Origin: Octopus vulgaris
Taxonomy: Eukaryota
Length of the DNA stretch: 64,000 bases
Reading direction: 5' to 3'
Assembly (NCBI GenBank): GCA_951406725.2
Contig: OX597815.1
Location: 154,256,001 to 154,320,000, forward strand
Shown here in pieces: positions 1-64,000 of this stretch. The position numbers were made by a program, and so were the translations under genes. Position 1 is the stretch's first letter. Every line of letters starts with the position of its first letter. Below the pieces are notes generated by a model. The model was not told the DNA's origin, searched no databases, and was given only the letters and a program-made list of their open reading frames with translations.

Positions 1-1869
1 TGCTTTGAAATCATATAATAAGCATTGTTTTCTTTATTGTGTCATAAATCAATATCAATTCCAGATGTAGAATGTTGGTAATAATATGAATTTAATAGAA
101 GGAAAATCACACAATAAAGCGAAATTGACGTTTTTATGTGCTGTCATAAATTTAAAACTCAATATACATAGCAGCAGCCAAATTCAATCTTAAGATATTG
201 AACAATGATTACATCATTTGACTGCATCCTTCCAATTAGTTTCAAATTGAATCACACATCCTATCTGGTGCTACTGTCATAATTGCAAACACTACAATTA
301 CGTTATTCACTATTAATGGAATAACTCATTGGTCTCATCTATGCCTGATGTCAATTGATCACAGAAAAGAATAGAAAACTCCGCACGATTTTCAATAACA
401 ATATTTCCATCGTTTCATCTAAATAGGTACTAAGATGTAGATGACCGATGTCGTGTAGTTTTACGGGGCTGATCAAATATATTTTCGTCTATTCATTATA
501 CGTTGCAAGCAAGACGTGTTGCAACAATAATCACAAAAGAATAAACCAAGAACACATATAATTAGTTTGATATAATTATAAACTATTTTAAGAATAATAT
601 CCTTTAAGTAATTTGGTTTTCTGATTATCATATGAGGAGAGACAGGTCTTATGATATTGTTAGGCACCTTAGTTAAGTGAGTTCCACGTGTTTTATTTTC
701 AACTTGAGCATCTGTGGAACGATCTATGCAGGAAATACGTATGTGAGGAGAAAATGCAATGGATTGTATTCTTAGAAAGAAGACTTGGGAATCTAAACAC
801 GAGAGAAAGTAAATGTGACAAGGGAAGAAACTCATTGTTGAAAGATATACTCTATTACCTAGTTTAGAGCCTCAGTCCCATATTAACAGCGATATCTAAC
901 CCTATTACCCTTTGAGTTAACGCATATACTCGTATTACAAACTTTATACAAATCCAACAGTTTTATAATGCTATTGTATCACTAAGTATTATGGTGTATG
1001 ACTGCCCAACTTATTACATCATCGACCATAAATCACCCTAAAAATCGTCGTCTAATTATTTAAATTCTGCTACCAATCTTAATTAATATAAAGAACATTT
1101 ACACAAATATTTTCTCGACTTAAGCACGAGGAGATTCCATTTGAAAATTTTCAATGGAAGCAAGTCCATCACAATGTGCAAATACATTAATTTTTTTATA
1201 ATCCGTAACAAGCTGCAGTCGAGAATTCGAAGCAAATGAAATCCATTGTTCTATAAAAAATAAAATGAATAATTAACTTTACTGAGTGATCTTTCAAGTT
1301 AATGTTCGACTGTTTTTGAGTTTGACGACGTGAGTTAGCTTGTACACTGCTATTATATGAATGACTGGACTAGTTCTCAGGTGGTTGTTTTTAAATACGA
1401 GAGTGTATATGTGCGTATCGGCGTGTGTGTGTGTGTGTGTGTGTGTGCATGTGCTTGTGTCTGAGTGTCTATGTGTATGCAATCACACATACATTTATAC
1501 ACATACCAGCGTGCTAGCGCGTTTCTGAATGTTAGTTTATACATTCAACGTTTACCATGTAGCAAGAAGCTAATTATTTAAACAACTTTGGTACCATAGA
1601 ATTACCAGTTAATTACTATGATCAAAATTTGTTAACTTAAACCGTTCCACTAATGTACGAATGTGACATATTCGTTTTGTTGTCACTCGTTATTCCTGTC
1701 AACACACTGCTGAACTCTGCTTGAACAAACCTATTTATTTTATAATGAAAATTATTCTAGCTGAAGACATTTCGTCTCTTCTTGCAGGCAGTGTACAGTA
1801 AGCAATATTAGACCACATGATCGAATATGCACTTCTTTCTCCTTTTCCTGTTTTATTATTATCTCCTCC

Positions 1870-1990
1870 TCTTCTTCTTCTTCTTCTTCTTCTTCTTCTT
1901 CTTCTTCTTCTTCTTCTTCTTCTTCTTTTTCTTCTTCTTCTTCTTCTGCTTCTCCCCCCTCCTCCTCCCCCTTCTTCTTCTTTTTCTTTT
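1870..1990. repeat. (CTT)n microsatellite and pyrimidine tract
   Basis: Direct CTT repeat run; explains the poly-L/F/K ORFs at 1817-2086. Confidence 0.95.
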
Positions 1991-1999
1991 TCTTATTTT

Positions 2000-2384
2000 C
2001 TCTCCTTCTTTCTTCCGTTTCTCGCCGGGTGTTTTCCGTACCCCTAGGGCAGAGAAGCTCATTGTATGAATTCCCAGATTACACACGCAAATTCACAGAT
2101 AAAATATGTATTTAAAAAATTAATAAATAAATAAATTCATGAATGGATGTTGTTTTTACAGCGATAATGCTGATCTCAGTACATGAGTCGTTCTAGTTAA
2201 CACGATTTTTTGCACTTCCTGTAGGGATGGTAATCCTGGTATCATTTTCAAATAGGTTTCAGTGCCTTTTATTTTATCATTCCTAGAGATCCTACAAACA
2301 CAGGTACTGTAGTCGCCTTCAGATGCAACATTTTTTCAATTTCTATTTGCAAGTCTTTATATTTACTAATCCTGCCAAATTAAA

Positions 2385-2385
<1 letters not shown>
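2000..2385 (-). mobile_element. R4/Dong-like non-LTR retrotransposon, 3' fragment (family 1, diverged)
   Basis: Minus strand reads PSLQEVQKIVLTRTTHVLR, the RLE-element C-terminus; 3' UTR hairpin homologous to those at 3519-3558 and 36925-36964; 5' side abuts (TTA)n. Confidence 0.85.
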
Positions 2386-2460
<75 letters not shown>

Positions 2461-2490
2461 TATTTTTATTATTATAATTATTACTCTTAT

Positions 2491-3422
2491 TGAGTCAGAG
2501 AGCAGTGCATGCCATCAAAGTGACACTGGGGTAAAATATACGAAGCCCAGTATACCCATGACTACCCGTCAGATAAGGGTACACTGGCACATGCATCACG
2601 TACACGACATGGTGATCTCATATCAAGATAAACAGCGCATGACCTTGCAGGTGGGGCCCAGTTAGAATTTTCTTCTGGTCGAGTAGCACATCCCGCTCAA
2701 AAGGTCCCTGAATAACGGTTGTTTAAGGATGTTGAACGAAACATCCATGTTTCCAGAGGTGAATTATTCAAACCCCAAAGAATCCATCTCAACACAAGGC
2801 TATGATGCTCCCCAAATACTTCTGCTCGTGATCAGAGATGCACATATCGTCAGCCACTAAAGGACATGCTCAACTGCTTAAGGTCAAACAACTGACAAGC
2901 AAATGTGTGGTATTAAGCAGAATATTTGCTGTAGCCTTTTATACCCAGACAAATCAATGTATCCTCTGTGTGAAAAGTTTGGCTGCATACACGTTAGCAT
3001 ATGTCAGGCGCATACAATTGACAACACAGTTAATTAAGATTTATTCAGTGAGTTCTATTCAACACATGTATACACGTGGAATTAGCAGAATCATTATTAA
3101 CTTTAGATGGCATTCAGGCGAGGTGAAAAAATTAGTGAGAGAGATAGACTGGCAATACTTCTACTCTACCAGCAGTCTTGGGAAGAGCTATCTGAGAGGA
3201 AAATTCGTGGATGTATTCAACATCAAACTCGTGTTCGGCGTCAAATAGTTGACTGTCGTGGTCGTAACAGATTCGTGTAATAAATTTTGTGTTTAATTTT
3301 GTTTCATAATACTTATTTTTTCGGATGCAGGCAGACTTTTCACACAGAGGTACATGATAACACTTCCAATCAGTTTAGATGAGAAGGCATGAGAACCACT
3401 GTTTGGTACTGCATCCGGGCAT
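2491..3422 (-). mobile_element. ~560-bp non-coding (TAA)n-embedded element, copy 1, interrupted by a MITE
   Basis: Collinear with 8011-8567 once 2962-3350 is removed; flanked by (TTA)n and (ATC)n. Confidence 0.85.
2962..3350. mobile_element. Tc1/mariner-type MITE
   Basis: Imperfect ~27-bp TIRs (cctctgtgtgaaaagtttggctgcat / atgcaggcagacttttcacacagagg); TA on both sides (2960-61, 3351-52); empty site visible in copy 8011-8567. Confidence 0.85.
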
Positions 3423-3430
3423 CATCATCA

Positions 3431-3488
<58 letters not shown>

Positions 3489-3489
3489 C

Positions 3490-3823
3490 TTTTTTTTCTC
3501 CTTTCAAATTTGCTTCCATTTCTTGCCGAGTGTCTTCCCGACTCCTAGGGCAAAGAAACTCATAGTATACATTGGTAGGCCATTAAACTAAACTCACTAG
3601 TTCGTTTATTTTTTTTAAGTTAAATTAAAATTCATGGGTAGTAATAGTTCTCACATCGACAATGCTCTTCTCAATACGTGTGACGTACCAGTTAAGACAA
3701 TCTTTTGCACTTCTTGCAGGGATGGTAAGCCAGGGATCATTCTCATATAATTTTCGGTTCCCTTCTTGACCATTCCTAGTGCTCCTACGATCATTGGTAT
3801 TGTAACCGCCTTGAGATGCCACG

Positions 3824-3825
<2 letters not shown>
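3490..3825 (-). mobile_element. R4/Dong-like element, 3' fragment (family 1)
   Basis: Near-identical to 36900-37245; (TTA)n on both sides. Confidence 0.9.
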
Positions 3826-3888
<63 letters not shown>

Positions 3889-4314
3889 GGAGTTAGACTG
3901 TGATTTGAAAAAGGATTGGTTACTATTTCTATCGTATAGCACTATCCCTTAGAAGCTCTCAATGCGATAGCTTAGAATTTGCAATAGCTTAATAGAGTTG
4001 GATAGATGCATTACAATATCTTGCAAATAAAACGCAGCACTCAAATCATATTGACGTCAACTTTTACCATTTCCTCTAAAAAAAAAGAGCCAGTAAATGT
4101 ATATTTGTGTTGATTCCCCTTAGTATGCATCAATCCTCAACAACTGCCTACGTGATTGCATGACAATGCTGGCATAAGATTTCAGCCAAATAAATCTTTC
4201 ACTGGTTTTTATATCCCAGTATAATCGCTTTCCTTCGACCATTCTTATCTCCCTTATTCTTCTTATTCTTATTATTATTGTCATCAATTGTCTTGTTATT
4301 GCATTTATTATTAT

Positions 4315-4545
4315 CATCACCGTCAGTGTTATTTAGGAGGCGAGCTAACAGAATAGTTAACACACCGTACAATATTATTAGCGGCATTTTCTGGCACGAT
4401 CTTCTAAGTTTCAATACCACGGAGGTTGACTTTGCATTTCATCCTCTTGAGATTGATAAAATATTACCAGCTGAGCACTTGGATCAACGTATTCGACTTC
4501 TTTCCCCCTCCAAGATACAGGTTTTGTGTCAAAATGTGGGACTAT
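4315..4545 (+). mobile_element. Degenerate SINE (family B)
   Basis: ggcgagctaacagaatagttaacac head and gactttgcatttcatcct core similar to 25367-25593. Confidence 0.65.
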
Positions 4546-4560
4546 AACAATAATAATGAT

Positions 4561-4605
<45 letters not shown>

Positions 4606-4621
4606 AACAACAATAATAGTA

Positions 4622-5155
4622 ATCAGCAGAGGACCAAGCTTTGGCCACGAACTGCAGGGTCAAATTTAGGAATGTGCAACTGTCCCCGCTGTGCCGCATC
4701 TGCAATAGCGTTGATGAAACCATTGCCCATATCACAAACGAATGTCCTAGGCTTGTGGTTAAGAAGGTGCACCACATATGCTATATAGTTGATGTTGTAT
4801 GCCCCCTATGACCCATAAGAAGTCAGGAAAGAAGTCGAAAAGATAAATAGATACAACCCTCTTAAATACGGAATAGCCCGGTTATGGAAAATGAAGGAGG
4901 TGAAGATAGTGCCAATTATTGCTGGGTCCATGGGAACAGTATCAGAAGGAATCAAGAAGAATATAAAGGAAATTGGAATAGAGTGCCCAGTAGAATTATT
5001 ACAAAAGTTTTGTCTCCTTGCTACGGCCAGAATAAATAGAAAAGTATTAGATAGCTTAAAGAACGAAAATCATGGTACCGTAGGCTGCAGGTAGTAAGAC
5101 CCCCTACGCATGCAAGAATCCGGGAGCTGCAACAAAACTTGTGATAAAGAGAAAA
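4622..5155 (+). mobile_element. R4/Dong-like element, deleted 3' fragment (family 2)
   Basis: ORF 4891-5094 (KIVPIIAGSMGTV...ELLQKFCLLATARINRKVL) is an RLE C-terminus; 3' end matches 38240-38305; flanked by (AAC/TAA)n. Confidence 0.8.
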
Positions 5156-5184
5156 TAATAATAATGATGATGATGATGATAATA

Positions 5185-5689
5185 ATTGGAACTATTATCA
5201 TGTACATTGTATTGTCTTGGCATAGAAGATGGGCTACAGCAAATATTCTACTCAATACCACAGATTTGTTTGTCAGTTGTTTGTCCTTAACCAGTTGAGC
5301 ATGTCCCTTAGTGGCTGACGATATGTGCATCTCTGATCACAAGCAGAAGTAGTTGGAGAGTATCACAACCGTGTGTTGAAAGGAATTCTTTGAGGTTTGG
5401 ATAATTCACCTTTGGAAACATGGGTGGTTTGTTCAACATTCTTATTCAATACTTATTCAGGGACCTTTTGAGCGGGATGGGCTACTCGACCAGAAGAAAA
5501 TTCTAACTGGGCCCAACCTGCAAGGTCATGCGCTGTTTATGTTGATATGACACCACCATGTAGCGCACATATGGTTGTGATGCATGAGCCTAGTGTACCC
5601 TTATCAGACGGGTAGTCATGATCGGTATACTGGGCTTCGTATATTTTACCCCTGGGTCATTTTCATGGCATGCACTGCTCTCTCACTCA
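5185..5689 (+). mobile_element. ~560-bp (TAA)n-embedded element, copy 2, 5'-truncated
   Basis: Reverse complement of 8011-8515; lacks the first ~50 nt; ends directly in (TAA)n. Confidence 0.85.
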
Positions 5690-5703
5690 ATAATAATAAT
5701 AAT

Positions 5704-7697
5704 CAGACAGCAGCATATTCCCTACTGATCAGAAAGGATGTAAACGTGGATCCTACGGTTGTAAAGATCAACTACTCATCAATAAGATGATCTTAGAAGA
5801 TTGTCACAACGACACAAAAACTTATCAATATCCTGGATAGACTATAAAAAGGCTTTTGATAGCCTACCACATAGCTGGATTAAGAAATGCCTAGAAATGT
5901 ATAAGATAGCACCTGTTATGCGAAACTTTTTTTTTGTCTGTAAGTATGAGATCGTGGAGAACTACACTAACTTTGAACAGTGACAATGAATCTCTAAATG
6001 CTGGTGATGTAAAGATTTCATGTGGCATTTTCCAGGGTGACTCACTATCACCACTCCTTCTGTTTAGCCTTAATACCTCTCTCAAAACTGCTCAATGACG
6101 CGCATTACGGATATAAAATGTTTGATAAAAATATAAATCATCTCATTTACATGGATGATTTAAAGCTCTTTGCAAAAAATGACCAACAACTCAAGGGCTT
6201 ACTAGCGATAGTCAAACAATTCAGCGATGACATCAGAATGCAATTTGGCCTCGATAAGTGTGCAAAAGCTACCTTTATCAAAGGAAAAATGACAGAAACA
6301 TCTAACGTTAACCTTGACCAGCAGAATGTCATAAAAGAATTAGACCCAGCAGAGAACTACAAGTATCTAGGGGTAATTGAAGGAGAAAGAATAAGGCATT
6401 TAGAGATGAAGGAAAGGATCAGGAGAGAATGTTATCGCAGAGTAAGAGCAATACTCAAGACAGAGCTGAATGCGAGAAACAGGATCGAAGCGATCAATGC
6501 ATTAGCCATACCAGTTGTGACTTACAGTTTCAATATCGTTAACTGGTCAATTACTGAAATATGTAATCTTGACAGAAAAATTCGAAAACTGTTGACAATG
6601 CATAGAATGCACCACCCTAAGGCAGACACAGAACGACTTTATCTGCCAAGAAAAGAGGGAGGCCGTGGACTTTTACAACTGGCAATAACAATGAAGATTG
6701 CTACAATTGGCCTAGACACCTACCTGAGGACTGGATGTTAAAACTTGTCTCAAAACATGAAAACAAGAAGGCATCATACTCAGTAACAAAACAGGCAAAG
6801 GAATATCTAAGTGAATTCCGAATACGACAAATTTCGGAATTAGAGATAGACACACAAGAAACAGGCACAGAAAAAGCTAAGCGCATGAAAACCCGTGCTA
6901 AATCTGCAGCTTTAGATATTCTGAATGATAAATGGCAAGAAAAACCTCTCTATGGCAAATACCCAAAGAGAGCAAATAATGCAGATGTTGACAAAGCCCT
7001 GACCCATCAATGGCTAATGGCCTCTGGCTTAAAATCTGAAACAGAGGGGTTTATCATAGCAGCTCAAGATCAATGCCTACCAACAAGAAACTACCAGGCC
7101 AACATATTAAAGATCAGAAGCAGTCCAACGTGTCGTGTATGCCAGCAACAAAATGAAAGCATTGACCATGTGGTCTCCAAGTGCAGTCTTCTAGCGCCTA
7201 CAGAGTATCTCAACAGACACGATAGAGCTGCACAATATATTCACTGGGTAATCTGCAAAAACCTGGATTTGCCCCATGAAAAAAACTGGTGGGAACACAA
7301 ACCACCCCCAGTGCTTGAAAATGACCACATCTCACTCCTCTGGAACTTCACCATTCAAACCGACAGAAAGATAGATACAAATAGGCCAGACATCATATTG
7401 AAAGACTTCAAACAAAGAACATGCCTCCTCATTGATATGACTGTCTCAATCGATATAAACGTATCTGTCAAGACCTACCAAAAACTGAGCAAATATAAAG
7501 ATCTTGAAATAGAAATCAGCAAAATGTGGAACGTGAAGACTAAAACAATACCTGTTGTCATAGGTGCCCTGGGAATGATAGCAAAAGGGGCTGATAGCTA
7601 CCTAACTCAGATACAAGGAAACCCCAAAATGGCAGAAATTCAAAAGATAGTGCTCATGGGAACTGCTCATATCCTACGGAAAATACTTTCTATGTAA
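5704..7697 (+). pseudogene. Frameshifted RT + zinc knuckle + restriction-like endonuclease (ORF pieces 5801-5983, 6022-6741, 6735-7697)
   Basis: IYMDDLKL RT catalytic motif; CRVCQQQNESIDHVVSKC; YLNRHD; PD-(D/E)xK-like RPDIILKD...LIDMT...KLSKYKDL. Confidence 0.93.
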
Positions 7698-7885
7698 TCT
7701 TAAGGTTTAAAACAAACATAATTTTCGGTTTTTTAAAAAAAAAAAAAAAATTTATTTTAGACATTCAACCCCCCACCAATATACAACACCAAAAACTCCC
7801 CCCCCCCCAAAAAAATATATGGCACACTAGGCATAACAACAACATGATCTTATAACCTGTTGTCTCTTGAAGTCTCTGCGTGAAA
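5704..7885 (+). mobile_element. R4/Dong-clade RLE non-LTR retrotransposon, 5'-truncated (family 3)
   Basis: Begins mid-RT directly after (TAA)n; motifs [38 protein letters not shown] knuckle, RHD, RPDI...IDMT; followed by (TAA)n. Confidence 0.95.
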
Positions 7886-7950
7886 ATTATAATAATAATA
7901 ATAATAATAATAACAATAATAACAATAATCAGAAGAAGAAGAAAAAGAAC

Positions 7951-8672
<722 letters not shown>

Positions 8673-8674
8673 GA

Positions 8675-9795
8675 AAACTTAAAGCTTATTTTGCTGGGTA
8701 TGATGGAAAGTGTCAGCTGTCCACAGTCAGCAGACTAAGTTGACACTTGTTTACTGGTCATGCTTCAAGAACCCTGCAAAGAAGTCTTGCTGTTCCAAGT
8801 AATGTTGATTTTGTAGGTGTTCTAGCTTCACACTTGGACCAGTCTTCTTTTGCTGAAACTTCCAAGTACACCATTTACTATTTGCATTACGTCTAGTCTT
8901 TCATTGACCACAACCATCGCATTTTCCTCTTTAAATCGCTATAGTTGTTTATTTGCTCGTCTTTTTTCACCACAACAATGTCCAGTTTCCTATTTCTGGT
9001 CAGGTGATCGTAATGGATCATTACATTCCACAGGGTTTTGCAGTCCTCATTTTCGGTCATTCCTTCATATGTATGTTCATACCACGTCTTTGCTCTTTGT
9101 AGGCCGTGATTTCCACAGAGTTCCTAATGGATCATTCTTGCCACAGTGTCATGGCGTCTTTTGTATTCGCATTGTGCCAATTTCGGGCATTCGTTAACGA
9201 TATACCACACCGTTCCACCCTTCTTACTACACATTCTGCATTTGTCACTATCAGTAGTGTTGTCAATTCTGCACTTCATATAAATGGTTCCTTAACACTT
9301 GTTCCTGAGCTGCTTCTATCTTCTGGTCACTCCTCATCCATAGCCACCTGTCCTCTGTATCTGTCTTGGTGTTCACATTTCTTGCATACTGACCGTACAT
9401 TGTTTCCTGCCATGCTTTTTCTTTCTTTTTGTTCATTTCTTGTTTAAATTTTTTTCATAGTTACAGAACTTCCAGTTTTGATGACGCCGCCCTTCTATAT
9501 ATGCCCCAACAAGTGGCTCCAAGGCATTTTTATATACCACACTAGGCTGTTTTTCTCTGCGTTGATACAGTCCTGACAACTGATCAAACCTCTCCTACCC
9601 TTTCTTCTGGACAAGTACAGCGTATCGGTGGTGTCACTCTTAGGGTGGCAGTCTCCGTGTACTGTCAACAATCTTCTGGTGTTGGTAGCCATTTTCTTCA
9701 TTTCTATCTTTTGCCATTTTATAATTCCTGCTCCATACCGAAGCGGTACTATCGCCCACGTATTAACTGCTTGAATTTTATTCCATCCAGTCAAA
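8675..9795 (-). mobile_element. R4/Dong-like element, degenerate fragment (family 4)
   Basis: ORF 9495-9794 (NKIQAVNTWAIVPLRYGAGIIKW...HPKSD...LYLSRRKGRRGL) is the post-RT region of R4-type proteins; (TTA)n flanks. Confidence 0.85.
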
Positions 9796-9796
9796 T

Positions 9797-9919
<123 letters not shown>

Positions 9920-10509
9920 GTTGTTGTTGTTGTTATTATTATTATGATCGTAATCATCATCACCATCATCATTAACATTCCCTGATATGCCAACTAAAAT
10001 CATTAATACTTGTCTGACGTGAATACAATTGGAAAGAAAGGCAAAAGGAATGAAATGAATTCTCTAGAGATGAAGAAATGCACAATATATTTTAGTTATA
10101 TCGAAAAGGAATTATAGCACAGGATAAGACTTGGTGGTTGTTGAAAATCCATTCCATGTATAGAAAGATAAAAAGAAAAAACTGCATCGAAACTCTTGGA
10201 GCTTAATGCTGGTAGCAAGCAAAATTGGTTTAATATGGCAAGCCCAGGGAGAGTTTAGTTTAAAATGATGGAATTGTTGTTTTGAAACAGATATAAGAAT
10301 GGCATAAAATAGCGAGTTAAGAAAGAAAAACTAAGAAAAAAATAACATATACAGTAAAGACTTTATAAACTCTAATACATTCTTGACAACGAATACAACT
10401 GTTATACTATATCTCTCATATATATATATATAATCTTGTGGCAAAGTAAAATTTTATAAACTCCATTATTAATGTTATTATTTTTACCATTTACCGATTG
10501 AATTGCATT

Positions 10510-12750
10510 TTATTTCATCTTCTGGCGAGTCTTAACTAGATAACTAAGGCACGTATATGTTAGATGGAGAGAAACGTCTTGAGAATGTGGGCAGCAGATT
10601 TCAACAAAATCTTCTGAGTTTCACAGATCGTTGGTTTCCTAGGGATCTGGTCCCCAAATTTCTCAGTACTTTTCTTGATCATTCCCAGGGCACCACCAAC
10701 GACAGGGGTGGTTTTAGCTTTTAATTATCACGTCCAAAATATCTCTGTCTCAAGGTCCTTTCGAGAGTTTTTCAAATTCCCTTGCTGAGATGTTTCTATC
10801 AGTAGGTACTGTTATGTCAATTAACAGGTATGTTTTTTTATTTATTTGTTTTAAGTCTTTGATAACGGTGTCTGGTTGTTAACATTTATTTGCCCATCTG
10901 TATGTATTCCATAATCCCATAGGATGGTAGCATTATCTCTCTCAGTGACTGGCTTTGGTAGGTATTAGAGTGCGGGATATCATAGTGACGGCATATTCTC
11001 CTGTGCCAACTCGATTATACCTGGTTTTATATTCTGCAGAAGCAAGGACTTAGCAACCCGCAACAATGTGGTCAATACTCTCAAGTTTGTTATTGCAAAG
11101 TCTACATTTTGTATCTACCTCATTTTGTGTGACATTAACTTGATAGTTCCGGGTGAGGATATTCTGGTCTTGTGCTGCTAGGATGAATCCTTCTGTTCTG
11201 GCTTTAAAATCAACTCTCAGCAGCTACTGATCGGTTCTTATATTTACATCAGCTTCCCTAGCTCATTTGAGGGTATTGCTTATGCAATGGGGTTTTCTTT
11301 GATATTTCCTTCAAGCTTTCCTGCCTAGTGGGTGATGTTTTCTCCTTGTCATCATCATGGTTAAACTCTCGTCTGTATTTATACGCGACCTTTGAGATTG
11401 AGTAGTTTCCTACTCTGTTCGTGTTACCTTATCATCTGCTTCATCCAGTCATTGCTACTTTGGATGTATACTTGAAGTCCTATTGCGGTCATTTTATAGG
11501 AAGTTTCAAGCTGGATTATGCCTCTGCCGCCTTCTCTCTGTGGGAAATAGAGCCTGTGGACGTCTGATTTTTTAGTGCATCCTGTTTAGTGTCAGCAGTT
11601 TCCTGGTCTTTATCTCCATACGCTGAAGATCACTCAAATTCAAATTGATGACATTAAAGCTTTACTGGACAAATGGTACCGCCAGGGAGTTTAAAGCTGC
11701 AATTCTTTTCTGAGGGCTCAGTTCAGTATTCAGGATCGTTCTGATATGTCTATAAAACTCTTTCCTGATCCGCTCTTTCATTGATTTGTGTTGAATCCCC
11801 TTCTCTTCGTGTACTCCAAGATACTTATAGAAGCCCTCTTGGTCTAGGTCCTTAATAGATGTATCACGACCAAGTTGGATCGTGGATTTAAATGTCAGTT
11901 TACCGCGTTTGAACAAAGCTTTTTACACACATATCAAGACCAAATTCCATACTGATGTCATCACTGACATTTCTCTCAGCTATTAGTAGCCTTTTCACAT
12001 CCTTGGTTTATTTTGCATATAACTTTAGATTATCCATGCAGAGCAAGTGTGAGATGATATTTTCAAACATTTTGTAACCATGCTTTGTTCTATTCAGCTC
12101 ATGGGACAAGGGAATGAAGAAAGACAGGAGAGGAGAGGGGAGAGTTAATTGCTCTGGAATATTTAACGAGCTATTTTGATGTTCTCTGACACACACGAGC
12201 CTTTTTCGTGGTTAAGACATAATTTTGTGTTCCACTAGAGAAACTCTTTTAGGAAAGGTGAGGTGTTGTATATATCTAGTGCCTTTAAAATCCAGCTATC
12301 TGGAACACTATCAAATGTCTTACGATAGTCAATCCATGTCCTAAGATTTCGTTTTTCGGATAAGCAATTTTCGAGTATCATACAGTTTACTAATAGCTGG
12401 TCTTTGCAACCGTATAAGTTTCCTTGGCATTCTTTTTGTTCAAAGGGAAAGATGTTTGTATCGAGAAAATGATACATCCTTTCAGAGAGGATGGGTGTAA
12501 GTAAGTTTTACACGGTGATCAAACAAGCGATCGGGCTGAGTAATTTTTTTTTTTGTGTCGCTCGTTTTAGGAAGTAGGTATGTTAACCCTAATGTTAGCC
12601 AGATTGGAGTCTTTTCGGGGATTCTGAGGATTTTAGAGAACCCTTCCATTAACTGACGATGTGATTATGAGAAGCTAGTGATCCAGAAGCTTGAGATTTT
12701 TTTATGTGCAGGAGATTTCTACTTATGAGCTTTGTTTCTGCTCTTTTGAA
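10510..12750 (-). mobile_element. R4/Dong-like element, 5'-truncated, multiply frameshifted (family 5)
   Basis: ORF pieces [51 protein letters not shown]...RIRKEFYR are collinear with 5704-7697. Confidence 0.9.
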
Positions 12751-12924
12751 TCTAAGTTTAAGCGCTCTGCTGAGATCGACTTTGCTTTACCGCACTTTGA
12801 GTTCGAGGAAATAAGTACCAGTTAGGCACAGGGGTCGTTTTAATCGACTAACCTCTCCCGCAAATTTTCAGGCCTTGTGTCTATAATAGAAGTATATGTA
12901 GTTGCAAGTAGGAAACTGGGCCCT

Positions 12925-13380
12925 CACCAAATGTAAAGGCAGCTTGAATGCTGAGTGCGCCGTCCTACCTCCCGGCAATAACGTAGCAGCGATTCCCGAG
13001 GAAGCAACGGTTAGCGCAATTTGTTTCTTGCGACGAAACTTAGCAAGTATTAATTGTTACCTCTAACAGAATCGGCACCTGCAGCAGCGTCGAATAAAAA
13101 AATGCCGCCCGCCTGTTTTTCAACGGCACTGCCGACAGTTTCGTACACCAGCCTCTGGTCAGGGAGCAATTTCGGTTCATTTCGTCTCAGATACACCGCA
13201 GGGCCATCAGCGTCATATGACAACTCCAAAAATAACTTTGGTAGGAGTGTGTTAACGTCCTGTCGCAATGAGGATGGCAAACCGAATTTGTTCAACGCTT
13301 CCCCAACCATTTTGAGCAGGGCATCCTCGATTTCAATCAGCACATTATTGTAGATCAGGTCATTGCATCCAATGTCAGAA
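12925..13380 (-). pseudogene. Helitron RepHel fragment (start of PIF1-type helicase)
   Basis: ORF 13050-13343 (LIEIEDALL...FGLP...DQRLVYE...GGIFLFDA) continues in another frame as IALTVASSGIAATLLPGGRTAHSAFKLPL. Confidence 0.9.
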
Positions 13381-13494
13381 TTAGGGCACTGTTGCTTTGC
13401 CAGTCACCCTTTGACTTAACCACCGAGAAAGCAAACTTACGTACAGAGAATTTCATAAACAGAAATGAATGGAAGAGGTTTTAGATTAAATCGG

Positions 13495-13855
13495 ATTTTG
13501 ATTTTTTGCGGGGAATCAACTATCCTAATATGATACAAAACCCTTTTTGTGGTCCGAAAAACGAGGTGGAGTGTGGTGGAAGCCACGGAAATTTCACTCC
13601 CCATACCCATTGATCTTTTCACCGTCTATTTTTCAATGTACGTGGAAAAATACGGAGATTAAGAATATGAATAACATTTGTTTTTAATCTCAAAGTTACC
13701 ATGAAAACGTCCAGGCTAATTCTTAGACAATACTCGCACGATTTTCATATTTTTTGCGAGGAATCAACTACCTTGGCCTCCTAATATGCTACAAACCCCA
13801 TTTTGTGGTCCGAGAAACGGGGTGGGGTGTGGTGGAGCCTCGGAAATTTTACCCA
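13495..13855. repeat. Imperfect ~110-bp direct repeat pair; related sequence at ~54420-54520
   Basis: ggaatcaacta...cctaatatg.tacaaa.ccc.ttttgtggtccga.aaacg.ggtgg.gtgtggtgga at ~13500-13600 and ~13750-13855. Confidence 0.7.
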
Positions 13856-14568
13856 TTTATATTGTGTAATTCACTGACAAATTGCTACCTACCTCTTTGT
13901 TTCTATGTAGTTAAATAAATGGATTCTCAACAAAACACATTTTACTCGGCGCAAAATAAAAACAAAACTCTTTCGCACCCAAAGTAATGTGTGTGTAAGG
14001 GAGAGGGGGGGGGGAAAGATGAACGATTTAAAAGAAATAAATGATTTAAAATAAATATATTTCAATTTTTGTGTGAGAAAGTATATATAATCTGATTATA
14101 AAATATAGTGTCTTTCAAAAACATCCCAAATTTGAACGCTATATCTCGTGTTTAAGAAAAGAACATTTTTACATTGTTATTTTTGGTGAACGCTGTCGCT
14201 TTCTTTCTTTCCCTCTCTCTCTCACACACACACACATACACACATACGTCATCACACAACTCCTCTTTCCCTCACATACACACACATGCATCAACACAAC
14301 TTCTCTCTCTCTCCCTCACACACACACATTTTTCACTTCGCTATGGCAATAAGGGACTTAACTCCTGTAAGCAAACGTCAAAATTGGTAAAAGTTAAGGT
14401 TGAAAATCAATTTTTACCGCTACCCGCGGGTGCCTCGGGAAAAATAATTTGACGAAAATACAGCTAGGGTCGTGACGAATGTCCTCCTAAAACTGGAGCG
14501 ATATGCGTCCTAATTTGTGGACGTGCATCAACTGCATTCACGTACACACACATCCTGCTTTTTATATA

Positions 14569-14617
<49 letters not shown>

Positions 14618-17339
14618 GTATATGTATGTATGTATGTATATGTGTGCGTGCGCGTGCGTGTATCTTTGAAATGAACATGTATGTGCAAATGTTAGGCTTC
14701 AGATTTATCAGCAACTTATAAAGGTGACATTACAAACTGCAAAGTTTTCCTATTCAGAATTTATATTTCGGCCTGCTTCAAACTAATGAATAAAGCTAAC
14801 AAAAATGGGATGAATTCAACGAGTTGAAATGCGCCAAGTATTGATGATATAATCAATAAAATTATATATACCTATTGATTTTTATAGTACTAGTAATGGC
14901 TTCTTGCTTGTTCCAGTCAGAACTTTATGAGAATGTCTTTCTTTGTTCTTGGAATATGCAAATACAGAGTATTGACGCTCATCTTACAAAGTGCTGCTAC
15001 AGTAAAGTTGAACTGTTTCCGTGCCATGCAATAGCCAAAGATACAGACATTTTATGAAGTATAGTTTAAAGAGGTTATTTTCATACTTACTCTTCCCCTT
15101 GACATCTTGACTCACATTTGTTATTGTTATTTATACAAAGAAGCAAATATGTTTGTTTACAATCTCCTTTTCTTTTGGTATATTCTCTAGTATTAAATGG
15201 CATCAGATATAGGTTTAGTCGTATAATGACGTCATTCACTAAATTTTCATGTTGAATAATCTTTTTTTTCCACTAGTTCTAGCTGCTCTGGAAGAAGGAC
15301 TGGAAAAATTAACTGTTTTTTTTTTACTCGTAAATGAATTGCTGGCAGTTTATTTCTCTTTGATCTTCGGAAATGCATAACTGCTAATAGTCCACTCAAG
15401 TACCGTTGCAAGGCCAGAAATTTTTTGGGAGGGAGCTAATCAATTAAGGCGATCCAACCACTCAACTGCTGTTTATCTTAGCGATCAAGAAATGATGAAT
15501 GGTATGGTCGACTTCGGTGGACGGACGAAATGCCACTAAGCATTTTGTGTGACGTTGCAACGATTCTGCAGCTCGTTGATTATAATTTCTAATGTAGGTC
15601 AAATTTTTGGGAGAAGGGAACAGGCACCCCGTCAACCCCCGATATTTGACTTTTAGTTTATTTTATCAATTCAAGAAGGATGAATAAAAAAGATGACCTT
15701 TGAAGGATTGTAATTCGGAAAGTGAAAAACAGGAACAAATATCATCCGACACTCCAAAAATTGTGTATGTTAATTTTCACTCTGGAAAGGTATATCAAAT
15801 CGAAAATGTAAATGCTACTATTAATGTTTTTTGTTTATGAACCTTGGAGGTTAAAGGAAAATTAGAATAAGCGCAATGAGATTTGAACCCTGGCTATAAG
15901 GGGTATTCTGCAGCATATTTTGATTCTACTAATCCCCTATCTTTCATTATAATGATGATAATAAAGGTCGCACGTTTCAAAGGAGATGATGAATCGACCA
16001 TAATTTAATGGCGCTCGTTTAACGATCTTGGGACGATGTAAAAGAAAGATAACATCAATATGCTTTGAACTCGAAATATAGACACCACTCAATAACTGAA
16101 AGCAAATTTTCGCTCATTTTAGTTAATCGTGTCATCTTGCTCTCTAATAATGATTATCGCTATATTGTTAGAACTTATTTTGTGAGTTGGATATTGTTGA
16201 GAGATTCGAGTTAGTGTGTGACTGATATTAATTTTACACACTCGAAGCAATAACAGTAAGATAATCAGTAATCAGGGGAGCTTAACTCAGTTCAGACAGA
16301 CTCCAATCACAACTCTATCAGTACTCCAATTTGCAGGTTTGTACCACGTCTTCCACATATCAAATTATCTCACCATTGCAAATGGATACAAATGATATAT
16401 CTCAAATATATGCAGAGTCGATAAAGCAATTGACCAAATATTCATGAATTGCCCAACAACATATAATTCCAACCGAGATTCTTACCAAATAGATCTTAGA
16501 GAAAATTGATTACAATATAATCTTTCTAACGTAATCTTCCTAAGTAGTATTTCTAGCAAAAGGCACTTGGATAGAGGTGTGTGAGGGATGAAATACTATT
16601 CATTTAGTCGACTTCGCATTATAAAACAAAAAGTTCAACTTGGTAGAACTTATGAACAGGGTGGAAAGAGATGTAAATATATGCTTTCAGATACTCTACA
16701 GATTTCCTCCTTACCACCATTACCATCCAAAAGTTTTAATAATAGAAATAAAGAAAGCTTTTTAGGTATTCAATAGACTCGGAATTATGTAAAGTAAAAT
16801 CGGCTTCGGTTGAATTTAAACTCAGCATATAAAGTGACACATCTGTAACAGAATCGATTTCTGACATGGGAACAATGCCAACAATTTGAGGGGGAATTTA
16901 TAAACGATTACGACGAATCCTGTATTTGAACAATATTTTTTCCGTGGTAATCGAAGTAAGGTTATAAAGTATCTTAAGCAAATACTGCTAGACATTTTTA
17001 GGTGTAATCCAACAAGTATAGGATGAAGAATATAAATATAACGCTTCTGAAGTACAATATTAATTCATAAAAGTGTAGTGGATTAATAGAATGATTAACG
17101 CGGCGAAAAAATGCCATACGGTGTTTATTCTAGATCTTTGCTTTCTGAGTTCATATCCCATGAAGGTGAACTCGGCCTTTCACCCCTCCAAGTTGGATAG
17201 TATAATGAATCAGTTAGATACTGGGTCGATATATTCAACGGTTTCCTCCCTCACCCCAGAATTGTGGCCTTGTGCTTATGTCAGAAATTAATATGAACTC
17301 ATAGAACATATTTTCTTCAAAATAACAAAAGCAATTATG

Positions 17340-18860
17340 AAGGCAGATGTTGCGAAGGACTTGTTTTTATATTTTTTTTGTGATTGTCTGTATTTCATTT
17401 ATAGTTATAAAGAGTGAACCTCGATTTTTTTCTTTCATATTTTCCATCACGTCCACATCATTTGGCTGTCTTAAAAGTGCATTTAGAAATGTAAAATTGC
17501 TGCAGTTTAGAATTTTGTTTCGAAATTACGTCATTTGGGGTTTGATTCTAAAACGTGAAACAGGTATTTACTGTTATTGTCCGTGGTCAATCTTGTGAGC
17601 TGAATTAAATGTTCGACGTTTGGCTTCTGTTCGACAATCTGGTTCTTCATAGGCAAAAATAGTGACCCATAGATTTTGTATTACTTTCCTGTCTAATCTC
17701 TCTGCTGTCATATATCACTCAGAGTTGTGTCTTGTCTTCAAGCAATTCTTCTGTTTTAAGCTCTTTAAAAGCATATCACATTTATAACATTTATAACAGA
17801 CAAGCCAGACTATTAAGCTAAGAAAGGAATATATCTACTCATGCAGTCTACCGGAATTTATGCCAGGCACTACAACAAACATAGTCTACAAAATTGACAT
17901 AATGAACAATTGGTAAATAGATAAACATTAAAGACACAGTATACTCAGTTTTCATGAGCAATGAAGGAATCCGACTGTTGTAGTTTAATGGAATGTTCTT
18001 TTTTGTTTATAGTAGGCGTTGTTTTTGATTTTCAGACATAGGGACATTTCAACTTCCTACGTTTCGACATAGGAATCATTTAGGCATTATGTTCTCTACC
18101 AGCAGCTGATGGAAAATTTTAATGGATGTGTCTTGGAAATGAATCAATATTCTCATGGCCTCATTCGGATGTTAAAGGACTACGTATTTGCAATCCGATT
18201 TCTCTATTTAACCACACTGACGTTTAACATTTAACTCAGCAGTGTTATGATAGCTATGCTATGCTAACCTTTAAGGACTTTTTACTTTTATACAGATGCA
18301 TGAGCATGAACGTTTCCAGCATACGACCATTAAAGGAGATTTTCATCAATACTTGATCTGAATGTATTAAAATATCAACTAATACAAACACGAGCGGCAT
18401 TCAGTCATACATTATATGTTTCCCAAATTCTTTAATGATATCTAAAAGTATTTTCCTTGAGGATGTTTTGTCTTCTTTATTCCATTGCATTGTTATCAGA
18501 CTATTCCTTGCTCACTGCTAACGTATTGCCACAATTATTCTATCTTTCGGTCCTTCAGTTAATATTCAAATGTATACTTAAAGATACTCTTCACGCAAAT
18601 ATATTTTTCCCGCTTCGCTTCTTTATAGTGATTTCTGCTGTTTTTGCTGGCTGTATTATTTCTGCTATTATTGTTGTCGTTGCAGGAATTTTCAAGTGAA
18701 TCAAGATTAAAAATAACTTTCAATCCTGTATTTATTGTCATTCAGTATGTTATCGTTGTTATCGATTTGGAATTTTTATTAGTTCTTTGGGTGTGTGGTG
18801 AGGGTAAATGGTTCCAAAGAAACTGGATATTCTGCTTTATTCAATACTTTTTCTAACAGA
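17340..18860 (-). mobile_element. Possible highly decayed LINE remnant
   Basis: Only scattered weakly LINE-like peptides (PTINKKNIPLNYN; KIPATTTIIAEIIQ); no intact motif. Confidence 0.25.
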
Positions 18861-18967
18861 GAAATTTGGTATATGGATAATGGAACTCAACTGAGCATTA
18901 CCCAAGCGAAATAAGAGGCACCAAATAAATGTTTTGCATTATTTTGTGAAGTGTTATTGCATGTTTA

Positions 18968-19200
<233 letters not shown>

Positions 19201-20005
19201 ATGAATAATATATAACAAATGAATAAATAGGATAGAGATTTCTTACGCTCTGTGGTTAGTGTGAATGGCTTTGTGCATCCTTCCCACTTCAATTACAATT
19301 ACCTCAAAGTAAATAGTTTCTCATTGCTAAAGCCTAAAAGAAAAGTTAAGATCTTGAATCCCTTTACTCAATAAAAGCATACTCTTTGAATATTTAGAAG
19401 TAATATATATTCAAAATCAAGTTTTCTCTGTGTTATCTCTGTTTGCCTCAAGAGATATTTGAAGAAATTGATATAATAGAAAAAAGATAACTATCAATTA
19501 CATTTTTGAACCATTGTCTCTTTCCCAGCATTTCTGTCAACGCTATCAGACATATAAAATAAAGGAAAAGATGATGAAGTAAATATAATAAAAATTGAGA
19601 TTAAACCATCCAGAATGTAAGATAAAATGCAAGTCATCAGAGTTACAGAGCATGAAGTTTTGATCAACCATATAATCAGCCGAAAATACCTATATTAGTA
19701 TGATATTGATTTGTAACATCGAAACAAAATCAATTTAATAGTCCTAATACGAAATGTTTTTGTTACATAACTTATGGATTTGGGACGGATGATAAACCAG
19801 TTTATTTTGATTGTTCTAGAACTCAAAATAGAGAATAACGTTCTGCAAGGTACTTTGTACAACGCTCTAACGATTCTAGTCTTGGTTCGATTATAGTAAT
19901 CCTATATATTAAATGAAACAAAGAATGCATTTTATACATAGAGGAAACATTTAAACTTACTTATAAAACTCAGGACCGAATATTAATCTAAATAATAGAG
20001 ATTAT

Positions 20006-20560
<555 letters not shown>

Positions 20561-20649
20561 TAGATACCCCTTCACGTAGTCTAACAGAATTTCTTAGCAC
20601 AATTTAAGACTGAAATAAAACGAGAAAAAATTAGTAAACGACTAAATAT

Positions 20650-21168
20650 TTTTTCTACTCTAGGGACAAGGCCCGAAATTTTTAGAGAAGGGGCCACTCG
20701 ACTCCGGTATACAACTAGTCTTTAATTTATCAACTCCGAAAAGATGAAAAGCAAAGTCGGCCTCAGCGGAATTTGCATTCAGAACGTAATGGCAGACTAA
20801 ATACCTATTTCTTTACTACCCACAAGGGGCTAAACACAGAAGGGATAAACAAGGACAGCAAAACGGATTAAGTCGATTACATCGATCCCAGTGCGTAAAT
20901 GGTACTTATTTAATCGACCCCGAAAGGATGAAAGGCAAAGTCGACCTCGGCGGAATTTGAACTCAGAACGTAACAGCAGACTAAATACCTATTTCTTTAC
21001 TACCCACAGAAGGGACAAACAAGGACAGACAAATGGATTAAGTCGATTACATCGAACCCCGAAAGGATGAAAGGCAAAGTCAACCTCGGCGGAATTTGAA
21101 CGTAACGGCAGACGCGATACGGCTGAGCATTTCACCCGGCGTGCTAACGTTTCTGCCAGCTCGCCGCC
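20650..21168 (-). mobile_element. Multimeric SINE family B (core repeated three times)
   Basis: aaag(g)atgaaa(g/a)gcaaagtc core at ~20740, ~20925, ~21060; head ctgccagctcgccgcctt at ~21153; imperfect flanking repeat ttagtaaa.g.ctaaa at ~20631 and ~21169. Confidence 0.85.
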
Positions 21169-21654
21169 TTAGTAAATGGCTAAACAATACACCCATTTCT
21201 CATGAAGAACGAATAATCCAAATTTGGAAGAAAGTTTCACCTACCTACTTCAGTGTGCTGGTTCACTTAAGAAATCGATAAACCGAACAGCATGTGGTGT
21301 TATATTTCGTTTTCAGTCTATCTACCCAGTTGTTTTTAGAAATCAATAAATCACACGTTGCCTAGTTCTTCCCAGAAAACAATAAATGAAAAGCGGATTT
21401 CAGTATTACACATCTGGTTCAGAAAGATGAGCAAAAACGCTTCAAAAAATTTGTACTATCAATGATCTCTATTGATTTCTTCCACATGCTAAAAGACAAG
21501 AGATTTATTGGAGTGGAAACATGGGATTCAAAAGATTTTCGCATCTTTCTTCTATAGCAATATGGTCATACGTGTGATAAAATAATATCTGAAATTGTGA
21601 ATCGAATCGAAAAATTTTATGTTTACTTCGTGATGCCCGAAGTACACACACACA

Positions 21655-21753
<99 letters not shown>

Positions 21754-21806
21754 ATATATATATATATATATATATTCGTATGTATATATTTATATGTACC
21801 ATATAT

Positions 21807-22835
21807 ACGAGGATGGGCTGAAAATTTCATAATTAATAACTGTATTCTTTCCTTTCTAGCTAAACTGGCATCTGACTGTTCAAAGAAGACTGCAAATATA
21901 ACTAGTATTGACTTTTCACGAAAATCGATTAATCCCAACGACATTCATGCTAGCATGGTTGCTACATTAGGGTTGACGCTCCGGCACTATCAACAGTGCA
22001 AAAGCGGGCGGCAGAATCTAAGAGCACTTGAAACTGATTAAAGGTCTGGACGTCCTGAAACTGCTACTACCGAGGAGAACATTCATCGTGTTTCCCACAT
22101 ATTGATGGATGACAGACAATTGACTATTAATCAAATAGCCAATGCTAATTGCGTCCCATGAGCATATTGTACACAATGAACTTGGCATGACGAAGATTTC
22201 TACACGGTGGGTACCACGTCTTCTAATGCCTAATCATATACGCAAGTGGTTGATCATATTAGAGGAAAATCTGACATTGTTTGAGACTGAGTCAGCTGGT
22301 TTCCTTGAAAGCTTTCTAACCAAGATTGAGTGTTGGGTTCATTGCTCTGAGCCAGCGACAAGAACAGAATCTATGCAGTGGAAACACACCTTGTCACAAA
22401 CTCCAAAGAAAGCTAAAGTCGTTTCATTTGTAAGGAAGTTGATATCGTCAGTTTTCTGTGATGCAAAAAGCATTGTGCTTATTGGCTTTCTTGAAAAGGA
22501 CTACACAGTCAATTCCAGAGGCAACTACGAAAGGCTATCAAGAGCAAATGCGTAAGTAATCTACTGCACAAGACCTCGGTTTCAATGGCTGCTCTTCCCG
22601 ATTTGAGCACATTTGACTGTCACCAGTTCCCCAACAAGAAAAACCCTTGGATGGGAACGAATTTGTACTACATTGATGATGACCTCATATCTAGTGTTGA
22701 ATTTCTTTAGCAAAAAGATGAAGTCTTCTTCACTAAAGAGGTCGAAGCACTGCAACACCGATGAAAAATAAACCTCATTTGGACATATTCCAGAGCGTAT
22801 GTTGGTCAGCCTATGAAGTTCTCAACTTAGTCTCG
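21807..22835 (+). mobile_element. Degenerate mariner transposon
   Basis: ORF 22142-22555 contains RWVPRLL (WVPxxL motif), SMQWKH..S..PKKAK and SVFCD; eroded TIRs (tacgaggatgggctgaaaatttcata / tatgaagttctcaacttagtctcg). Confidence 0.85.
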
Positions 22836-22862
22836 GGCATATATGTATGTATGTATATATAC

Positions 22863-22937
<75 letters not shown>

Positions 22938-23028
22938 AGTTACGGAATGGAGTCGGTAAGATCCGGGCTTCAAGCTACCTTTCTTCCTACACATCGATCC
23001 TTGGACCTTACATTTATATATATATATG

Positions 23029-23069
<41 letters not shown>

Positions 23070-23309
23070 ATATATATACAAACCGAAGTCTTGTATTGGA
23101 AGAATGTCATACATTTGTAGACGAAACTCAGCCCTCAAAATACTGCAAGCTCATTCGCTGTCAACGCTTCAGGTATACAAGCTATTAAGCTATTATCGAT
23201 GCCATAGGGATTTGAACTGAGAAAGTAATATAATGTCTATTTAGCAAGTCGAAGGATGGGAAAAAGTCGACTAATTACATTTTGATTTATTATTAATAGT
23301 TAATTTAAG

Positions 23310-23515
23310 TCGGTGAGCTGGGAGAGTCATTAGCATGTCAGAAAAAAATGCTTAGCTGTATTTCGTCCGTCTTTACATTCTGATTTTAAATTCAGCCGAG
23401 GTCGACTTCGCCTTTCATACTTTCGGGCTCGATGAAATAAGAGCCAGATGAGCTCTGAAGTCGATGTAATCGGCTAGCCCCACAACATTCCAGGCGTTGT
23501 GCCTATAGTAGTTAG
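23310..23515 (+). mobile_element. SINE family B
   Basis: ggtgagctggg head; gccgaggtcgacttcgcctttcat core. Confidence 0.75.
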
Positions 23516-24470
23516 GATTATTAATGATACGTAATTCATCGATTCGAAAAAGTTGAAGGACATAGTCTACATTGGCAGAATTTGAACTCTTGGAATAAAT
23601 TATGTAATTAAACATCGCAATCTATTTTTGACTCTGTCAACAATCCGTCTTAAGGAAATAAATTTTCCAACCGAAATAACTCGTTTGTCAAAGGGATTGC
23701 CAAAATGCTCTTATTAGCGAGTGCTCATGTATTATCAAAATTAGAAAATTTCTATTGGGAATGGATAACTCCTGTTCATGAGAGCAATAGAAAGCTACGT
23801 AAAACTGTATGAGCTGAAGAAAGATAACTCTCGCTCTCTGTCCCTCTCCCCTCCTCATCTACCCTGAGAAGAGCTGCGAAAACTATTGTTAGGGTAATAC
23901 AGAACACTAGATAGGGAGCTAATTACTTTGAAATGTTTAACAAACAATCGAGAATGTGATTAACGTGACGACAATTTGTAAAAGCAGTAGAGAAAAGAAA
24001 AATCTGCAATTCTCTTGATACAGATATTGGAAAATGGGTACAACCTCGACAACAAGAGAGTAATTCTAGCGTTACAAATAATTAGTGAAAATTAATTAGG
24101 TGACAAGACGTTCAAAAGATTTATGTGGAAAGGTTTATTAACAATAATAATATTTGGAGTAATTTTAAAGAAATGAAGAAACTGTAGAGTTGGAAATGAT
24201 ACTCTGTGCGGTTATGGTTTTTTTTTACCATTAAGTTAGACTTCTCTCATATAGATACACTTGCTCGAGGATCTAATTGATAATTTTAAAAAACTGTCGC
24301 CAGTTTGCATGCATTCATAGTCAATTAGGAGAGAATATAACCAAAACAATTAGCGCTTAACGATTCCAGTACATATATCCGTATATAGGTATCTATGAAA
24401 CGTTGATACTAGCTGGGAATCTAACATTTACCAGTAATTAATACTACCGGGTGCTTAAAAATAATCAATA

Positions 24471-25000
<530 letters not shown>

Positions 25001-25366
25001 AGAATGAGTAACTGCCTTTGTATCAATCTCCATAAATCCATTGCTATAATTACCCATTGAAATAGGATCTATTAGTATGTAATATGTTGGGCCTGAAGAA
25101 AAAATGCGTTGGTTTGACACGTTGTCTATGTGCTTTTCTTACTATTTGGCAGTAGTTGCAGTGTGAAACCCTCGGAGAAGTGTATGAAGAAGATTTGGCC
25201 TTATTCGTTGGTTGATAAAGTAACCAGCGTCAGTGAAGCTTAATCAAAATCCCGTCCAACTATAAAGGAACTTAAGATTTGCTCAATGAAATACAAAATG
25301 AGATCAAGTAACTTGTTCTTTATCTTCAAAATCTGCATTTTTTAATCATGGCAAATTTTACATTAA

Positions 25367-25593
25367 TTGATACAAAGGCGGCGAGCTGACAGAAACGTTA
25401 GCACACCAAGCCAAATGCTTAGCGGTTACGTTCTGAGTTCAAATTCCGCCGAGGACGACTTTGCCTTTCATCCTTTCGGGGTCGATAAATTAATTACCAG
25501 TTACGCACTGGGATCGATATAATCGACTTAATCCATGTGTCTGTCCTTGTTTGTCTCCTCTGTATTTAGTCCCTTGTGGGTAGTAAAGAAATA
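25367..25593 (+). mobile_element. SINE family B with 17-bp target-site duplication
   Basis: ggcaaattttacattaa at 25350-25366 and 25594-25610; B-box-like gagttcaaattcc; core gcctttcatcctttcggggtcgataaatt. Confidence 0.92.
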
Positions 25594-28500
25594 GGCAAAT
25601 TTTACATTAAACATCTATGACTATACATCTCTTATCAAGTCAGGTAGTTTTCCAGAGGAAGATTGCAGTACGTAAAAACAATATCACTATTGTATTATCT
25701 TTCTCAGATTTGAGATTTTATTCAATTACAGTGTTGTTTTGAAGTATTCACAATTAACTATGAGAGAGGCAGGCGAACACAACCGATAGCCTAGCACTCA
25801 GGCAAAAACCGCCCCTGCTAATGTAAGCGCAGGCTTACGACTGATAGACCGCTGCTTTCCGTGTAGTACCATCAATGTGAGGTGATGCTGAAATGTCCTG
25901 ACCGGGGCACAGGCCTGCGTACGATCACTTTGAGAGGTCAGAAGGTATTTATGCAGCAGGGCTCCTCTCTCTACATCAGTGTTGTTTCCAAAGTTTTCTA
26001 GAACAATGTCGGAAACAATATTGGCATGCCTTAGCTTCGGATGTTTTCTCATGTTTTGCTCCCGAAGCTTTGTTTATTGCTGGTTATTCTTACATGGCAT
26101 CAGTGTTTAGAAGTCAGACGTTACTCTCATTTCATATCTTTGCCCCTTCTGTTAACACAAACAATTCTGCCGGTGTTAGAATGTAGGTTGCACAATAAAA
26201 TCAGGTTTTTAGTGAGATGCTGTTTCAGACGCTTATCAAGAAGTGTACGTCTAAGTAGAGGGAGCAGTCCTCACTAACCCTCCTTGGCATGACTCCACTT
26301 GAAATATTAAGCAATAATCCAGTAAATCCAAATCATTAGATTTTTTACCACTAGGATTTCTCTATTTTGAATATGTTAAATATTGAATACGTCAGTAAGT
26401 GAAAGATATAAGCGGTAAATGAAGTGAAGCTACAACTGAAATCCAATCCAACAAAGCAAGAGCTTTACACGAATCCTTTATCCCATTACATTTCTATTAA
26501 AATTGTGTTTAGTGGAAACTTTTGTTGTTGTTGTTATTATTATCCTTGGTTAAGCAGGTCTATAATTTCTACATAACCATTCTGTCTTTTATTATTTCAC
26601 AGACTACACTGTACAACGTAATATGCGTTATTTAAGACGGATGCGTCTGCTTTGAGAGAGTTTCACTATATGTCTAGAGGTCACATGAAAACTCTCTTGT
26701 TGGCTGGTTAGGTGGCAGGAAATGAGCAAGGTGCAACTGAAGAATTTGTACTCATGAATTTTACAATTGGATAAGGCACGTGGATAACCGATTCTCATTT
26801 ACGATATACCACAAAATACGCGAACTAAGGGCTCAGCGCCAATAAAACGGTTTCACAGTAGTTCGTACACTTTGACAGTGTATACTTGTTTGTATGCATG
26901 TAATATATATAAGAACTATATATGTAATATGTACAGGTAATATAGTATTGCCGAATGGTTCAAAAGTTCCTTTTAGAATCACGAGGCTCTGGTTCCGATC
27001 TCCCTGCATAGCATTTGTGGCAAATATAAAATGTCAATTTGTGCTGAGGGATTTGCTGCGGTGATTAGCGAAAAAAAAAAATCTAAGAAATGGGTAAACA
27101 TTTAGGCTCGTCGGAAACTGGGGTAGGTACGTGTCGCAACAGTCTTGTCGTATCCTTCATAAACTGTTTGAAACCCGAAAGTTTTAAACTATTTCTTTCC
27201 TAACCGTAACATACTTTATACTATCACACTTCCAGATGTGAATGATATATGGACTGCCGACATTTCGGCTCCTATTAATTTAATTGATCCGTGAACTTAA
27301 GACTTAAAATAATACTTAATACTTAAAATAAATCAGGCCTGTTGCTCTTTCAAAATAAATTTCAGTTATTTAAATCAATAACATTTCACTACTTAATTAA
27401 ATAGCTTTCATATGAATTCTGCTCGTAGCACAATGCTTCCGATTAAAAAAGATGAATAGCCTCTTGTAATGCTCATCTTACTTTTTTTACCATTAATTGC
27501 AGCAAATGAAGAGAATTGACAGCCACAGCACACAACAGGAACTGTGATATTTCTTTGTAGTTTACTGGCCTTGGGATTGCCTCGGTTTTGTGCTAATCAT
27601 TTTGATAATGAAATTAATATTGCAGAGGACAGAGATATTTCTCAGCCGTTAATTTAGTGTTGAAAATAAATAAATGAATAAGAAGACTAAATAATTTTTT
27701 TAAGACGATGTTTCTCACCTTAAGTAGTCAGAAGTATGATCGGTATTGAAGCTGAAGATGAATTATAACTTTTGATTTTCTGTGAAAATCAATTGTCTGT
27801 TGTTCAGGACATCATAAAATAATACCGTATTAAAACTTCATTGAAATTTTGGAAAAGTGTTCTATTTCTTTCCATAATTTGCTTCCTAAAGAGGATCAAC
27901 ACCAAAAGACAGCCACTTCAACTTAAGTAGAATAAAATAAGAATGACATTTCTATAGAATATTTTAATGTTAAAATAGACTTCAAATTAATACCAATTGC
28001 AGGTGCGTTTTGCTCATTAAAAATGTAGAATTCATTTTTAACGAAAAAGAAATTATATAAAATTTAAATCTAGTGTGACACTAATTATTTAAGTTTGTAG
28101 TTTGAAGATTATTTTTAGTGATTACACTTCAATATCAACATTGCGCAAAAATAATGAATATGAAATAAGGAGATACATAAATTTTCTTAAATTCCAAGCT
28201 CATCAATGATTTTGTTTTTCTCATCAAGAAATTTCAAGAATTTTTTTTCTACAAATCATGTCGATTCCTGAATCAAAGCAATATAGTTTAATATTAAAAA
28301 CTGACCACTTGATTTATCCTCTTTCTTATCCTTATACTGTTATATTGCTCTCACTATATGGATGTCACACATTCATCACACGCTACACTGAACTCAGTTG
28401 ATTAACAGTGTTTAAGCGCCAGTCGCAGCTTTAGAATATTTACTAATGTTTTCATACATAATGTTTCCATAATGTTACCTGTAGATATTTGTCAGTGATA

Positions 28501-28985
28501 CCAATTATTATACAAAGATAAGAGTTACAATATAGACTAGACGAAATTTCGAAAATATCATCGCAAATTACATTTTTAGTCTTATCTCGTTCGCATCAGT
28601 GAGAAATAAGTTATGAAGAACAGTAATAAACGTGTGAAGAAAAATATATATAAAGAGAGAAACCATGTGTTTATTTGGCCAAAAAAAAATAACTATAACT
28701 GTTTCAACACACGATTTCACATCAGGAATCATGCAACACAAATTGATAAATATGATATTCTTATACAGAATTTAATCTCGTATACAACAATAACTCAATA
28801 TGCATGGATCATCCTAAGATGCTCGTTTTAGAATTGCATTCATAATGATGCCAACCGAGAAGTAAATGTTTGTTTGGGGGAGATCACGTGGTATAAAATA
28901 TCTCGGGAAACTGTTTTCAGAGGTTTATTTCTAAAATCATTCAACTACATTGGTTATCATAATGTTCTCTCCCTCGCACGCATGC

Positions 28986-29096
<111 letters not shown>

Positions 29097-29439
29097 CACA
29101 CAAGCACAACACAAGCACAATTTAATAAGCACAGGGATTCAATGTGAGCTGCTATAATCTTTGTGCTCTGATAGTACAATTAGTCGGACGAGCTTGTATG
29201 TAATATCTTGCAACCTTTCAAAATAAAAAAAACGAAAAAAGCAGGATAGCATTCGGTATGATTTACAAGGTCGTCCGACTATTCTTTATCAAGTCATGAA
29301 AATTATAGTAGCTCATATTTAAATCCTTTATTAAATGGCGTTTATCCGTTGCTGGATTAATTTTTACTGATCCCACCATTAATAAAATGGCATTCTGTCT
29401 CTCTCCCCGCTCTCTTTCTCTCTCTCTGTATATATATAT

Positions 29440-29600
29440 ACCTTTTACCTTTTACCTTTTACTTGTTTCAGTCATTTGACTGAGGCCATGCTGGGGCACC
29501 ACCCTGAAGGGTTTTGGTCAAACAAATCAACCCCAGGACTAATTTTTTAAAGCCTGGTACTTATTCTATCAGTCTCTTTTGCTGATCCATTGGAGTTATG
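29440..29600 (-). mobile_element. SINE family A, 3' part
   Basis: Reverse complement of the tail ggtggtgccccagcatggcctcagtcaaatgactgaaacaag followed by (TAAAAGG)n. Confidence 0.85.
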
Positions 29601-29628
29601 TGCTGATCCATTATATATATATAATATA

Positions 29629-29659
<31 letters not shown>

Positions 29660-29734
29660 GTATATATATATATATATATATTGGTACTATACATACATAC
29701 ATACAGTGGACACACACACACACACACAGCCACT

Positions 29735-29776
<42 letters not shown>

Positions 29777-29799
29777 CACACACATACATACATGCATGT

Positions 29800-30175
29800 A
29801 GGCATGACTGTGTGATAAGAAGCTTGCTTTTCCATCAGTGTTCAGTCCTACTGTCTGGCAAGTGTCTTCTGTCATAGCCTCAGGTCGACCAATGCCTTGT
29901 GATTCGATTAGGTAGATGGAAAGTGAAAGAAGATATATGTATGTGTGTGTGTGTGTATATGCATGACATGTTTGTCATTGCATCTGTGTTTGGCCTCCTG
30001 CACCGCTTGGAAACCGGTGTTTGTGTATATACGTTTTCGTAACTTAGCGGTTCATTATAAAGTAACCGATAGAATAAGAACTAGAATTAAACAAATAAGT
30101 CCTGTGGTCGATTTATTCGACGGAAGACCTTCAAGGAGGTGCACCAGCATGACCGCTGAAACAAGTAAAAAATAA
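29800..30175 (+). mobile_element. SINE family A, diverged
   Basis: Collinear with 24505-25000. Confidence 0.8.
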
Positions 30176-30184
30176 CAAAATATA

Positions 30185-31405
30185 TGATCATCCCATAAAT
30201 AATGCGGTTTTTTATACTTTTAATCTTCAACATTAAGATAAGCAATGTTCTTTTTTAATCTAAATCTCCTTCATTTTCGCAATGCTCTTCCATGTCTTTC
30301 GTAGACTTGCAAGGACCCTCTTCCAAAATTCACTTGCCCGTGGCGAAAAAATACTCCAGTATTGTTTTGGCCTCGTCTACAAAATTCATATTCGAAGACT
30401 GCGGAATAAATTATAATAAGATGGGGCAATGTCCGGCGAATATGGTGGGTGGGGCATCAGATTCCATTTAAATTGCTCCAGGCTTTGCAATGTCATCCTC
30501 CCTGTATGTGGCCGAGCATTATCCTGATGGAAGGATACTTTTCGTCTTGAAACCAAAGAGAGTCATTTTCCTTCTAGTTCTTATTTAAGCCGTTCAAGCT
30601 GCCCGCGGTAGATCTCATTTGTTATTGTTTGGTTTGAGTTTAACGTTGAAAGTGGACTAAACTTATATCTCACCAAACAGATAACAACATCTCATGTAGG
30701 TGAAGACCTTCTTTCGCCTGGGGCGCCAGTGTTTCTCCTTTCCCTATCCATTGTCTTCGGCGCTTGACATGTTTATGCAAAACTCATTTCACGTCACTAG
30801 TCACTATTCGGTCCATAAAAGGTTCATTCCTGAGACGTGACATCAAAGATTAGATTTAGAAAGTTTGTGAGGATACCATTGACCCAATTTGCTGACTTTT
30901 CCGATGGCACGAAGGTGTCGATGGATGGCTGAATGACCAAATTAAAGCGCCTCTGGTAGTTTGTCAACAGTTACGATGGGATTTTGTTCCACCAGGTTTT
31001 GCAGGACGTTCTCGTTGAGCTCTAAAGTTCTCCCAGGACGCGGCTTGTCTTCTAGGCTGTAGTTTCCGGGTCGGAATTTCTGGAACTACCGTTGACACTG
31101 GTTTACGCTTATCGTCCTAGCCACACATACTGCATTAATATTCCTCACACTTTCCGTTGTGTAGTTGCCTTTATTGAACTCATAAAGCAACATACGCCAA
31201 ACTCGCTCCTTAGTCACTTTCATAATAGCTTGAAAACAATAAGTTTTAAAATGGAACTGCACTCTTCAAAACTTACAATAAGAATAAGTACAATGTAACA
31301 TTACTACCTGATTTTATAGCAAGTTGATGCAGGCAGCTTATCCCGTCCCCCGCCGACTTTTAGTTCATGCAATTGAAAAAACCGCATTATTTATGGAATG
31401 AACCA
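30185..31405 (-). mobile_element. Full-span degenerate mariner transposon
   Basis: ~28-bp TIRs (tgatcatcccataaataatgcggttttt / aaaaaccgcattatttatggaatgaacca); minus-strand remnants KLGQWYPHKL, VTSD, HQDNARPH, HPPYSPDIAPS. Confidence 0.92.
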
Positions 31406-31406
31406 C

Positions 31407-31445
<39 letters not shown>

Positions 31446-31969
31446 GCATGTGTGTGTGTGTATTTATATATACATTGTGTTCAAAGTGAATATTGAATTT
31501 AACATTTCTTTCTGTTCAAAAACAGTTTGGAACCGAGTTAGATTGAGTTTAAGGCTACTTTTCAATTTGATGATACTGTACAGATGCAAATTTCGAAAAT
31601 GAAATAAGCTTCAGGAATAAGTACAAATGCGTGTTTCTTTTGGAGACATAGATTTGCCACTTACTAAATCCAACGGTGTATTTGGCAAAGAAATTTAGAC
31701 TTGGAAAAAGAAAAGTTAATTATAGACAGATATTCCATGCCAAATTCACACGTTCCAAGCAAATAAAATACCGGTTTGAAAATTGGGTTATAAATATTGA
31801 TCCTTTGCAAAGAATTAGAATGAGAGGAGTAAAGTAAATAACATGTATTCAATGGAAATTTTGCAAAGCAAGAAGGGTCTCTCCTTCAACATTACTTTTC
31901 CGACTGTTATTTTTATCTCTCAGCCTCCCTCACTCTCTAATGCCTCTCTCTCTTTCTCTTCCTCTCTCT

Positions 31970-32003
<34 letters not shown>

Positions 32004-32099
32004 ACATATATATATATATATACGGATATATATATATATATATATTGTATATCTATCTATCTATATATATATATATACATATATATATATGTATATATA

Positions 32100-32850
32100 T
32101 ATTGGTGTATCATCTAACCCCCTCTCCCCCCTCCTCATCTAACCTCCCCCGACCCCTACTTCTCTTCAGTCCTTCATCCTTTAACCCCTACTCCTCTTCC
32201 CTTCTTCACTCTTTCTCCCTCCCTCCTTCTTCCCTCTTCCCCTTCCCTCTGCTCCCTCACTCCCCTTCTCTCTCTCTCCCCCTCTCCCTCTATCCTCCCT
32301 CCACCTCTCCCCTCCTCTCCTTCCTTCTCCCCCTCCTCTCCTCTCCTTCCTTCTCCCCCTTCCCCTTCCCCCTCCTCTTCTCCCCTTTCTTTCTCCCCCC
32401 TCCCCCTCTTCTCCTCTCTCTACACTACACCATACGACTTTACACATCACATCATATATATATACACACGTCCAGACCTCTCATACGTACTAATACTCTC
32501 TCATACACACACACACACTCTTATGTTGGAGTGAGGTCATTCAACCCTATTATCTCCCCTAATTTCGCTCTTGCGTCTCATGTTTGATCTTTGACTTCTG
32601 GCCGAAATCAGATCGCCATGTTGATTCGCTAGCTTCTGCACGTATATTTTTTTCTCTCCTTCTTTCTGTGTTTTTTCTCTGTGTATCTTTCTGTTGAAGA
32701 GCGTAGGCTCGAAACCGTTAAAGACTTGTTTTATTTATATTTCCTGCGCCATACTAATACAATTGTTTGTTTGTATTCCACCTGCCTTCGTCTTTTGTTT
32801 ATTTCCGTAAACCTGCCTTCGTCTTTTGTCTATTTTCATAAAGCTTCCCG

Positions 32851-32852
<2 letters not shown>
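32100..32852 (+). mobile_element. Penelope-like pLTR remnant between (TA)n tracts
   Basis: 32680-32850 is homologous to reverse complement of 56570-56710; hammerhead-like motif; CT-rich tract; ends in (TA)n. Confidence 0.6.
32686..32724 (+). ncRNA. Minimal hammerhead-like motif with variant core (CUGUUGAA)
   Basis: tcttt-ctgttgaa-gagc(gtag)gctc-gaaa-ccg-tt-aaaga: stem I, stem II and GAAA in type I order. Confidence 0.5.
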
Positions 32853-32919
<67 letters not shown>

Positions 32920-33124
32920 CATATATATGTGGATATATATGTATATATATATTTGTATATATATATATTTGTATATATATATATATATATATATAAGCAA
33001 AACATTTAGATTCAGATGAATATGGTACTTAAGTTGAAGCACCACAATTTAGTACTGTACTATCCATACAAATTCAAAGTAAGGTGATTAAAATGAAAAT
33101 AAGGAACAAGGATATCCAGAGGTA

Positions 33125-33213
33125 ATGCAATACGATCCTTTCATAGAACTCCGTTTAACTGAACAATACAATCATTACATCAATTTAAAATGCAGAGCAA
33201 TCCTCAGCTGCAC
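33125..33213 (-). ncRNA. Hammerhead-like motif with long stem II (left arm)
   Basis: Reverse complement: gtgcag-CTGAGGA-~60 nt-GAAA-ggatcg-TA-ttgcat. Confidence 0.5.
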
Positions 33214-33452
33214 AAAGACAGAATTTAATTAAATTAGAACAGATGGAAACATTAGTATAATTACACCTAAAATCTCCAAGAAGTTAAGGAGATAGACAAA
33301 GAAAATGTTGTCTCCACTCCAGCATAGACGTTACTACTCCAGCTGAAGTGGGGACAACATGTTTTTGTCTATCTCCTTAACTTCTTGGAGTTTTTAGGTA
33401 TAATTGTACTAACGTGCCCCTCTGTTCTAATTTAATTAAATTCTATGTCTTT

Positions 33453-33541
33453 GTGCAACTGAGGATTGCTCTGCATTTTAAATTGATGTAATGATTGCAT
33501 TGTTCTATTAAATGGAGTTGCATGAAACGATCGTACTGCAT
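33453..33541 (+). ncRNA. Hammerhead-like motif with long stem II (right arm)
   Basis: gtgcaa-CTGAGGA-~60-nt imperfect hairpin-GAAA-CGATCG (palindrome)-TA-ctgcat. Confidence 0.55.
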
Positions 33542-33797
33542 TACCTCTGGATATGCTTGTTCCTTACTTTGATATATATATATATATATATATAATATAT
33601 GCGCAAGTGAGAAGACAAATGAAAAAGTGGCTCTCATTACATTTAGTTGGAATTTTCATTTTTAGTTAATAAAAGTTTGACTCAGTTCCATACAACTTAC
33701 ACATTTCTAGGCTCGTGAGGTAACTTAGATAGATAACTGATGAGACACGTTACGTCTCCAAGATTACGAAACTTGAAGTCGTATGTTCTCGAGTGAA

Positions 33798-33861
<64 letters not shown>

Positions 33862-35275
33862 GTGTGTGTGTATATATATATACATATATGCATATATATA
33901 TATATGCATATATATTCTTTAAACAACACACATCTATTTACAACCCAAAAAATTATTTAAACAACACACATCTATTTACAATATATTATGTGTGTATGTG
34001 TGTGTATGTGTGGTGTGTGTGTGTGTGTGTGGTGCGTGTGTGTGTGTGTGTGGTATGTATATGTATGATGTGTGTGTGTGTGTGTATATATATGTATATG
34101 TAGTGTGTGTGTATGGCCCGCACACACGCGTAGACGCGCACGCGCACGCACACGCGCACGCACACGCGCGCACACGGGCGGGCACGCATATACACACACC
34201 ATCCTACCCCCAAAAATTCTTTAAACAACACACATCTATTTACACCACCCTGGAACCAATCAAAAACAGCCCCACACACACACAGACACATGTATACGTG
34301 TATGTGCACGCACACAGGGATACACACACTCACACCAATCTCACCTTCATACAGGCACATATATACACACGCAGCACCAGGTCAAATGCCATCCACACAC
34401 ATACATGCGTACACACGCACACACACACACACACAACACCATGACAACAACACACGCAGTTGACAAACAGACACCATCCGACCAAATACTACAGACACAT
34501 CTATTCACACCACATGTATATGTATGCACACACACATACACACAGACACACATATTCACCTCATCCTAACCCCAAAATCATTGATGCTTGAAGGAGAGCC
34601 CAAAAAAGAAAAAAACGGGTACATTCTTTTCAATTCCACATTTCTGCTAAAACGGACAGGTTAGTGACAACTTCACCACTACAATAATGTAAATTTTTTG
34701 AACTCATAATATTCTGTATGAGTATACTGAACTTTTTTTAATAATTTCTCCTGGAAATTACCCTGAGATGTATAATATATTTGTTTTAATCTTTTCTGCC
34801 CATTTTTTCAATGAGTTTGTTAAACTTTTTTATATTCTCAAAATACTGTTGTCACCAAAGACTGTATATTTATATGGATTATAGTACTCTGTGTCAACCA
34901 ATATTCTGTGCATGTTTGACTATACAGATACAGTACCAATATCAATTCCTTCTGGAAACTATCTTAAGTATGTCCTTGAGAACGATTATTTATGTAATCT
35001 TTTTTGCCCAATATTTTAAGGAACTTGTTGAACTTTTTTATGTCCTTAACATGTCTCTGTTACCAAAGACTGTATATATATATGTAATGTAGCAATTTGC
35101 AACAACCAATAATTAACGCAACCAAACTTCCACATGTTACTTTTGACAATCTTTTTCCAAAGAGTGAAACCGGTAAAGTAAATAAACATCTTTTAAATTG
35201 CATTTTCAAACCTTCTTCCGTATATAATTCCACTCGTGCGGTACCCCACAACTCCACTTTGTTATATATATATAT

Positions 35276-35342
<67 letters not shown>

Positions 35343-35345
35343 ATG

Positions 35346-36742
35346 CTAGCAGAAACACCCAGCGTTTCGCAGGTTAAAGAGAATAATTGCTCAGGTTTCA
35401 ACAGCTAGTAGCTGAGATACAAACTTTCTGTATTAATAACTCTCCAGCCCATAGTAGCATGGAACATAGACGTTAAGTGAAATTTTAAAAGAAAGTTTTC
35501 AACTCATATATGTATGTAAAGTGAATACACGTAATTCAAATATACGTTTTGTGTAGCGTATTTTTAAACAAAAAAGAACATGTGTAGCTTATAAACAATG
35601 AAAGGCCGATTTTGGTGATTCATTTGACAGAGGCAGTAGACAGCCAGTCCGATGGTAAATCTGACCTTTGATCTTGAAAGTTTGCATGAATCTTGGCTCA
35701 GTTAAATCTCTTGTGGCCCCAAATTATGTCGTCTGTAGTGCAGCGTTGTATTGTCTAATTTTGTTTTGGAAGTGTTCAGAATCTTGGTCAGTTGGTGACA
35801 CCATTTTCATCAATGTCTCTGGAGGTTGGGAGATTGCAGGGTGTTTAACCTTTCCACAACTGCAGCACAGTGCAAGTGTCTCTCCAAGCGACTCTTTTGC
35901 TGTACAATATATTCACTCAGTTGTAATTGCATGAATGGAAACACTAGTGCATAATGAACTACTGGATCATAATTGAAAGCCACTTCATAAACGTTGCCTC
36001 TCTGAGTTGTGGCAACTGCTCTTAGTTCTGCAGTGGAGATACTATTCCTTGTCAGCCGCGCATACCTCTATTCATCATTGTGAGATGCTCTGACTGTTGT
36101 AGTGCACAGTCTGTTCGTTCCTTGGTATGCTTCCGTTTCTGCAGTTGTCTCTATTTGTTTGTAAATAGAGATTGAAAACTTACAGTGAAAACAATATTGA
36201 TTGAAAAATGAAAGTGAAAACAATTACAGGGTGGTATATAGAGAGAGAGAAAGAGAGAGAGCTAGCTACTTAGACAAATAAGATAGAAATAGATAGATAT
36301 TTAGATAAGATATAGACAGATAGGTACAGAGAAATGGATAGATATACAGATAACGATGGATAAAGAGATATAGATAGAGAGATATAGGCGTCATTGACGC
36401 TAGAAAACCGGATGGAAATATGTTTTAAAACTTTGAAAGACGCGAATCTAATCTAAAAACAATGTTTTAAATTTTTCAATGACCAATGGTTATAAGGGAG
36501 CCAATCAATTTCTAAAAATTACTTCACAAAGAGTTATCTTCCTTCTTCCCGTAACCCAGGAACGGGTATTTTCTGCCTTCAGAGGGCCGGTTACTCACTA
36601 TCTGGAAATTCTGGAGTCTAAAACCATCCTTGGAACTTAGGAAATGTATGTTCCCAGTTTCGAGAAAATCAGTTGAAAAATATGGCCGTTATAAATTTTT
36701 ACACACACACATACAAAACGGGATTTATATTATAATATATTA
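35346..36742 (-). mobile_element. Internally deleted Helitron
   Basis: Minus-strand 3' end: hairpin acctgcg-aaa-cgctgggt then ttctgCTAG (35346-35349); internal RepHel remnant; Helitron-like AT-rich 5' end near 36740. Confidence 0.85.
35600..36000 (-). pseudogene. Helitron RepHel N-terminal fragment
   Basis: Minus strand reads LCCSCGKVKHP, HFQNKIRQYNAALQTT*FGA and FMQTFKIKGQIYHRTGCLLP, motifs typical of Helitron pre-Rep regions. Confidence 0.85.
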
Positions 36743-36803
36743 TATGATACACGCATACATACATACAAACATACATACATACATACATACATACATACAT
36801 ACA

Positions 36804-36838
<35 letters not shown>

Positions 36839-36899
36839 GTGGACAAATTTGAAACCATTATTATCATTATTATTATTATTATTGTTATTACTTTTATTT

Positions 36900-37968
36900 T
36901 TTTCTTCTTTCAAATTTTCTTCCATTTCTTGCCGAGTGTCTTCCCGACTCCTAGGGCAAAGAAACTCATAGTGTATATTGGTAGGCCATTAAACCAAACT
37001 CAGTAGTTCGTTCTTTTTTTTTTTTTTTTTTTTTAAGTTAAATTAAAATTAAAATACATGAGCAGCAACAGTTCTCACATCGACAATGCTCTTCTCAATA
37101 CGTGTGATGTACCAGTTAAGACAATCTTTTGCACTTCTTGCAGGGATGGTAAGCCAGGGATCATTCTCATATAATTTTCGGTTCCCTTCTTGATCATTCC
37201 TAGTGCTCCTACGATCACTGGTATTGTAACCGCCTTGAGATGCCACATTTTCTCAATTTCAATGAGTAGGTCTTTATATTTTCTGAGCTTGTCAAACTCT
37301 TTCGCTGAGATATTATGATCACAGGGGATGCTCATGTCGATCAATAAGCAAACTTTATTGTTTTGGTCTTTCACAACAATATCTGGTTTATTGGCCTTGA
37401 TGGTTCGGTCTGTATGTACTGGAAAGTCCCACAGAATGGTTACATTTTCTCCTTCAGTTACAGCCTCAGGGTGATGATTATACCACTTGTCGGCAGTTTT
37501 GATATTGTAATGCCGACTTATTAGCCAGTGGAGATATTGGCCAACTCTGTCATGTCTTAATTTATACTCCACTGGTGCTAAGACTTTACATCCAGAGATT
37601 AGGTGGTCCACTGTTTCAATCATGTCGTTGCAGAATCGGCATTTTGGGTCTGCTCCATTTTCATCACATTGGCCTGGTAGTTCCGGGTTAATAGGCTTTG
37701 GTCTTGAGCAGCCAGGATGAAACCTTCGCTCTCTGCTTTTAGCCCTGAGCTCCGCAGCCACTGATGGGTTTGCTTCTGGTCAACATCAGCTTGTTTGCTG
37801 CGGGTCACATATTTGCCGTGCAGAGGTTTCTCCTCCCACCTATCAGCCAATTGCTCGTGCGTTTTTTTCATTGCCATCATTTTCACCTTCTTTGCAACAA
37901 TAGTTGCCGTACTTCCCTCGGGTTGTTCAGTTTGGGTATCCTGCACGAGATCAATAGCAAATTTTTTG
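36900..37968 (-). mobile_element. R4/Dong-like element, 5'-truncated (family 1), knuckle + RLE
   Basis: ORF 37075-37761: CRFCNDMIETVDHLISGC, RHD, KPDI...IDMS, KLRKYKDL; (TTA)n flanks. Confidence 0.93.
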
Positions 37969-37975
37969 CTTATTA

Positions 37976-38053
<78 letters not shown>

Positions 38054-38082
38054 TATGTTTGACTTTTGCTTTATATTTGTAT

Positions 38083-38130
38083 AAGTTGGCTCCAAGTCTC
38101 ACCCAGAGACCTCAAGAGGCAACAGGTTAT
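38083..38130 (-). mobile_element. ~45-bp extreme 3' terminus of an R4-like element (family 3)
   Basis: Reverse complement ataacctgttgcctcttgaggtctctgggtgagac matches 7852-7885; lies between (TTA)n tracts. Confidence 0.7.
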
Positions 38131-38145
38131 TATTTTTATTATTAC

Positions 38146-38220
<75 letters not shown>

Positions 38221-38235
38221 CATTATCATTTTTTT

Positions 38236-39385
38236 TATAACAAGTTTTTTGGAACTCCTGGTGTCTTGCATGCGTAGCGGGCTTGCTACCTGCAGCCTAC
38301 GGTACGATTCTCTCCGTTTTTTAAAACTATTCTTCCCTGATTATTCTGGCCGTGCCAAGTTGGAAAACCTTTCGTATCAGTTCTATTGGGCAATTTATTC
38401 CAATTTTCTATATATTCCTCTTGATGCATTCTGGTACTATCCTCAAGGACTCAACAATAATTCACCTTCTTCATTTTCTTTAGCCGGGCTATTTTGTACT
38501 TAAGAGTTTTATATTTATCTATTTTTCGCCTTCTTCCTTGACTATTTGTGGGTCACATGAGCACAGAACATCAACTATATAGCACACATGGTGTATCTTG
38601 TCGTCTAGCACTTGGTGCAGTCTCTTATGCTCTTGCACCTGATCTGTTTGGATTGGGAAATGCCAGAGAATTTTGCTAGTCTCCGACCCTACCGCTCTTT
38701 GAGGCTTGTGCTCATACTACGTTTTGCCTCTCTCTAGCCCCCGATTTTCGCACAGTTTCCAATGTAGCACATTCGCTGCCTAATCGTGTCTGCACAACTT
38801 ATAGCAGTTTTCGGCAATGTAGGGTATTCGTTTGTCATTTGAGCAATGGTTTCATCCACATTATTGCAGATGCGGCGCATCGGAGACATTTGTTTATTCT
38901 TAAAGTCGGCCCTCCAGTTCGAGGCCAAGGCTTGGTCTTGCGCTCCCTGTATAGTGATCTCAATCTCTTTTTTTATAGTGTTCCTTTCTTCGACCAATCC
39001 TACCTATTTATTGCAGTAAATTCTGTTGTGGTTACATGGAATTGATCGTGTAGTCCCTTGATGCGTAATTCTTTTTCGTGTCCTTTTTGTAATTCCTCCT
39101 TTGTTTTTACTTTTTTACCGTGCTTTCAATACTCTCTCATTCTTAACTGACACTAGTAAGGATTCGTTATTTGGGCTAGATATCTCATTAAGCTCTCGAG
39201 TTCGATACGCACGCACTCTTCCACATTATCAGTCCCCTTCTTCCATTTGCTCTGTTCATGCATAGGCGATCAGAGTTTGTATGTGGATGATAGGCCCCAT
39301 GCAACGTCATGAGCTTTCTTGAATTCCTGCCCATCTCCTTTAGCTCCACCTCTGTCCACGTCAGAATTTCAGGACCATACCAAAC
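38236..39385 (-). mobile_element. R4/Dong-like element, degenerate (family 2)
   Basis: YGPEILTW...RKLMTLHGAYHP...NGRRGL; GAQDQAL; 3' end homologous to 5070-5150. Confidence 0.85.
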
Positions 39386-39451
39386 TACTTCCATCATCAT
39401 CATCTTCTTCGTCGTCGTCATCATCATCATCAACATCATTATTATTATTGT

Positions 39452-39597
39452 TGTTTTTGACTTTGCACAGCTTCTAACGCTGGAGATGTACTACGGTGTC
39501 AGCTGTTCACTACCAGTGAACTAAGGTAACACCTCTTATTTTTGGAGCACTTTCCGGAATATTCGAACGGTTCCAAGCAGATCACGTCTTTGAAGGT
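39452..39597 (-). mobile_element. Short 3' end of another RLE-type element
   Basis: Minus strand reads LLGTVRIFRKVL, the RLE C-terminal motif; adjacent to (TTA)n. Confidence 0.6.
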
Positions 39598-40924
39598 ATA
39601 CACACATACATAGAAAATGTGAGGCCATGGTAGAGAATTTTTACAACAGTTGATTTATGGAAAAGATTAGGTGAAATTTTTTTAAATGCAAATCTGTGAA
39701 TGAAAATTAAATTCAGACGTCTACATGGTAGGTAAACCTGGTAGAAATACCAGCCAAATTTCCCTCAAAAAAACACTAATGTATTAATGCAACAATTCAT
39801 ATTATATAATTTGAATGAGAAACTGTAACTAAAGATGAAGTTAATCCCACAAAGAGATGAAAGAAGAGAGACAGCAGAGGGAAAGTTTTGGCTGACTGTC
39901 ACCCTATAGTCCCCTTGTGATATGGCGGCTGTGTGAGCAACTGGTTCTTTTAATGGGGGAACTAAGAGGGGAATTTCATGAGGAGTTTTAATAGATTTTC
40001 TCGGTAAGTATGGGTGCTAGGAAAAAAATAAAAGAGGCATTAAGAAGTTGACGTTAAGAATTGCTTTAACAGTTAGAAAATGTTTGGCATTTCAATCATC
40101 ACCAAAAAATTAAGCTGTAAGAATTTACGGGCAAATTGTAAGAAGTAAAGCAGAAATGATTCTGAACTGCACTGCCAAAGTTCTGCAACTTAATAGCAGA
40201 TTTATCCAATTTAAGAAAAGTGAAGATAAAAAGCTAAGTAGAGAAATATGGAAGAATTCATTGTTATACGCTTACAGAAAAAATAGACACGCACATTTTT
40301 AGAGAAGAAAATGTAGCTGAGAACTATTGTATTGGACTTCTGTGTAATCAGAGAGCAGCAATTGAAAGAAGATATATATGAAATGGACTAATTTGGCTGG
40401 ATTTTTGCAGTCAGCACGAGGTGGTTTGTATTTATCTCTCGAGTCGAATTGTTGTTATATTGTCTGTAATAGCAATGCCCGGAGAAGTGAAAATATCTTC
40501 GTTTTTTTTACTCCTTAGCCTGCAGTAAAAGGAGTCAGGAGCCCTTCTCCATGAAAAAAAATTAAGTTTGTATTATAGGGTTAGGTGGAAAGGAGATCTT
40601 TTGCAGTCGACGTGAAAGTGAGAGAGATAGAGATAGATAGAGAGAGAGAGAGAGAGAGAGCGATTGTATGACTGACGTTCTTTTGAAGTTGGCGTGAAGC
40701 AGAAAAATTGATGTGCATGCGTGAGAGAGAGAGAGAGTATGTGTGTGTATGTCTGTGTGTGAGCGTGTGTATGTGTATGTGTGTGTGTTTGATGGGGCGT
40801 GCGATATGGCCGAGAGAGTTAACTGAAATTTTGTTATTCACTTGTTTTAGTGAGTGAATGTGTGAGTGAGTGACAGAGAAAAGGAGAGAGAGCTTATGTG
40901 TGTTGGCGGAAGAATTCCATTAGA

Positions 40925-41115
40925 AAAGTTTTAATCGCTTTTCCCGGTAACTATGGGGGCTAGGAAAAATACAAACTGCATTTCAACCTATGCACCCGTC
41001 TCCATATGTGTGCCATTTTTCACGCAAATCCACCCAACCGTTTGGCTGTGAACCTCAAGACAAGAAAGAATACAACGCTCGCCCATGTCCATTTTATATT
41101 ATATTATAGATATAG
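40925..41115 (-). mobile_element. Helitron-like non-autonomous element, 5' end
   Basis: Minus strand starts tctataatataatataaaa...aaacggttgggtggatttgcgtgaaaaatggcaca; a segment recurs at ~39985-40030; no 3' end found. Confidence 0.5.
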
Positions 41116-41194
41116 ATTATTATTGGTAGATAAGCAAGAAACCGAGAAAAAGCACCAATGTGTATATCTATCCATCTATCTATCTCTCTCTCTA

Positions 41195-41227
<33 letters not shown>

Positions 41228-41295
41228 GTATCTATCCATCCATCCATCCATCCATCATCTATCTATCTATCTATCTATCTATTTATATATATGTT

Positions 41296-41371
<76 letters not shown>

Positions 41372-41494
41372 CGACTTGTATAGATACGGAAGCATATGTA
41401 ATTAACATTTTAAAATTTCACTCACAGGGTTGCAGCCTTCTTCTTCTTATTGTTGTTGTTGTTGTTGTTGCTGCTGTTGTTGTTATTATTATTA

Positions 41495-41589
<95 letters not shown>

Positions 41590-42748
41590 AAGAATCCGTT
41601 TCTAAAGGTTATAATGGCTCGGAGCACAATTATATTAATATTTAATAAGAAAGAATTTATTTTAAGAAATTCTGAAAAACTTTCTGATATGCTAGTGCTT
41701 TCTTATCCTTTAATCTCTTCATAATATCCCGCTATGAACTAAAAAGTATACAAAATAGTGTATCACGCATCTTCTCAGGTTGTACAAATATCACACCGCT
41801 CTGACCATCTACGTAGGGAAGCTGAAGTACTAAAAAGTAAAAGAGTAAACAAAAGCGTACTCATACAGGACAAATCAGAGCCAATCCCCTCGCAATAAAG
41901 TCGCAGCGATATCTTAAACGCTCCGATGCTTCCACTCTGCCCAGAGAAAATATATTGAACGAAAAAACGAATACACATAGAAAAAGGCTGCGACATCAAG
42001 AGCCGCATCATTCTCAAAGTGTTTAGTTGTATGCTGAAAACCTAATACAACTACAGAGGAAAGCAATACTTGCAGCCTAATGGAATTCTCCTTGGAAACC
42101 ACTAGAATTTATGCGCGTCCAAACTGGGTCATTCAACGATTTACCTGCGCATCTTATGATATGCACTATAATCCCCAGCTAGAATGAGTTATGGTAGAAT
42201 TGGCGATGGTGACTGTGTAAGAGACATCTTGACGTTTACCCCACTATCTGAATATCATATCACTAATCAGTCAGACCTGACCTGCGGCACAGCAAGAACA
42301 TCATCAATGAAACCGATAACCATAACGTCAGAAATTTAAAACCTACACTAGAGCATTCAACTATAATTGTTTCGTAATTTATTTCTGCTTTTGTTTTAAT
42401 ATTTCTCAAGTGATGTGGAGGAGATTTCACGCTTCCTAGTTCATGCGCAGTGCATGGAACCTTCCCCTGACTCATGAAAAATATCTGAAGAGATAGATGA
42501 AGAAGTAGCAATGAGAAACAGCAATAAGGCAAAACTGAATAAAATGCAATTCATTTTGTGCCCTACCCATCCTCCCCTTCTATCAATGTATATGATTCCT
42601 CCAGTTTTGGCGTGAAGATTATGATTTAACGTTTCGGATTTGGAGCATGAAGCTCTGGATTGATAGCCTGACAGAGATATGGAAATATAGGAATATACTG
42701 AGAAAGAAAACAATAGCTTGTTTTACAGACATACATACATACCCCACC

Positions 42749-42819
<71 letters not shown>

Positions 42820-42822
<3 letters not shown>

Positions 42823-43015
42823 ATCAAAATAAGCAACAAGAATAACTTCGGTAATTCGGTACGATCGTTTCACGCTACATCATTTTATCAAATGTTGTAT
42901 GTATTACAACAGTTTTAAAATGTTTGGCAATCATCAGCCATTAATAGAGGTTTATGGATAACACAATACAAAATTCTGGTGCATCTAACTTAAGTACCAT
43001 ATTCACTTGAATCTA
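42820..43015. mobile_element. Deleted relative of the 33-kb foldback element
   Basis: Minus 42858-42940: CTGATGA...GAAA-CGATCG-TA; 42950-43015 matches reverse complement of ~33005-33070. Confidence 0.7.
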
Positions 43016-43032
43016 TATATATATATATATAT

Positions 43033-43076
<44 letters not shown>

Positions 43077-43764
43077 AGAAAGAAAAAGTGAGGAAGTTGT
43101 ATAAATGAAAGAAGGCAGTGAGAAAAGAAATCAGTTCAGACGACATATTTCTCAAGATACTCCTCTTTCCCGTCGTCCTTATCATTGCCGTAATGGTCGT
43201 GGCTGTGGTTGTCGTGGTGGTGGTCATCATCATTACCATCATCATCATCATTATCATCGTCATTGTCATTGTCATCATCATCATCATCATTAGAAATTTT
43301 CTTCATTTCTTGCAATTGTCCATGTTCGCTGCTATTTTTTTATGTGGCAATCCAATTTAGTAATTCAGTTTAATATAAAAAAGAAAAATAAGAGACTTCT
43401 GCGTCGAACTGTTTTAAGTTTATAAACAACTGTATATACCCAGTGTTATTGTAATTTTCCAGCTCTCTTAAAACTTTGCTGCAAAATTGAAATGTCACTC
43501 ATATTGTATATGTTTATCACTCTAAACGATTACTTTCTAATATGAATCGATTTCCAATAGTATTAGAGTGATATATATATATACCCTTGAAAAACTATCA
43601 TATTCTTTTAAAAAATGCCATTAAAAAGATTAAGTAGCTCCTGATTTTTGACATTAATAATATCGTTAGTATCATCTTTATCCTTTTTTTATCACAGTGC
43701 TCATCATCAGTACCACCACCACCACCATCATCATCCCCACCACCACCACCACTACCACCACCAC

Positions 43765-43799
<35 letters not shown>

Positions 43800-44400
43800 T
43801 TCCAGCTATATTATCATCAATAGAGTTTTCCCTTTCTTCATCGTCTCTGCTGTCGTCAAAGTCGTCTTTTCAATTGTCAATAATCTTCGTACTTGTGAAG
43901 TAGGTGACTGCAGGAAAAACTGTCGCATTCTAAAGAGAATCGTAACATATAAACTCGGAGAAATTATGAGAATCTTTTCAAACTAGCAGTGCTTCCGTTT
44001 TCCGACTAATTAGGTTCGCCTGTTCCCCAAACGGGTAATAAATTAGAAAGCAAGCTTCATTTTCTATTACATTTTATCACCAATATTAAGTAGTACCAGA
44101 GTACAGTATATTGCATTCGGTACATATTGTCAATTAGGTGTTGTAGCTAAATATACGTTAATTTCTATCTACATTTTATCATTATACAAAAACGAAGTAA
44201 TGTCGTTTCCTAAAGCAATTTGTTAAGTCAAATCGATAGCATTAAACTGAACAGTTATATCTAAATAAAAGTGGGCAATACATTGAAAGTGTGGATATGT
44301 GTAAGTTCTTTTAATGTGCAGTAGTGTATTTTTGAAAAAGAGTACTTTATTGCTTGTGAATGTACATGATCTTTTAGGTAACGGGGACGTTTATATACAA

Positions 44401-44462
<62 letters not shown>

Positions 44463-44463
<1 letters not shown>

Positions 44464-44923
44464 GTTACAACGAAACATGTATTATCTTAATAGTTTATGA
44501 AGGGATATAATTACTTTAAGAAGACTATGCTTCATATCAGTTGCGATATATTTTGATACGTGGAACTAAAACAGTAGTCACGCTATTCATTTGTATTCTT
44601 TTCTACTCAATATATATATATATATATAAATATATATATGTGTGTGTGTGTGTGCGTGCGTGCGTGCATGTGTGTATCTATCCATCTATCTATCCATCTA
44701 TCTATATCCATCTATCTATCTATATATATGTATATAATTCTGTATACGCATATAATTATTTTATATTTAGTTCCAACACCACAGATATTCACGAAAACTC
44801 ATCTTTCTGCCTTTATGGAGTGAATGTTTGTTCATAGGAATACGATAGATTGTAAACTTTAAAGACTAAAAGTATTTCTATCATTTCATGAACTATTAAG
44901 ATAATTCATGTTTCGTTGTAACT
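44463..44923. repeat. ~39-bp inverted repeat pair
   Basis: agttacaacgaaacatgtattatcttaatagtttatgaa (44463-44501) versus reverse complement of 44885-44923, 2 mismatches. Confidence 0.8.
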
Positions 44924-47900
44924 AAAAGTCTTCTTTAATATTCTGTGTTTAGAATTATATTTCTCTTCCCTCTTCAAACCATTTCGATTTAATACATTCG
45001 TACATGCCCGCATAAATACATGCATGCATACCTACTATACATATGTGTACATTATATATACCTATTCACTCAACGAAGGTAGTGGAATATTTACCGCAGA
45101 ATTCTATTCATTGGATATACTGTTAATACCTTTTCGAATGTTAATACCACAAGTACAAATGTAGCAATCCTCTCAAATAAAAGATCATGTTCTGATCATA
45201 TTCATGGAAGAAGCATTTGACTTAAAATTGTAAAAATATCGGTCGGAACGTTGAATTTACCTTGCAATATTCAACTACAAACGACATGGCTGGAAATAGT
45301 GACATCATCTCTACGGAAGAAAACTCAAGACAAGTCACTGAAAAGGCAAACAAAATATTTTTACTTGCTGCTATAGAAAGGATCGTATTTATAAAAAAAC
45401 TTTCTTGAAATTATTGACTCATTAACGACGTGCTTAATTGCTAAAAAATTACAAAAAGAGATACCTCTGACGACTATACAAAAAAGAACACAATCATACT
45501 GGAATGACTTTCTCCCAGGACAAAATTATTTTACGACAAAATAAACATCGTCAACAAGAGATATTATTTCATCTCAAAGCAATAATCGATTTTGGTAATT
45601 ATTTTTCTAAAAATTAGTGAATTTTATTTTATTTGCAAAAACGTAACAATTGAAAAATTGCGAATATAACAACAGAAGTGCTTCAGCAGTATGGCGTCAA
45701 CAACTAACATGGCCCCTGCTACTCCTGTATTACCTATTAATCAGATTGGGTGCTCTAAGGCTGTTAATCACCATATTCTGAAACTGATTGTCCCTATTAA
45801 GCTGTCAGCAGCACCGATAAAATGTTTTCTAGGAGCTGGCTGTACGGTAGCATAAATACTTGATGTGTGTCCTTAAAGAATTTGTTTTTTAAACAAACTA
45901 TCCTTTGAAAATTACGAGTTGATTAAATCTGTGCTTAACGAAAACGGAAGATATAGTGGGGTAAAGAACTCATTTTCGCAATTAATGCTTTTTTTTATAT
46001 GACATCTCAACAACTGTAAATCAGCACCTTGGAAATACGAAAGAGAATTAAAGACAGGCAAACCATACATGCATGCAACAATAGCAATATTAGTGAGACA
46101 GGGCTGCCGCCATTACTGGATCACGCGGAAGCCGCCTACAGTAAACAAAAGAGATTGGAGTATAAGCAAAACGCATCGTCCAGAAAAATTGATGCAAATC
46201 CACGAAATGAAAGGACAACTTTATATGAATCGGTGCGTAATGAATTAGTGTAATACGTAATTTTAACAAGTTAGCAAAGAACACGTAGTACAAACTGTAG
46301 TCGCTCCCTGTTCTACTTTTGTACATTCAAAGTTATGCATTGTATTTACTTCAGCAAAAGATGACAGTAAGAGATCGATCGGAATGATATTACACACCTA
46401 AAATGCGTTGCCTTTCTTAAAAAAATTATTCAAGAGATTTGGCGAGAAATATCGAATACCTCAGTATTATCATTAGAAATAAAACGAATGTTGAATTTAC
46501 GAACAACATGTCGAATAAGTTCACACACTAATTAAAAATAGTCTGCCATTCAACAAAATAATAAAGAGAAGTCGCTGGAAATTTTCATGAGATTCTGCAG
46601 ATGACATGACCACAATTCAGCATCGTCTAAAAACACATGATCAATAAAACTCTTCTTAAGGATTCAAAGTAGATTCACTGAAGTCTACTATCTGTATGAC
46701 AAGATTACAAGAAGGCGTTAACTCTCTTCTTTTCTTATAGCTAAGTCAGTCTTGTCTAGGTTCCAACAATTGTTGTTGATGTCATTAAGAGACTAACAAC
46801 AGTGTGATTTGCAGGGGTATCGGCAAGAAATAAAGCCAACACTGTAATCACTAGCAGAATTAGGCTATCAACAAGAATATTTCAGTATTACAGCTAACTT
46901 TTAATGCTGTTATGCATTGGCAGTGAACACCGTGTCATTCACTTTAAGGAAATGTAGAAGCTACGCGATAAAATCTGCGGTTGAATGACAAATAAATGAG
47001 CTGGAAAAGAAGATTGTAGTGTCATTCAGTCGAGAGGCTTTATTTCTGCAAGCGGTCCAGCATATCATTGGACGCAGAGACAGAAGCGTCTCAAGAGTGG
47101 TAGCAATAATCCATAGCTGGCCTCGCTTAAGCTCCTGAGATTTTCAGCAAATATTGAAGGTTGAAGGAGCTCTCTGCCGGCGCTACAGCTTTTCCTTCCG
47201 TCCGTCGGGTGCGCTTTGTATTTGGTGGCGAGTTCCTGTTTCTCTTCCCCTCGCTTCATCCCCTTTCGCAGTATTTGTCTCCAGCGTGAGAAATCAGTCA
47301 CTGTATATGTGACTGCCACTCCCCTGTGGGCATCTACAGCTACCACAGACTTTGCACCGCCATCAACAACTGACACAATGTCTTCGGAGGCGGGGGTGCT
47401 GAACATAGCATTGTTGGATATAATTTCTTTATTTGTGAGATTAAAGCTACCATTGATTTCATGTTAAGAAAAGTTGGAACATATCCTGGAGTGTTAACAA
47501 TTTTTCAAGCTGATCACAAGGAAAGGTGTTGCCTCCATTTTTGGTTCGCGGAGATTCTCGTGAATTCTCGTGAATAAAACGATGACTCAGGGGACGTTGC
47601 ACTTGGATGGAATGTTTGATCCCCTTGAATTTGTCTTTTGAGGAAACTGTTGTGTGATCAATTTGTTTGCATTATTTTGTTTTTGTTCAGGATGTAGTGT
47701 TCTTATACTTGTGTCCTGGGGTAGTTCGTCATTGGTAAGTATTTCTTCTGGGTGTGGAGTTTGTGTCCTATGTATGTTCAGATTTTATGTTCAGGAAAGG
47801 GGCTATCCTAATAATGTCGCAGTGACTCACGTCTCGCGTTTCTTTGTACACGCATACAGGAATATATTGATATATTTTTTGGTTGTGAAGTGTTTCACTA

Positions 47901-48389
47901 CTGTTTCGCTTTATAGCCAGTTCCATATCAATATTCCCTATGGGATACTAATATGAAACTATCTATATAGAGGATGTGCCAGAAAATATCCTTAACGATA
48001 GTGAGGCCCAGCATTTCGGGCGATAATGTGAGCTCTTACTGAGTATTGATCGTGATTAGGACGTATGTGAAGCGATGGCATTTTGTTAGTAGTACTGCTT
48101 GAGAATTTTTATGTGAACAGAGATAGATTGGCATGGACCCATTAAAGGATTCCCGCATGATCTACGTTAATAGTGAAGGTTTGGTGTATAAAATCTTAAT
48201 TACATTTGAATGACGCACAACTGGGGTAGGGGAGTTTAAACGAACGAGACAATGTGGTGACTCCTCCACGAAATAGAGGTTGGGTGCTACGGCATTTAAA
48301 AAGGCGCTTCGTGAGGATAACAAGGAGGACATATGAAAAATATCGGGGTAGGAAATTGAACTGAAGTAAATGTTAGCAGGTGTTGCCAA

Positions 48390-49165
48390 TCTTTCAGGAC
48401 TCTAGCTGCTGAGCTGCTTGTTATTTTATTAATAGCTGCTATGATATTCAGGTCACCATATAATATATGGGATAGGATGTGCTGGGTGTTTGCTTCACCG
48501 ATGCTGTTGGGATTAACCATGTTGGGGTTACTGAAAGCAGAGCAGTATTGCTTCAGCAGAATCACAAATATGTCTTCTGTACCATTATGCAGAGATCCAA
48601 TGCATGAGGCAGCGACCTTATACTTTTGCCGAATACGAAGGACATGTTGAGATTGACTTTTATCTTCGCAATGCTCCACTTTTTTTCTGTAGTTATTTGA
48701 TTTTCTGTGATACTCTTCCTGCACAGTTGAAGATGATTCTTTCTTGATTCCAGTAAAGCTATATTTGTCAAGTGCGAGAGTTGTATGTGGCAATATTTTA
48801 GATAGGTTGATTTTTTCAATTAATCTTTTCTATTTTTCTTATACATGCTCTTCTCTTGCGTGGGGGCCTGAGCTTTCTTTTGCTCCTCGACGGTAGTGGA
48901 GTATGATATGGGTATATATTTATGAATATGTCCACAAATAGCTGCCAGGATATATTGATGCTGCTTGGGGCGAGAGAGTGAGTGAAAGACCATAGAACGA
49001 GGGACAGACCAATCATGGATTGAAATACGGTAGGTGATTCTCCTCCAGTTAGCGTTGTGCAGAGGCATTATGCCAAAACGGTGTGTTGGAGCCAAATCGT
49101 TCTGCGTCATTTTGGTTGCCAGAATTAAATTATAGAGAACCATATCGTGGCCGGAAAGAATACAC
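48390..49165 (-). pseudogene. Decayed LINE ORF2 fragment (EN-RT linker) related to the 58-61 kb LINE
   Basis: LSGHDMV~ISDHNII; HNANWRRI..I..HDW~HKANWKSI..I..QDW; WSIAKIKVN~WVIENIKSN; AINKITSSSAA~AIDEIDTNSAA. Confidence 0.8.
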
Positions 49166-49226
49166 ACATATATCTATATATACGTATACATATGTAGACA
49201 TTCATATATGTCATTACACACACACA

Positions 49227-49277
<51 letters not shown>

Positions 49278-49319
49278 TTGACTGAAACATATACACACAC
49301 ATACATCATATTAACCTTG

Positions 49320-50890
49320 TATATGCTTCAGTCAAATGACTGCAACCATGCTAGGGCATCGCCTTGAAGGGTTTTTGGGCGAACAGATTGACCTCAGGAT
49401 ATTTTTCTGTTTAGTAGTTATTCTCACGGTCTTTATCGATGTACCTTTGAGTTATGCGGAAGTTAACACATCAACACACCAACATTTGTCAAGCGGTGAT
49501 AGGGAAGACAAGCACGATGATGGGGTACGGCGGACAAATTCACTCATAAGACTTTGGCCGGCCCGAGGATATCGTAACCTACACTGAACCACAAAAGAAA
49601 CGCCATTTTTTCAAATGTCATTTTTATATGGTAAATTCCGAAAATTTATTTCGGAGATGTAAGTGTAAATATTCCGATACATGTTGGTTTATCGCTGAGA
49701 CCTAAATTTCAGGTAAAATTTCAACGTTCTCTGAAAGGAAACGCCAAAACACAGCTGCGTTGAATGCTGTGTAACAAACTATTGTCATGAAAACCGAAAT
49801 GCACGGGAATCTCATGGAGGTTATGGGTATAAAAATCAACTTGAACCGCGTTCCGCACAGGACAGCGACCCATCAGTGTCGATACGGTACGACGTCGACT
49901 GGCCGCCAACGACCTGTGTTGCTGTCATCCTTCTCGAGAGCCTGTCCTCACCGCCTGCCACTGTCAGGCACGACTGCAGCGGGCTACACAGCACGACATC
50001 AGCGGCATCAACAATGGAGGTCGATAGTTGTCTCTGACGATAGCCGGTACTGCGTTTCCACCTGGGATGGCAGAGTGAGAGGGTGGCGTAGGATGGGTGA
50101 ATGCTACAGAGACGCATGTGTCATGGAGAGAGACACGTGGGGTGGCCAAAATATCATGGTTTGGGGTACTATAAGCCTAAATCGGAGAACTAGGTTCCAT
50201 GTGTTTTAAAATGTTAGTGCAAGCAGAGGGAATGGTATCACAGCACAGCGTTACGTCGACAAGAACCCAAGATCTCACATCGTGCTCTTTTGCGAGAGTC
50301 ACTATAGCCACGTACTTCAGTAGGACAATGTTCCTTCCCCAGACAGCCAGGTTCACCATGGACTTCCTGCATCAGCACAACGTCAGAACTGTGCCGTGGC
50401 CGGCTCTCAGCCCGGTATTCAACCCAATTGAACACCTGTTTGGATGAAATCCAGAGACGGCTGAACCAGGTGGTTCCAAGACCGAAAACTCATGTGAAAC
50501 CGGTGGCAGTTTTTCTCAGGATGTGGGCACAGGCGCCAATGGCTTCTGCAAACCGCCTTATGCACTCCAAGTAACGACAGTGTATGCCCGTTTTGAACAA
50601 CCAGGGAAGGCATACACGGTATTGAACATGTCACGCTCTATAATCTCGATGTGTTGGATCCGCTCACTACCAGAACACGTGGAAACGACTGTGATGAAAG
50701 TGCATCAAAGAAATTGACTTTATCAGAATTATCAAGATGTATCCGTGACATAATGAAATTAAAACATATTTCCCAGTCACACTCGTCCAACGTTTCTTTT
50801 GCAGTTCAGTGTACTCTAGACTAAGCTGCCACGCAATAGGACTGAAGCCAGAAACATGTGGTTAGGAAGAAAGTTTTCTACTATGCACCC
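49320..50890 (-). mobile_element. SINE family A split by a Tc1 insertion
   Basis: Tail at ~49325-49370 and body to 49580; head resumes at 50814-50890. Confidence 0.75.
49582..50811 (+). mobile_element. Tc1-family DNA transposon, degenerate
   Basis: 21-bp TIRs cactgaaccacaaaagaaacg / cgtttcttttgcagttcagtg, TA on both sides; transposase remnants WRSIVVSDDSR, GGQNIMVWGTIS, WPALSPVFNPIEHL. Confidence 0.93.
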
Positions 50891-51897
50891 ACGTACATTA
50901 TATGTGCATTCGTCTTATGTATTGTACTAAGAGTAAGCAAGCCAAGTAAATACTAATACTCTCTGTGATATTGAATAACGTCTACTGAAAGATGAACCAC
51001 TACAAACAGCTAAACTTTTCTGGAATACAGTCATCTGCCCAGGCATTTATAGGTTTCAGTAAGATTAGTAATATTTTATTTAGAGATACTAAACAAGCTA
51101 CTGTGGAGTAGTTTCAAACAGAATTTTAAAATGTCTAGGCTATGTCAAGTGGCCTGTACAACATCTTTATTTGTTTCTTTGGTAGCGTTTCGATGTCCTT
51201 TAACAACCTATCAAATTTCAATGAGAATTTAGCAGTATCTCGAGTGAAAATATAATTTCAATATATAACATATGCATATCATTATGTACATATGCATATA
51301 TTCTTAAGTCCACTATTTCGTCAATCGCAGGAGCTTCCAAGCTTCACCACTAATTCAGTTCTCAAGTAAATTACAAACTGTTAATAGTTTTAAAGAGGAC
51401 ACCTCCTCAGCTACAATAGCTTGAGATTTGGCTCAGTAGAAAAAAAAGTTACATCAAAATATCTGGACCTAAAGGGGAGGGGGCAGTAAGTCAGCTATTC
51501 ATCTGCAATTAACATAATTTAAAAAATTTTAAATTATAAGTACACTTTTCGTAGGCTTAAATGATAGAAACATGAGGAATTCGAAATCGCTAGTCGCATT
51601 GAATAAAAATTAGTAGAATAAGTGTTATGAGATAAAATGTTAGGAACTTCATATCAGTAAGGAAGTAAGGGAACAACCCTTCAGCAATAAGAATAAAGAA
51701 TATATTTCTAAAATGAATGTTTTCGTTCTAACGTGGTGAGTTGGCTGAAACGTTAACGCGCAGGGCGAAATGCTTAACGATAATTCGTTTTTCTCTACAT
51801 TTTTCAAGCTCAAATTTCGCCGAGTTCGACTTTGACGTCCTGATTATTTAATTTTATTTTTTTCACTAAACACTTTTAAACTTCCGATACTGGTAAA

Positions 51898-52878
51898 CAT
51901 AAGGCGGTTTGCAGAAGCCATTGGCGCCTGTGCCCACATCCTGAGAAAAACTGCCACCGGTTTCACATGAGTTTTCGGTCTTGGAACCACCTGGTTCAGC
52001 CGTCTCTGGATTTCATCCAAACAGGTGTTCAATTGGGTTGAAAACCGGGCTGAGAGCCGGCCACGGCACAGTTCTGACGTTGTGCTGATGCAGGAAGTCC
52101 ATGGTGAACCTGGCTGTCTGGGGAAGGAACATTGTCCTACTGAAGTACGTGGCTATAGTGACTCTCGCAAAAGAGCACGATGTGAGATCTTGGGATCTTG
52201 TCGACGTAACGCTGTGCTGTGATACCATTCCCTCTGCTTGCACTAACATTTTAAAACACATGGAACCTAGTTCTCCGATTTAGGCTTATAGTACCCCAAA
52301 CCATGATATTTTGGCCACCCCACGTGTCTCTCTCCATGACACATGCGTCTCTGTAGCATTCACCCATCCTACGCCACCCTCTCACTCTGCCATCCCAGGT
52401 GGAAACGCAGTACCGGCTATCGTCAGAGACAACTATCGACCTCCATTGTTGATGCCGCTGATGTCGTGCTGTGTAGCCCGCTGCAGTCGTGCCTGACAGT
52501 GGCAGGCGGTGAGGACAGGCTCTCGAGAAGGATGACAGCAACACAGGTCGTTGGCGGCCAGTCGACGTCGTACCGTATCGACACTGATGGGTCGCTGTCC
52601 TGTGCGGAACGCGGTTCAAGTTGATTTTTATACCCATAACCTCCATGAGATTCCCGTGCATTTCGGTTTTCATGACAATAGTTTGTTACACAGCATTCAA
52701 CGCAGCTGTGTTTTGGCGTTTCCTTTCAGAGAACGTTGAAATTTTACCTGAAATTTAGGTCTCAGCGATAAACCAACATGTATCGGAATATTTACACTTA
52801 CATCTCCGAAATAAATTTTCGGAATTTACCATATAAAAATGACATTTGAAAAAATGGCGTTTCTTTTGTGGTTCAGTG
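51898..52878 (-). mobile_element. Duplicated, 3'-truncated copy of the Tc1 element
   Basis: Part of the right arm; carries the left TIR ending at 52878 followed by TA. Confidence 0.9.
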
Positions 52879-53170
52879 TAGGTTACGATATCCTCGGGCC
52901 GGCCAAAGTCTTATGAGTGAATTTGTCCGCCGTACCCCATCATCGTGCTTGTCTTCCCTATCACCGCTTGACAAATGTTGGTGTGTTGATGTGTTAACTT
53001 CCGCATAACTCAAAGGTACATCGATAAAGACCGTGAGAATAACTGCTAAACAGAAAAATATCCTGAGGTCAATCTGTTCGCCCAAAAACCCTTCAAGGCG
53101 ATGCCCTAGCATGGTTGCAGTCATTTGACTGAAGCATATACAAGGTTAATATGATGTATGTGTGTGTATA

Positions 53171-53240
<70 letters not shown>

Positions 53241-54222
53241 TGTGTGTGTGTAATGACATATATGAATGTCTACATATGTATACGTATATATAGATATATG
53301 TGTGTATTCTTTCCGGCCACGATATGGTTCTCTATAATTTAATTCTGGCAACCAAAATGACGCAGAACGATTTGGCTCCAACACACCGTTTTGGCATAAT
53401 GCCTCTGCACAACGCTAACTGGAGGAGAATCACCTACCGTATTTCAATCCATGATTGGTCTGTCCCTCGTTCTATGGTCTTTCACTCACTCTCTCGCCCC
53501 AAGCAGCATCAATATATCCTGGCAGCTATTTGTGGACATATTCATAAATATATACCCATATCATACTCCACTACCGTCGAATTTTGTATTTTAGAAGCGG
53601 TATTTTATCCGCACCTACGTTCTGAGTTCAAATTCCGCTGAGGTCGATATTGCCTTTCATCCATTTCGGATCTATACAACTAGATGCACAGATTATTTGA
53701 TTAATTTTTTTAACTAAACAGTTTCAAATTTCCGATACTGGTAGAATATGTCACATAGAACAGGGTTTACTTTTAACGTTTTTGACAAAATTTTGTATTT
53801 TAGAAGTTATTTCGTCAGAAGGTAGAGAGACAATGAGCAAATTCATGTTGGATAAGTGCCAATACACAAAACTCTCAGCCTTCGACTTATTCTCTAACTT
53901 CTGCCGCTATTTTCCACGAAGAGTGTCAAACGTTATGTATCTAGTTCTGGAAATTATATTATGTTTGTATACGACAGACTATGCTGATGAGCTTGCAGAT
54001 TTTCACGTATACATATGCGTGAATATTAACAAGCGAAACTGATCAGTACATAGGTAATCGTATTTATTTCGTATATTTTCATTTGTCTTGCTTATTTTTT
54101 ACACTTTGGTTTTGTGCTGAGTCCTTTACATTTTGTATGTAAAAAATATTTTAATCTTCGGATTTTTTTAATATGTTAGGCCACTGGTTTTAATTTATTA
54201 ACATCAATTTCTACCCTTATTC

Positions 54223-54278
<56 letters not shown>

Positions 54279-54876
54279 TACAAATATGTGTAAAAAAATC
54301 TCATCACGCAATCAAACCAATGAAAGGGCCTCTACCTGGTAGCTCGATGCGCTAAAAATAGCTACCTAAATCACACGCTCATTGTATGTAATGTCCTAGA
54401 TTTTCCCTAAGAGGAAAAAAATTAGAATTTTTGTTTGGAACCAAGTACCCAGACCTCCTAATATGCTGAAAATCCGTTATTTTGGTTCGGGAAAAATGAA
54501 GTGGTGGTTTCCCCCTCCCAATTCCCGAATCATTGGAATTTTTTCTCGTTGAATGAATTTCTGTGACCTCCTAATATTGCAAAATTAGGTTACGTAAGAT
54601 GGTTTTGGGGTCTTGTTGTTTGTAACTTTTGGTGAGCCCTGGTGCAACCAACAACATGGTAAAAACCCCTGCCATTCATTTGGTATGGATGGGTAATATC
54701 AAATAAATCAATCACATTTAAATTAAACACGAAAAAAATTGAAATATTATCATCACCTACATGAAAAAATTGAAAAATTATCTTTCAGTATTTTATAAGG
54801 TGAAATCTTAAATTATTAATTGATACATTATTAATTATCTTATAACAGCAATGCCTGGAAAAATCACAGATTATAT

Positions 54877-55374
54877 GGAAAAATGCTAGCATGAAAAGTC
54901 ATATTTTTTAAGATTATAAACATGGAAAAGTACAGGACAAGTTATTACACCTGTAAAAGTATAGGACAAGCTATTGCTTCTAGTAAAGAATAAGAATTGT
55001 TTTTTAAATATTGCAGTTAAATTGAAATTTGAATATTACAACTTATTTTATTATAGTTTACAAATAACACTATATTTATTTAAGTAGAATTTGGCTAATT
55101 TACAACCTTAAATATAGAAAAAAATGACTAAATAGACAAACTTACAAATTAGCTGAACAGTTTTGTACAATAAATTTAAAAGCTGAGAAGTGTAAAGAGT
55201 AATAAATTAGAAGAAGTGGCATTCTTTGCTGCAATATTTTAAGTAAAAAATGATTATTCTTTACTTTACTAGAAGTAATAGCTTGTCCAATACTTTTACA
55301 GGTGTAATGACTTGTCCTGTACTTTTCCAGGTATATAATCTTAATCACATGACTTTTCATGCTCGCCTTTTTCC
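54877..55374. mobile_element. Foldback/MITE-like element with ~130-bp inverted arms
   Basis: agcatgaaaagtcat...ggaaaagtacaggacaagt...ttacacctgtaaaagtat...aatattgcag (54888-55016) pairs with 55229-55363; weaker pairing further in. Confidence 0.75.
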
Positions 55375-55391
55375 TTGTAATAAATGCATGC

Positions 55392-55455
<64 letters not shown>

Positions 55456-55539
55456 ATCTATCTATCTATCTATCAATATATATATATATACATATGTATA
55501 TGTGTGCGTGTGCGCGCTCACGTGTATGTTGATAGATGG

Positions 55540-55570
<31 letters not shown>

Positions 55571-56569
55571 CACGAATATATATGTAAGGAAATAAAAATA
55601 AAAATACCAGTTAACACTCCACAATTCAAGAAGAGTTGTGATGGTTTGTTATTGGCAAATATAAGTAGACTCTAAATATTTCTAAAAATTAATAAGTACT
55701 GTCAGTAGAAGAGTTGATTTTCAATTTTTCTTTTCACTTTTTCATATATTTGAATGTTATAAACACAGTAGTTAGGCTTCTAGAGAAACCCGTTGTCTGC
55801 TATAGCGATTTAATGTCATTATATTGAGAATCTCGTAATGACTGTAAATCAATATTCAGCAGTGTATCTATATTAGTAACAGCCAATGCCTACGAATATA
55901 TGCGCATGCGATAGGAAGCAATATATGTTTCGGCGTAAGCATTTGAAAACTTCTTCAGTGAAATAACGGTAGGATTTCAAATTTACTCATGCTTTGGGTA
56001 AGTTTGTAAAATGAATTCATATATTTGTAATATTAAAGATAGAGACGCTACTGTTGACTTAAGTAAATGAAGACTTGATTCCTGCTGCTTCTAAACACGA
56101 TCCGAAATATTTTTGGTAAGTGAATAAGAAAAAAGAAAAAACATTTCTTGTTTCCAAAATTATATACAAGAAAAAACAGCTGGACAACTATAGTTATTCA
56201 TAAGGTTTAATTTAATTATATAATCGCTGATCTGTATTCAGTACGGTTAAAATAACAGACTTCTTTACTTTTCTATTACAATTCTATTTTAGCCTGTCAC
56301 GCGTTTCTGTTTTTTTACTGTCTGTCTGTATGTATGTTAGTCTTTCTCTCTGTCCTCTTTCTCTCCTCCTTTCTCTTTTCTCTCTACTGCTGATGCGTGC
56401 GCACTGTTTCAGTAAAATCTATATATTTATATATTTCATATATTTATATATTTCACATATATATATATATATATATATACACACGCGCAAACATACCTAC
56501 ACATATGTATATATGATATAAATATTATATAAGTATATGCGTATATACATATATATATATAAATATATA

Positions 56570-57300
56570 TAGGGAAAGTTTACGAAAATAAACAAAAGAC
56601 GAAGGCAGGTGGAGTACAAACAAACAAATGTATTAGTATAGCGCTCAGGAATAGAAATAGAAAAAGTCTTTTACGTTTCGAGCCTACGCTCTTCGACAGA
56701 AAGATACACTGAAAAAAACAAGGAGAGAAACAAGGAGAGAAAAAAATGTGTGTAGGATCTAACGATCTATATATATATATATATATATGTACATACCAAC
56801 ATATATTTATATTTATATACATGCATATAAGCATAGGAAACGAACTTTTTTCGAACAACGAAAGAAACGAATAGAGAAACGAGACAGGCAACATAAAGAA
56901 TGTTCTTTTCATCAGTTGTCCCCTGTTTTAGCTAATCTGCCTTTCGAAGGTAGGGACAAGAAGCGACTAAAAATAGTCTTTCCCGCAAAGCAAATTAAAT
57001 AAATTATGGGATTTTCTGCGTAGGGTTGAAGTGGTAACAAAAACAGCACAGTGAGGAGAAAACAGTAAAAACAAACGGTGAGGGTTGTTAAGCGAAGACG
57101 ATGTGAAGTGGTGAACGCTGGAAAAACGAGCTTTGAGAAGAGAGGTAAAAGCACGTCTTGTCTTTAGGAAGGAAGTTGAAGAAAGAAATATGGATAGCCG
57201 TTGGTCACGTGGGAGCAAGGAAAGAGTCAAGGAGGAAGATCGAGAGAGAGCGAAGGAACGGTGAAGGCGAAAGGAGAAGAATAGGAAAAGGGTGGGAGAG
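56570..57300 (-). mobile_element. Penelope-like element remnant
   Basis: 3' part homologous to 32680-32850; hammerhead-like motif; HHFTSSSLNN weakly resembles a GIY-YIG C-terminus; ends in (TA)n. Confidence 0.6.
56667..56704 (-). ncRNA. Minimal hammerhead-like motif with variant core (CUGUCGAA)
   Basis: Reverse complement: tcttt-ctgtcgaa-gagc(gtag)gctc-gaaa-cg-ta-aaaga, with palindromic ACGT at stem III. Confidence 0.55.
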
Positions 57301-57475
57301 AAAAACAGAATTTAAGCAATATAATATATTCTGGGTTGTTATTAAAAAGTATAACAATAGGTATATATTCATTAATTTTTTAATTAACCTATAATTAATA
57401 AGGAAGTAATTATTAATTAGAGCAAATATATTAATATTTTATAAGGATTTAAATAATAAGGGTATATAAATATGT

Positions 57476-57780
57476 GGAAGCACAATGGCCCAGTGGTTAG
57501 GGCAGCGGACTCGCTGTCGGAGGATCGCGGTTTCAATTCCCAGACCGGACTTTGTGTGTGTTTATTGAGCGAAAACGCCTAAAAACCCGCGAGGCTCCGG
57601 CAAGGGGTGGTGGCGAACTTTCGTCCGAACTTTCTCTCACTCTTTCTTCCTGTTTCTTGGGTAACGCTGTGATGGACTGGCTTCCCATCCAGCTGGGGGA
57701 ACACATACAGCACAGAAACCGAAAAACCGGACCCATGAGTCTGACTAGGCTTGAAAACGGCGCATAAATAAATAAAAAAA
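57476..57780 (+). mobile_element. tRNA-derived SINE family C
   Basis: A box tggcccagtgg, B-box-like ggtttcaattcc, tRNA-like head (possible TCG/Arg anticodon), (TAAA)n/A tail. Confidence 0.8.
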
Positions 57781-58056
57781 TATATATGTAAGTAAAATAA
57801 ATTAAAAAGGGTAATATAATAGGTAAACATATACATATTTTTGAATGTACGCATTTATAAGTATAGCGATACAACAAAAATACAACAAAAAACAAAAAAT
57901 AATAACATAATAGAGAATCCAAAAGTAAACAGGTATATAAGAATTTCATTATTGCACGAATATCTACATATATTTAGAAAAATCCTTAAAATCCTTAAAA
58001 ATGTTTTAGCCCGAAGGCCGCGGCCATGCTGGGGCACCACCGCTGAATGAGCTACA

Positions 58057-61000
58057 CTAGTTTGTGAATCCACCTCTGATACGTGGCACTTGATCAACAA
58101 GGGAGTTCGATGCTGCTGCCCGCATCCGTGTCTCCTGTCGTGAGGTAGGTTCATCTGGGACTCCCAACAAGAAGAGATCCAGTTTAGTTTTAAAGAAACC
58201 CACATCCACACCATGTAAGTCTCTCAGGCATTTAGGGAGGATGTTAAAGAGCTGTGGTCCTCTGAAACCCAAGCTGTTGCAGTATCTGGACCTGTATTTT
58301 GATGGTGATGTTGGAATCCTTGGCACCACGCAGCGGCGCCCGTTCTGCGGTTGGAGTAACTTTGAATGCCAAAGTTTGGGACAAGACCCTCCAGGATTTT
58401 CCAGATGTATATCACTGCATATCTCTCCCGCCTCCGCTCCAGGGAGAAGAGGTTTAATACCTTCAGTCTTTCCCAGTAGCTGACATTTTGCATTGAGACG
58501 ATTTTCTTTGTGTAGCTTCTCTGAGTTGCTTCGAGTTCTGCTGTTTGTTTTATATTGTGTGGTGACCAAAGTTGGGAGCAGTAGTCCAAGCGGCTGAGGA
58601 CAAATGTTTTCCATAGGACCATCAGTGTCTCCTTCTCTCTTGTTCTGAAAGTTCGGAGAATCCATCCAGCTAGCCGTCTGCATTTTATCACCAGATTAGC
58701 AATATGCATTTGGAAAGATGCATCATTGCTCATGTCAATGCCCAGGTCACGCACTGATTTTGACTCAGGGATTGCAATTCTTCCTGGGCCAGTGTATCCA
58801 GTCTTCACGTTATTTACCTTTGTGTGCCAGTAGCGCAGGGCCTGGAACTTACCTGCATTAAACTGCATGTTGTTGTCCTCAGCCCACCTGTATATTGTGT
58901 CCAGCTCATGTTGCAGATGCGCAATATTTTCAGGGTTTTGTATTGCGTGGGAGACTTTTGTGTCATCTGCATAGCTAGCAAGGGTGGTCATCGTAGCAAC
59001 TGAAGGCATGTCTGAAAGGGCCACTATGAACATCAGTGGCCCCAAGACAGTGCCCTGTGGGACACCGCTTGTTATTTGCGTTTCCCTGGAGGTGGCTCCA
59101 TTGCTCACAACTGCCTGTTTTCTGTCTTTTAGGAAGTTGTGCAGCCACTCTCCAAGTTTCCCGCCTATGCCGAGACCACGCAGTTTGTGACAGATCATAC
59201 CATGGTCGACTTTATCAAAGGCTTTTGCAAAGTCAAGATATATTACATCCACATTTGAGCCATTTAGTAGCTGTTTCAACACCCAGTCATAGTGTTGCAG
59301 GAGCTGTGTTAGGCAGCCTCTACCTGGTCGAAATCCATGCTGGGTGTCAGACAGTAAGTCATTTTCTTCAAGGAACATGATTAGTTTCTTACGGACTATT
59401 CGTTCCATGACTTTGCTGATGTGTGAGGTCAGAGAGATAGGCCTATAATTTTTAGCATCTGCTCTGCTACCTCCCTTATGGATAGGGCATATTACCCCCT
59501 CTTTCAGTTTGACTGGGAGCTTACCACTTGCAAGAAAGCTCTGAAAAAGAAGCTGTAGCGGTTTTGCAAGGGCTCGTTTGCACGATTTGAGAAGGATCGC
59601 TGGGAATCCATCAGGTCCAGCAGCTGAGTTTGTGTCAATCTCATCAATGGCTAGTGTGATATCATCTTCGATGTTGATGTACTCAATTTTTGTCTCTTTG
59701 GCCGCTGGTAAAGTGGCAAAGAATTCTTCTGGGTTGTTTACTTGCCTGTGTCCTAGAGGTGTAGTGAACACACTTTGGAACTGTTCGTTCAGTATTTCAC
59801 TTATCCTCGTGGGATTTCCTGTGAGAGAGCCATCTTTTTGGAAGAGAGGTCCTATTCTCTGGTGCACTGTGGCTGTCTCTTTGGCAAACTTAAAGAAAGC
59901 TTTAGGGTTTGATTTTATATTTTCTATTACCCAAGCTTCTTTATCTGCTCTCTCCTTTTCATGGGACTGATGTAGACTTTTCTCAGTTTCCATTAGCATT
60001 CTTTCGAGCCGAGACTTCTCACCACTTTTGGTGTGCTTGCTCAGGCGGTTTGCAATCCTTGTCCGTCGTCTCATAAGAATCCTCCTTTCTCTAGGGATCC
60101 TGTTTTTATTCTTGTGTGTGCTGGCCCTGCACATTGGGACATATTTGTCACATATGGCTTGTATTATGGACATGAAGTGTTTGTGTTTCATGTTTATGTC
60201 CGGTGTGGAGAGACATTCAGGCCAATCCTGTTTGAGGATCTCTTTCTCAATCGACTTCCAGTTGGCTTTATGAAAGTTTAAGTTGGAGAGATGGTGGGTG
60301 CTTCGTATAGGCTGTGTGTCTGCGGGGGCTTTTGTTCCATACATAGACAGCTCTATTATGTTGTGATCCGAGATCATTGTCGGCATCACATTAACATTAT
60401 GGATAATATCCATATTGTTTGTAAAGCAGAGATCCAGTATATTATCTGCCCTTGTTGGTTGCAGAACTATTTGCTCCATGAAAGAGGTATTTGTGAGATG
60501 GAGCAGGGACTCCACCTGTGCCTGCTGATGGTGTGTCATCCCTGGGAGCATCTGCCCCCCAGGCCATCCCACATTGGGGAGGTTAAAGTCACCCATGAAG
60601 AATACACTGTTGTGCTGTTCAAGGTTGGTGAGGACTTCTCCTATTTTTGTTAGGCAGTCTTCAAACATGCCTGAGTGTTTTGGGGCGTCTGGTGGGCGAT
60701 ATGTAGTGCATATGACGATATTCAGTTGTCTTATGTGTACAATTTGAGTTTCACATACTGAGTTTGAATATGACAGCAGGACCTGGGGCGTGAGGTCATC
60801 TCGGATGTACATTGCAACTCCACCATGGCTCCTCCCTTTTCTATCTGTGCATATGACTGCATATTGCGGCATGTGTATTTCTGCATCACCTATATCGGGT
60901 TCAAGATGCGTTTCTGTGAGTGCCATGCATATAGCTTGATTGCATGTCACAAGGTCTCTCAGGAATGAAATTTTCTTTTTACAGTTTCCGCGCAGCAGCC

Positions 61001-61157
61001 CTCCTACATTCAGTAGAAATATTTTTGTGGTGTGTGTGTTGGTGTTGGTGTCTGTGGTGGCCATCCTGCATCTGTTGGAGGTGGCCTTATGTGGTGGTAG
61101 TTCCAGCTTTGTGCTTGTAGCCAGGTCAGCTGCTGAACAATTTTTTGTGCCATGCAC
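58057..61157 (-). CDS. LINE ORF2: AP endonuclease + reverse transcriptase (977 aa as given; 1033 aa if the 1-nt frameshift at 58339-58341 is repaired)
   Basis: APE motifs LNVGGL, LTETHL, YRPP, GDFN, LDL, SDH; RT motifs GPDG, YRPISL, QHGFR, YLDFAKAFD, GVPQG, YADD; C-terminus continues in the frame of ORF 58057-58683. Confidence 0.93.
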
Positions 61158-61905
61158 AAAAAAGACTGCTGTTCAGCTGCCGCCCTTCTCACATCTGGGT
61201 GAAGCTGGCCACCTGTTGGGTTTCCGCGCACCACATCTGCATACCGTCTTTCAGTAGTGGTCAGTGCGCTTTTTTCCCTTCTTTTAACTTTTTGTTTTTG
61301 TTCTCCCTGAGGGAGGGACCTCTGTCTCGCGTCCGTGCGGTTTTGGTAGGGCCTCCGATGTGCAAAGCGACAGTTTGCACCTTCAACGCCGTACCAGCAG
61401 TCCCCCTCAGGTAGAATTTGCAGGTGTTTCTTTCCCTGCCCTTACAGTTTTTGCTGGGGTCCCTCTGCTTTCTCTGGACAGGGCTTCCTTTAGCCTTGAT
61501 TCTGTCACCCTTTACCTCCTGCTTCCCATCAATTCCAGGGTGCCTTTCCTTTCTTGCGGCCATCGCACCTCTTTGGTCTTCAGTTGTGGTGTTGGAAGCT
61601 GGACATGTGTCATCGTTTCCCTGTGTTCCAGGCTTCTCCATTTGGCTCTGGATGCTTTCCTCATCCTTTTGGCCCTCCCTGCTGCCGTCACCTCCCAGGA
61701 TGATGTCCAGGGTGTCCACATGTTGCCTGATTAGAGCGTACGAACGGATAACTTCTCTCTTCTTTCGCTCTATCTGGGCGGTGGTTCTCGAAAAATTGTT
61801 GCTTTTCAGCGCCGCAGCAATAATGTCGTTCGGCGAGTCGTCCTCAGCGATCTTCCAAGCGCGGACGAACAATTGCACCTCTCTCGCAGACCAGTTTCTT
61901 GCCAT
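61010..61905 (-). CDS. LINE ORF1: Myb/SANT-like N-terminus + CCCH finger (298 aa if the 1-nt frameshift at 61402-61406 is repaired)
   Basis: ORF 61261-61905 joins the frame of ORF 61010-61234 on adding one G, giving CKFYLRGDCWYGVEGANCRFAH with no stop until 61010. Confidence 0.8.
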
Positions 61906-61919
61906 TTTCTTCTAGTGAA

Positions 61920-62790
61920 ATATAGGAACAGAGAGAGAGATAGAGAAGGAGAGATATGGAGAGGGAGAAGAGAAAGGAGAAAAGCCAGGGGGGATAGAGA
62001 GAGAGACGAGGGGATTTTCCTGAGAGAAGAGAGAAAGAGAGAAAATAAGAGGGAAAAAAAGAGAAAGGTGAGAGAATGGCAGGTCAGCAGGGGGAGAGTG
62101 AGCGGGATAGAGGTGTAGTAGAAAGGGACAGGGTGGAAAAGTGAGACAAGAGGGTGGACCCTAGGGGGGGCAGGGAGAAGAAAGGCGGAGAGATAAAATG
62201 GAGAGGAAGAGAGAGATGAAATGGAGAGGGAGAGAGAGAGAGGGCAGGATAGAGGTACCAGGGAGTGAAGTAAAGGGACAGAGAGGGTGGTGTGGAGGAA
62301 GGAGACAGAGAGAGGAAAAAAGAGACAGGGGGGTGGTGAGCCTTAGAGGGAACAGGGAGAGGAAAGGTAGGAAGAAAAAAGGGGGAAGAGGAAGAGAGGG
62401 GGCGCAACAAAGTGTAGTAAAGGGACAGGGAGGGTGGTGTAGAGAAAGAAATAAGGGGACAGAAGGGGAAGAGGAAAAGGGGTTTGACCTGTGAAGGAGC
62501 GGAGAGGAAAGAGGCAGAGAGAGGGAGGGGGAGTAACAGAGAGAGAGAGAGAGAAAGAGGGCGGTATATAGATACAAGAGAGAATGAGTGAAGTTGAGGA
62601 ACTGAGAGAGGGGGTGAGGTGAGAGAAAGTTGATCTGAGAGAGAGGCAGAAAGAGAAACGATTGCAGAGGGAGAGAGAGGGAGGAGGGGAGAGTGAGAGC
62701 GGAAATAGAGGGTCTGGTGGATGGGGAGACAGATAAGGTATAAACTGTATGAGAGAGATAGAAATAGAAATGTAAGAAAGAGAGGGAGAG
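61920..62790. repeat. GA-rich low-complexity tract (polypyrimidine on LINE sense strand)
   Basis: Direct. Confidence 0.9.
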
Positions 62791-63052
62791 ATTATAAAGA
62801 TAGAATAGCGCGTATTTTTATATCTTTTTAATTATTATTTTCTGTTTGAAAGAACACTAATGATAACAAATAATAAAAATGTATGAGAGAGATAGAAATA
62901 GAAATGTAAAAAAGAGAAAGAGAGAGTGCGTGGCAGGCACGAAATTATAAAGATTATAAAGATAGAATACCGCGTATTTTTTTATTTTTATATCTTTTTT
63001 TCTTTTTTTTTTTTTAATTATTTTCTGTTTGAAAGAACACTAATGATAACAA
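62746..63052. repeat. Imperfect tandem duplication of a ~130-bp unit
   Basis: tgtatgagagagatagaaatagaaatgtaa...gaaagaacactaatgataacaa at 62746-62870 and 62880-63052. Confidence 0.85.
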
Positions 63053-63809
63053 GATAAATAATATCTTACCTTACCGGCTGACATAGAGTACTTACGTGAT
63101 TCCTTTTTATAAGAAAGGAAGATAGATAGACAAGACAGACCTTTTATATTCCTCCCCAAGCGCACTTTGTAAACAAAAGGGGTTTGAGTTTCGATTTAGC
63201 ACATGCAACAGTTTCACGATACTTTCTATATTTTCCTAAGCGATTTGGTATTAAGCAGCAAATTTTTCAGAGGCTTTTTTCAGAACACGCAGATATACAT
63301 CAAAACGAAAATATCCTTCTCAAAAATACTGTGTCTTGTTGATTCACAGACGAAGAATAAAATTCACTTCGATTTCGGGAAGTAACACACGTGCGTTTTA
63401 ACACGTGTATTCGCGAGTATGTTCTAGTTGCAAATACTACATCAAAAGCGAAAATATTCTTCTCAAATACAGTGACTTGTTGTACTATCACTTATATTCG
63501 CTTTGCAGACAATTTCGCTTCTGATAACATCAATCTCTGGAAGGACTTCTTTAATATTTAGGAGAGACACGTTAACACACTTGTTGTTAGTTCAGCGCCA
63601 TCTTATATGTAGATGTATATGCCATGATCTTATATGCCATCTTAGGTGTAGATGTATAATTAATAAATATTGCTATGGCTAAAACGCGTCCTAAAACTTG
63701 TGTAAATTTATATATGGGCCGACCAAATCCTTGTGAGTGAGTTTGGTTGATGGAAATTGAAAGAAAGCCTTCGTGTAAATATATATCTATATATATATAT
63801 ATATATATA

Positions 63810-64000
63810 CAAAATGAGAAAATGGAGAAACATGCCTAAATCAATCATCAACCATCAGATAATACCCAATCAATACTTTATTAAACCATTACACAACAGC
63901 AATGACATTATACATAATATATTACAAATATAACTAGACATAGAAAAGAAATAGAATATACAATTAGATTGTAGCTGACAGCTGTTTCTGCCGTGAAGGA
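63810..64000 (-). mobile_element. Probable Penelope-like pLTR end cut by the window edge
   Basis: Reverse complement of the last 40 nt has GAAA-CAGCTG (palindrome)-TC, the 3' half of a minimal hammerhead; abuts (TA)n. Confidence 0.45.

Follow-up and report, generated by a model that had tools for sequence, protein, structure and literature searches.

A Myb-like and CCCH zinc-finger ORF1 in octopus CR1-group LINEs found mostly in (TA)n tracts

Described ORF1 types and retroelements with target preference

The ORF1 protein (ORF1p) of LINEs is usually regarded as an RNA chaperone and may also take part in choosing insertion sites. In characterised site-specific LINEs that encode an AP endonuclease (APE), the endonuclease is the main target determinant. 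Khazina and Weichenrieder reportedly distinguished ORF1 types I-V in CR1-group LINEs. The microsatellite-specific LINEs that Kojima and Fujiwara are said to have described in 2004 share a simple-repeat bias with the octopus elements reported here, but differ in their reverse transcriptase (RT) clade and in that their targeting is ascribed to endonuclease-linked motifs. The CR1-group elements in the available part of a survey of 448 elements (Metcalfe and Casane 2014, PMC4120745) resemble the octopus LINEs in having two ORFs, an APE and RT in ORF2, an RT of CR1 type, a tandem-repeat tail, and an ORF1 built of modules, the N-terminal one of which is exchangeable and, in many known subgroups, a PHD finger. 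According to the same portion of that survey, the ORF1 PHD finger has had no functional study, and its role in targeting has merely been suggested.

Two other groups of elements invite comparison. R2 elements carry an N-terminal c-Myb motif, which the non-site-specific R2-like BLAG elements lack (PMC7650587, excerpt); like the octopus LINEs, R2 elements are non-LTR retrotransposons that have a target preference and a Myb-type domain. In R2, that excerpt places the motif in the one RT-containing protein, which also holds CCHH/CCHC fingers and a restriction-like endonuclease, whereas the octopus module lies in a separate ORF1 beside a CCCH finger, in an element with an APE-type ORF2 and a microsatellite target. 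Naiad Penelope-like elements (PLEs) share the simple-repeat bias and insert at (TA)n without a Myb domain (PMC8557442, excerpt); they belong to another RT class, and their targeting is put down there to endonuclease-linked motifs and not to an ORF1 DNA-binding domain.

A young LINE family and the architecture of its ORF1

The window, i.e., the whole 64,000-nt stretch of DNA analysed, contains a full-length LINE of a family designated A (Table 1), the reference copy of which measures 5,619 nt. Family A is young and abundant. Two genomic searches returned 1403 and 2415 first-look candidates, and the 40 scored among the 1403 are all at least 98% identical; mean pairwise substitution is 0.2% over 20 copies compared from ORF1 to the 3' end, both ORFs are intact in six of 20, and 14 of 30 copies are 5'-truncated to the last 1.9 kb or less. 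ORF2, the start of which overlaps the end of ORF1 by 55 nt, matches Pfam RVT_1 (E 8.7e-30) and Exo_endo_phos_2 (E 3.3e-10), which identifies an APE-type non-LTR retrotransposon. The family A RT is 35-41% identical to the RTs of PHD+RRM and esterase elements. An identity as RTE was rejected, and one as Proto2 appears unlikely, since RT motifs and a tree (built without Proto2 references) point to the CR1 group; the octopus LINE in the accessible part of PMC9115989 is something else, namely an RTE element with a single ORF.

Just beyond the 5' end of the window copy lie two partial repeats of AAGATGGCG (63596-63640), perhaps the products of abortive 5' joining; the motif itself is presumably YY1-like. 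Other retroelement fragments in the window (6013-7697, plus strand; 37075-37779, minus strand) encode an RT and a C-terminal 'NRPDI'-type endonuclease and are taken by us to be R4/Dong-like.

Table 1. Features of the family A LINE in the window (positions are those of the window)
Feature	Position	Strand	Remarks
Full-length CR1-group LINE, family A, ~5.6 kb	57983..63604	-	Ends set by comparing 20 copies
5' terminal motif AAGATGGCG	63596..63604	-	At the 5' end of 12/20 copies
5' UTR, ~1.7 kb, low-complexity, pyrimidine-rich on the element strand	61906..63604	-	
ORF1, frameshifted in the window copy	61010..61905	-	Intact copies 298 aa (P0004 from L005)
Myb/trihelix-like three-helix domain, ORF1 residues 3-72	61690..61899	-	Pfam, AlphaFold, fold searches, dN/dS
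CCCH finger C162-x7-C170-x8-C179-x3-H183	61358..61422	-	Cut by the G-run in the window copy
G5 run, ORF1 frameshift	61402..61406	-	G6 in most copies
Conserved region at the C-terminus (RYADVV...QQSFL.MAQKIVQQLTWL), predicted to form a long amphipathic helix	61103..61246	-	
ORF2, AP endonuclease and reverse transcriptase	58057..61064	-	Intact copies 1003 aa
Shortened G-run, frameshifts the ORF2 C-terminus of the window copy	58339..58341	-	Equal loss in 6/20 copies, both subfamilies
3' UTR stem-loop motif	58022..58043	-	Common to families A-C and abundant SINEs
3' tail, (TTTAAGGA)-type units	57983..58006	-	

In the window copy, ORF1 is split between a first frame (61905 to 61261, minus strand; 214 aa, from MARNWSAREVQLFVRAW to ...TCKFYLRG) and a second one (61441 to 61010, minus strand), which holds the remaining part of the finger and the ORF1 C-terminus. 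The initial annotation had proposed that one G added to a G5 run restores a continuous ORF1 with a C-x7-C-x8-C-x3-H finger, and natural copies bear this out. Among the 30 top genomic copies, found with a G5 query that favours G5-like copies, the run is G6 in 21 and G5 in eight, and the pattern is unmatched in one; ORF1 is open over 298-300 aa in 16 of the 30, and the finger is present at residue 162 without any repair in 18. No such pattern spanned the frame join in 300 codon-order shuffles. Natural intact copies (P0004) were used for all later analyses.

The same annotation had likened the ORF1 N-terminus to Myb/SANT domains, and this likeness is genuine. The window N-terminus scores 21.7 bits (E 2.8e-4) against PF13837 (Myb_DNA-bind_4), below the 27-bit cut-off, which is exceeded by homologous ORF1s (29.3 bits for P0044; 29.5 and 30.1 bits in a further family, E). 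AlphaFold predicts, for the whole ORF1, three helices, one finger, and one long helix joined by linkers of low confidence; the helices of the head span residues 7-20, 25-35, and 42-71 (pLDDT 81-97) and correspond to a helix-turn-helix/Myb-like fold. In a fold search, the 50 best rows are mostly Myb, SANT, and trihelix chains, with middling best Z scores of 7.0-7.7, and SANT and Myb rows are tied; the matches include GT-1 (Z 7.7, rmsd 9.9, 76 aligned), DNAJC2 SANT (Z 7.5, rmsd 4.7, 68 aligned), RAD MYB (Z 7.4, rmsd 2.8, 58 aligned), and Zeste (Z 6.2, rmsd 2.1, 57 aligned). Foldseek gave no match at E<=0.001. The head carries a net charge of +1 to +7 in all 12 copies examined, and conservation reaches at least 90% for R40, R47, and K48, which lie in helix 3 or close to it. 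By analogy with the known domain family, the head probably binds DNA.

The finger (approx. residues 160-185, pLDDT 83) passes the zf-CCCH cut-off of 20.5 as a 35-aa piece (27.3 bits) but scores 18.9 within the whole protein; its four ligands are the same in all 19 aligned ORF1s, and its spacing is unlike the C-x8-C-x5-C-x3-H of the Pfam zf-CCCH description. The C-terminal helix spans residues 237-271 (pLDDT 81-91). RRM, CCHC, Tnp22, PHD, and esterase domains had no Pfam match in the intact ORF1, searched to E 10, and this ORF1, with its Myb-like head and CCCH finger, falls outside ORF1 types I-IV, which are marked by such domains. Identity between families is 54% in the Myb block, 62% in the CCCH block, and 59% in the C-terminal helix versus 18-20% in the linkers. 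A dN/dS comparison of ORF1 copies, proposed in the initial annotation, gave within-family values of 0.18 for the Myb block and 0.16 for the C-terminal helix versus 0.54-0.86 for the linkers (the pairs are not independent); for the CCCH block the ratio was 0.73 within families, where changes are few, and 0.08 between them. These ratios indicate that the folded blocks of ORF1 are under purifying selection and the linkers much less so. The Myb-like plus CCCH architecture is almost certainly real. Judging from the respective domain families, RNA of the element itself is the likely ligand of the finger, and oligomerisation the likely role of the C-terminal helix.

Related families and the origin of the Myb-like head

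An ORF1 search of 1.84 billion representatives yielded 40 matches, several of them full-length, which are 32-38% identical and keep the three blocks. The sources of the closest proteins give Octopus vulgaris as their label. For three of the matching proteins (P0010, P0012, P0018), matches in this genome do not exceed 54%, and these proteins therefore probably belong to other species. Six predicted octopus-type proteins (P0007, P0013, P0015, P0016, P0028, P0031) contain an exon-like piece of ORF1 (approx. residues 84-133), which is either a cryptic LINE exon or a gene-model error. In the genome itself, at least four families (A-D) carry this ORF1 directly before an APE-RT ORF2; B-D are 39-43% identical to A in ORF1 and 72-81% in RT. 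A Pfam search of the genome added family E (L246-L286, L327-L356; 3044 first-look candidates), which combines a Myb head with four CCCH-type fingers and has an RT approx. 43% identical to that of A; its copies L250, L258, L266, and L267 have internal deletions. The Myb-module ORF1 is thus linked to an APE-RT ORF2 in five families.

The CCCH finger has a wider distribution. On metagenome contigs, the closest relatives by ORF2 whose ORF1 can be read have tandem CCCH-type fingers and a short 'SFL' motif. Their head, where present (L059, L062, L064, and L065), is PHD-like, with only L059 passing the Pfam PHD cut-off, and P0035 has a weak PHD match together with a first finger spaced like that of family A (HH probability 94.8); an Atlas search with P0035 led to a zf-CCCH cluster, and the Myb-type ORF1s have no entry there. 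The L059 ORF1 (positions 3-2750 of that metagenomic relative) comprises 916 aa, with two PHD fingers ahead of the CCCH fingers. More distant ORF2 relatives have PHD+RRM-like or esterase ORF1s. PHD-like heads with multiple CCCH fingers in the relatives indicate that CCCH fingers are clade-wide and that the head is the exchangeable part.

The RT phylogeny proposed at the outset places the octopus elements on a CR1-group branch separate from classical CR1, although the tree is unrooted, includes one named reference (the bird CR1-like P0050), and was built without L2 and Zenon. A branch with 100/100 support separates every CCCH-type element from bird CR1, esterase, and PHD+RRM elements. The first tree, a quick one with 71 rows, had an uninformative RTE outgroup; later trees dropped this outgroup and 28 other rows and added four of the ten family E rows. 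Families A-D group with an Argonauta protein (100/100) and family E with PHD-headed elements (97/95), and monophyly of A-E is rejected (p-AU 0.0011 and 0.0033). The heads are nevertheless mutually alike: a profile of A-D finds the family E head with probability 97.5 (E 4.9e-12, 71 columns). The sequence comparisons therefore suggest that the Myb module was either swapped between RT lineages or is ancestral and was replaced more than once.

The LINE heads resemble trihelix/PF13837 host proteins (GT-1, Zeste, MSANTD-type) in their three-helix fold with a long third helix. However, family A-E heads are only 9-24% identical to the five host PF13837 proteins (versus 28-33% between the E and A-D heads), and they lack the second and third tryptophans that three of the five Myb-type host proteins of the same genome possess. 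As to a donor of the module, the five host proteins score only 1.7-7.3 bits with the LINE profile, none was found in a search of proteins of 651-2000 aa (weak evidence), and a sequence search of the PDB gave chance matches only.

The initial annotation had called the architecture unusual and possibly undescribed. The conserved combination of a Myb-like head with CCCH justifies the first description, but CCCH fingers also occur beyond this ORF1, as the mark of a wider CR1-group branch whose metagenomic members bear PHD-like heads. Myb, SANT, and CCCH gave no hit in the available part of the ORF1 survey (PMC4120745), and its element list, so far as available, includes no cephalopod elements. Similarly, a literature search, covering mostly titles and the beginnings of abstracts, found no Myb or CCCH ORF1 and no (TA)n-targeting CR1-group LINE, though Repbase and Dfam may have these families. 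With that proviso, the Myb-like plus CCCH ORF1 and the (TA)n preference appear to be new for a CR1-group LINE.

Insertion in (TA)n tracts and the possible role of ORF1

Flanks were scored as TA-rich when the 30 nt beside the junction contained at least eight TA steps, a threshold chosen after family A flanks had been viewed. By this score, 26 of 30 family A flanks are TA-rich at the 3' end and 11 of 14 at 5' truncation points, against a background of 92/2133 in the window and 236/1080 farther out in the same loci. Tracts of (TA)n type surround the copies, the compound pattern on the left often matches that on the right, and (TA)n directly precedes 11 of the 12 5' ends that bear AAGATGGCG; the exception is the window copy, which lies outside a TA tract (score 6). 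Flanks are also TA-rich in 12 of 13 older family A copies (88-99% 3'-end identity; seven of 20 loci had no usable 3' end), in 10 of 12 copies of families B and C (one being (TAA)n), and, in family E, in 21 of 30 at the 3' end (70%) and 10 of 24 at the 5' end (42%). In a control RTE-type LINE, the counts are 1/30 and 1/26 at the 3' and 5' ends, respectively (Fisher versus A, p 1.9e-11 and 1.7e-6), and in an unrelated SINE 2/30 and 3/30. Families with the Myb-module ORF1 thus lie mostly in (TA)n tracts. The initial annotation had mentioned neither this strong preference nor the second RT lineage that has the Myb module. The window includes a copy of the control SINE (57480-57790, plus strand), an older, tRNA-like element with an (AATA)n tail that is 84-88% identical to other copies.

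Another SINE shares the stem-loop and tail repeat of family B but has no ORF1 of its own, and only 2 of 30 copies (mean pairwise identity 93.5%) are TA-flanked. On sequence grounds it is likely the partner SINE of these LINEs. It has 5435 first-look candidates, an internal (TA)n/(TG)n tract, and, in the window, copies with a TAAAAGAG-type tail at 24800-25000 (plus strand), 29440-29640 (minus strand), and 29990-30180 (plus strand). A short family C 3' fragment (L374:1380-1500, plus strand) lies inside the internal TA tract of this SINE, which shows that even its own passenger is a possible landing site for the LINE.

These observations can be combined in one model, to which we assign a probability of about 0.45. 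The CCCH finger would bind the element RNA, the C-terminal helix would oligomerise ORF1p, and the basic Myb-like head would help the RNA-protein particle to reach TA-rich DNA; there ORF2 would nick the site and copy the RNA by target-primed reverse transcription. RNA binding, DNA binding, oligomerisation, and target-primed reverse transcription are all inferred from known domain families. A contribution of the head to TA targeting is suggested, tentatively, by correlation: two distant RT lineages share both head and target, and the tail-sharing SINE, which lacks ORF1, does not share the target. The middling fold scores, the two missing tryptophans, and the within-family dN/dS of the finger count against the model, as does the presence in every tail of TA steps able to pair with the target.

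The last point leads to the most serious alternative, in which the (TA)n bias would result from an ORF2 endonuclease favouring TpA together with pairing between the tail and the nicked target, and the Myb head would do other work, e.g., at the element's own promoter, in general chromatin binding, or as a nucleic-acid chaperone. This is quite possible, as the endonuclease is the main determinant in characterised site-specific APE LINEs, the tails finish in TA-containing units, and 3' flank scores exceed 5' scores, which in family E fits tail pairing or extension of the tract during copying. Naiad PLEs, moreover, reach (TA)n without Myb (PMC8557442, excerpt). However, the SINE with the family B tail should then share the target, and age decay is unlikely to explain its low score given that older family A copies are still TA-flanked; the weight of this argument is lessened by doubt about which LINE mobilised the SINE, since an older or different partner may have done so. 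In addition, the A and E endonucleases are mutually as distant (36% identical) as they are from those of non-Myb relatives (31-38%). These relatives come from other genomes that may lack TA tracts, with 0-1 TA-rich 30-mers per locus, which makes them weak controls for targeting.

An extended version of the model with a docking Myb head, amounting to a new ORF1 class, appears unlikely: a captured trihelix-type domain would enable ORF1p, acting on its own RNA in cis, to choose the site, which would not be left to the endonuclease alone; the module would have moved between two distant cephalopod RT lineages, carrying (TA)n targeting with it; and SINEs that borrow only ORF2 would miss the target.

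It is improbable that the head is instead a SANT-type reader of proteins or histone tails that replaced a PHD finger as a chromatin tether and does not read DNA sequence. Such a role would fit the tie between SANT and Myb in the fold search, the loss of the canonical tryptophans, and the position of the head, which is that of the PHD-like heads of L059, L062, L064, L065, and P0035. Histone-binding SANT domains, however, are typically acidic, whereas the LINE head and, within it, the conserved helix 3 are basic, and its Pfam match is Myb_DNA-bind_4.

Finally, a functional G5/G6 difference, whether through programmed frameshifting or as the mark of a distinct G5 sublineage whose ORF1 product is limited to the Myb part, is very unlikely and was rejected as a regulated feature, for although G5 is present in eight of the top 30 copies, that search was biased toward it, both subfamilies defined by eight shared substitutions among 20 family A copies contain G5 (3/8 and 5/12) as well as the ORF2 G-run loss, loci with a common 3' flank disagree (L039 has G6; L040 and L046 have G5), and short-read contigs of all three runs covering the site (of four runs; contigs drop rare variants) have the longer run. 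The three loci lie on one 232-kb contig (G000:C35) with 3' flanks alike at 97.5-98.6%, and represent duplications or redundant assembly of a single insertion. The occurrence of G5 in both subfamilies and of G6 in the contigs points to homopolymer loss or assembly error; the break in the window copy is of a kind that recurs, may well be an assembly error, and is no mechanism. Of the frameshifted ORF1 that had first appeared unusual, the architecture is so and the frameshift is ordinary.

These LINEs add an ORF1 architecture absent from the available part of the published survey (PMC4120745) and indicate which LINE is the likely partner of an abundant octopus SINE. They make the part of ORF1p in site choice directly testable, because they offer a small folded domain, young intact copies, and a scorable target, with the tail-sharing SINE as a natural control that has no ORF1.
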